From assembly GCA_025450975.1 (NCBI GenBank), contig JANWLI010000191.1, positions 1 through 32,466 on the forward strand: a stretch of DNA of 32,466 nucleotides. The letters run 5' to 3'. This document shows positions 1-32,466 of this stretch, piece after piece (position 1 is the first letter of the stretch; each line of letters starts with the position of its first letter). The notes below the pieces were generated by a model, which was not told where the DNA came from, searched no databases, and worked only from the letters and a program-made list of their open reading frames with translations. This stretch comes from Candidatus Kapaibacterium sp. (GTDB taxonomy: Bacteria > Bacteroidota > Ignavibacteria > Palsa-1295). The position numbers and the translations under genes are program-made.

Positions 1-1
1 G

Positions 2-874
2 ATCACCGGTAATATACAAGTTGGCTATACACTCTCGGCCTCCACAGAGGGCAAGGGTATCTGGACAGCACACGTCGCCCCCTCCGATTCTGTTGCGGAT
101 TGGAAACAGGCTACTACTCTTGACTGGACAAACTGTTACGAACTGGTTACCATCAATGACCAAACGCTCTACGCACTTGCTAATATCGGAGGTCAGGTAA
201 AACTGATCACCAGCGCCGACAGAGGTTTCAAGTGGAGTGCTACAACCATTAACCAGCCTGAGGGAGGACCTTTATTCTTGGCAGTTAATGGACAAAACCT
301 AATTGCCGTAGCCAAGAACGGAGCTAGCACCCACTATACTGCTAAGACTCTTAGCAATCGTTTTGTACTGCCACCGATCAATGCAACTGAGGTCAATGAT
401 CTATCCGGAGGCGTAGGCGTTTTTGCTATTGCAGCAGACAGCGGCATGTTCATCTGCAGCGCGAATAGCCTCAAATGGCAGAATGTAAGTTCCGGCTCGC
501 TGGTAGAGAAGACCAGACAGGATGCTCATGCTAAAGGCTCTCTCCTCCTCTTACAAGCAGGCGAGAACAGTCTTGATCCTGGGAATACCTGGGATGCAGG
601 CAAGTGCCACGGAGTCATCGGCGGAGCGACGTCAACGTACTTCATAACTGCGAAGGTGTCTGAGGCAATTAATGAGTTTTCTCTTGGAACGCTAAGCGGA
701 AATAAGTATACTGACGTACTTCCAGTTCAGTATATTTTCTTAAAGGAGGCTAATAGTACAAATGTAGGATTAGATACATACCGCCTCATTATCTACTATG
801 CAAAAGGAATAGGCCCGGTGTATATTCAGAGCTACCTCGGCCAGGTACTACTCTCGGAAATGTACCGGAATTAA
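2..874 (+). CDS. 3' part of a larger gene: BNR/Asp-box (beta-propeller-like) repeat protein; 5' end lies outside the window
   Basis: The frame of track ORF 278..874 stays open back to nt 2, so the TTG at 278 is only the ORF caller's first start. The upstream translation contains SADRGFKW (SxDxGxxW Asp-box, nt 212-235). Confidence 0.5.
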   Translation: MTGNIQVGYTLSASTEGKGIWTAHVAPSDSVADWKQATTLDWTNCYELVTINDQTLYALANIGGQVKLITSADRGFKWSATTINQPEGGPLFLAVNGQNLIAVAKNGASTHYTAKTLSNRFVLPPINATEVNDLSGGVGVFAIAADSGMFICSANSLKWQNVSSGSLVEKTRQDAHAKGSLLLLQAGENSLDPGNTWDAGKCHGVIGGATSTYFITAKVSEAINEFSLGTLSGNKYTDVLPVQYIFLKEANSTNVGLDTYRLIIYYAKGIGPVYIQSYLGQVLLSEMYRN

Positions 875-1675
875 TTAGGCCCCGAACGTCGCTTCGTTTT
901 CACGCTCAAGTTCTTCTTCGTCGAACAGCGCTTCTGCACGGCGATGCTTAGCAAGCTTTGCTATACGTTCGATAACAAACCGAATTACGCCAAAGAGGAT
1001 AAAGGCCGAGAATAGAGGGAAGATCGCAACACCTTTCGTGACGATCGCAGTTACCAGTCCGATAACAAACCCACCGAAAAGAAGCGGCTTCTCCTTGATG
1101 CCGCGGCCGGAGAACTTCGGCATCGCTTCGTAACGAACGGTGCTGACCATCAGCATGGAAGCGCCGATGATCACGATCCACAATCCCGCCTCCGGAGTAA
1201 TATTTACTACAGCAAGCCTCGATGGCTCCATATAGTAAAACGAAATGAACGAAACGATGAGAATGGCGGCCGATGGGATCGGCAGACCCTTAAAGTACTC
1301 CTTATCGTAGCCCACAAGTTGTGAGTTGAATCTCGCTAGCCGGAGTGCTCCGCAGATCGCCGGCAATGCGCTGACAAGCAAACTCCATGGTTCGGCGATG
1401 CGGGAAAAATACAGCTGATACGCAATGGCACTAGGTGCGACGCCGAAAGTAACGACATCTGCAAGGGAATCGAGTTCGACACCGAAGTCGCTCGCGGATT
1501 TCGTCAGCCGGGCCATGAGGCCATCGAGCGTATCAAAGAGCGCTCCGAGAACAATGAACCAGCCCGCAGCAATATAGTCGTGGTCGACAAAGGCTGTCTT
1601 GATGGCAATGAATCCGCTAAAGAGATTCATCACCGTAAAGAGATTCGGAATGATCGACCGTGGGGGTAATCTCAT
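875..1675 (-). CDS. pssA: CDP-diacylglycerol--serine O-phosphatidyltransferase (CDP-alcohol phosphatidyltransferase family)
   Basis: Perfect D-x2-DG-x2-AR-x8-G-x3-D-x3-D motif (DTLDGLMARLTKSASDFGVELDSLAD). Multi-TM protein. 4-nt overlap with the upstream psd. Confidence 0.85.
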   Translation of the reverse strand: MRLPPRSIIPNLFTVMNLFSGFIAIKTAFVDHDYIAAGWFIVLGALFDTLDGLMARLTKSASDFGVELDSLADVVTFGVAPSAIAYQLYFSRIAEPWSLLVSALPAICGALRLARFNSQLVGYDKEYFKGLPIPSAAILIVSFISFYYMEPSRLAVVNITPEAGLWIVIIGASMLMVSTVRYEAMPKFSGRGIKEKPLLFGGFVIGLVTAIVTKGVAIFPLFSAFILFGVIRFVIERIAKLAKHRRAEALFDEEELERENEATFGA

Positions 1676-2337
1676 TGATCAGGCCATTCTGCGATCACTG
1701 TTTCACCGGCACGTACTCGCTCACCTTCTTTAACATGGAGGACTGCATTGAGCGGCAGATAGATATCGACGCGCGAACCGAATTTGATCATGCCAAAGCG
1801 TGAGCCGATCTTCACACTGTCTCCAGCCTTCAGATCGCAGACGATGCGTCGCGCGATGTATCCGGTTACCTGACTAAACGTAAGCTTCTTACCATTAGCG
1901 TCGATGCCGATCACCTGACGCTCGTTTCGATGGACTGCGTCCGGTTTGCTTGCGACGAGAAACTCGCCTTTGACATACCGCAAGTACTCTACCATGCCGC
2001 TGACCGGTATCCGATTGACGTGGACATCCAGCGGCGACATGAAAATAGAGATCATGCGAGTCTTCGCTTTCATAAACTCCGGCTCGTCCATCTCAGCAAT
2101 GAGAACGACCTTGCCATCTGCCGGAGATGCGATGATCTTATTGAGCGCCTTACCACCAGTTGCAATTTCCCGACCCGGATCACGGAAGAAATTCAAAGCA
2201 AAGATCGATAAGAACGCAGCGATCGCATACATGAGTATGCGTAGCCAGCGTTCATCCGTCCAGATCGCAATACCGACGATGAGGATTACTGCGATCGCAA
2301 CGCCAATGAGGACGTCAATACCGTATCGTGTTAACAT
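1672..2337 (-). CDS. psd: Phosphatidylserine decarboxylase proenzyme (short form)
   Basis: N-terminal TM helices, a C-terminal FGSRV self-cleavage-type G-S motif, length ~220 aa, and operon context with pssA. Confidence 0.85.
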   Translation of the reverse strand: MLTRYGIDVLIGVAIAVILIVGIAIWTDERWLRILMYAIAAFLSIFALNFFRDPGREIATGGKALNKIIASPADGKVVLIAEMDEPEFMKAKTRMISIFMSPLDVHVNRIPVSGMVEYLRYVKGEFLVASKPDAVHRNERQVIGIDANGKKLTFSQVTGYIARRIVCDLKAGDSVKIGSRFGMIKFGSRVDIYLPLNAVLHVKEGERVRAGETVIAEWPDQ

Positions 2338-2339
2338 AG

Positions 2340-3068
2340 TTATGCAAGCACCTCGCCCGTGATACGACGGAGCATCTCAGCGTAGGCATCTTCTACACCG
2401 CCGAGATCAAAACGAAAGCGATCTTTGTCCAGCTTCTTGCCAGTGGCAGCATCCCAGAAGCGGCACGTATCCGGAGATATCTCGTCACCAAGCAACATCG
2501 TGCCTTTATGTTTTCCAAACTCCAGCTTGAAGTCAACAAGCGTAATGCCACGCTCTTCAAAAAAAGCTTTCAGCAGCTGGTTGACCTGTATCGCTGTCGC
2601 GCGAATTTCGTCAATATCCTCTTGCGTGGCAACACCAAGTGCGATTGCATGACTTTCATTGATCAGAGGATCGCCGAGATCGTCTCGCTTATAGCTGAAT
2701 TCAAATGTCGGTTCGGAGAAGACCAATCCTTCCGGAGCGCCGTAACGCTTGACGAATGATCCAGCTGCGCGGTTGCGCATGATGACTTCCAATGGTACGA
2801 TCGCCAGCTTCTTTATCAGCATCTCATTCGGAGAAAGCTGATCCACAAAATGAGTCTTAATCCCTTGCTTCTCTAAGTAGCGAAACAAGAATGAAGCAAC
2901 GGTATTGTTGACCGTTCCTTTGGCTTCCCATGAGCCACGCTTCTCGCCATTGAAGGCGGTGGCATCATTTTTGAATTCCTGAATTACGTGATCCGGATCG
3001 CCTGCGACTTCCCAGACCTTCTTTGCTTTACCTTCGTAGAGGAGTTTGCCTTTTTGTAGTTGAGCCAT
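2340..3068 (-). CDS. purC: Phosphoribosylaminoimidazole-succinocarboxamide (SAICAR) synthase
   Basis: LLYEGKAKKVW N-terminal signature, ~240 aa, typical SAICAR synthetase sequence throughout. Confidence 0.9.
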   Translation of the reverse strand: MAQLQKGKLLYEGKAKKVWEVAGDPDHVIQEFKNDATAFNGEKRGSWEAKGTVNNTVASFLFRYLEKQGIKTHFVDQLSPNEMLIKKLAIVPLEVIMRNRAAGSFVKRYGAPEGLVFSEPTFEFSYKRDDLGDPLINESHAIALGVATQEDIDEIRATAIQVNQLLKAFFEERGITLVDFKLEFGKHKGTMLLGDEISPDTCRFWDAATGKKLDKDRFRFDLGGVEDAYAEMLRRITGEVLA

Positions 3069-3871
3069 TACTGAAAAAATCCGATATTGACACCTAAGTT
3101 GAACACCAACCCTGACCCGGTAATATTAGTTAATGCATCCGTATTTCCAAGGCTGACGTCGCCGTCCACTTTCCATTCGCCAATTATTGAGGTGATCTGG
3201 TAACCACCTGCAAGGTGGAACATGAGATAATCCTTCGGGGCCCATTCGATCTGAAGCTGAGGCTTTACAATGAAAAAGTTAGAGCTATACGTATGGGTAA
3301 TATTCGTGCTGGGGTTATCAAACTCAGAATTGATATCGAATTTCAAGCGGTTTGCAGCTTGTTTTGCTTCGATATCGACTCCGCCAAGGCCAAGCTCGAC
3401 GCCAAACAGGAAAAACATCCTATTTACCGCGATCGGGAGCGCATAGTCAAGCGTAAGAGCGCCATAACCAACAGAGTATTTAAGAGAGCGGGTTACCGGT
3501 TGCAGGGAGATCGTGTCATCGACACAGCAGCGTTCCGAACTTCCGCCGTACCCGAGCCCGCCGATCCGCAGGTTTTTCACATACGGGAATGGCATAAAGC
3601 CTCGGCCACCAAAGAGCAGGACTCGCTCGTCAAGATCTTGTCCGACAAATGGTTGGGCTATGTTCTTATTAAAATCCGCAAGGTCAGGCATAAAATACCC
3701 GACATAAAAACCACCGCCGAGCCAGCTATACGACACAGTCGATTCCTCTTCGTAGAGCTCGGAATCGAGATAATTGGTCGTATCGACGGCTATGTCCGGC
3801 TGGGCAAAAAGGACTGAGGCCGGCAAGAGGAAAACGGTGAAGAAAATGATACAGCGTTTTGTAATGTTCAT
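3068..3871 (-). CDS. Putative outer-membrane beta-barrel protein (hypothetical)
   Basis: Signal peptide MNITKRCIIFFTVFLLPASVLFAQ. Gly/aromatic-rich alternating pattern. C-terminal ...GVNIGFFQ. Confidence 0.45.
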   Translation of the reverse strand: MNITKRCIIFFTVFLLPASVLFAQPDIAVDTTNYLDSELYEEESTVSYSWLGGGFYVGYFMPDLADFNKNIAQPFVGQDLDERVLLFGGRGFMPFPYVKNLRIGGLGYGGSSERCCVDDTISLQPVTRSLKYSVGYGALTLDYALPIAVNRMFFLFGVELGLGGVDIEAKQAANRLKFDINSEFDNPSTNITHTYSSNFFIVKPQLQIEWAPKDYLMFHLAGGYQITSIIGEWKVDGDVSLGNTDALTNITGSGLVFNLGVNIGFFQ

Positions 3872-3913
3872 TCGTGCTTCAAACTTGAACTCTAGAACAA
3901 CACATAATTCACA

Positions 3914-5380
3914 GTGGAGAATTCACAGTATCTCGTGCAAAATGAACAGGAAGTAACCGAAAGAGCGCCGAAACCCCGTAAAGGCGATCTACTGACTCTC
4001 CGGACGTCCTCTGTTGCCTTTGAAGGTAAGGCCGTCTCGCGCCGCGCCGATGGATTCGTGATCTTTATCGAAGGCGCTCTCGCTAATGAGGAGGTCGAAG
4101 CCGAGATCGTAAAGGTGAAGTCCAGCTTTGCCGAAGCTAAGACGCTTCGCGTCACCGATCCTTCTCCAGATAGAAGAGACCCGATCTGCCCCTACTTCGG
4201 ACCCTGCGGGGGTTGCTCCTTGCAGCACATGAAATACGAAGCGCAGCTGGCAGCGAAAACAAATCAGGTCCGCGAAGTTTTCGAACACATCGGAAAGATC
4301 GCAAATCCTCCGGTTCGCGATGCATTCGGCGATCCGGCCCGAGAATTCCATTATCGGAACAAGATGGAATTCTCCTTCAGCGAAGAGCGATGGCTGACCC
4401 CAGAGGAAATTGCCTCCGGTGACGTCGCTGACCGTTTTGCCTTGGGCCTTCACGTACGAGGCCGGTATGATCGGGTCCTCGATACTGAAGTCTGCTACAT
4501 CGCAAATCAAACTGCACAACGGGTTCTTGCCGTGACTCGAACCTTCGTCCGCGAAAATAACCTGCGCGTCTTCAATCCGGATACTCTGCCTGAAGGTGTA
4601 CTGCGGTTTCTTGTAGTTCGGACTAGTCTTGCAACACAAGAAACGATGGTGAACATCGTCACCTCCCATTACAACGAGAACCTCATGGAGCAATACTCGC
4701 AGAAGCTCCGAGCCGAGGTGCCGGAAGTATCGACGATCGTCAACAATGTCAATGGTCGCCGTGCGCAGGTTGCCCAGGGCGATGCCGAGTATGCGATTTT
4801 CGGAAGTGGCTTCATTACCGATCGGATCGGCAAGATCGATTTCCGGATCTCGGCAAACTCGTTTTTCCAAACCAATACCTTGCAGGCAGAACGGCTTTAC
4901 GAGATCGGCAAGGAATTCGCAGATCTCAAGTCCGACGATACCGTCTGGGATCTGTACTGCGGTACCGGGACGATCTCGCTCTTCGTCGCGCCGGCGGTAA
5001 AAAAAGTCCTCGGCATTGAGATGGCTGAAAGTGCCATTGCCGATGCTAAGGCCAATGCCGCTCGTGACGGCATCACTAACGTCGACTTCATCGCCGGCGA
5101 TCTGCGGAAAGTGCTGCTTAGTGACTCAATACCTTCAGCCTTCCATTCGCCGGATGCCCTGATCATCGATCCGCCGCGATCAGGAATGCATCCCGATGTT
5201 GTCAAGACGATCCTCGAGTTGGCGCCGGAGCGGATCAGCTACATCAGCTGCAATCCTGCAACGCAGGCTCGGGATGTTGCCCTGCTGCTGGAAAAATACG
5301 ACCTCCTTGCTTTGCAACCGGTCGATATGTTTCCTCAGACCTGGCATATCGAGTGTGTTGCAAAGCTTGTCAGACGATGA
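3914..5380 (+). CDS. rlmD: 23S rRNA (uracil-C5)-methyltransferase, RumA/RlmD family (TRAM + Fe-S + SAM-MTase)
   Basis: CPYFGPCGGCSLQH Fe-S cluster motif; DLYCGTGT SAM motif I; IIDPPRSG motif IV; ISCNPAT catalytic-Cys motif. GTG start at 3914. Confidence 0.85.
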   Translation: MENSQYLVQNEQEVTERAPKPRKGDLLTLRTSSVAFEGKAVSRRADGFVIFIEGALANEEVEAEIVKVKSSFAEAKTLRVTDPSPDRRDPICPYFGPCGGCSLQHMKYEAQLAAKTNQVREVFEHIGKIANPPVRDAFGDPAREFHYRNKMEFSFSEERWLTPEEIASGDVADRFALGLHVRGRYDRVLDTEVCYIANQTAQRVLAVTRTFVRENNLRVFNPDTLPEGVLRFLVVRTSLATQETMVNIVTSHYNENLMEQYSQKLRAEVPEVSTIVNNVNGRRAQVAQGDAEYAIFGSGFITDRIGKIDFRISANSFFQTNTLQAERLYEIGKEFADLKSDDTVWDLYCGTGTISLFVAPAVKKVLGIEMAESAIADAKANAARDGITNVDFIAGDLRKVLLSDSIPSAFHSPDALIIDPPRSGMHPDVVKTILELAPERISYISCNPATQARDVALLLEKYDLLALQPVDMFPQTWHIECVAKLVRR

Positions 5381-5806
5381 TCACAGCGACATAATGTGCA
5401 ATGGGATCCAGATCGTATCCGATCCCATGATATGACGGCCCAAAGCCATATCGCCAATACGCCCATGTGCATTTGTGAATTGATACACAGCATGATCGTC
5501 GGTACTTTGAATGAGTTTGAGGTTTTTTAGGGGCCGCACTCCTGGTGCGAGCGGTACCATCAATAAACTGTCAGGTAGTTCTATATAGACCTTCGCAGCT
5601 GAAGCGTGGGTACGAAGCGAATTGATATCGACAGCACCGACTGTTTTTCTGGCATGCGGTGGGATCCGTTTGTCTCCCGGCGGATCCGGTCGCCCGGGCT
5701 GAGCTGCTAATGTATCGACCGTCTGCTGGGCCGGAACTGCCGGCTCCTCTTTCTTACAGCCAAAAGTCAGAAACGAAAGAACAAAAACAAATAGTAGGGT
5801 CTTCAT
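5381..5806 (-). CDS. Hypothetical lipoprotein
   Basis: The internal ATG at 5806 gives MKTLLFVFVLSFLTFGC (lipobox). The track start at 5836 would overlap the dnaX stop by 23 nt. Confidence 0.5.
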   Translation of the reverse strand: MKTLLFVFVLSFLTFGCKKEEPAVPAQQTVDTLAAQPGRPDPPGDKRIPPHARKTVGAVDINSLRTHASAAKVYIELPDSLLMVPLAPGVRPLKNLKLIQSTDDHAVYQFTNAHGRIGDMALGRHIMGSDTIWIPLHIMSL

Positions 5807-5813
5807 AAGCTTA

Positions 5814-7505
5814 TCAATTAACTGGCGTCGCGCCAAGGTCTCGCATTAACGCTTCCTCGAGCGGACTGAGTTCAACATTCTGAGCAACGGCTGCCGGCAT
5901 CTCGTAGGATGCGCCGTTCGGCTTAGCTTCCGGCGGCCTTGCAGGTTGCGGCATAGGCGGCGCTTCGAGCTTCTTCTCGGTGCGATGCAGGACGTAGTTC
6001 GCTGCCGGGCCGAAAACTACACGAAGCTGCTCCTCGAAGACATGGCCGACTCTGGCGAACGTGTCGACCGTGTGGTTCTTGGAAACCTCGATCGTCAGCG
6101 TGTTGCCTTCCTGGCCTGCGAAGCGGATATCGTCGGAGATCATCTTGAACGGGATGCTCTTGGTTGTCAACGACTCCTTGAAGCTTAGCCAACGATCTTC
6201 GGTGGCAACGACTACCGGAGCGCCGTTGGTCGCAGGTGCTGGCTTCGGCGGAGCTGGTGTTGGTGCAGCTGCTGCAACCGGCTCGGGTGCTGCCGCTACT
6301 GGCGTTACCTCGAGGTCAGGCTTTTTTTTTACAGAGGATGAAGGGGCGAGAGGGGCACCTCCGTTGAGGCCTCGGACCTCATTGATCAGCGTCATGATGT
6401 CGACGGCCTTCTCGGCAAGAGCCATTTCGACGAGCATCATCTCAAGGATCATCCTCGGACTCGGCGCGTTGCGAAGATCGGCCAAAGCCTTGAGGCCGAT
6501 CCTCGTCAGCTTCAGGACATCACCCTCCGAGAAGTGCTTCGCATCGGCCAGGTAGCGATCGGCGTGATGCTTCGACACTTCAAGCAACGCTACGTTACGC
6601 GTAACGATCACGGTCAGCAGCGCTCGGTAATGCTCGAGCAGGCCGCCGATAAACTCCTCGACGTCGTAGCCTCGCATCACTACATCGTTGGCAAGACCGA
6701 AGGCCTTGGCGTTGTCGCGGGCTGCGATGGCGTCAGTCACTGCAAAGAAGAAGTCGGCATCGATCAGGTTCAGCGCCTGACGTAGCGCCTCAAAGTCAAG
6801 CTTGCCACCGCTGAAGGCTACTGCCTGATCGAAGATCGACTGCGCGTCGCGCATCGAGCCATCGCCCTTCTTCGCGATAGCGATCAGCGCTTCGTCATCG
6901 GCATCGTAACCATCGGCCTTGGCGATGAGTCGCAAGTGATTGACGATCTCCTCGACCTGCATCCTCCGAAAATCGTAACGCTGCGTTCTGGAGAGGATCG
7001 TCGGCAGCACCTTCTGAACTTCGGTCGTGGCGAAGATGAAGATCAGGTGACGCGGCGGTTCTTCGAGCGTCTTGAGAAGCGCATTGAAAGCGCTTGTCGA
7101 GAGCATGTGAACTTCGTCGATGATGATGACCCGGTACTTGCCTTGAATAGGCGGGTACTTGACGTTATCACGCATCGCGCGGACATCGTCGACCGAGTTG
7201 TTCGAGGCGCCATCGATCTCGGAAACGTCCATCGACGATCCGCCGGTGATCGAAATGCAGACATCACACTTGTTGCAGGGCTCGTAGCCGTTCTTCTCGG
7301 CATTCGGACAGTTGATGGCCTTTGCCAGAAGACGGGCGACGGTCGTCTTGCCACAGCCGCGCTGGCCGGTGAAGAGATAGGCATGCGCTAAGCGGCCTTC
7401 GCGAATGGCGTTCTTCAACGTACGCGTGACGTGATCCTGCCCAACGACTTCATCGAATCGCTGCGGACGCCACTTGCGAGCGGTTACTTGGTACTGTTCC
7501 GACAT
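5814..7505 (-). CDS. dnaX: DNA polymerase III subunit gamma/tau
   Basis: Walker A GQRGCGKTT, Zn module CNKCDVC, Walker B IIIDEVHMLS, SRTQ sensor, Pro/Ala-rich linker, then a tau-type C-terminus. Confidence 0.9.
   Translation of the reverse strand: MSEQYQVTARKWRPQRFDEVVGQDHVTRTLKNAIREGRLAHAYLFTGQRGCGKTTVARLLAKAINCPNAEKNGYEPCNKCDVCISITGGSSMDVSEIDGASNNSVDDVRAMRDNVKYPPIQGKYRVIIIDEVHMLSTSAFNALLKTLEEPPRHLIFIFATTEVQKVLPTILSRTQRYDFRRMQVEEIVNHLRLIAKADGYDADDEALIAIAKKGDGSMRDAQSIFDQAVAFSGGKLDFEALRQALNLIDADFFFAVTDAIAARDNAKAFGLANDVVMRGYDVEEFIGGLLEHYRALLTVIVTRNVALLEVSKHHADRYLADAKHFSEGDVLKLTRIGLKALADLRNAPSPRMILEMMLVEMALAEKAVDIMTLINEVRGLNGGAPLAPSSSVKKKPDLEVTPVAAAPEPVAAAAPTPAPPKPAPATNGAPVVVATEDRWLSFKESLTTKSIPFKMISDDIRFAGQEGNTLTIEVSKNHTVDTFARVGHVFEEQLRVVFGPAANYVLHRTEKKLEAPPMPQPARPPEAKPNGASYEMPAAVAQNVELSPLEEALMRDLGATPVN
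6321..6330 (-). promoter_or_regulatory. Candidate dnaX recoding site (A9 run containing A AAA AAG)
   Basis: The minus-strand mRNA reads GUA AAA AAA AAG CCU GAC CUC GAG GUA A. The -1 frame gives GCC UGA (stop after 1 codon). The +1 frame reaches UAA after 5 codons. The site sits at codons 392-395, just before the Pro/Ala linker. Confidence 0.5.
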
Positions 7506-7564
7506 GTGGGGTGTATAACGCAGGATGGGTGGTATCTAGTGTCATAAGAGTAGTCGAGTTGCGA

Positions 7565-7596
7565 GGCGGATAGACGGATAGGCGGGTGGGCGGATA
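7565..7596. repeat. Octamer tandem array (ggcggata/gacggata/ggcgggtg/ggcggata)
   Basis: Direct reading. The same ggcggatagacgg core recurs at 14282-14319. Confidence 0.8.
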
Positions 7597-7598
7597 AA

Positions 7599-8894
7599 TT
7601 AGATGGCCACCTTCGGCCAGCCCATCTGCTTCCGCTGCTCCTTGATGCGCTTGAGGCCATCCTTGCCGCGCATACGGACGATCTCCTTATCGTCCCAGAA
7701 GATGGCGCCGTCTATGAGCTTGGGTTCGAGGGCTTTGAGCTTTGACTCGCGGAGCTTCTCGTCGGGCTCTGCTTTTGCGGCGGCGTAGCGTTTGGCTTCT
7801 TCGTTGGCATCAACTAAACGCTGAAACGTAAATCCACACTGCCGCGCAAGCTCGCGGAACATCGTGCGCGTCTTGTAGACGTCCTTCCAGATCTCCGGCA
7901 TCGGCGGATACATGCTCGGATCCTCGTTGAAGCAACTCATCGCCGCCCGCCATAAGCCCGGAGCAAAATGTACGGACAACGGATCGTAAGCGCCGCCCAT
8001 CACGTCGTGCGCAGCGTCGCCCAAATTTTCCCACGGACACGGAATTTCCCCCTGTAACTCGCTGAAATATTTAGCATTTAGATTTACACACACACTATCG
8101 AGATCGAACGACTGCGGATCGAAATCCGGACGCGACAAGACGATGGCACGCTGATCGGTCAGCACCGGAGTCTGCTCTATCACACGCACTTCCGGAATGA
8201 TGACAGGATCATTAACAACCAGATCCGGCTCGCCCTCATCGGAGATAACCGTATGCTCCACAAAAAGCCGCGGAGCATGTTTACCTTCCCGTACCCCGTC
8301 ACCCGTACCCCGCCCCCCGAGCTCCAATGCTTCCAGTTCTGCAGCTGCGCGTGCATTCTCATCGAGACGAAGCTCCTTTGCGATCGGCTCGATGTGGCGG
8401 GCGATCGCTGCGAGCTTGCCGACGCCGCCATGTTTGATCGTGCCGACTTCGGCGCTCGAATCGGCCTGGCTCCAGACAATAACCGTGATCTCATCTTCGG
8501 TAACGAGGCTGCGCAGGAAAAACAGAAGATCGGTCGCAAGCCGCGGAGTACACGAGGCGAATTCCCACGAATTGATGATGACGACCGAGGCCGAGCCGAT
8601 GTCGTCGCGGAGTTCGCGGCGGCGGCGGGCGAGCTGTCCGCGCGGCGCAGTCAGACAGCTAAAGCGCGGCATGAAGCCCGACGTGGCGTTCTTGCCAAGG
8701 ATCTCGCGCGCCCGCGCCATGAACGTCCACGCAGAGAACGCAGAGTTGATGTAATAGACGGATCGGTTCAGGTTGCGAAGCATCAGCGCCTGCTTAAGCG
8801 ACGCATCGAGATTGCGCTCGGCATGATCGCCCTGGAAGATAGTGACTTCGCGTTCGACAAACGACAGGAGTTTGTAGGTTAGGTTCTTATTCAT
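7599..8894 (-). CDS. Hypothetical protein (431 aa), no family recognised
   Basis: Long GC-rich ORF with backbone-like composition. No motif I can name; the N-terminal half vaguely resembles a RecA/KaiC-like fold but has no P-loop. Confidence 0.5.
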   Translation of the reverse strand: MNKNLTYKLLSFVEREVTIFQGDHAERNLDASLKQALMLRNLNRSVYYINSAFSAWTFMARAREILGKNATSGFMPRFSCLTAPRGQLARRRRELRDDIGSASVVIINSWEFASCTPRLATDLLFFLRSLVTEDEITVIVWSQADSSAEVGTIKHGGVGKLAAIARHIEPIAKELRLDENARAAAELEALELGGRGTGDGVREGKHAPRLFVEHTVISDEGEPDLVVNDPVIIPEVRVIEQTPVLTDQRAIVLSRPDFDPQSFDLDSVCVNLNAKYFSELQGEIPCPWENLGDAAHDVMGGAYDPLSVHFAPGLWRAAMSCFNEDPSMYPPMPEIWKDVYKTRTMFRELARQCGFTFQRLVDANEEAKRYAAAKAEPDEKLRESKLKALEPKLIDGAIFWDDKEIVRMRGKDGLKRIKEQRKQMGWPKVAI

Positions 8895-8952
8895 AGTGGT
8901 TAGTGAGTTTTATGAGTTTGTGAGTTTAATGAGTTGATGCGGAGAGTTGATA

Positions 8953-8994
8953 CCCTACCTGCGAAGCAGGTAGGGGCACTGCATGCAGTGCCCC
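8953..8994. repeat. Two abutting perfect hairpins
   Basis: cctacctgc-gaa-gcaggtagg (10-bp stem, 8953-8975) and the 22-nt perfect palindrome ggggcactgcatgcagtgcccc (8973-8994). Confidence 0.75.
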
Positions 8995-9006
8995 ACCCGG
9001 GAGTTA

Positions 9007-9090
9007 TCTGAACTGGAATTTGTGAAATTCATGGAATTTTTGGAATTCTAATTTCACGAATTCCATCAATTCCATAAATTCCAGTTCAGA
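9007..9090. repeat. 84-bp palindromic element built from 9-bp-spaced tgRaatt repeats
   Basis: tctgaactggaattt (9007-9021) is the exact reverse complement of 9076-9090. Forward tg(g/a)aatt copies lie at 9014, 9023, 9032 and 9041. Inverted aatt(t/c)ca copies lie at 9050, 9059, 9068 and 9077. The centre is near gaattc. Confidence 0.85.
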
Positions 9091-9453
9091 CATCCCTGCC
9101 AGCAGCGCAAACGCCGATCAAGCTCCGCAGAGCCCAATACTATCGAAATGCCCGGATATGGAAATAATGACGAGTGTGGATCTCATCATGGTGTGGAGAA
9201 TTTACACGCCCTCCTCCCTGCCAGGGAAAAGGGCCGCGGATGTGGGTGAGCCCTATCGCACCGCCTTCAGAATGCCGCCCGGATTTTCGTTAGAATATCC
9301 AGACGAATTCACGGCTTTAAAACATCATAAATGCCATCGAAGTTCATGCCGCTTTGGAAAAATGTTTGAAATGTTGTTTTAAAATGGAGTACCGATAGAG
9401 TACCGGAATATTGAAATTTATATTTATTTTAGTAGGTTCATACCTTGAGAATA

Positions 9454-9807
9454 ATGTCGGACAAAACACAGAATTTTCTGGTCTCTGTTTTATATTTAGT
9501 GGTCCTTCCTTTGGTCCCATTTTTCGTTGAATTAATAAGTGAAGAGTTTATTGCATTGAGTTCGTATTTGCTTTTTTCATCAGTTTATATTATTGTTATT
9601 GGTACTGCTTCAAAAAATAAGGCTCTGTTTGCACTATGTTTAGTCGTGGCATTAATTCTATCAATGCTTAATGGTGTGAAAGATTATCAGACTACAAATA
9701 TTTTCCCTCTTTATTCTTCCCCAGTTTCATATTGCTTAATTATTATCGCGACTATGCATGTTATCGAAAGATGGAATCGTCATATTGAAAGCGGAGAACC
9801 ATTCTAA
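9454..9807 (+). CDS. Small integral membrane protein (about 4 TM helices), hypothetical
   Basis: The ATG at 9454 is preferred to the TTG at 9445. Four hydrophobic stretches. The stop overlaps the next start (TAATG). Confidence 0.5.
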   Translation: MSDKTQNFLVSVLYLVVLPLVPFFVELISEEFIALSSYLLFSSVYIIVIGTASKNKALFALCLVVALILSMLNGVKDYQTTNIFPLYSSPVSYCLIIIATMHVIERWNRHIESGEPF

Positions 9808-10220
9808 TGACATGGGATATACTTCCATATATTGCTATTAGTGCCTCTTCAATAGCACTAATCATTTCTGCATTAAGCTTGCAAAGAAAAATTGCATCTG
9901 ATAAGCACTTTGTTGAATTGCTAATGCGCGAGCGTGAAGAAGAATTAAGAAGACTCCATCAAGAATTCAATCAATTGGTGAAGTTGCGAACAGCGGGACA
10001 CAAAGCTGTACCTGAGAGTCAGGTCAATCTTTCAATAGGTAAACTCAATGAACTTCAAAGCTCTTTCATTAAGTTCTCTGAGGCTCTCAATAAAAACGAT
10101 CGACAATATGTTCTAAATTCTTTAAATCAAGAGAGTATCTATGGAAGGGTAAATTATTTAAACAAGATACTACATCTTTCCGGCTTTCCTGAGGACATAG
10201 TAGTTAAACAAAAGGATTAA
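9807..10220 (+). CDS. Small protein with N-terminal TM helix and coiled-coil-like tail, hypothetical
   Basis: MTWDILPYIAISASSIALIISALSL is followed by a charged heptad-like sequence (REREEELRRLHQEFNQL). 1-nt overlap upstream and a 21-nt gap to the ATPase gene. Confidence 0.5.
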   Translation: MTWDILPYIAISASSIALIISALSLQRKIASDKHFVELLMREREEELRRLHQEFNQLVKLRTAGHKAVPESQVNLSIGKLNELQSSFIKFSEALNKNDRQYVLNSLNQESIYGRVNYLNKILHLSGFPEDIVVKQKD

Positions 10221-10241
10221 AAGAGACAGAGGTCATACATT

Positions 10242-12743
10242 ATGTTGCTAAAAACTGTATTCATACGATTTTATAAATCTTTCAATTTTGACTATATCGG
10301 AAGACTCGCGCGAACTCAATTTAAGGAATGGGACCGAATTGGGGAGAGAAAATATCCATTTGTAGAAGTACCTATAGAGAATGATATTACGGCAATTGTC
10401 GGTGCAAATGAATCAGGGAAAAGTCATCTGCTTAGTGCTGTAAAAGTTGGGTTGTTAAATCTCAAGACTCAATTAGAAGATGTATGCAGATATTCAGACT
10501 TCTTCAATGCAAAAGTCGGTCAGTCTAAGCTTCCGGATTTTGGGTATGAATTTTCACAATTAACCGATAGTGAGAAACTAAGGCTACAACAGATTTTAGG
10601 ACTGGAAAGCGATACTAGAATCGATAAGTTCTATTTTTTCAAATTCCTTCCTGAAGACCACAAAATTTACCTTAATGATGATCAGAGCATCTACAATATA
10701 GATGAAGCGCAGCTTAAAACTCTTTATACCATCCTACCTACGGTCTTCGAAATCAATTCGAAGATAGCACTTCCTGACAGTGTACCGTTATCTTACTTGA
10801 TTGACGAGCATAATGCACAAACGCCATCGTGGAAGAGGCTCGGAGCTTCTGGGAGAAATGATCTAGGCAATTTAATCGTTGAGAATGCTCCGCAATTTGC
10901 GACCCCAGAGGCCATCGCAAATAACAATCAGCACATTTTTAACTCTATATCCGCACGTCTAAACACACTCACTTTAGAGGAAGGCGACGTTGAAAAAACG
11001 AAGGAAAAATTAACGCAATATCAGCTGGCTGAAGCCCTCTTATATAAAATTGGCGACATAGACAAGAAGTATCTAACAGCTTTATATAAAGCATTGACGG
11101 AACGAAAGCAGGGCTTGGTTCAGGGGATACTCAATGAAATCAATCTCCGCTTGGAAGTAAGTTTGAACTTCCCTAAGTTCTGGGTCCAGGACAGAAATTT
11201 TCAATTAAGGGTTACAGTTCGAGACTACGAATTAGTTTTCACAATAAGAGATAGGACTAATACAGAATATACCTTTGCTGAACGGAGTCATGGACTTAAA
11301 TATTTTCTTAGCTACTACATTCAATATCTTGCTCATACGCCTTCTCATGCCGGTGATGAGATTCTTTTAATGGATGAGCCGGATGCGTATTTATCTTCTC
11401 AGGCGCAACAAGATCTTTTGAAAATCTTCGAAGGGTTTGCCCACCCTGCAACATTGGGCAATAAATCTGTGCAAGTAATATACGTAACACATTCTCCGTT
11501 CCTTATTGATAAGAATAACTCTCAACGTATTCGAGTGCTTGAGAAGGGGGCGCAAGATGAAGGCACTAGAGTGGTTTATGACTGTAGCCGCAATCATTAC
11601 GAACCGCTAAGATCAGCGGTCGGAATAATGGCAGGCGAAATGGTATTTATTGGTAATTGTAATTTATTAGTTGAAGGTGCATCAGATCAAATATATCTTT
11701 CCGGGGCTGCGCAGCAATTGACAAAAGATAGAATTAAAACTCCAATTGCTGAAAGGATTAATTCACAATACAACTTAGACTTAAATATTATCACCATTGT
11801 GCCATGTGGAGGCGCAGAGAATATACCTTATATGGTGTATCTGTCAAGAGGTCGTGATGTTGAACAACCAGCTATTATCGCACTGCTAGATAATGACGAT
11901 GAGGGTCTCAAGGCCCGTAGAAGACTTGCCAGGGCGATCTTAAAAGATAAAGGTCGCTTGTTACAAGCCAACTACCTCATAGGGATAGAGGATATTGAGC
12001 CCGACTTAAGCCTTGGACATAAATTGACGTGCATAGAGAGTTTAATCCCTCTGTCATTAGCTATATGCGCGGCGCACCTCTACTTTAGAGAATTATTTCC
12101 AGACCAGTCGTCACAACTCAGCGAACTGAACGCTAATGATTTGCACCTACTTGCAACTGAATCGGGCAGCGTACTTGAAGCCATTAATTTATGGATAGCT
12201 CAAAGAGGCTTAGACATTGAACTGTCCAAGATAGGCTTTGCACGATCCGTGATAGATCTTATAAAAACCGAAGAGAAGAAGGATGAGATATTTAATATTC
12301 TTGGCCTCGACGAAGGCACAAAGCAATTTAAAGAGAACATGCAGAAGTTAAATTTTAGGATTAATGAAGCTAGGAGAAAAGCTGAGGAGGAGAGGAATAA
12401 AGATCGGGTAAGCGGCAAAGTAAATAGACTTATTGATACGTTTGTTGATCATCATCAATCTGAAGTCACTAAAGAGGATCTTGAGCTGCTAATTGAGAGA
12501 ATACGGTTTAGTTTGGATGAGAGTTTAGAAAGTAGCCATATAGATTTTGTGCTCCAACAAATAGAGAGTACTCTCAAGTTGGGCGACAAGACTCTTCCAT
12601 TGATTGATGACACCATACAGTTGTACCGGCTGCTTGACATCGTGAAAAGCGCCGGCAAATTGGGCAGCCAAGATCGAGGTATACTCCAAGGGGGTGCTTT
12701 AAATGAAATCACAAAATTAATTACAGCACAGCCTGCTATATAG
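10242..12743 (+). CDS. OLD-family / PARIS-like ABC-type ATPase fused to a TOPRIM nuclease domain, with ~270-aa helical C-terminal extension
   Basis: Walker A GANESGKS (aa 54-61); signature-like SHGLKYFLS; Walker B ILLMDEPDAYL; H-loop VTHSP; TOPRIM LLVEGASDQ (Glu478) and LLDNDDEG (Asp550/552/553). Confidence 0.75.
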   Translation: MLLKTVFIRFYKSFNFDYIGRLARTQFKEWDRIGERKYPFVEVPIENDITAIVGANESGKSHLLSAVKVGLLNLKTQLEDVCRYSDFFNAKVGQSKLPDFGYEFSQLTDSEKLRLQQILGLESDTRIDKFYFFKFLPEDHKIYLNDDQSIYNIDEAQLKTLYTILPTVFEINSKIALPDSVPLSYLIDEHNAQTPSWKRLGASGRNDLGNLIVENAPQFATPEAIANNNQHIFNSISARLNTLTLEEGDVEKTKEKLTQYQLAEALLYKIGDIDKKYLTALYKALTERKQGLVQGILNEINLRLEVSLNFPKFWVQDRNFQLRVTVRDYELVFTIRDRTNTEYTFAERSHGLKYFLSYYIQYLAHTPSHAGDEILLMDEPDAYLSSQAQQDLLKIFEGFAHPATLGNKSVQVIYVTHSPFLIDKNNSQRIRVLEKGAQDEGTRVVYDCSRNHYEPLRSAVGIMAGEMVFIGNCNLLVEGASDQIYLSGAAQQLTKDRIKTPIAERINSQYNLDLNIITIVPCGGAENIPYMVYLSRGRDVEQPAIIALLDNDDEGLKARRRLARAILKDKGRLLQANYLIGIEDIEPDLSLGHKLTCIESLIPLSLAICAAHLYFRELFPDQSSQLSELNANDLHLLATESGSVLEAINLWIAQRGLDIELSKIGFARSVIDLIKTEEKKDEIFNILGLDEGTKQFKENMQKLNFRINEARRKAEEERNKDRVSGKVNRLIDTFVDHHQSEVTKEDLELLIERIRFSLDESLESSHIDFVLQQIESTLKLGDKTLPLIDDTIQLYRLLDIVKSAGKLGSQDRGILQGGALNEITKLITAQPAI

Positions 12744-13025
12744 GTCACCCACTTTCGTTATTATGACAAAACTCCTCATTAACGAGTAGTTCGATGAGTT
12801 ACAGGTTACTGATATTGATCGTTGTTGCAGGCTGCGCTCTTTATGTCGGTGTGGTGAGGGCACAGATTACTGGGGAGTCGCCTGCCTGCTTCTTCGAATC
12901 GTATACAGAGTCCCACTACCTCTCGCTTCAGCCTTCGTATAATCTCTTGCGGCGATAATGATTTTACAACTGTATGTGCTTCGCGGCTACTCAGAATTCT
13001 TCAACGACTAAATGCTGATCTCTGT

Positions 13026-13544
13026 ATGAAGCTCGGTCTCCTCTTTAGCGTCCTCGTTCTTTTCTCGTGCTCCTCGGCTCGGCAGCAGTGGATGGGGGAA
13101 AGTACCGTCGACGACGATGCGTTCAGCCGCGAGCAAGCTGAGCGGATGCTGGGCGCACCTGTTGAGGATGCGGAGATCTTGCGCTCCTGGGGATGTCTGA
13201 CGTATGATAAGATCTGGCAATTCACTGGCGCACCCGATGCTGTGACGGGAAAGGCCGCACATATCATTGTCTTTGTCGAGAGCTCTCCGAATGCTGTTGC
13301 GAACGTGCCGGCGCGCTACGCAGAGGCGGCGCGGAGATCGGGGATGAAGGACTCCAATCATGTCGTAGGTGTTGGCGATGAGGCACATTTTCGCGAGTCG
13401 CAGTCAGAGCGTTGGCTCTCTGCGCGCAGGGGTATGTATACGATCGATCTGAAGCTCAGGGGAAGCAGTAGCGCAACGACGGCGGAGTTCTTGCGCGTGG
13501 CGGGCGAGGTGGTGGGTCGTCTGAACTTGGATTTGTCGGATTAA
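13026..13544 (+). CDS. Hypothetical lipoprotein (paralog of 13787..14281)
   Basis: Lipobox VLFSCSS. Shares FS-x-EQAE-x-LG-P and GVGDEA(H/Y)F blocks with the next lipoprotein. Confidence 0.55.
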   Translation: MKLGLLFSVLVLFSCSSARQQWMGESTVDDDAFSREQAERMLGAPVEDAEILRSWGCLTYDKIWQFTGAPDAVTGKAAHIIVFVESSPNAVANVPARYAEAARRSGMKDSNHVVGVGDEAHFRESQSERWLSARRGMYTIDLKLRGSSSATTAEFLRVAGEVVGRLNLDLSD

Positions 13545-13580
13545 GGAGATTTGTCGGATGTGTGTATAGAGGCGGGGGAG

Positions 13581-13650
13581 GTAGGCGGTCGGGCGGTCAG
13601 ACGGTCAGACGGTCAGACGGTCGGGGGTCGGGGGTCGGGCGTTCGGGGTT
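13581..13650. repeat. G-rich octamer tandem array (ggtcagac x3, ggtcgggg/gtcggggg, gggcgttc)
   Basis: Direct reading: gtaggcggtcgggcggtcagacggtcagacggtcagacggtcgggggtcgggggtcgggcgttcggggtt. Confidence 0.85.
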
Positions 13651-13711
13651 TGTATAGCGGCAGGCTACAAGACATCTAGGGATCCTTCGCTTCGCTCAGG
13701 ATTGCGGCATT

Positions 13712-13743
13712 GACTATCGACTATCAACTATCGACTATCGACT
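13712..13743. repeat. Heptamer tandem array (gactatc/gactatc/aactatc/gactatc)
   Basis: Direct reading. Related arrays in the opposite orientation lie at 19083-19110 and 28081-28118. Confidence 0.85.
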
Positions 13744-13786
13744 CCCCCAAGTGAGATTTTTTAGCTCCTGAAGTGTTAGGAATATC

Positions 13787-14281
13787 ATGCATACCATCCT
13801 TTCAGTCCTGATAGTATTCTTGTTTACATGTGGCAGGCAGCAGGCGCCGGCTGTGGCTACGGGGGAGTTGTTTAGTCTTGCCGAAGCGGAGAAGATCCTT
13901 GGCGAACCGGCGACGCTCGGCAATAATACCGAAGGCTTCGACGGGCAGAGCGGCTTTCATAATATCGACTATACGGCCAAAGATACCGATCGCGTCAGCG
14001 GCAAGCTGGGGGCGATCTATCTGTTGATGCAGTCGTACAAGACCGAAGCTGGTGCGCAGGAGCGGTACACGACGATCAAGACGGCCAACGAGCCACATGG
14101 GATCGAGACGCTGACAGGTGTCGGCGACGAGGCGTACTTCCATACCGATAACGAGAACTTCCTCTTCATCATGGCGCGCAAAGGCGTGAAGGTCCTGACG
14201 ATGAAGGTGAACAAGGTCACAAGCAAGACGTCGGTCGACGCGTTCAACAAGGTCGCGCGGAAGATCGTCGGGAAGATGTGA
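13787..14281 (+). CDS. Hypothetical lipoprotein (paralog of 13026..13544)
   Basis: Lipobox FLFTCGR. Conserved blocks FSLAEAEKILGEPA, GVGDEAYFH and ARKGVKVLTMKV align with the preceding gene. Confidence 0.55.
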   Translation: MHTILSVLIVFLFTCGRQQAPAVATGELFSLAEAEKILGEPATLGNNTEGFDGQSGFHNIDYTAKDTDRVSGKLGAIYLLMQSYKTEAGAQERYTTIKTANEPHGIETLTGVGDEAYFHTDNENFLFIMARKGVKVLTMKVNKVTSKTSVDAFNKVARKIVGKM

Positions 14282-14319
14282 GTATAGGCGGATAGACGGC
14301 TGGGCAGATAGGCGGATAG
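14282..14319. repeat. Octamer array (ataggcgg/atagacgg/ctgggcag/ataggcgg)
   Basis: Starts directly after the stop codon at 14279-14281. Same family as 7565-7596. Confidence 0.8.
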
Positions 14320-14338
14320 TTTATAATAATTTTGCAGG

Positions 14339-14794
14339 ATGAAGATAGTAGTTGTGTTGATGGCGATCGTGTGTATGGCCTGCTCGAAGGATAAGACGAA
14401 GGTCACGCCGAATGTGATCGAGGCGCCGGCCGCCAATGGGCTGGACTGTGAGAGTCAGCATAACGAGATGGATGCTGCGATCCGCCGGATGATCCCGGAG
14501 ATCGGGACGATCGGCGATGCCTATGTCGAGCGCGTCACCCAGGGAAAGGCTAAGCTCAATTTTTCGATCGAGCGGTGTGCGACGCCTAGTGCGCCGGATT
14601 CGATCACGCAGAATTACCATGTCCTTACCTATGGCTACGCAGTAGATGGCAAATCGACTCACTGGTACGGCTTTTACCTGCATAAGGACCTTGGGCGGAT
14701 GATCGTCTACGATATCCCTACGAGAATGCAGCTTCCGCTGGAGGAAATGCGTAAAACGCAGGAGTGGAAGATGCAGTGGGGAGTGAGGAAATAG
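14339..14794 (+). CDS. Hypothetical lipoprotein
   Basis: Signal peptide/lipobox MKIVVVLMAIVCMACSK. No recognised domain. Confidence 0.5.
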   Translation: MKIVVVLMAIVCMACSKDKTKVTPNVIEAPAANGLDCESQHNEMDAAIRRMIPEIGTIGDAYVERVTQGKAKLNFSIERCATPSAPDSITQNYHVLTYGYAVDGKSTHWYGFYLHKDLGRMIVYDIPTRMQLPLEEMRKTQEWKMQWGVRK

Positions 14795-14882
14795 CCTTGT
14801 TTAGAGGTGGAATAACCTTCGGGTCCCTTTTGTTAGACAGGCTCTCACTTATAGTAGACGCATCAGTGCTCCCTAGATATTC

Positions 14883-16166
14883 ATGAAATTCGACTCGCTG
14901 CACATCGCAGATCCCATTTTACGTGCCCTCAAGGACGAAGGTTATGTAACCCCGACGCCTATTCAGGCGCAGACAATTCCTATTGCCCTCAACGGCAAAG
15001 ACATCCTTGCGACCGCCCAAACCGGCACCGGCAAGACGGCTGCATTCGCCATCCCGATCCTGCAGGTCCTTTCAGAAGCTAAGACGACCGGCAACAAGCG
15101 GAAGATCCGCAGCCTCGTCCTCGTGCCGACACGCGAACTCTGCGTGCAGGTCGGCGATAGCTTCAAGGCCTACGGGCGGCATTTGCATCTTGTGAGCACC
15201 GTCATCTTTGGCGGCGTGCGTCAGGGTGCGCAGACCAGAGCGCTGCAGAAAGGCGTCGATATTCTCATCGCAACGCCGGGCAGATTGCACGATCTCATCG
15301 ATCAGGGATTTGTCTCGCTCAAAGACATTGAGATCTTCGTCCTCGACGAAGCTGATCGCATGCTCGACATGGGCTTTATCAACGACGTGCGCAAAGTTGT
15401 GAAGGCATTGCCCGACGACCGGCAGACGCTGTTCTTCTCGGCAACGATGCCGCCGGATATTTCGCGGCTCGCGCATGATATCCTATTCAAGCCGGAGAAA
15501 ATTTCTGTCTCGCCGCCATCGTCAACTGTGGAGACGATCGAGCAGTACGTCCTGCATGTCGATCGCAACAATAAGAGTGCGTTGCTCCTGCACATGCTCG
15601 ACAGAAAAGAGCTCAAATCGGTCCTCGTCTTTACACGGACAAAGCGTGGCGCCGATGCCGTCGTTCGCATTCTCGAACGCGCCCATGTCCGTGCCGATTC
15701 GATTCATGGCAACAAGGCGCAGAATGCCCGTCAGCGAGCGCTGGAAAATTTCAAGAGTGGTAAGATCCGTGTTCTGGTTGCAACCGATATCGCGTCGCGC
15801 GGCATCGATATCGACGACCTCGAATACGTGATCAACTATGAGATCCCGGAAGTCCCGGAGACGTACGTGCATCGCATCGGCCGTGGCGGCAGAGCCGGCG
15901 GCAAGGGTACGTCATACTCGTTCTGTGACGCATCGGAGCGCATCGATCTTCGCACCATCGAAAAACTGATCGGCAAGAAGATCCCCGTCATGGAAGATCA
16001 TCCCTTCCCGCCGGGGACAGTCCGTCCTCCGCGACCGGGGCAACTGCATTCAAATCATCCTCCGCAAAAACCGAAAGAACATACGAAGGAAGCCGCCAAA
16101 ACCGAAGAGCAGAAACGCGGCATCCAGAAGTTCACCCCGCGCAGATCAAAGAAGCGTCGGAGGTAG
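14883..16166 (+). CDS. rhlE: ATP-dependent DEAD-box RNA helicase with basic C-terminal tail
   Basis: Q-motif region, AQTGTGKT (I), PTRELC (Ia), VLDEAD (II), SAT (III), HRIGRGGRAG (VI), Lys/Arg-rich tail. Confidence 0.88.
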   Translation: MKFDSLHIADPILRALKDEGYVTPTPIQAQTIPIALNGKDILATAQTGTGKTAAFAIPILQVLSEAKTTGNKRKIRSLVLVPTRELCVQVGDSFKAYGRHLHLVSTVIFGGVRQGAQTRALQKGVDILIATPGRLHDLIDQGFVSLKDIEIFVLDEADRMLDMGFINDVRKVVKALPDDRQTLFFSATMPPDISRLAHDILFKPEKISVSPPSSTVETIEQYVLHVDRNNKSALLLHMLDRKELKSVLVFTRTKRGADAVVRILERAHVRADSIHGNKAQNARQRALENFKSGKIRVLVATDIASRGIDIDDLEYVINYEIPEVPETYVHRIGRGGRAGGKGTSYSFCDASERIDLRTIEKLIGKKIPVMEDHPFPPGTVRPPRPGQLHSNHPPQKPKEHTKEAAKTEEQKRGIQKFTPRRSKKRRR

Positions 16167-16220
16167 GTCGGCCCCAGACCAGTCTCAACTGCCCACGTTT
16201 GCTTCGTATTTTTGACTACT

Positions 16221-17477
16221 ATGAATGACGTTCTCGACGTTGCCGTCATTGGCGCCGGACATTCCGGACTTGCCGTCAGCTACCTGCTAAAGCAGCGTGG
16301 CTTCAACCATCTCGTGTTCGAGCGTGGCCAGATCGGCGAGGCGTGGCGTTCGCAGCGATGGGATTCGTTTTCGCTCAATACACCGAATAAGTATAATGTC
16401 CTACCCGGTGCAGAATTGACCGCCGCCGATCCCGATGGCTTCAGTTCGGCTCCGGAGTATGTCAATCAGCTCGAAGCCTATGCTGTTTCAAATACCTTGC
16501 CCGTTCGTCAGCATGCGTCAGTTGTATCGGTCGAACGCATTGATAACGATCCGCACTTTACGATAACCGTTACCGAAGACGGGACGCCTCGGACTTATCG
16601 CGCGAAGCAAGTCGTCGCAACATCGGGTGCACAATTCGGACGGCAAGTACCATCATTTGCATCTAAGATCTCGCCATCGATCTTGCAGCTTCATACGTCG
16701 GAGTATCGCAGCCCTTCGCAGTTGTCGCCGGGAGCCGTGCTCGTTGTCGGTGGTGCGCAATCGGGTTGTCAGATTTCCGAAGATCTCGTCGATGCCGGTC
16801 GCAATGTCTACTTTGCAACAAGCCAGGTGCCGCGAGTCCCTCGTCGCTATCGCGGCCGCGACATTGTCGAGTGGTTTGTCAACATCGGCTTTTACCATAT
16901 GCCCGTTACTGCCGTTACCGATCCGCAGATGTTGCGGGTGAGGTTTCCTGCCATCTCCGGCGTTGGCGAACGAGGCCATACGCTAAGCCTTCAGTCGCTT
17001 GCCGGCAAAGGCGTGACGATCCTCGGCAAGATGCATGATGCAGATGCAAGCCATGCGTATCTTGCGCCGGATGCTGCAGCGAATGTGATGTACGGCGACA
17101 AGTTCTCGATGATGGCAAAGAACATGGTCGACGACTACATCGCGAAGAACGGCATCGATGCTCCGCCGCCGGAAGATGATGCAGCCGATATTCCCGATGC
17201 CGAAGCGACATGCGCATCGGAGGTCACATCGCTCGACTTCGCCGCTCATAACATTACGTCCATTATCTGGACGATCGGCTTCGCGCCGAATTTCAGCTAC
17301 CTCAAGCTTCCCGTCTTCGATGCGGCAGGACTTCCGCAACATGCGAATGGCGTCGCGGAAGTCAAAGGCGTCTACTTCATGGGCCTCCCATGGATGCGGG
17401 CCCGGAAGTCGCTCATGATCTTCGGCGCTGCTGACGATGCCGAGTACATTGTCGGCATGATCGAGAAGTCGAAGTAG
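16221..17477 (+). CDS. FAD/NAD(P)-binding oxidoreductase (flavin-monooxygenase-like, two dinucleotide-binding motifs)
   Basis: VIGAGHSGLA and VVGGAQSGCQ GxGxxG motifs. The ATG at 16221 (MNDVLDVAVIGAG) is preferred to the TTG at 16212. Confidence 0.7.
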   Translation: MNDVLDVAVIGAGHSGLAVSYLLKQRGFNHLVFERGQIGEAWRSQRWDSFSLNTPNKYNVLPGAELTAADPDGFSSAPEYVNQLEAYAVSNTLPVRQHASVVSVERIDNDPHFTITVTEDGTPRTYRAKQVVATSGAQFGRQVPSFASKISPSILQLHTSEYRSPSQLSPGAVLVVGGAQSGCQISEDLVDAGRNVYFATSQVPRVPRRYRGRDIVEWFVNIGFYHMPVTAVTDPQMLRVRFPAISGVGERGHTLSLQSLAGKGVTILGKMHDADASHAYLAPDAAANVMYGDKFSMMAKNMVDDYIAKNGIDAPPPEDDAADIPDAEATCASEVTSLDFAAHNITSIIWTIGFAPNFSYLKLPVFDAAGLPQHANGVAEVKGVYFMGLPWMRARKSLMIFGAADDAEYIVGMIEKSK

Positions 17478-17482
17478 CGGAG

Positions 17483-17522
17483 GAGGGCGTTCGGAGGTAC
17501 GGGGGTTCGGGCGTTCGGGGAT
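17483..17522. repeat. G-rich octamer-type repeats (gggcgttc/gggggttc), left flank of four-helix-bundle gene
   Basis: gagggcgttcggaggtacgggggttcgggcgttcggggat. Its 3' ~22 nt is an imperfect inverted copy of 17939-17960. Confidence 0.8.
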
Positions 17523-17526
17523 GCGA

Positions 17527-17892
17527 TTATTGACGAAGAGATCTGATCAAGCCGTTTAGCAGTCTGCCTGTTTCCTGAGCCTTTTCCCATAACTTTTCAG
17601 CATCAGCTTTAGACATGAAGTTTAGTCTTACTGATAGTATCATCTGCGTTTCCAATTCCGCTAATGATCCTCTTGCTATCGAAAGATGATGAAGATATTC
17701 TTTACTTCCCTTGCGGTCATGGCCTTCGGCAATATTAGAAGGAATGGATATTGAAGAGCGGTTCATCTGCGAAATGATCCCGAACTGCTCTTTCGAAGGA
17801 AACTTGGATGTAGCATCATAGACCATAACAGCGAAGTCCATGGCTACCTGCCATGCCTCAAGATCACGATACGTAACAATAGTAGATTTCAT
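17527..17892 (-). CDS. Four-helix-bundle protein of the 23S rRNA intervening-sequence (S23-IVS / Avd-like) family
   Basis: YRDLEAWQ...A..V....FP..E.......Q..RS..SI.SNIAEG......KE....L.IA.GSL.E..T pattern. ~120 aa. More AT-rich than its flanks. Confidence 0.85.
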   Translation of the reverse strand: MKSTIVTYRDLEAWQVAMDFAVMVYDATSKFPSKEQFGIISQMNRSSISIPSNIAEGHDRKGSKEYLHHLSIARGSLAELETQMILSVRLNFMSKADAEKLWEKAQETGRLLNGLIRSLRQ

Positions 17893-17937
17893 AATTATAA
17901 TGATAAAGTAAGACTTTCAAACTTACAATAAAAAACC

Positions 17938-18000
17938 GATCCCCGAACCCCCGACCCCCGCTACCGGACGCCCGAACCCCCGAACCCCCGACCCCCAGCC
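17938..18000. repeat. C-rich (reverse-orientation) copies of the gggggttcg repeat family, right flank of four-helix-bundle gene
   Basis: gatccccgaacccccgacccccgctaccggacgcccgaacccccgaacccccgacccccagcc. Confidence 0.8.
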
Positions 18001-18018
18001 TCCGTATTTTCGCAGTGC

Positions 18019-18969
18019 GTGACTAACACCACCATCGCCAAAGCTACCTTCCTGCTGCTTGCTGCAGCATGCCTGCTGCCATTCATGTCGCCGCCGATCG
18101 CGCTTGGCATTGGCATCGTCTTCGCTATCTTCGTCGGCAATCCGTATCCGAAGCAGACTGCCAAAGTCCAGAAGCTGCTGCTGCAGGCGTGCGTTGTCCT
18201 GCTGGGCTTTGGCATGGACCTTAACGCCGTCATCGAGGCGGGCCGCACCGGATTCGTCTTCACCGTCGCGACCATCGCCGGGACGCTCGTCCTGGGCTAC
18301 GTCGTCGGCAAGGCGATGGGGATCGGCACTTCGATCCGGCATCTGATCTCGAGCGGCACGGCGATCTGCGGCGGCTCGGCGATCGCTGCTGTCGGCTCGG
18401 CGATGAAGGCCGATAGCAACGCAATGTCGGTCGCGCTGGCGACGGTCTTCGTGCTCAATGCCGTCGCGCTCTTCATCTTCCCAATGCTTGGCGAAATGCT
18501 CGGGATGTCGCAGGAGCAGTTCGGCATCTGGTCGGCGATCGCCATTCATGACACAAGTTCGGTTGTCGGCGCAGCGTCTCGGTACGGGATGACGGCGCTG
18601 GCGATCGCGACGACGGTCAAGCTGGCCCGCGCGCTGTGGATCATACCGCTCGCGATCGGGACGGCCGTCGCCTTTCGGACCAAAGGCGCGAAGATCGCCA
18701 TTCCCTGGTTCATCTTCCTCTTCGTTCTGGCCGCCGTGATCCGGACGCTCATGATGCAGACGGATATGACGTGGGTGATCGTCGTCGAGTACTTCCCCTA
18801 CCTTATATCGGCAGCGCGGATCGGTCTCGTGCTGACCCTTTTCCTGATCGGCGCCGGCCTCTCAAAAGCCGCGCTCCGAGAAGTAGGCGCCAAGCCCCTG
18901 GTCTTCGGCGTGATCCTGTGGGTTGCGATCAGCGTCGTCTCGCTGGCAGTGGTGCTGCAGACGGTCTGA
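18019..18969 (+). CDS. YeiH/UPF0324-family integral membrane transporter (putative sulfate-exporter family)
   Basis: ~10 TM segments. The SSGTAICGGSAIAAV and IHDTSSVVGAA blocks are typical of the family. GTG start. Confidence 0.75.
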   Translation: MTNTTIAKATFLLLAAACLLPFMSPPIALGIGIVFAIFVGNPYPKQTAKVQKLLLQACVVLLGFGMDLNAVIEAGRTGFVFTVATIAGTLVLGYVVGKAMGIGTSIRHLISSGTAICGGSAIAAVGSAMKADSNAMSVALATVFVLNAVALFIFPMLGEMLGMSQEQFGIWSAIAIHDTSSVVGAASRYGMTALAIATTVKLARALWIIPLAIGTAVAFRTKGAKIAIPWFIFLFVLAAVIRTLMMQTDMTWVIVVEYFPYLISAARIGLVLTLFLIGAGLSKAALREVGAKPLVFGVILWVAISVVSLAVVLQTV

Positions 18970-18975
18970 GTCCCT

Positions 18976-18996
18976 TTTTAACTTTTGACTTTTGAC
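18976..18996. repeat. Heptamer array (ttttaac/ttttgac/ttttgac)
   Basis: Direct reading, immediately after the transporter stop codon. Confidence 0.75.
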
Positions 18997-19022
18997 TTCC
19001 CCACCAACTCCCACAAATCGCA

Positions 19023-19074
19023 AATTTCCCCCTGTAAGCCCTTGTAAATAAACGATATCAATTTACACACACAC
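19023..19074. repeat. Copy of a ~52-bp segment that also lies inside CDS 7599..8894 (8043-8095)
   Basis: Exact 15-mer aatttccccctgtaa (8043-8057 and 19023-19037) and exact 14-mer atttacacacacac (8082-8095 and 19061-19074), with spacings of 39 and 38 nt. Confidence 0.7.
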
Positions 19075-19082
19075 GCCGGGAG

Positions 19083-19110
19083 TTGATAGTTGTCAGTTGA
19101 TAGTTGATAG
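19083..19110. repeat. Heptamer array (gttgata/gttgtca/gttgata/gttgata)
   Basis: Direct reading. Reverse-complement family of the gactatc array at 13712-13743. Confidence 0.8.
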
Positions 19111-19462
19111 CGGGATGCGCTGGAGAGTCGGTAGTCGTTAGCGGAATTCCCCGGGACCTCCGGAAATTTACACGCGCGGTGGGAGAAAATCCCACGAATC
19201 CCAGTCCGTGCCCAGAAGAGAGCGCCCGTGAAAACCATATATCTGGAAGTTGAGAACATGCGCCTGGATCGGCAAAAATGTTAGAATCGGAGAGAACAAA
19301 GCATGGGGATATGCTGTATTCGGGAGTATAACAATTATTTTATATATAGGATTCGGGGGGAATGATGCAATATCAGACTTTGGAGCTAAGCTTTTAATTT
19401 AGGCTGGATATAACTATTGGGAGAGTTGGGATAGAAATTGTGTGGAATGTATAAAAATATCA

Positions 19463-19470
19463 TATTTTTG
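19463..19470 (+). promoter_or_regulatory. Candidate Bacteroidota-type -7 promoter box (TATTTTTG = TAnnTTTG)
   Basis: Motif match 21 nt upstream of the dcm ATG. Only meaningful if the host uses FCB-type sigma-A promoters. Confidence 0.3.
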
Positions 19471-19491
19471 TAAAAGGAAATATCCGCTCAG

Positions 19492-20586
19492 ATGACTAAG
19501 AACCCCAAAAACATTGCTTTTGATGATTTTGCCGTAGTAGATTTATTTTGCGGGATTGGTGGACTCACCCATGGTTTTATAAAGGAAAATTTTATAGTTG
19601 ATGCCGGAATTGATTTCGATCAATCATGCAAATACGCATATGAAAAAAATAACGATACAAAATTCATATACAACGATATTACCCAACTCTCTCTAAGAAA
19701 GTTAACTTCCTTATATACTAAGGGTAAGAAAAAAATTCTTATCGGCTGTGCGCCTTGTCAACCATTTTCTAAATATAATCATACTGAAAAAAAGAGTAAA
19801 CATATTGAAAAATCTAAATGGAAGTTACTCTACTCATTTTCCGCATTAATCCAAAAGCTGCAACCAAAGATTATTTCTATGGAGAATGTCCCACAACTTG
19901 TTAATTTTAATAATGGAAAAATCTTTAATGACTTTATAAGTAAGCTGCGGCGAAGTGGTTATCATATTAGTTGGTCAATTGTAAACGCACAAGATTATGG
20001 GGTTCCTCAACGACGCAAACGGTTGATTCTATTCGGATCTAAATATGGAGAAATAAAACTAATCGATAAAACTGTAACCGAAAAAAAATATAAGACAGTT
20101 AGAATGGCGATAGGCCATCTCCCACCTGTTGAAGACGGCATCGTTCTTTCAGATGATCCCTTACATAGAGCACGAAAGTTAACAGAGTTAAACAAGAAAC
20201 GAATTCAAGCAACCAAAGAGGGGGGATTCTGGCGCGACTGGGACAAAGACCTCTGGCTAGACTGCCATAAGAACGATATCGGGAAAGAATATAGAAGCGT
20301 TTATGGAAGAATGAATTGGGACGATGTTGCTCCTACTATGACGACTTATTGTGTAGGACTAAGCAATGGACGATTTGGCCACCCTGAGCAAGATAGGGCG
20401 ATTTCACTGAGGGAAGCTGCATTACTACAAAGTTTTCCAGAATCATATGATTTAATCGATCCAGAAGCAACATTCTCTTCTCCTAAAATTGCAAGACACA
20501 TTGGGAATGCGGTTCCAGTGGAACTGGGTATAGTCATTGCCAAAACAATAAAAAAACATATCAACGAAGTTGGAAGAATTAGATAA
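19492..20586 (+). CDS. dcm: DNA (cytosine-5)-methyltransferase
   Basis: Motif I DLFCGIGG, motif IV GCAPCQPFS, motif VI ENV, motif VIII QRRKR, motif X GNAVP. Confidence 0.92.
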   Translation: MTKNPKNIAFDDFAVVDLFCGIGGLTHGFIKENFIVDAGIDFDQSCKYAYEKNNDTKFIYNDITQLSLRKLTSLYTKGKKKILIGCAPCQPFSKYNHTEKKSKHIEKSKWKLLYSFSALIQKLQPKIISMENVPQLVNFNNGKIFNDFISKLRRSGYHISWSIVNAQDYGVPQRRKRLILFGSKYGEIKLIDKTVTEKKYKTVRMAIGHLPPVEDGIVLSDDPLHRARKLTELNKKRIQATKEGGFWRDWDKDLWLDCHKNDIGKEYRSVYGRMNWDDVAPTMTTYCVGLSNGRFGHPEQDRAISLREAALLQSFPESYDLIDPEATFSSPKIARHIGNAVPVELGIVIAKTIKKHINEVGRIR

Positions 20587-22738
20587 TAAGCTTCGCTGGC
20601 GATTTGACGTTAATACTTTCCGACTGCTGGGAAGAGAGCTAATTACCGATCGCATAACAGCAGTTTTCGAATTGGTTAAAAACTGCTATGATGCAAACAG
20701 CACAGAAGTAGACGTCATGTTTTTTGGTGTTGCCCCGGTTGACACTAAAAGCAAGCTAAATACAAATGGGAATGTGTCTTCAATCATAACAAAACCACTC
20801 GATGGAAAGGTGATAATTAAAGACAATGGCATAGGTATGTCATTTGAGGACATCCGTGACAAATGGATGGTAGTTGGCACAAATAGTAAGCGCGTTCAAT
20901 TGTTCTCAGATGAACCTTTCAAGAGACGGTTTGTAGGAGAAAAAGGGATAGGTCGATTTGCTGTCGATAAGTTAGGTGCTCAAGTAAAAATCATAACAAA
21001 GAAGGCTGGCGATGTTAGCTGGTTAAATGTTGAAATAAATTGGGAGGAGTATGAGAGCAAAGCATCGCAAGAGCAGTTAATCTTATTTACGGATATTGAG
21101 AACAAATACTATTATACTGACGCCTCAGTAGATGAGCAGGGGACAATTCTTGAAATTACTAAAATAAACGATTATTGGACAAAGCTTGATATTGACAGGC
21201 TTTTTAAAGAATTAGCTAAAGTTGTTTCTCCTTTTTTTGCTTCAGTCAACCCATTTAATATTTATCTAACTTGCAGTGACTTCCCAGACTATGTAAAAAA
21301 GAAGCACGTAAAAGCCGATGAAACCAAATATTCGTCCCATAAGGCAACTATAGATTTCGACCTTAATGCTGGGTCACAAGAACAATTAGTATTTGACGAA
21401 AAGGGCGGTCAAATCAACACTGAGAAAATTCCGATAAAATCGTTTGGCCCTGTAAAAATGCTACTCTACTACTTCAACAATGAAGCAAAAAAACGGTATA
21501 ATCGGGCATATAAGAACGACGACTCTAGAATAGATGGAATTAAGATTTATCGGAATGGAATAATCACCACTCCATTTGCAGAATTTGAGGCGCATCCAGA
21601 TAAAAAACGAGATATCTTAGGTATTGATAAGAGATTATGGAGAGATATTTTTAATAAAGTCAGTAGTCGCGAAGTTATCGGCATAGTTGAGATAACAAAA
21701 GAAAACAACCCTCAGATTATTGATGCGACGAATAGACAAGACTTTGTTGATACGCTGGAATTCAGAGATCTAAAAGTTTTTATAATTCAGCAACTTGATG
21801 TTCTTGCCAAGTTAAAACAATATGAAAGGAGCAAGACAAAGGCGCAGCGACAAACTGCTCTGGAGAAAGCTGGGGCCGACATTAAGTCTTTCAAAGATGT
21901 TATTGAAAATATTGAAAGTCAAAATCCTGTTCTTAAGGAGTATTTAGAGCCGCTTAAAGAGCAAGCAATTCAAATTGGGAGAACAGTTTCAAAGGGAATT
22001 CAAGAGCAAAAAAAAGAGCGCGAAGAATTCACTCGGAAAGAGAATATTTATTTTTCATTGATGTCCTTGCAGGACTATGCAATACGGATATCACATGCAG
22101 TTCGAACCTCACTGGGCAAAATTAAAAGAATGGCCGAGTACTTCAAGGACCATTTCCCAGATGAAAACTTAACTGATGATTTCAAGGAATACTCGCTGCT
22201 TATCTATGAAGAGATGAATACTTTAAGCAGAGTCATCGATTTTATGCTAAGCTATGCAGCTTCTAATGCTGATTTCGTCGACTTCAGCGTAAAAGAGTTA
22301 ATTTTGAACCTTCTCACCGTATCCTATAAACAGACCTTTAAAGATGAAGGCATAACGCTAACAATTGACATTAAGGATAATTTTATAGTTAACGCCAATA
22401 AAAAATTTTTTGAAGACATAATACAGAATCTCGTTTCGAATTCCATAAAAGCTCTCCAAAAAATGCCGAATAAGCATATAAAGTGCACGGGATATATTGA
22501 GGACAAGCAATTTGTTTTCTTTTTTTCTGACAATGGCGTAGGAATAAAGAGAGGCGAAGAAGATAAAGTTTTTGAGATCTACTACACAACGACAGCAGAA
22601 GAAGGTGGTGCTGGTCTTGGGTTATTTATTGTAAAGACCAGGATTGAAGCTTTGAAAGGCACGGTCGAGATTGTTCAACCTGAATTCAATCCGAGCGGTG
22701 CGACGATTAAAATCACATTGCCATTTAGGGAGGGGTAG
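20570..22738 (+). CDS. Fusion protein: N-terminal MORC/HATPase_c_3-like GHKL ATPase + coiled coil + complete histidine-kinase core (DHp + CA)
   Basis: N-terminal module: ELVKNCYDA, DNGIGMS, GEKGIGRFA, then GIKIYRNGI (S5-like region). C-terminal module: H-box ISHAVRTSL (His509, nt 22094-22096), NLVSNSIKA, DNGVGI, GGAGLGLFIVK. The TTG start overlaps dcm by 17 nt; there is no in-frame ATG before the first N-box. Confidence 0.7.
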   Translation: MEELDNKLRWRFDVNTFRLLGRELITDRITAVFELVKNCYDANSTEVDVMFFGVAPVDTKSKLNTNGNVSSIITKPLDGKVIIKDNGIGMSFEDIRDKWMVVGTNSKRVQLFSDEPFKRRFVGEKGIGRFAVDKLGAQVKIITKKAGDVSWLNVEINWEEYESKASQEQLILFTDIENKYYYTDASVDEQGTILEITKINDYWTKLDIDRLFKELAKVVSPFFASVNPFNIYLTCSDFPDYVKKKHVKADETKYSSHKATIDFDLNAGSQEQLVFDEKGGQINTEKIPIKSFGPVKMLLYYFNNEAKKRYNRAYKNDDSRIDGIKIYRNGIITTPFAEFEAHPDKKRDILGIDKRLWRDIFNKVSSREVIGIVEITKENNPQIIDATNRQDFVDTLEFRDLKVFIIQQLDVLAKLKQYERSKTKAQRQTALEKAGADIKSFKDVIENIESQNPVLKEYLEPLKEQAIQIGRTVSKGIQEQKKEREEFTRKENIYFSLMSLQDYAIRISHAVRTSLGKIKRMAEYFKDHFPDENLTDDFKEYSLLIYEEMNTLSRVIDFMLSYAASNADFVDFSVKELILNLLTVSYKQTFKDEGITLTIDIKDNFIVNANKKFFEDIIQNLVSNSIKALQKMPNKHIKCTGYIEDKQFVFFFSDNGVGIKRGEEDKVFEIYYTTTAEEGGAGLGLFIVKTRIEALKGTVEIVQPEFNPSGATIKITLPFREG

Positions 22739-22739
22739 G

Positions 22740-23360
22740 ATGCCGATTTCTAGCATAAAAACTGTTATAATTCATGATAATTTATCTCCACGCGATCCCC
22801 TGATCGTTGAACTTCAAAAAATATACGGCAAAAATAATGTTATTTTTTTTAAGGATGCTCAAGAAGGCTTAACCTATCTAAATGAACATATTACTGAAAA
22901 ATTAATAGTATTATTAGACCTAAATTTTGAGTCGTCGAACCCTCTCACAGGCGGAAAACTTTTTGAAGAAATTCGGAAAAAAACCTCATTAATTTACGTG
23001 ATTATATGGACTGCAGCAGACTTAAGTTCTGTCGACAAAGAAGACCTTGTTAGTTTTATAAATAACGATGCTCTTGCATTTGCATATGCAACTGCGGACA
23101 CCGCGGAAATCATCAATCTTATCAATAAGGCATCTCATCAACTCTCAACCAGAATTGACGCCCTACTTGAAGATCTGATTGCCCACCAACCTAATAATAC
23201 GAAGGACACTCCAACCTTCATGACAAAGGATGGGAAACAATATACCTTAAATGAAATAGCAGATAGCATACGCCATCAGGATGAGCTGGGCAAAATGATA
23301 GAAGCGAGCATCTTAAATTTAGCTATCGACTTATTAATACGACATGAGAAGCCGATCTGA
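22740..23360 (+). CDS. Receiver (REC)-like domain protein with uncharacterised C-terminal half
   Basis: The ATG at 22740 lies 1 nt after the upstream stop. It aligns by eye to CheY: VIIHDN (beta1), LIVLLDLNF (Asp60, nt 22917-22919), YVIIWTA (beta4 Thr). The conserved beta5 Lys is not evident. Confidence 0.45.
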   Translation: MPISSIKTVIIHDNLSPRDPLIVELQKIYGKNNVIFFKDAQEGLTYLNEHITEKLIVLLDLNFESSNPLTGGKLFEEIRKKTSLIYVIIWTAADLSSVDKEDLVSFINNDALAFAYATADTAEIINLINKASHQLSTRIDALLEDLIAHQPNNTKDTPTFMTKDGKQYTLNEIADSIRHQDELGKMIEASILNLAIDLLIRHEKPI

Positions 23361-23980
23361 TGGTACATGTAATTGTTGCTTATGATGAGATTGCATCGAA
23401 AGGAGGCTCTTATTTCCAAGAGAGTTTTGACTACATTGCCGGTAAACTTAACGCCCTCTCCGCCGTAACTGTAAGACCTCTACCGAATGCAAGATGCACC
23501 AAGCAGAGCATTAAGTCTGAAATTGAATCCTTAGAGAAATTTATTTTTGTCGGGATCTCTCACGGCCATGAAACCCTTCTTAAGGCGAACTCTATCTACG
23601 TTGAGTCAAGTGACCTTGCACTATTTGAAGGTTCTTTTTTTTATACAGCCGCCTGTTTGACAGGAAGAATTTTAGGACCCGCCTTGATTGCACATGGATG
23701 CGTCGCCTACATAGGCTATACTGTTGATGTAGATGTATGGCTTTCGCACTCCTCTACCTTTGCTGACTGTGAGAATTACGCGCTCTGCGAGTTTATCACA
23801 TCTGACAAAACTGTTAGAACAGTTTTTGATGAAGCCGTTACCAGATACAACACTGAAATTAATCGACTTCTAAATGGGAATTTCCTTGATGTAATTGCCG
23901 CATCATTTCTTCGATCGAACCGAAATGGCCTTTTAATTATTGGTAACGAGAGATCTACTGTTCATGATTTTGACTGCTAG
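23360..23980 (+). CDS. Hypothetical protein with caspase/clan-CD-like His-Gly ... Ala-Cys pair (possible protease effector)
   Basis: FIFVGISHGHE (His68, nt 23561-23563) and FFYTAACLTG (Cys99, nt 23654-23656), each following a hydrophobic beta-strand-like stretch. Start overlaps the upstream stop (TGATG). Confidence 0.35.
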   Translation: MVHVIVAYDEIASKGGSYFQESFDYIAGKLNALSAVTVRPLPNARCTKQSIKSEIESLEKFIFVGISHGHETLLKANSIYVESSDLALFEGSFFYTAACLTGRILGPALIAHGCVAYIGYTVDVDVWLSHSSTFADCENYALCEFITSDKTVRTVFDEAVTRYNTEINRLLNGNFLDVIAASFLRSNRNGLLIIGNERSTVHDFDC

Positions 23981-24402
23981 TGTCTGACATCTTTAGCAAT
24001 GAGAAAAGAAGCCAAATCATGGCTTCGGTAAAGTCTATTAATACTCGTCCTGAGATTGTAGTTAGGAAATACCTATTTGCTTGTGGTTTTAGATATCGCA
24101 TTAATCACCCCAAATTACCTGGTAAACCTGACATTGTGCTTCCTAAATATAAAACTGTAGTTTTTATTCATGGATGCTTTTGGCACGGGCATCGAGAGTG
24201 TGAAGCTTCTCAATTGCCTAAAACTAGGTTAGACTACTGGTCAAAAAAAATAGAAAGTAATTCTCTCAGAGATAAAAAAAATGTTTCGAGTTTAAGAATA
24301 CAGGGCTGGCAGGTTATCATCGTTTGGACATGCCAACTATCAAATAAGTCAAAGAAAGAAAAAGCGCTCACAAAACTAGTTCGAATGATATCGAAACCAT
24401 AA
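23980..24402 (+). CDS. vsr: Very short patch repair endonuclease
   Basis: KRSQIMASVKSINTRPE, RKYL...GFRYR, GKPDIV, FIHGCFWHGH. 140 aa. GTG start overlaps the upstream stop (TAGTG). Confidence 0.9.
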   Translation: MSDIFSNEKRSQIMASVKSINTRPEIVVRKYLFACGFRYRINHPKLPGKPDIVLPKYKTVVFIHGCFWHGHRECEASQLPKTRLDYWSKKIESNSLRDKKNVSSLRIQGWQVIIVWTCQLSNKSKKEKALTKLVRMISKP

Positions 24403-24551
24403 ACATTACGTCCTGTATCTTTGATTATCCTTGTCTTGCAGTCTCACTTCTGGGCTTACCTTGTTGCGTTCCTTGGTAGTTGTCAGCGGCCCGCGAACAC
24501 GCGTGGCGTGTCCCTACGGGGTGCACTTCGCGCGTATCCTCGCGCTTGTAC

Positions 24552-25019
24552 TTACTTCTTCACTGCGCTTTTGAGGGTGTCGGCTTCGAAGATTGCTTCT
24601 TCTATTAATTTGCCTTGTTCGTCGAAGCGTTGGGCGGTGCCTTGGCGGTAGCCGTAGCTGTAGTGGATCGTCTGCGCGAGCTGGCCGTTCTCGTGATACC
24701 ATTTCTGCGTGCCGTGCTGGGCCGAGCATTCAAATGCGTACGCTTCCTCGACGTTGCCGTTCTCGTAGTAGAAGAGGCTCCGCACGAGGCGTCCGTTGGT
24801 GAACGTGTGTTTGAAATCGAGTTTTGTCGTGTCGTCGCCCCAATAGTTTTTTAGTTCGCCGGTGTACCCGGGCGCAACGCCACTCTCGGTTACGAGCGCG
24901 TTCTCGAATTTCAGTGCGATCGCACAGCTATCGAGCGGCGCAGCGACCTGCGCGTCCGGCTGCGACTTCGTGCAGGAGACGAGCAGCAGCGCGATGAGAA
25001 TGAGGGAGATGGGTGTCAT
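24552..25019 (-). CDS. MORN-variant repeat lipoprotein (YwqK-like)
   Basis: The internal ATG at 25019 gives MTPISLILIALLLVSCTK (lipobox). Repeats of the form G....Y.ENG....... (FYYENGNVEE, WYHENGQLAQ, FDEQGKLIEE). Confidence 0.6.
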   Translation of the reverse strand: MTPISLILIALLLVSCTKSQPDAQVAAPLDSCAIALKFENALVTESGVAPGYTGELKNYWGDDTTKLDFKHTFTNGRLVRSLFYYENGNVEEAYAFECSAQHGTQKWYHENGQLAQTIHYSYGYRQGTAQRFDEQGKLIEEAIFEADTLKSAVKK

Positions 25020-25045
25020 GTTGGCCAAAGGCCAAATTAAAAATT

Positions 25046-25053
25046 CAAAATTA
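25046..25053 (-). promoter_or_regulatory. Candidate -7 box (minus strand TAATTTTG)
   Basis: TAnnTTTG match 27 nt upstream of the ATG at 25019, in a very AT-rich 58-nt spacer. Confidence 0.25.
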
Positions 25054-25077
25054 GAAATTAAAAAAGGGGAATGTCCT

Positions 25078-25305
25078 TTACACGGCAACCGGATAGACTA
25101 CGTCGTTACGGAGCGCCTGCGCGGCAAAATCGAGTGCGGCGGAAATATCTTCTTTCGTAAGTTTTGGATAGGAGGACAGGATGGCGTCCACAGTCTCGCC
25201 ATCGGCAAGCTTTTCGAGAATAAGCTCGACGGGGATCCGCGTACCGCGAATGGTCGGCTTTCCGAAAAGGATGTTTGGGTCAGATACGATGCGAGGTGTA
25301 TCCAT
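25078..25305 (-). CDS. DUF433-family small protein (antitoxin-like, HTH)
   Basis: IVSDPNILFGKPTIRGTRIPVELILEKLADGET...ILSSYP.LT.EDI.AAL.FA is the characteristic DUF433 pattern. 75 aa. Confidence 0.8.
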   Translation of the reverse strand: MDTPRIVSDPNILFGKPTIRGTRIPVELILEKLADGETVDAILSSYPKLTKEDISAALDFAAQALRNDVVYPVAV

Positions 25306-25355
25306 TTAATCTATAGTACAAAGATGGCGGGCAAACAGTTTTCGGGGAGCGGGTG

Positions 25356-25396
25356 GGGGCGGGGGTCGGACGTTCGGGCGTACGGGCGTTCGGTGG
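25356..25396. repeat. G-rich octamer-type repeats (gggcgttc family)
   Basis: gggggcgggggtcggacgttcgggcgtacgggcgttcggtgg. Confidence 0.75.
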
Positions 25397-25418
25397 TGTG
25401 GATATAGGCGGGGTGGGT

Positions 25419-25460
25419 GATTTAAGATGTAAGATGTAAGATTTAAGAGTAATGCGGGGA
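25419..25460. repeat. Heptamer array gatttaa/gatgtaa/gatgtaa/gatttaa + gagtaatgcgggg tail
   Basis: Direct reading. A near-identical module lies at 28799-28844. Confidence 0.8.
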
Positions 25461-25483
25461 GTCGTATAGTGAGGCGTATCTGC

Positions 25484-25515
25484 TAACGACTAAAGACTGG
25501 CGACTAACGACTGGC
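25484..25515. repeat. Heptamer array taacgac/taaagac/tggcgac/taacgac
   Basis: Direct reading. A second copy lies at 26962-26995. Confidence 0.8.
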
Positions 25516-25516
25516 A

Positions 25517-25590
25517 GTGTGGGCTCCGCGGTTGTGTTGAACACTGACCCTCACCCCGGCCCTCTCCCTCTGATGAGGGCGAGGGGGTGT
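25517..25590. repeat. REP-like ~72-bp element, copy 1 (gtgtgggctccgcggttgtgt ... ccctctccctc-tgat-gagggcgaggg)
   Basis: Near-identical to 25616-25688 and 26996-27068. Contains an 11-bp stem hairpin with one T.C mismatch. Confidence 0.85.
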
Positions 25591-25615
25591 TGGGCTACGC
25601 CATTTGCGCGCGCCG

Positions 25616-25688
25616 GTGTGGGCTCCGCGGTTGTGTGAACTCTGACCCTCACCCCGGCCCTCTCCCTCTGATGAGGGCGAGGGGGTGT
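25616..25688. repeat. REP-like ~72-bp element, copy 2
   Basis: Tandem to copy 1, with a 25-nt spacer that itself starts with a partial tgggct(a/c)cgc head. Confidence 0.85.
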
Positions 25689-25713
25689 GTGCGCTCCGCA
25701 GTCTTTTCGTTTT

Positions 25714-26865
25714 TTATCGTACTACTACTTTTGCTGCTTTGAGGCCGGTGGGTGTGGCTAGTTTAGCCAGGTAGATGCCGGGGGATAGTTTGGGGAGCGC
25801 GAATCTTTGGCCGCGGTGGGTTTTGGTTTGCAGGATCTCCGTGCCGGTGGCGGTGAAGAGCGTGAGCGTTGCGTCGTCGTCGATGATCAGATGATCGGTT
25901 GCCGGGTTCGGGCGCAGATGGATCGTTGCGATCTCGGCGGCATCCGTCTTGACGGCGAGCGGCACTGAATGCTGCTTGAAGAACGGCCAGAGGATGTCGC
26001 ACAGCGAGATCGGATAGCTGATCGGATTCGGATACTTGTGTTCGAGTCCTTTGAAGAGCAGGTAGTCGAACTCCCAGCCAGCGGTCGCGGCGAGTGTATT
26101 GAACTTGTAGCGAAGCACGAGCGCCGTCGAATCTTTCGTGAAGGTTTCGCCGAGGCCGAGGACGCCGAGATATTTGCCGATGAGTCTGCGGTGGATCGCC
26201 AGCGACGTGTCGTTGAACGGGAATTCGTTATAGCCGTAGTCCTCGCACTGATCGTCGCCGGTGCCGATACTATAGATGAAGGGCATCGGCCGCGCGATGG
26301 CGCCGGAGTCGTTCTCGTTCAAGCCGCCGGCTTGCGCGTGCATCGCCGCGAAGACGTCGCTCATCTCGATGAGCAGCTTCGATACCATGACGCCGCCGCT
26401 CGAAAATCCTGTTGCGTAGATGCGCGCGGCATCGACATTGAGCGCCTGCTTTATCGTATCGATCATGCGGCGGAAGAACGTCACGTCGTTCTTGATATTC
26501 TGTCCCGGACATGCGATGCCGCCACTGAGCTTGCCGCCTGTGACTTCGCCGGTCGCCCACTTCGTAGTGGTAAATGGTCCGTTGCCTTCGTCAACGCAGA
26601 TGCGCTGCGACGATGGGAAGACGGTGATGAACTTCTCCTCTTCGCCTTTTTCTTTCCAGCCGGATGTGTTGTAGAAAACTTCGCCGCTATCTGTGGTGCC
26701 ATGGAGCATGAAGACGACGGGATATCCGCCGGCGGGCGCGGTGCCGCTGGGGATCTGGACGATGAATTCGCGCTCGGCGGAGTCGACGATCATCGTGACA
26801 TCGAGACGCGTTTGGGCCGCGGCGATCGTAGCGAGCGCGGTGAAAAGTACGGCGAGTAGCTTCAT
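25714..26865 (-). CDS. Secreted alpha/beta-hydrolase esterase (PHB-depolymerase/feruloyl-esterase-like) with T9SS C-terminal sorting domain
   Basis: Signal peptide MKLLAVLFTALATIAAAQ. VVFMLHGTTDSG (HG oxyanion region). Nucleophile elbow GFSSGG. The C-terminal ~80 aa ends ...SPGIYLAKLATPTGLKAAKVVVR (Por/T9SS CTD pattern). Confidence 0.65.
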   Translation of the reverse strand: MKLLAVLFTALATIAAAQTRLDVTMIVDSAEREFIVQIPSGTAPAGGYPVVFMLHGTTDSGEVFYNTSGWKEKGEEEKFITVFPSSQRICVDEGNGPFTTTKWATGEVTGGKLSGGIACPGQNIKNDVTFFRRMIDTIKQALNVDAARIYATGFSSGGVMVSKLLIEMSDVFAAMHAQAGGLNENDSGAIARPMPFIYSIGTGDDQCEDYGYNEFPFNDTSLAIHRRLIGKYLGVLGLGETFTKDSTALVLRYKFNTLAATAGWEFDYLLFKGLEHKYPNPISYPISLCDILWPFFKQHSVPLAVKTDAAEIATIHLRPNPATDHLIIDDDATLTLFTATGTEILQTKTHRGQRFALPKLSPGIYLAKLATPTGLKAAKVVVR

Positions 26866-26910
26866 AGCGAAATGCGGTTGTGGGTTAAGCGGCGAAACTA
26901 CGAAAAATTA

Positions 26911-26955
26911 GTGCGGGCGTTCGGGGGTTCGGGGGTTCGGGCGGTCGGTGGGTAG
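26911..26955. repeat. G-rich octamer array (gggcgttc/gggggttc/gggggttc/gggcggtc)
   Basis: gtgcgggcgttcgggggttcgggggttcgggcggtcggtgggtag. Confidence 0.8.
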
Positions 26956-26961
26956 ATAGTT

Positions 26962-26995
26962 CTGCTAACGACTAAAGACTGATGACTAGCGACTT
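26962..26995. repeat. Second copy of the ctgctaacgactaaagact... heptamer module
   Basis: ctgctaacgactaaagactgatgactagcgactt, compared with 25480-25515. Confidence 0.8.
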
Positions 26996-27068
26996 GTGTG
27001 GGCTCCGCGGTTGTGTGGAATGCGACCCTCTCCCCGGCCCTCTCCCTCTGATGAGGGAGAGGGGGTGT
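26996..27068. repeat. REP-like ~72-bp element, copy 3 (perfect 11-bp stem), followed by two extra tg(g)gctccgcgg heads to ~27112
   Basis: gtgtgggctccgcggttgtgtggaatgcgaccctctccccggccctctccctctgatgagggagagggggtgt. Confidence 0.85.
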
Positions 27069-27205
27069 TGGGCTCCGCGGTGTGCTCACCCCTGTGTGTG
27101 GCTCCGCGGTTTGTTTGCGTGAATGAAAATTAACGATATAGATGTCACTCCCGGTGGGGCTGTGGCGTTAGGAGGGTACGTTCATCACTTTATTTGTCTA
27201 AACCT

Positions 27206-27745
27206 ATGAAAATAGCCTATTTTTCCCGTATCGTTGTGGCGCTTATCGCGCTCTTCGTTTCTACCGGTGCTTTTGCGGCCAGTGATTACCTGCTCGAGAT
27301 CGAAGGCATCAAGGGCGAATGTGTCGGCAAGCACATCAAACTTATCGAGCAAGCTGATGGCTCGTTCACGGCTGAGAACATCCCATCTGGCACGTACAAG
27401 CTGATCGCTAAGCCGAATGCTGCCGACGGATCGGTGCGAACTGCGAGCATGTCAAAGCCGCCGGCGGTCTATAACCTGAACTTCGACTGCATCGTCTCGC
27501 CACGCGACCCGGCCAGCGGACAAGCAAGCGGCAAGCGCGACGCTGCTTCCGGACAAGCGACTGGCAAACGCCAACACAAGCCGATGAATATCCAGAAAAA
27601 CAACGTGATCCTTAGTGCCGGTGGCGTATTCATCAGCGAGATCGTTGTCAGCAAAGTACAGGACGACGCAACCGATGACGGCAGCTCGACGGCAAAAGCT
27701 GGTCAGACCGCAGGCTATGACCTGAAGCTGAACAAGAAAATCTAA
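27206..27745 (+). CDS. Secreted hypothetical protein with short internal duplication
   Basis: The ATG at 27206 gives the signal peptide MKIAYFSRIVVALIALFVSTGAFAA. Tandem ASGQA(S/T)GKR units. A strong terminator follows. Confidence 0.5.
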   Translation: MKIAYFSRIVVALIALFVSTGAFAASDYLLEIEGIKGECVGKHIKLIEQADGSFTAENIPSGTYKLIAKPNAADGSVRTASMSKPPAVYNLNFDCIVSPRDPASGQASGKRDAASGQATGKRQHKPMNIQKNNVILSAGGVFISEIVVSKVQDDATDDGSSTAKAGQTAGYDLKLNKKI

Positions 27746-27749
27746 AGTA

Positions 27750-27780
27750 GTGATTAGTGGTTAGGGGCTAGTGATTAGTC
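27750..27780. repeat. Heptamer array gtgatta/gtggtta/ggggcta/gtgatta
   Basis: Direct reading, 5 nt after the stop codon. Confidence 0.8.
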
Positions 27781-27789
27781 CTTGGTCAG

Positions 27790-27817
27790 AAAACGCCGCC
27801 ACTTGAGCGGCGTTTTT
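27790..27817 (+). terminator. Rho-independent terminator
   Basis: 10-bp stem aaaacgccgc/gcggcgtttt, 7-nt loop, T-run 27813-27817. Confidence 0.7.
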
Positions 27818-28047
27818 CGTTACTGGGAATTTGTAAGTTCTTCCGTGAAAATTGCAACAGTCTGGCGAGGTGGGCGTGTAATTTTGTAGTGGTTTTGCCG
27901 TATACCAGAGTAAGCCTCATTAAGCCCCCCATGATAGCGAAGCCAGCCCAACGATTGTTTCTATGATGCTAAGACTAAAACGATTCGGTCTTATCAGATC
28001 ATCATGGCATTAGATTATAACACTGTGGTAAGTGGTGATAATCTAAG

Positions 28048-28080
28048 AAAAGCCCTCTTGTAATGAGAGGGCTTTTTTTA
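28048..28080. terminator. Bidirectional rho-independent terminator
   Basis: Stem agccctct/agagggct (28051-28058 / 28066-28073), flanked by an A-run on the 5' side and a T7 run on the 3' side. Lies ~50 nt downstream of the minus-strand gene ending at 28131. Confidence 0.7.
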
Positions 28081-28118
28081 GTCGATAGTCGATAGTCAAT
28101 AGTCAATAGTTGATAGTC
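28081..28118. repeat. Heptamer array gtcgata/gtcgata/gtcaata/gtcaata/gttgata
   Basis: Direct reading. gtcgatagtc (28081-28090) is the exact inverted copy of gactatcgac (28136-28145), which lies inside the last codons of the TMEM175-like gene. Confidence 0.8.
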
Positions 28119-28130
28119 TGGGACAATTGA

Positions 28131-28769
28131 CTACCGACTATCGACCATCGCCTTCCCGCGATGCAATTTTGCGGCGAATTCTTTCGGTGCTGCGAAGGCT
28201 GCGAATAAGAGTATATTTAAGACGATGGGAAATACGATAGACACGAAGCAAAGACCGAAGGTGGCAAGGTTGTAGAAGATCCCGTATCGATAGATCTTCT
28301 TGTAGGTATAAAAAAACTTCCGGTGCGCCTCGTCGACGAGGTGATTGTTGTAGGCATGACTGCAGATCCTGTCGGCAGCGATGGAGATCAGAACGTAGTT
28401 CAGGCTGAACATGGCGAATGCTGCTTGCGTATCGCGTTCAAGGTACTCGGCGAGCATCGCTGTCGGAAATGGCGTGAGCGTGACGATAAATAAGAGGAAG
28501 CCATTGACCCAGATGAAGCCGGTGTCGCTTCGGGTGATGTACTCGACGGCAACATGATGATTGATCCAGCAGACAAGGATGGTAACGAAGCCGATCGTAA
28601 ATGCGAGAAATGACTTCCAATGATCGAGGATAACCTGCAAGAGGCCTTCGTCGGATTTGACATGCAGAGCGGCGATCAACTCCAACACCAGAAGTGTAAT
28701 CGCGATCGCAAAGACGCCATCGCTGAATGCCTCGATGCGTGCTGTTTCTTTTGCGTTTGAGTTCTTCAT
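28131..28769 (-). CDS. TMEM175-family (DUF1211) potassium channel
   Basis: RIEAFSDGVFAIAITLLVLEL signature in TM1. Six TM segments. ~210 aa. Confidence 0.8.
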   Translation of the reverse strand: MKNSNAKETARIEAFSDGVFAIAITLLVLELIAALHVKSDEGLLQVILDHWKSFLAFTIGFVTILVCWINHHVAVEYITRSDTGFIWVNGFLLFIVTLTPFPTAMLAEYLERDTQAAFAMFSLNYVLISIAADRICSHAYNNHLVDEAHRKFFYTYKKIYRYGIFYNLATFGLCFVSIVFPIVLNILLFAAFAAPKEFAAKLHRGKAMVDSR

Positions 28770-28776
28770 GGGAGGT

Positions 28777-28784
28777 CAAATTTA
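28777..28784 (-). promoter_or_regulatory. Candidate -7 box (minus strand TAAATTTG)
   Basis: TAnnTTTG match only 7 nt upstream of the ATG at 28769, which would imply a near-leaderless mRNA. Confidence 0.2.
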
Positions 28785-28798
28785 CGAAAGTAGGGGCG

Positions 28799-28844
28799 GT
28801 ATGTAAGATGTCCGAGTTAAGATGTAAGAGAGTAATGCGGGTGG
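28799..28844. repeat. Second copy of the taagatgtaagag(a)gtaatgcggg module
   Basis: gtatgtaagatgtccgagttaagatgtaagagagtaatgcgggtgg, compared with 25419-25460. Confidence 0.8.
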
Positions 28845-28910
28845 TAGTCCAGGCAGAGCGTGAAAACGAGTATATTTGTCTTCTCACTTAGCTCGTGGAA
28901 GGGAGTCGTC

Positions 28911-31900
28911 ATGCGTCTTACTACTATGATTTGTGCGCTTGTCGTTGTGGCAGGCGTTGTTTCGGGTTTGCGTGCGCAATGCACGGTTTCTATGCAGGTG
29001 AATCCGCCGTACTCGGTGTATCTGCAGGACTATCTCCAGCATGCGAATCGCTGCGTGATGAGCGTCGGGTTTTCCGGCAACCAGCCACGCGACGTCAAGT
29101 TTCGCATCACGCTTAGCGGTTCGAATGGCGTCGTTATCCGCACGAAAGATTCGTATCAGCCGTCCACACCGTTTCGCGTGCAGCCCGGGCAGACGTATCA
29201 GTTCACGGGGGCGCAGCTACAGCAGGTCATCGATATCGAGCAGCTTGATTTCGCCGGCGTCTCACGCGAGCAGATAACGCGCAGCGGGATGCTGCCGGAA
29301 GGCATCTACCAGTTTTGCGCGCAGGTGCTCGATTACCAGAACGGCCAGGCGATGTCGGAGCCCGCGCCGTCTGGCTGCAGCAATACATTCGAAGTGCGGC
29401 AGTTCGATCCACCGATCATTACGCTTCCGCAGAACGGCGCGCAAATCCGCGAGCGTGACGCCCAGAGTCTGATGGTCGCGTGGATGCCGCCGCCGGGTGC
29501 GCCGGCGCCGATCGAGTATCGCCTGCGTGTTGCCGAAGTTCTTCCCGGACAATCGACACACGATGCGCTTCATAATACATCGACGCTATTTTTCGATAAA
29601 GTTCTCTATGGGACATCGTACAACTGGCTTCCGGGTGACCGCAAACCTGCGGCCGGCAAGAAGTATGGGATGACGGTGACGGCCACGACAACGCCAAGCT
29701 CCAACTTTAAGAATGGCGGCGAAAGTGAAGTGGTGGCATTCGATGTCAAGTTCGAGGATCCTCCGCCGAAAGATACGGCCGTCGGTGGTGGCGGTGGCGT
29801 AGCTGGCGGAGCAGCAGGCGGCGATGGCGGGCAACCGCCGGTCCCATACATCATCAGGATCTATGGCCCACCGCCTGGGGATATAGATTCGGAGAAGTAT
29901 GAACGGTTGTGCATTATCGCCGTCGACGAGGTCAAGGACACGATGGTCGGCGGGCTGCATGATTCGTCGTTCGCGACGGGAAAGAAGATCCGGCGCGACG
30001 ACTACATTCCACTGCGTGCAATAGGTGTTGACTACGACGCCGTGCAGTGGAAGTGTTTGGTCTTCAAGAAGTGCGATGAGTCGGAGGGCAATATCAAATT
30101 GCCGCTCACGAGCCGGGTGCGGTTCGAGTGGAAGATCACGTCTGGCCCGGGAAGTTTCAAGAAACTTGGTGTGCTGCCGGATGGTCTGACAACCGATGCG
30201 GGCGATATGGTTATCTTCGAGCCGCCGTATGTGGCGCAACCGGATTCGGGGAAGATTACAGAGGAGACTACGACGATCACGCTGACGACGATCGACAATA
30301 ATAAGACGCAGATCACCGATCCGCCGACGACGAAGACTGTGACGATCGTGACGCGGCGCAAGTGGGACGCGCAGGATTTTTACTTTGTCGATGTCGAAAG
30401 CGAACGCATCAAGTTGCCGAAGCCACCGGCGGAAGTGAAGCCGAGCGGAACGTGCGTGCCCATCAAGGGCTGGGATAAACCTTCGAAGCTGCCGAAGCCG
30501 GAGATCGTACTGCCGGCAGGAATTCCGAACAATGACAAGCTCGTCTCGGGTCAGTGGATGTTGCTTGCGGCCAAGGACATGCATGAAACCGATCATCTGA
30601 TGATGATCTGCAAATCGCCGTCGTGCACCGGCGAGACAACCGGAAAACCGTACGAAGATAATATCCAATGGGAGTGGCGCATCCTCCGTGGCGGTGGCAA
30701 GCTACTTGCGCATTCGGGGCAGATGGTCGTCTACGAGGCGGGCGAGGTTACCGATGATAAGGGTGTGACGGTGAAGATCGAGGTGAAGGTGACAAATCCG
30801 GAAGGACTGCAGACGAGGGACTTTGTCAATTACGATACGATCGAATTCAAGGCGTATCGTCCGGGCATCGAACTCTCGACACCTCCTGCTGTATGGATAC
30901 CCGGAGCGGACAACACGGTTATGCTTTCGTCACGACTCTTGTACCGTGACGATCAGGAATGGAAGGCAGCCCTTCCACACATGGGGCGCATCATGTTTAG
31001 CGAGCTTGTGCGGACGTCGCATGAGCCGGGCGTATGCACGAACTTCCCGCCGAGGAGTGAGGCCCAGCGGTGCCCCGATCTTGCGATCAATGCGGGTGCG
31101 GATATCGAACTGTGTAATATAGATACGGCGACACCGTGCAAAGAGCCCTTGTATACCGGTGGGCGGTCGAGGAAGCCGTCGCGCACGCAGACGGTGACCG
31201 TGCAGTGCCGAGATTATGGCGCCTATGGCGCGCTCGCTGCCTTTGCCGTTCCGGGCATACATAATGGCAAGGAATGGAGAAAAGAAACACCGTACTATCA
31301 ACAAGTATCGACGTTCGTCCCGCCCAAGCTGGTGAAGAAGAAACTCGTCGAGATCGACAGCAACACCGTGACAATTCCGACCGACAGAAACGGCAATGGG
31401 ATACCCGACGCCGGCTGGAAGGCGCATGATAATGATAAGGTCACCTATAGTGATCGGGCCGATCCCAAGGAGATCGCCAATGACGACGACGAGGAACCAC
31501 CACTCGACAAATACCGCGGCGACGGTCTGACACTCTATGAAGAGTATCGTGGATTTATGATCAAAGGGGGGAAGCATATTCGTACAAATCCGACGATCAA
31601 AGATCTCTTCCTTTTTATGGATGGCGATCTGCCGCTCGACCTATTTATCAGCCTGACAGGCATTAAGCCACATTTCATAACTGAGGACCAGTTCGATGGC
31701 ACCGAATCACGTTTAATCAACGGGAATAAGTTTACACCAAATTGGGACGTATGCGAGCAACGCGGTCTCTGGCTTGTCGATGAAGATCCCGGAAAGGGCC
31801 TTCTGGGAAATACGACGGTGGGTACTATCTCCAGCGCTGCTCCGCCATCCTGGGTATATAAAGTTCAGGTTGGGAAAGCGAAACTTGTCAATTGGTGCGC

Positions 31901-32264
31901 AGAACGTAAAATGACTGATCTCTACGATCAAAAACTCAAGCAGGTTGTCGCGCATGAACTGTGTCATGGATGTAACGTCGCTCATCATGGAGAGGAACCT
32001 GCGGAGGCACCGACGATGAAGCATGGTCTTCGCAGCGGCGATTGGCACTGTATCATGCGTTACGATAACACGGAGGTCGGTCTACCTGAACCCATTGGCA
32101 CGACTCTCTGCACCAGCGGCAGAGGCACCGGGGTCAATGCGAGGAACGGCGGGCAAAGCAGAGGCGATGCACGAAAAGGCCGCGGCGATTGCCAACGGCA
32201 GCTCCGCATTTCCGGACGAAGCAAAGACTATCGGAGAAAAGGCATCGTGCTGGATGCAAAGTAA
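28911..32264 (+). CDS. Large secreted protein with C-terminal metzincin-like zinc-protease motif; 3' end possibly frameshifted
   Basis: The ATG at 28911 gives the signal peptide MRLTTMICALVVVAGVVSGLRAQ. Gly-rich linker VGGGGGVAGGAAGGDGG. HELCHGCNVAH (HExxHxxxxxH spacing, nt 31953-31985), followed by CIMRY. Confidence 0.55.
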   Translation: MRLTTMICALVVVAGVVSGLRAQCTVSMQVNPPYSVYLQDYLQHANRCVMSVGFSGNQPRDVKFRITLSGSNGVVIRTKDSYQPSTPFRVQPGQTYQFTGAQLQQVIDIEQLDFAGVSREQITRSGMLPEGIYQFCAQVLDYQNGQAMSEPAPSGCSNTFEVRQFDPPIITLPQNGAQIRERDAQSLMVAWMPPPGAPAPIEYRLRVAEVLPGQSTHDALHNTSTLFFDKVLYGTSYNWLPGDRKPAAGKKYGMTVTATTTPSSNFKNGGESEVVAFDVKFEDPPPKDTAVGGGGGVAGGAAGGDGGQPPVPYIIRIYGPPPGDIDSEKYERLCIIAVDEVKDTMVGGLHDSSFATGKKIRRDDYIPLRAIGVDYDAVQWKCLVFKKCDESEGNIKLPLTSRVRFEWKITSGPGSFKKLGVLPDGLTTDAGDMVIFEPPYVAQPDSGKITEETTTITLTTIDNNKTQITDPPTTKTVTIVTRRKWDAQDFYFVDVESERIKLPKPPAEVKPSGTCVPIKGWDKPSKLPKPEIVLPAGIPNNDKLVSGQWMLLAAKDMHETDHLMMICKSPSCTGETTGKPYEDNIQWEWRILRGGGKLLAHSGQMVVYEAGEVTDDKGVTVKIEVKVTNPEGLQTRDFVNYDTIEFKAYRPGIELSTPPAVWIPGADNTVMLSSRLLYRDDQEWKAALPHMGRIMFSELVRTSHEPGVCTNFPPRSEAQRCPDLAINAGADIELCNIDTATPCKEPLYTGGRSRKPSRTQTVTVQCRDYGAYGALAAFAVPGIHNGKEWRKETPYYQQVSTFVPPKLVKKKLVEIDSNTVTIPTDRNGNGIPDAGWKAHDNDKVTYSDRADPKEIANDDDEEPPLDKYRGDGLTLYEEYRGFMIKGGKHIRTNPTIKDLFLFMDGDLPLDLFISLTGIKPHFITEDQFDGTESRLINGNKFTPNWDVCEQRGLWLVDEDPGKGLLGNTTVGTISSAAPPSWVYKVQVGKAKLVNWCAERKMTDLYDQKLKQVVAHELCHGCNVAHHGEEPAEAPTMKHGLRSGDWHCIMRYDNTEVGLPEPIGTTLCTSGRGTGVNARNGGQSRGDARKGRGDCQRQLRISGRSKDYRRKGIVLDAK

Positions 32265-32404
32265 TACCATGTGCACGAGAGCCGAGTGTATGAACCATAA
32301 TTCACCGTAACTTTTGTCACCACGACTTCTGCCGGGGCGTTAAGGTCGTACGTTCTTTACTACATTCACGTAAACACCAATCTGCTTATTCTCGGAGACA
32401 CGTT

Positions 32405-32466
32405 ATGAAATTCTTCCTTATTCTCATTTTGCTTGTAGGATTCGGGCAAGCTACGACTGCGCAGGA
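32405..32466 (+). CDS. 5' end of a secreted protein gene (continues beyond window)
   Basis: ATG followed by MKFFLILILLVGFGQATTAQ, a typical signal peptide. Only 20 codons are visible. Confidence 0.35.
   Translation, partial: MKFFLILILLVGFGQATTAQ

Follow-up and report, generated by a model that had tools for sequence, protein, structure and literature searches.

The window analysed here, a 32,466-nt stretch of Candidatus Kapaibacterium sp. DNA, contains an AT-rich islet in which three genes are arranged head to tail on the forward strand (Table 1). The GC content of the islet is 33-40% versus 56-58% in the surrounding DNA, with values of 0.33 for the four-TM protein gene (TM4), 0.355 for the N-anchored protein gene (TM1) and 0.40 for the OLD gene, versus 0.56-0.58 in the flanking genes. 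The GC3 of the TM4/TM1 pair (0.27-0.30) also differs from that of the OLD gene (0.38), indicating a slightly unlike composition. No tRNA gene was present around the islet, and a search for a flanking direct repeat found none. The best reading of the islet is an imported, horizontally acquired composite. The TM4 stop and the TM1 start overlap as TAATG, and an alternative TTG start at 9445 would extend TM4 to 120 aa. The OLD gene starts 21 nt after the TM1 gene, no terminator-like site was found in this gap, and SD-like sequences precede the second and third genes (GGAG and GAGG, respectively), which together imply co-transcription of the trio in the window. None of 5000 simulations matched for composition produced two stop-free runs of 117 codons or more on a single strand of 9384..10241, and homologues of both small proteins exist elsewhere.

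Table 1. Features of the islet and its three genes (positions in the window).
Feature	Position	Strand	Evidence
AT-rich islet, ~3.9 kb, with three genes inside	9000..12950	.	GC profile falls to 0.35-0.42 between ~9000 and ~12950
TM4 gene, 117-aa predicted four-TM inner-membrane protein, first of the conserved pair	9454..9807	+	ATG ORF; hydropathy; phrog_22626
TM1 gene, 137 aa: one N-terminal TM helix, long helical stalk, small C-terminal alpha/beta domain; second of the pair	9807..10220	+	ORF, hydropathy, AF2
OLD-family gene, 833 aa: ABC-type ATPase with inserted helical (dimerisation-like) region, TOPRIM, clade-specific helical tail	10242..12743	+	Pfam, PDB, AF2/Foldseek
Walker A GANESGKS, residues 54-61	10401..10424	+	G54, N56, E57, S58, G59, K60 invariant in family alignment
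Signature-like ERSHGLK	11280-11300	+	
Walker B LLMDEPD, residues 375-381	11364..11384	+	Family alignment
H-loop VTHSP, residues 415-419	11484-11498	+	
TOPRIM catalytic Glu motif VEGASD, residues 477-482	11670..11687	+	E478, G479, D482 invariant; aligns to TsOLD LLVEGYGD
TOPRIM DxD metal-binding motif DNDDE, residues 550-554	11889..11903	+	D550, D552, G555 invariant
All-helical C-terminal tail, ~250 aa, residues ~585-833	11997..12740	+	Conserved columns in family alignments; absent from characterised OLD classes

By sequence, the 833-aa product falls in the OLD family of ABC-ATPase/TOPRIM nucleases, and its catalytic motifs are all intact. Pfam searches returned AAA_15 (E 4e-17) and AAA_21 (8e-12), both above cut-off, and the OLD-like_TOPRIM family PF20469 (24.3 bits versus a cut-off of 23.2). 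The ATPase carries Walker A, Walker B and H-loop motifs and the TOPRIM domain carries the Glu and DxD motifs, among which K60, D378/E379, H417, E478, D482, D550 and D552 were invariant across 21 family members. The top PDB sequence match was Class 1 TsOLD (6P74, E 2e-7, partial), and the best Foldseek matches of the AF2 model (pLDDT 72.5) were retron-Eco8 OLD and GajA (E 1e-8 to 2e-9), with Rad50/SMC heads also matched. PADLOC gave generic, partial AriA/GajA/Old matches only. The tail helices span residues 598-828 of the model, and Pfam and PDB sequence searches found no match for this region.

The two small proteins gave four hydropathy peaks for TM4 (residues 8-23, 35-49, 58-72 and 90-104) and one for TM1 (residues 9-23). 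TM4 and its homologues, which show 28-33% identity, have the motifs LPLxPxxFE and MHxxERWxRHIxGxEPF in common. TM4 matched the uncharacterised family phrog_22626 (E 1.9e-17) and no family in Pfam or PADLOC; the RexB, holin and MotA-ExbB Pfam families gave no match at E<=1 to the window TM4 and five homologues. In the AF2 model of TM1 (pLDDT 85), two long helices (6-42 and 44-62) are followed by the small alpha/beta domain, and Foldseek found no match to the model in PDB and BFVD at E<=0.001. An exhaustive HMMER search identified 14 remote TM1 homologues with lengths of 102-173 aa and a further match of 917 aa (E 4e-12 to 2e-4), with the common C-terminal motif ILESLxQKSxKGQVNYLNKxxHLSGS. A K/R cluster lies immediately C-terminal to the TM segment, and the C-terminal part of TM1 is predicted to be cytoplasmic by the positive-inside rule. 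The PADLOC model ZorB3 matched TM1 weakly (E 0.005, 14 bits), in the helical region only. Thus the AT-rich three-gene cassette with its TAATG overlap and 21-nt spacing, the four-TM and one-TM small proteins, and the OLD-family ATPase-TOPRIM nuclease with its Walker A, Walker B, H-loop, VEGASD and DNDDE motifs were all as the original prediction had described them; the helical tail it had reported is also present, but its length of ~270 aa is corrected to ~250 aa.

By definition, a Class 1 OLD gene stands alone, its neighbours vary and none of them is a conserved partner (PMC10568477; PMC12796447). Similar to the Class 1 proteins P2 Old, 6P74, V. cholerae OLD and E. coli YbjD, the window protein joins an ABC ATPase that contains a helical insertion to a TOPRIM domain on its C-terminal side, which bears the E...DxD motifs, and the genes of its clade are also solitary with variable neighbours. 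However, it is ~250 aa longer by virtue of the conserved helical tail, its sequence similarity to Class 1 is only remote, and the window gene appears to be co-transcribed with two membrane-protein genes. Because two genes of the same orientation precede it, at a spacing of 21 nt, the window copy is not solitary strictly by context. Gabija GajA (Class 2) and retron-Eco8 OLD (Class 3) resemble it in fold, but the GajA models of PADLOC match it only in part. No GajB-type UvrD/PcrA-like helicase adjoins the OLD gene, no reverse transcriptase ORF was found in or beside the islet, and an Rfam scan of 8500-13500 detected no retron RNA. The sole helicase gene nearby is a GC-rich DEAD-box gene of the RhlE type, 2.1 kb downstream and outside the islet. 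PARIS (AriA/AriB, Class 4) likewise combines an ABC ATPase with a TOPRIM domain, and the generic AAA_15-type 'AriA' model matches the window protein; its TOPRIM, in contrast, is of the OLD-like PF20469 type, and it is a single gene of other length and architecture.

The original prediction had placed the VEGxxD motif nearer to the DUF4435/AriB style, but this is the ordinary OLD TOPRIM form, as seen in Class 1 TsOLD (Table 1). The HMM searches it had proposed recovered AAA_15, AAA_21 and PF20469 but no DUF4435 at E<=1, and the PADLOC matches were partial, including the fused AriAB model (36 bits), which scored below the models for GajA and Old; an affinity with PARIS was thus not borne out. 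In Class 5, the gene of the archaeal Cran1 (clade U11) shares a putative operon, itself conserved, with that of SiRe_0087, predicted to be a membrane protein; Cran1 is conserved in Sulfolobales and implicated in cell-cycle progression, and antiviral protection was undetected in published assays (PMC12796447). The statement that OLD nucleases lack any known membrane partner is therefore outdated. Compared by description, both loci combine an OLD gene with a membrane-protein gene, but the membrane genes of the window are not conserved with the nuclease, and the homologues are bacterial.

The nuclease is a member of an uncharacterised clade, which comprises >2,500 proteins of 780-900 aa, all with the ~250-aa helical tail, whose full-length homologues are 37-44% identical to the window protein. 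Members occur in cyanobacteria, Planctomycetota, Actinomycetota, Acidobacteriota, alpha-proteobacteria and plasmids, and none was found in phage collections. The clade is of the solitary type with variable neighbours. Among 80 genome loci there was no conserved neighbour; no family occurred in more than six loci, and those cases were within-genus synteny. Among metagenomic sequences, the nearest homologues have varied defence/MGE surroundings, with SNF2 helicase, bpMoxR and SMODS genes. The intergenic region upstream of the homologues is usually 100-500 nt, and a TM ORF in the same orientation and close upstream is present at almost none of the loci. In three annotated plasmid records, the homologue is a solitary gene labelled 'AAA family ATPase' and has type I R-M, relaxase or PD-(D/E)XK genes as neighbours, with upstream gaps of 236-560 nt and upstream small ORFs that are all non-membrane. 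A check named in the original prediction was whether homologues of the nuclease keep the two TM genes upstream. They do not: neither phmmer nor profile HMMs on six-frame translations (no match at E<=1) found TM4 or TM1 homologues at any of 84 OLD loci, nor were they present in the three plasmid records. The homologues compared are only 37-44% identical to the window protein, and a subclade that keeps the pair could lie outside this sample.

TM4 and TM1 together make up a conserved cassette of two genes that is rare, is spread across distant hosts and has no Pfam, PADLOC or structural match. It consists of a four-TM protein of ~115-140 aa ending in MHxxERWxRHIxGxEPF, followed by an N-anchored protein of ~120-165 aa with ...QKSxKGQVNYLNK.... 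The window proteins score E 4.7e-51 (TM4) and 5.4e-44 (TM1) against the family HMMs, values that are circular because the window copies were used in the HMM build. Independent support comes from phmmer (E 4e-12 and weaker), from the phrog_22626 match, and from the gene order, which is kept in 10 of 10 other DNA contexts. By profile HMM, every TM1 homologue with DNA has TM4 directly upstream, the two genes overlapping by 4 nt or lying <=20 nt apart, and two contigs known from gene calls show this arrangement too. We compared 13 contexts, namely the window, 10 other dereplicated contexts with DNA and two contigs known from gene calls only; this is a small sample, and many contigs are 1-2 kb long. 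The contigs of the pair's relatives have 28-35% GC. The association also fails in reverse: an OLD homologue lies beside the pair in the window only, being found in none of the 10 other DNA contexts nor in the two judged from gene calls.

The neighbours of the pair differ among these contexts. In L096-100, it forms an overlapping operon with an HEPN_AbiU2 gene and a 38-aa ORF; elsewhere it neighbours a DUF4062 gene (E 4e-32), and in L102 a putAbiC gene (E 1e-5), with HicA/HicB-like ORFs noted nearby by eye. In total, four independent contexts have a co-oriented defence-type gene close to the pair, at 21 nt (window), overlapping (L096-100), at 16 and 55 nt (L102) and at 218 nt (L088). In L103 the pair lies alone between the housekeeping genes YebC and DCC-like, and in L104/105 it sits at a GC jump and has no neighbour in the same orientation. 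In Peduovirus P2_4A7b, it is located between the tail-fibre assembly gene G and the sheath gene FI, with no enzyme gene. The corresponding slot in P2 is held by fun(Z), annotated 'blocks growth of T5; lysogenic conversion'. However, fun(Z) consists of one gene of 528 aa, reads in the opposite direction, and is related to the pair in neither size nor architecture. A functional analogy can be drawn with lambda RexA/RexB, in which a small four-TM inner-membrane protein (RexB, ~144 aa) and a partner with a cytoplasmic domain occur together, as in the pair; the pair is likewise borne by prophages or islands and occupies an exclusion slot of a P2-like phage. There is no detectable homology between the two, however, and the second protein of the pair is itself membrane-anchored.

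The comparison with the relatives of the nuclease and of the pair suggests two separate modules joined only here, and we consider it probable that these modules, independent everywhere else sampled, were placed in one transcription unit in the window. The first (9454-10220) would comprise the four-TM protein and the N-anchored protein, whose conserved domain is predicted to be cytoplasmic; together they probably assemble into a small complex in the inner membrane. Its genomic company suggests an autonomous accessory cassette of mobile elements, which may act at the membrane, most likely in phage exclusion or abortive infection. The second (10242-12743) would be a solitary-type OLD nuclease of the large long-tailed clade, in which, by homology, an ATP-binding ABC-type ATPase would control a two-metal TOPRIM nuclease, with the helical tail as a candidate regulatory or sensing domain. 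Its most likely role would be that of a single-gene anti-phage or anti-MGE nuclease, as for Class 1 OLD. Its substrate is inferred; characterised Class 1 enzymes are described as nicking or degrading DNA and P2 Old as cleaving tRNA. Counting against the joining of independent modules, the spacing and SD-like sites in the window imply co-transcription, unlike the 100-500-nt upstream regions of the homologues.

Functional coupling of the nuclease and the pair in the window is proposed by two rival readings, and even taken jointly these leave it rather doubtful. The pair could act as a reusable module in the membrane (an effector pore or else a sensor/anchor) that works with an adjacent cytosolic defence enzyme, in which case the window would hold a functional trio with an interchangeable nuclease. 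We regard this as unlikely. It accords with the four contexts in which the pair lies co-oriented and close to differing defence-type genes, with the predicted cytoplasmic location of the conserved TM4 and TM1 motifs, where a partner would be, and with an OLD tail that could serve as a docking surface. However, the pair lacks an enzyme partner in L103, L104/105 and the P2_4A7b slot, and the OLD clade, including the tail, is conserved in >2,500 proteins without the pair, so binding the pair is not what the tail evolved for. In addition, HEPN_AbiU2, putAbiC and solitary OLD are each described as defence without such partners (family annotations; PMC10568477). The closeness of the pair to co-oriented defence genes in three other contexts (16-218 nt, or overlapping) fits such a partnership and island clustering equally.

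The second coupled reading, a dedicated OLD system in which a nuclease/sensor is defined by two membrane effectors as Gabija is by GajB, draws on the operon-like layout in the window and on the Class 5 precedent of Cran1 and SiRe_0087 (PMC12796447). The comparative data already contradict it and it is most improbable, as the pair is in 0 of 84 nuclease loci and 0 of 3 plasmid records, an OLD gene is in 1 of 13 pair contexts (the window), and PADLOC has no model for such a system. The original prediction of a nuclease with two membrane partners thus stands as a physical coupling in the window (21 nt, no terminator-like site), not as the definition of a system. We also give little credence to a pair unrelated to phage defence, such as a generic membrane moron of mobile elements, a role in transport or stress, or the remnant of a lysis-type holin/spanin, with OLD as the only defence gene of the islet. 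The pair has no homology to characterised defence proteins, four of six TM4 members show weak, sub-threshold similarity to MerC (best E 0.006), and a four-TM protein with an N-anchored coiled-coil protein superficially resembles a holin with an i-spanin. However, TM4 lacks the conserved cysteine pair of the MerC type, TM1 is predicted to be C-in, opposite to an i-spanin, and the pair lies among tail genes in P2_4A7b rather than in the lysis cassette, occupying the P2 exclusion slot, and recurs beside Abi/defence genes.

Two separate modules remain our preferred reading, and the window copy points to a very large bacterial OLD clade (>2,500 proteins) with a conserved extra helical domain of ~250 aa, which may correspond to one of the uncharacterised OLD clades in the literature (PMC12796447). 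The two-gene membrane cassette is the more unexpected by-product. Its positions are classic ones for exclusion and defence, one of them being the fun(Z) slot in a P2-like coliphage, and this copy makes it directly testable in E. coli. There is a slender prospect that the pair is a new immunity membrane module of bacteria and prophages, which would exclude phages alone or act as a plug-in sensor/effector for OLD, HEPN_AbiU2, DUF4062 and putAbiC; if so, the window would hold the first bacterial OLD nuclease wired to a membrane complex. The locus would be an ordinary composite defence islet if the cassette is neither an exclusion/abortive-infection module nor a multi-effector partner, and if it is either of these, the catalogue of defence systems would gain a new, small one based at the membrane.

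The AT-rich islet at about 9000-12950 is best read as a composite, probably made up of an autonomous membrane cassette and a solitary-type OLD nuclease. The borders of the islet are sharp in the composition profile, with a GC content of 0.33, 0.355, and 0.40 in genes 1, 2, and 3, respectively, and of 0.56-0.58 in the flanks (dnaX, the upstream 431-aa gene, and the downstream genes); neither att-like direct repeats nor a tRNA was found at them. Genes 1 and 2 overlap at TAATG, and gene 3 starts after a gap of 21 nt. The original prediction had described a three-gene cassette, and its three co-oriented ORFs were confirmed. Its four-TM and one-TM proteins were borne out by the four hydrophobic segments in the gene 1 product (TM4) and the single N-terminal segment in the gene 2 product (TM1), and the ATPase and TOPRIM motifs it quoted for the gene 3 product (OLD) were found at the residues named, all at columns that do not vary in an alignment of 21 family members. 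Because none of 5000 composition-matched simulations (858 nt, 35% GC) gave two same-strand stretches that ran for 117 or more codons without a stop, and because homologues exist elsewhere, genes 1 and 2 are true genes rather than chance ORFs.

Features of the islet, its flanks, and the second AT-rich island of the window
Feature	Position (nt)	Orientation	Size	Remarks
Gene 1 (TM4)	9454-9807	Co-oriented with genes 2 and 3	117 aa	From ATG; 120 aa from TTG at 9445
Gene 2 (TM1)	9807-10220	Co-oriented with genes 1 and 3	137 aa	
Gene 3 (OLD)	10242-12743	Co-oriented with genes 1 and 2	833 aa	
Upstream GC-rich ORF	7599-8894	- strand, divergent	431 aa	Immediately 5' of the islet; no Pfam or PADLOC match
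Structured non-coding DNA	8895-9100			Separates the islet from the divergent 431-aa gene
Two short GC-rich hairpins	about 8955-8999			
Long hairpin	9007-9047 / 9050-9090		41-nt arms	85% complementarity
Three consecutive GC-rich ORFs	13026-13544, 13787-14281, 14339-14794		151-172 aa	No Pfam family
Second AT-rich island	19000-24500	Co-oriented gene string		GC 0.36-0.41
Dcm-type C5 cytosine methyltransferase	19492-20586			PF00145, 3e-66
GHKL protein	20570-22738		722 aa	N-terminal HATPase_c_3 (MORC/MutL-like GHKL), C-terminal HisKA-like/HATPase_c
Two ORFs without family	22671-23360, 23360-23980			
Vsr mismatch endonuclease	23980-24402			

Several other features of the window were recorded. The non-coding DNA 5' of the islet also holds short tandem GTGAGTTT/ATGAGTT units, and its long hairpin, which occurs once in the window, matched no bacterial Rfam family and gave only spurious miRNA-type matches. 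Each of the three ORFs downstream of the islet begins with a lipoprotein-like signal, a hydrophobic stretch followed by Cys. The gene string of the second AT-rich island resembles a restriction or defence island that is linked to a methylase and of unclear type.

The 833-aa protein is a bona fide OLD-family enzyme. It matches AAA_15 (4e-17), AAA_21 (8e-12), and, above the gathering score, the OLD-like_TOPRIM family PF20469. Among PDB sequences, its family profile matches the Thermus scotoductus Class 1 OLD (6P74) best, with LLVEGxxD as the aligned TOPRIM glutamate motif, and the best Foldseek matches of its AF2 model (pLDDT 72.5) are the retron-Eco8 OLD effector and GajA. The Pfam, 6P74, and Foldseek results back the earlier identification of an OLD-type ATPase-TOPRIM protein. 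The proposed affinity of its VEGxxD form to DUF4435/AriB was not sustained, as no DUF4435 match was obtained at E<=1 and the fused AriAB match was weak; the PADLOC models for GajA and Old scored higher, and every one of these matches was partial. Residues ~585-833 form an all-helical tail, which is kept throughout the clade in family alignments and has no match in Pfam or PDB.

Full-length relatives of this nuclease (780-900 aa) number over 2,500; all are only 37-44% identical to it, and they occur in cyanobacteria, Planctomycetota, Actinomycetota, Acidobacteriota, alpha-proteobacteria, and other hosts. In 80 genome loci of these homologues, phmmer detected no TM4 or TM1 homologue, profile HMMs of the two proteins found none at E<=1 in six-frame translations, and almost no locus had a co-oriented membrane ORF tightly upstream of the OLD gene. 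Neighbour families recurred in 6 of the 80 loci at most, and these recurrences reflected within-genus synteny, in Nostoc of a translational-GTPase-like gene and in Streptomyces of a helicase. On plasmids, three annotated copies, each called 'AAA family ATPase', stand alone behind an upstream spacer of 236-560 nt; they adjoin type I R-M, relaxase, or PD-(D/E)XK genes, and the small ORFs upstream of them are not hydrophobic. A motif scan of IMG/VR yielded no member of the clade, which is nearly absent from the phage collection (one partial match, 24% identity). The closest metagenomic homologues keep varied defence or MGE company (SNF2-type helicase, bpMoxR, Rad52, SMODS). The gene strings around the nearest relatives (L081-L083 and L084) are of a kind usual in defence or mobile elements: one comprises an SNF2-type helicase with DUF8437, bpMoxR AAA_5, Rad52, and DUF6744, and another an SMC_N/AAA_15 protein, HATPase_c, and a SMODS nucleotidyltransferase, with a 275-aa gene 41 nt upstream.

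According to the context-based classification, the clade behaves as solitary and Class 1-like (PMC10568477; PMC12796447), and the helical tail sets the clade apart from all characterised OLD classes. The window OLD differs from Class 2 (Gabija) in having no GajB, from Class 3 (retron) in having no RT or ncRNA, and from Class 4 (PARIS) in having no DUF4435. The Class 5 OLD Cran1 of Sulfolobales lies in a putative operon with a membrane-protein partner, and no antiviral protection by it was detectable in published assays (PMC12796447). Cran1 is archaeal and its membrane partner is conserved, whereas the membrane genes of the window are not conserved with OLD. The earlier statement that no OLD nuclease with membrane partners was known is outdated, since the Cran1 case has been published (PMC12796447).

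Word-indexed searches with TM4 and TM1 returned the window's own sequences only. An exhaustive HMMER scan recovered 14 remote TM1 homologues (102-173 aa, 28-39% identical, E 4e-12 to 2e-4), which keep the N-terminal TM helix and the C-terminal motif ILESLxQKSxKGQVNYLNKxxHLSGS. In every case for which DNA was obtained, TM1 was immediately preceded by a TM4 homologue (28-33% identical, with the motifs LPLxPxxFE and MHxxERWxRHIxGxEPF in common), separated by a 4-nt overlap or a gap of at most 12 nt; on one contig represented by gene calls only, an upstream 149-aa gene stops 20 nt before the TM1 gene. Profile HMMs found the pair in the same order in the window and in 10 dereplicated DNA contexts, the most divergent ones included. 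A metagenome scan with a narrower TM1 alignment gave one 1.5-kb locus, scans of viral contigs gave one locus for TM4 and nothing for TM1, and tblastn found neither protein in plasmids and no TM1 in phages. TM4 belongs to phrog_22626, which is annotated as 'unknown function' and on which a literature search returned nothing, and neither protein falls into a family of Pfam or PADLOC. The AF2 model of TM1 is confident (pLDDT 85) and had no Foldseek match at E<=0.001 in PDB or BFVD. By the positive-inside rule, the conserved C-terminal part of each protein is predicted to lie on the cytoplasmic side. Candidate assignments of TM1 to DUF4760 (E 0.15, one member only) or to a ZorB/MotB-like stator (14 bits, without a matching MotA-type partner) and of TM4 to MerC (sub-threshold, no conserved Cys) were dropped, as was a holin/i-spanin lysis pair, given its wrong genomic position in phage P2_4A7b and the opposite predicted topology.

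Genes for abortive infection and defence recur beside the pair, which also takes up a slot known for prophage exclusion. On JGI metagenome contigs (L096-100), a HEPN_AbiU2 gene and a 38-aa ORF overlap it in one operon. The overlapping four-gene order is, for example in L096 (5416-6901), HEPN_AbiU2 (191 aa), the 38-aa ORF, TM4 (134 aa), and TM1 (135 aa), and on several contigs this operon lies beside a WYL-domain regulator and a trypsin-like gene. Elsewhere (L088) a DUF4062-domain gene lies 218 nt 3' of the pair, and on an IMG/VR viral contig (L102) a 268-aa gene lies 16 nt 5' and a putAbiC-domain membrane protein 55 nt 3', with HicA/HicB-like ORFs recognised nearby by eye. A 166-aa unknown gene adjoins the pair in housekeeping surroundings on a 203-kb contig (L092), where a Por_Secre_tail-domain gene suggests Bacteroidota. 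In L103 the pair is flanked solely by housekeeping genes (YebC, DCC-like gene), and in L104/105 the GC content rises abruptly beside it and no neighbour is co-oriented. In Peduovirus P2_4A7b (L106, NC_049390.1) it lies at 6001-6909, between the tail-fibre assembly gene G and the sheath gene FI. A 135-aa four-TM ORF (6001-6408; TM4-family match E 4e-29), for which the public annotation has only a 70-aa CDS (6199-6408), is followed there by the TM1 partner, a 163-aa 'hypothetical protein'. In P2 this slot holds fun(Z), a lysogenic-conversion gene annotated as blocking T5 growth, which the pair replaces in P2_4A7b. Of the 5,426 E. coli genomes searched, all complete, only 2 carry the cassette, and the P2_4A7b-type prophage is found in NZ_CP027534.1 and NZ_OZ039410.1. 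No OLD gene accompanied the pair in the contexts examined elsewhere, and this range of surroundings, from defence genes through housekeeping genes to the fun(Z) slot, marks the pair as a cassette that is rare, self-contained, and horizontally mobile.

The original prediction of one dedicated defence system, in which the OLD nuclease works with two membrane partners, now appears very improbable, being contradicted by the comparative data: none of the 80 genome loci of OLD homologues keeps the pair, and homologues lacking the membrane genes were what the prediction itself had named as evidence against it. In the main rival to a composite islet, the pair would be a plug-in membrane module working for any effector that lies beside it, as the tight, co-oriented spacing of pair and effector in four contexts would suggest. 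We consider this unlikely, though less so than the dedicated system, since the pair also stands alone in some contexts and the OLD clade, tail included, is present thousands of times without it.

If the islet is a composite, the cassette and OLD would have been joined during or before acquisition, and both are now read in one direction. The fold of OLD and its intact sites for ATP binding and for two metals are the observed steps of a model in which OLD would turn an ATP-controlled nuclease activity on invading nucleic acid or host tRNA; its tail may have a regulatory or sensing role. According to published accounts, characterised Class 1 OLD enzymes nick or degrade DNA, and P2 Old cuts tRNA. 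From their genomic associations, TM4 and TM1 may form an inner-membrane complex in superinfection exclusion or abortive infection, in which they would be analogous, not homologous, to RexB-like small four-TM systems. The islet presents a member of an uncharacterised long-tailed OLD clade, uniquely juxtaposed with an uncharacterised membrane cassette, and although the headline three-gene hypothesis is unsupported, the cassette offers a specific candidate for testing in E. coli.

Follow-up and report, generated by a model that had tools for sequence, protein, structure and literature searches.

A four-gene core, in which a cytosine methylase gene is followed by genes for a GHKL ATPase/histidine-kinase fusion, a receiver and a caspase-like protein, is present across hundreds of bacterial species and resembles an immune system not yet characterised. 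It is described here from a window of 32,466 nucleotides (the whole stretch of DNA analysed) of Candidatus Kapaibacterium sp., contig JANWLI010000191.1, where a vsr gene completes the operon. The odds lean slightly towards the operon being a mobile, restriction-modification (R-M)-like immune cassette in which restriction is outsourced to a phosphorelay. Its likeliest function would be methylation-gated defence, with the phosphorelay signalling to a protease. The kinase fusion, the receiver and the small caspase-like protein occupy the usual place of a restriction nuclease. The genes, with the names P1 to P4 used for the first four proteins, are as follows.

19492..20586, + strand: dcm, C5 cytosine DNA methyltransferase, 364 aa (P1); PF00145, TIGR00675, PADLOC MTase_II
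20570..22738, + strand: MORC/paraMORC-type GHKL ATPase/histidine-kinase fusion, 722 aa (P2); Pfam, NCBIfam, model of the middle region
22740..23360, + strand: receiver (REC) protein, 206 aa, with a conserved C-terminal region of ~70 aa (P3); family profile against the PDB, Pfam matches of relatives
23360..23980, + strand: stand-alone clan-CD (caspase/gingipain-like) cysteine peptidase homologue, 206 aa (P4); AF2 model with Foldseek, dyad conservation
23980..24402, + strand: vsr, very-short-patch-repair endonuclease, 140 aa; PF03852, TIGR00632, PADLOC Vsr

These five intact same-strand ORFs (19492-24402) are translationally coupled and form one operon. The dcm gene overlaps the kinase gene by 17 nt, and the TTG start codon of the latter is backed by an N-terminal alignment with 23 homologues. 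A 1-nt gap separates the TAG stop of the kinase gene from the ATG of the receiver gene, while the receiver and caspase-like genes meet in a TGATG overlap and the caspase-like and vsr genes in a TAGTG overlap, vsr starting with GTG. This layout agrees with a preliminary description of the sequence, whose quoted protein motifs are all found in the translations, as does the AT-rich block with GC-rich flanks that it reported: GC content is 0.36-0.41 over ~19.0-24.4 kb, compared with 0.52-0.61 in both flanks. Such an AT-rich island in a GC-rich host indicates that the operon was acquired horizontally. Three short elements lie around it.

19083..19096, no strand: 14-nt direct repeat, left copy TTGATAGTTGTCAG, outside but close to the AT-rich island
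24473..24486, no strand: right 14-nt direct repeat TTGGTAGTTGTCAG, 71 nt 3' of the vsr stop codon
19463..19470, + strand: candidate -7 promoter element of the Bacteroidota type, TATTTTTG, fitting TAnnTTTG and placed 22 nt before the ATG of dcm

The window contains two copies of TTGRTAGTTGTCAG, at 19083 and 24473, and no others, against 0 expected from 100 shuffles; since this pattern was picked post hoc and the island holds no integrase, the repeats are no more than suggestive of a scar left by insertion or of an att-like boundary. TAnnTTTG is the consensus of Bacteroidetes sigma-AB promoters, and TATTTTTG is a candidate -7 element for the operon; a sigma-70 scan gave sites no more numerous than in shuffled sequence.

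The P2 family comprises more than 2499 homologues and at least 528 species-level loci, the 80 closest of which were used for the synteny counts. In 75/75 informative loci, which come from different species, the genes for kinase, receiver and caspase-like protein stand side by side, a recurrence of gene order far beyond chance. In 72/76 loci the gene immediately upstream of the kinase gene is dcm, which is nearby in three of the other four. In contrast, vsr is next to the cassette in only 7/75 loci, and 14/80 have it within ±8 kb. Thus, the association of the middle genes with dcm and vsr, as raised in the preliminary description, stands for the trio and for dcm but not for vsr, and Vsr is an accessory to a core made of dcm and the three middle genes. 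The hosts of the cassette include Bacteroidota, Gammaproteobacteria, Spirochaetota and Aminicenantes.

The fourth slot of the core varies in content. On a Stenotrophomonas plasmid its product is caspase-like (hhalign E 2.5e-6), on a Deinococcus plasmid it is an HNH endonuclease and on a Hymenobacter plasmid an MBL hydrolase, the latter two beside an N6-methylase. Methylase and kinase are retained in these distant plasmid relatives with the HNH nuclease or MBL hydrolase, and the fourth slot is therefore a swappable effector position. Median identity to the window falls from 50% for P1 and 48% for P2 to 36% for P3 and 29% for P4; the putative effector diverges fastest.

Genes near related cassettes are often integrases, conjugation genes, or known or candidate defence genes. 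Relatives reside on conjugative or large plasmids, beside integrases, relaxases and T4SS coupling proteins, which favours an alternative with a small but appreciable chance of being correct. By the same mechanism as in immunity, the cassette could act as a selfish addiction module, selected for maintenance of the element (post-segregational killing) rather than for anti-phage immunity. Its loss would dilute methylation, the GHKL-kinase would sense under-methylated host DNA, and the protease would kill or arrest the cell, stabilising the mobile element. Classical Type II R-M systems are established to act likewise (discussed in PMC8011034), and the methylase gene is the first in the operon; many loci, however, carry no recognisable mobility genes within ±8 kb. 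Sequence data cannot separate addiction from defence, and both may hold at once.

The outer genes were named dcm and vsr from their motifs, and family profiles confirm both. P1 matches PF00145 (DNA_methylase) over its full length (2.9e-66), TIGR00675 (4.2e-47) and PADLOC MTase_II (2.1e-93), with motifs I, IV, VI, VIII and X visible in the translation. It is proposed as the self-marking component and possibly the sequence-specificity subunit. Vsr matches PF03852 (2.3e-33), TIGR00632 (2.6e-43, over 1-118/119) and PADLOC Vsr (7.9e-30), and its role is the repair of T:G mismatches that arise from 5mC deamination. The whole operon could be a 5mC-damage repair module, in which the MutL-like ATPase aids Vsr in very-short-patch repair of dcm-induced mismatches. 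E. coli MutL stimulates Vsr (cited in PMC2292703), and dcm, a MutL-like GHKL domain and Vsr occur together in the window, but the rarity of Vsr beside the cassette and the absence of any role for the kinase core, receiver and caspase-like protein make this the least credible explanation.

P2 is indeed the fusion of a MORC-like ATPase with a DHp/CA kinase core that its motifs had suggested. It begins with HATPase_c_3 (3.2e-19, aa 30-169), followed by a transducer (S5)-like domain and a coiled coil; the DHp helix carrying His509 comes next, and HATPase_c (1.5e-21, aa 612-720) forms the C-terminal CA domain. The HisKA match is just 4.8e-4, under the Pfam threshold. Across 84 sequences there is essentially no variation at residues E34, N38, D41, D85, G87, G89, G123-G128, H509, N620, N624 and D654 or in the G-boxes. 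His509 is followed by A, I, M or V and never by an acidic residue, unlike in HisKA and HEF_HK kinases, which counts against the immune-cassette explanation. P2 is proposed as sensor and kinase.

Pfam, PADLOC, NCBIfam, a PDB sequence search and Foldseek of two models (P4 and P2 aa 165-447) revealed no nuclease fold in any of the three middle proteins, and PD-(D/E)xK, HNH and GIY-YIG families gave no match at E ≤ 1, in keeping with the earlier remark that these genes lack nuclease signatures. A conventional Type II or Type IV system would need a nuclease hidden in the P2 middle region or in the last 70 aa of the receiver, or Vsr acting as a nicking nuclease. The N-terminal domain of P2 is nearest to the BbrUII/HgiDII restriction-enzyme GHKL family (2.2e-19, below cutoff), PADLOC gives weak REase_II matches to P2 (its models have no match of any kind to P3 or P4), and the P2 middle-region model is of moderate quality (pLDDT 74.8). 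However, the HgiDII similarity is limited to the ATPase domain (model positions 47-187 of 659), and the middle-region model resembles the ATPase and transducer modules of ParE, GyrB, MORC3 and MutL, with no nuclease among its structural matches. Moreover, Vsr is missing in ~80-90% of related loci, and the strictly conserved His/Cys dyad of P4 would be left without explanation. Conventional restriction is therefore very improbable.

The assignment of P3 as REC-like also stands, although the window's own protein matches Response_reg at just 0.012. Its relatives clear the Pfam threshold (47 and 37 bits), and the family profile matches 154 solved REC domains in the PDB (profile positions 1-135, best 1.3e-10). 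D13, the phospho-acceptor D60 and T/S91 are each kept in 81/81 sequences. In the window's clade, His12 replaces the first acidic residue and Ala117 the beta5 Lys, so the phosphorylation chemistry may be altered. P3 is a plausible phospho-acceptor and adaptor.

The C-terminal ~70 aa of P3 have no match in Pfam or PDB sequences; they could be a DNA-binding output domain, which counts against an immune relay and would suit a two-component system regulating the linked methylase or other genes (epigenetic or phase regulation), with P4 as a regulatory protease degrading, for example, the methylase or receiver. Sister HEF_HK/Response_reg_2 systems were interpreted as regulatory by Bellieny-Rabelo et al. 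(PMC8011034), who speculated on such epigenetic or phase control, and a cassette active across phyla could carry its own substrate. Nevertheless, the receiver protein matches no HTH or other DNA-binding family, an HNH nuclease or MBL hydrolase in slot four is typical of defence effectors rather than regulators, and a mobile, patchy distribution with a fast-evolving fourth gene ill suits a housekeeping regulator. Regulation is accordingly considered rather unlikely.

The AF2 model of P4 (pLDDT 96.5, pTM 0.92) gave 42 Foldseek matches in the PDB at E ≤ 1e-3, all of them clan-CD peptidases. These include caspase-4/7/11, gingipain R/K (TMq 0.67), SAVED-CHAT 8tl0 (TMq 0.66), separase, C11 and legumain; Craspase entries fall slightly past the cut-off (1.4e-3, 3.7e-3). 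The His68/Cys99 pair noticed earlier occupies the canonical dyad positions (strand 61-66 then His68; strand 92-96 then Cys99), and among relatives H68 and G69 are conserved in 78/78 and C99 in 79/79. No Pfam or PADLOC family exceeds its threshold (Peptidase_C25 reaches 0.0037), and the fold is confirmed structurally. At E ≤ 1e-3 the family numbers 2048 cluster representatives; the top 150 measure 157-223 aa, mostly ~200-215. P4 is proposed as the effector; none of the genes in the cassette codes for a protease substrate, which counts against this role in immunity.

The analysis shows the domain identities, the intact catalytic residues, a strictly kept order of the four core genes and a fourth slot with swappable content; these speak for an immune phosphorelay, which might work as follows. 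The dcm methylase would mark the host genome and possibly also give sequence recognition, like the Mod subunits of Type I and Type III systems. P2 would be a homodimer joined via a DHp four-helix bundle, its N-terminal MORC/MutL-like GHKL-S5 modules closing on DNA in an ATP-dependent manner. This layout is likened to the MutL, Hsp90 and MORC clamps, which combine constitutive C-terminal with ATP-gated N-terminal dimerisation. Unmethylated foreign DNA or under-methylated self DNA would engage P2, and the signal would pass via the coiled coil to the DHp-CA core, which would autophosphorylate on His509 and transfer the phosphoryl group to Asp60 of the receiver. The phosphorylated receiver may recruit or activate P4 via its conserved C-terminal region, and receiver dimerisation may switch on the protease by induced proximity. 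P4 would then cleave host or phage proteins, aborting infection or blocking the establishment of foreign DNA. Vsr, where present, would limit only the C-to-T mutational cost of 5mC.

The preliminary description had recognised no named system. PADLOC recognises none beyond methylase and Vsr, which counts against the immune-cassette explanation, but the theme is partly known (PMC8011034, PMC2292703). A sister kinase of HATPase_c_3-DHp-HATPase_c architecture with a receiver-like protein, linked to C5-methylases and Vsr, was described by Bellieny-Rabelo, Pretorius & Moleleki 2021 (PMC8011034). This HEF_HK/Response_reg_2 system shares with the window a soluble kinase (N-terminal HATPase_c_3, DHp-like helix, C-terminal HATPase_c), a receiver-like gene immediately downstream, a C5-methylase upstream and often Vsr directly 3' of the receiver-like gene; both families have been described only computationally. 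In contrast, neither PF19191 nor PF19192 is matched by the window's proteins or by any of 17 relatives (PF19191 was present in the searched library and weakly matched an Agrobacterium kinase). The window's H-box reads S-H-A-V-R-T, while in HEF_HK the His precedes Glu or Asp. Canonical Response_reg is matched by relatives of the window's receiver, and next to the receiver gene, on its downstream side, stands a distinct caspase-like gene in strict linkage.

ParaMORCs in R-M operons were reported by Iyer, Abhiman & Aravind 2008 (PMC2292703). The MORC/paraMORC and BbrUII/HgiDII (NCBIfam NF050001) proteins resemble P2 in having HATPase_c_3 with intact Bergerat motifs and a transducer-like domain, encoded beside a cytosine methylase and Vsr. 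The C-terminal effector domain varies among paraMORCs (RE-fold nuclease, TIR), whereas P2 ends in a histidine-kinase core in place of any nuclease, helicase partner or TIR, the putative effector is encoded two genes further on and there is no SF2 helicase. A caspase-like partner is absent from both accounts (PMC8011034, PMC2292703), and no description of one for the window's kinase/receiver family was found in the literature.

Detocs (Rousset et al. 2023, 10.1101/2023.01.24.525353) provides the precedent of a histidine kinase to receiver relay driving an anti-phage effector. It shares with the window modular, swappable effectors and a stand-alone receiver protein (DtcB). However, its sensor is a TPR domain rather than a GHKL/MORC ATPase, its effector is fused to the receiver (DtcC-PNP) rather than encoded separately, and it has no methylase partner. 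SAVED-CHAT (8tl0) and Craspase TPR-CHAT (7zoq, 7xss) share with P4 the caspase-hemoglobinase fold, the His/Cys dyad and, on the proposed reading of P4, a place in immune operons and activation by an upstream sensor. P4 differs as a minimal 206-aa stand-alone domain without SAVED, TPR or another sensor domain, without a Pfam peptidase family above threshold, and in its proposed activator, a phosphorylated receiver instead of a cyclic nucleotide or CRISPR complex. These PDB entries are also precedents for caspase-like proteases as defence effectors.

The cassette consists of five ORFs on one strand (window 19492-24402), and their junctions were read base by base. Its genes and the immediate neighbours of the island are as follows.

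Genes of the cassette and neighbours of the island
17527-17892, - strand: left neighbour of the island, a 23S rRNA-intervening-sequence (bAvd-like four-helix-bundle) protein; no PADLOC match
19492-20586, + strand: P1, dcm C5-methyltransferase
20570-22738, + strand: P2, 722-aa GHKL/histidine-kinase fusion; TTG start at 20570, 17 nt ahead of the dcm stop codon
22740-23360, + strand: P3, 206-aa receiver protein; ATG start at 22740, one base past the P2 TAG stop
23360-23980, + strand: P4, 206-aa caspase-like protein; start in TGATG (23358-23362), inside the P3 stop codon
23980-24402, + strand: P5, Vsr; start in TAGTG (23978-23982), inside the P4 stop codon
24552-25305, - strand: right neighbours of the island, an overlapping DUF433 gene and MORN-repeat gene; no PADLOC match

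The TTG start of P2 and the GTG start of P5 are backed by N-terminal alignment, with homologues for P2 and the Vsr model for P5. GC content is 0.36-0.41 over approximately 19.0-24.4 kb, compared with 0.52-0.61 on both sides. A 14-nt direct repeat, TTGRTAGTTGTCAG, is present only at 19083-19096 and 24473-24486, bracketing the island (0 expected by chance). Additionally, short tandem motifs (TTGACTTTTGACTTTTGACTT; repeated TTGATAGTTG) are present in the intergenic region upstream of the island (18985-19005 and 19083-19116). These repeats and motifs could be the scar of an insertion or a repeat element of host intergenic DNA. A gene flanking the cassette encodes a T9SS sorting domain, which points to a probable host among the GC-rich Bacteroidota. 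No integrase lies inside the dcm-vsr island. A scan for sigma-70 promoters and terminators returned no more sites than shuffled sequence.

The outer genes, proposed to be dcm and vsr in the preliminary description, are confirmed as such. P1 matches PF00145 (2.9e-66, Pfam) and MTase_II (2.1e-93, PADLOC), representing the cognate methyltransferase of a Type II R-M system, while P5 carries a Vsr domain (PF03852, 2.3e-33; TIGR00632, 2.6e-43, above cutoff). The same description recognised no named system in the cassette, and PADLOC-DB agrees: for all five proteins it names nothing beyond MTase_II and Vsr; P3 and P4 match none of its families, and P2 has only weak REase_II matches.

The second gene was thought to encode a MORC-like ATPase fused to a DHp/CA kinase core, a reading borne out by Pfam matches to HATPase_c_3 at aa 30-169 (PF13589, 3.2e-19) and HATPase_c at aa 612-720 (1.5e-21). 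A HisKA-like stretch at aa 507-563 is sub-threshold (20.6 bits versus a cutoff of 26.9, Pfam). The N-terminal ATPase is nearest to the GHKL domain of the BbrUII/HgiDII restriction enzymes (2.2e-19), with the ATPase part alone being aligned. Across a 24-homologue alignment and 84 family members, essentially no variation is seen in His509, in the N, G1 and G2 boxes or in the Bergerat motifs of the two ATP-binding domains. At the N-terminus, this invariance covers E34, N38, D41, D85, G87, G89 and G123-G128, the intact ATP-binding motif of MORC and paraMORC proteins. In the kinase core, an H-box and a CA domain are represented by His509 (83/83) and the conserved N620, N624, D654, G656, G658, G680, G682 and G684. 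In 83 sequences, His509 is followed by A, I, M or V, never by an acidic residue. No hydrophobic segment is evident in P2, and the kinase is read as soluble.

The middle region of P2 (aa 165-447) was modelled to seek a hidden nuclease, and a model of moderate quality was obtained (pLDDT 74.8). Its top 17 Foldseek matches are all GHL ATPase-transducer modules (ParE, GyrB, MORC3, MutL, HtpG), though weak ones (E 7e-4 to 0.2, TM 0.19-0.33); a profile of this region gave only chance-level matches to PDB sequences. On the basis of the domain matches, the conserved motifs and these structural matches, P2 is predicted to be a MORC/paraMORC-like GHKL module followed by a transducer-like domain, a long helix and a DHp-CA kinase core. 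A separate feature of the window's P2 is an insertion of about 18-25 aa (APVDTKSKLNTNGNVSSIITKPLDG) at residues ~56-80 (window 20735-20810), located in the N-terminal ATPase between the N-box and the G1 box and missing from 23/23 aligned homologues.

The third gene, regarded from the outset as encoding a REC-like protein, is identified mainly through its family. Alone, P3 matches Response_reg at 0.012 (Pfam). Relatives exceed the Pfam threshold for Response_reg (PF00072; 47.4 and 37 bits), and positions 1-135 of a 24-sequence profile match 154 solved receiver domains in the PDB, the best at 1.3e-10. All 81 sequences keep Asp13, Thr/Ser91 and the phospho-acceptor Asp60. The window's clade departs from the five canonical residues at two places, with His12 for the first acidic residue and Ala117 for the beta5 Lys; the more distant half of the family retains this Lys. 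The last ~70 residues are conserved (E144, W146, R178, G184) and match no known family.

A single-sequence search of a 5.8-billion-protein index with P4 returned P4 itself as the sole match. Homologues were reached through synteny, as positional equivalents in three related loci (32-33% identity), and then by a profile, which yielded 2048 cluster representatives; lengths among the best 150 listed run from 157 to 223 aa, mostly about 200-215 aa. No Pfam match was found for P4 relatives, and the family profile gave only chance-level matches to PDB sequences. Among curated families (C14, C25, C11, C13, CHAT), P4 belongs to none: Peptidase_C25 alone matches, with an E of 0.0037 and a score of 17 bits where the cutoff is 23.

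The AlphaFold (AF2) model of P4 is of very high confidence (pLDDT 96.5, pTM 0.92) and has a caspase-like fold. All 42 of its Foldseek matches in the PDB at E<=1e-3 are clan-CD peptidases, including caspase-4/7/11, gingipains R and K (TM 0.67, best TMq), the SAVED-CHAT filament (0.66), separase, C11 and legumain; Craspase entries fall just beyond this cut-off (1.4e-3 and 3.7e-3). In the model, strands 61-66 and 92-96 precede S67-H68-G69 and A98-C99, respectively, which places the two residues at the canonical positions of the catalytic dyad. H68 (78/78), G69 (78/78) and C99 (79/79) are conserved despite an overall identity to the window's P4 of only ~29%. The earlier suggestion of a caspase-like protein, made from the His68/Cys99 pair, is thus supported by the predicted fold.

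It was also stated that the middle three genes carry no nuclease signature. This holds in the database searches, in which no PD-(D/E)xK, HNH, GIY-YIG or PLD family was detected in P2-P4 at E<=1 (Pfam, NCBIfam, PADLOC), beyond the GHKL domain. The restriction endonuclease of a classical Type II R-M system was therefore not found, and the structures examined are caspase-like for P4 and GyrB/MORC transducer-like for P2 aa 165-447. A nuclease hidden in one of these proteins, which would make the cassette a conventional system, is unlikely in view of these searches and folds, with the C-terminal 70 residues of the receiver being the remaining candidate region.

In the protein index, the kinase family exceeds 2499 members, and P2 relatives are found in at least 528 species-representative genomes; together with the 2048 caspase-like cluster representatives, this indicates that the cassette is not rare. 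The 80 best of these at least 528 loci were analysed with a purpose-written ORF and HMM script. Receiver and caspase-like genes directly follow the kinase in 75/75 loci with enough sequence, and dcm lies directly upstream in 72/76 loci and nearby in three of the other four; it was not detected at the remaining one (L082). Co-occurrence of the middle three genes with dcm is therefore found in other genomes. Across these loci, the dcm-vsr frame described for the window recurs for dcm but seldom for vsr, which adjoins the cassette in just 7/75 loci and lies within 8 kb in 14/80. Because of this difference, the core is taken to be dcm plus the three genes, with Vsr as an accessory. A repair role exercised together with Vsr, to which the vsr gene of the window might point, is contradicted by the lack of Vsr at most loci.

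Hosts of the 80 loci are mostly Bacteroidota, but also include Thiomicrorhabdus, a Methylococcaceae member, Treponema and an Aminicenantes bacterium. Median identity to the window's proteins falls along the operon, from 50% for P1 and 48% for P2 to 36% for P3 and 29% for P4, and the dcm subfamily shifts in step with the kinase clade. With only 6 relatives on viral contigs, carriage by phages is not typical of the cassette. An Enterobacter relative had no blastn match in complete E. coli genomes. In a Chitinophagaceae MAG (L026:4870-11818), an extra GHKL-type gene of ~670 aa, with a weak P2-profile match (4e-15), is inserted between dcm and the kinase, giving the order dcm, extra GHKL gene, kinase, receiver, caspase-like gene, vsr.

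The neighbourhoods of the cassettes are consistent with mobile defence islands: among 150 sampled neighbours, the commonest flanking genes are integrases (7), T4SS coupling proteins and relaxases, and HNH_2, Schlafen-AlbA_2 and HerA-like proteins are also present. PADLOC families near cassettes include PDC-M26A, mad8, LmuB, SduA and DndD. For instance, the Chitinophaga sancti chromosome (L003:4767-14133) carries the kinase-receiver-caspase trio without an adjacent dcm. Ahead of this trio lies a DUF3427+HNH_2 gene, and after it come a HEPN-like gene and McrBC; with two C5-methylases and an MmeI-type enzyme further upstream, these genes make up a dense defence island.

The closest prior art is the family of HEF_HK (PF19191)/Response_reg_2 (PF19192) systems. 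Bellieny-Rabelo et al. 2021 reported HATPase_c_3-HEF_HK-HATPase_c kinases adjoining Response_reg_2 proteins in 628 strains; a C5-methylase lies upstream of the pair, Vsr is often found directly after it, and the authors suggested that the systems are regulatory (PMC8011034). As in those systems, the window's kinase is soluble and combines HATPase_c_3, DHp and HATPase_c, and its context comprises an upstream C5-methylase, an adjacent receiver gene and a downstream Vsr; the window adds a caspase-like gene between receiver and vsr. There are also differences. PF19191, although among the models searched, has no match at E<=1 in the window or at E<=0.1 in six relatives, and PF19192 matches neither the window nor the relatives examined, the latter matching PF00072 instead. 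Moreover, the His of HEF_HK kinases precedes an acidic residue, in contrast to the A, I, M or V of the window's family, and the caspase-like gene is an extra, strictly linked component. No description of the GHKL-kinase, receiver and caspase-like combination was found in the literature searched, though one of the unnamed neighbour groups OG_8, 16, 20, 24 and 294 of PMC8011034 may correspond to the caspase-like family. The unmatched PF19191 and PF19192, the different H-box, the canonical Response_reg relatives, the linked caspase-like gene and the absence of the combination from this literature suggest that the window's family is an unnamed, widespread sub-family of a known kinase-receiver theme, with a putative minimal caspase-like protease as its effector.

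Plasmid relatives illustrate the modularity of the cassette. A Stenotrophomonas plasmid encodes dcm, a GHKL-kinase, a 212-aa receiver-like protein and a 226-aa protein with SHG and SC motifs that is homologous to P4 (hhalign E 2.5e-6). Deinococcus gobiensis plasmid P2 (L089:3544-8511) carries an Eco57I-type N6-methylase, a GHKL-kinase, a weak receiver and an HNH endonuclease (PF01844, 40 bits), and a Hymenobacter volaticus plasmid (L087:3646-8780) an N6-adenine methylase, a GHKL-kinase, a 227-aa protein and an MBL-fold hydrolase. Since a P4 homologue, an HNH endonuclease or an MBL-fold hydrolase is found there, the fourth position behaves as an effector slot, holding a nuclease in some lineages and a caspase-like protein here. 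Judging from the latter two plasmids, both methylase type and effector type are interchangeable around the GHKL-kinase. The 227-aa Hymenobacter protein was considered as a P3 homologue and rejected, no homology being detectable; that locus is a loose analogue only.

In Campylobacter and Enterobacter plasmids, the receiver proteins encoded next to the kinase are 340 to 357 aa long and have uncharacterised C-terminal domains. On conjugative plasmids of Campylobacter jejuni/C. coli (L085:4992-9457; about 50-75 kb, 43 plasmid records), a related GHKL-kinase of 736 aa is followed by a 340-aa receiver, whose uncharacterised C-terminal domain spans ~200 aa, and by a convergent dcm. Campylobacter plasmids commonly carry this locus, and its only annotation there is 'sensor histidine kinase / response regulator'.

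As an alternative to a defence function, the cassette could be a two-component system with a regulatory role only, which is what was proposed for the sister family. This reading is hard to reconcile with the nuclease and hydrolase genes in the same fourth slot, and with the mobile, patchy distribution of the cassette. Experimental precedent for a defensive relay from kinase to receiver with swappable effectors is provided by Detocs (10.1101/2023.01.24.525353), which comprises the TPR-histidine kinase DtcA, the receiver DtcB and the receiver-effector fusion DtcC. Unlike Detocs, the cassette lacks a TPR domain and keeps its effector separate from the receiver, so it does not hold the DtcA, DtcB and DtcC set. 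Iyer et al. 2008 defined paraMORCs encoded alongside dcm and Vsr in R-M operons, and described neither a kinase fusion nor a caspase (PMC2292703). SAVED-CHAT and Craspase represent a precedent for caspase-like immune effectors. The cassette is absent from the descriptions in PMC7159879, PMC13092281 and PMC12839542. MADS (10.1101/2023.03.30.534895) was considered and set aside as unrelated, being an eight-gene system in which a histidine kinase is mentioned solely as a flanking landmark gene.

Domain identities, intact catalytic residues, strict synteny and a swappable effector slot are the observations from which a mechanism can be proposed. Dcm would mark self DNA and may also give sequence recognition. 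The kinase dimer would be held by its DHp bundle, with the MORC/MutL-like N-terminal domains closing on DNA in an ATP-dependent manner. Contact with unmethylated DNA would be relayed through the coiled coil to autophosphorylation at His509, and the phosphate would pass to Asp60 of the receiver. The phosphorylated receiver would then activate the protease, perhaps by induced proximity, and the protease would cut host or phage proteins. Methylation sensing, phosphotransfer, proteolysis and the defence role are what we infer for the cassette from its sequence and by analogy. The non-acidic context of His509, the two canonical residues missing from the window's receiver and the unmatched C-terminal region of that protein weaken the model.

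Taken jointly, this would be the first histidine kinase with the epigenetic state of DNA as its input: a MORC/MutL-like ATP-gated clamp, possibly together with the methylase, would read unmethylated DNA and signal through a His-Asp phosphorelay to a minimal caspase-like protease. Restriction would be achieved by executing the cell or the invader's proteins rather than by cutting DNA, with a protease, HNH nuclease or MBL hydrolase in the effector slot, in hundreds of species. This joint reading is tentative, its chance of being correct being put at somewhat below even. An addiction module would employ the same mechanism as a defence system and would look alike at the sequence level.

If the defence reading is true, the cassette unites epigenetic self/non-self marking, as in R-M, with two-component phosphorelay immune wiring and caspase-like executioner proteases, themes so far studied apart; Detocs is the only validated case of phosphorelay as immune wiring that was found. 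It would also offer a tractable bacterial model of DNA-state reading by MORC-type GHKL ATPases and supply the protease toolbox with a minimal caspase of 206 aa. Because the kinase and caspase-like families are unnamed and unflagged by PADLOC, current defence annotation probably misses the system across Bacteroidota.

A second AT-rich island (window 9100-12750, GC 0.35-0.42) contains three nearly abutting + strand ORFs.

ORFs of the second AT-rich island
9445-9807, + strand: 120 aa, apparently membrane-spanning; no match to anything
9807-10220, + strand: 137 aa; no match to anything
10242-12743, + strand: 833-aa OLD-family ABC-ATPase with TOPRIM nuclease; Pfam AAA_15, AAA_21 and OLD-like_TOPRIM; PADLOC AriA (9e-18), GajA and Old

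The ORFs at 9445-12743 probably represent a separate defence gene or system within the window.
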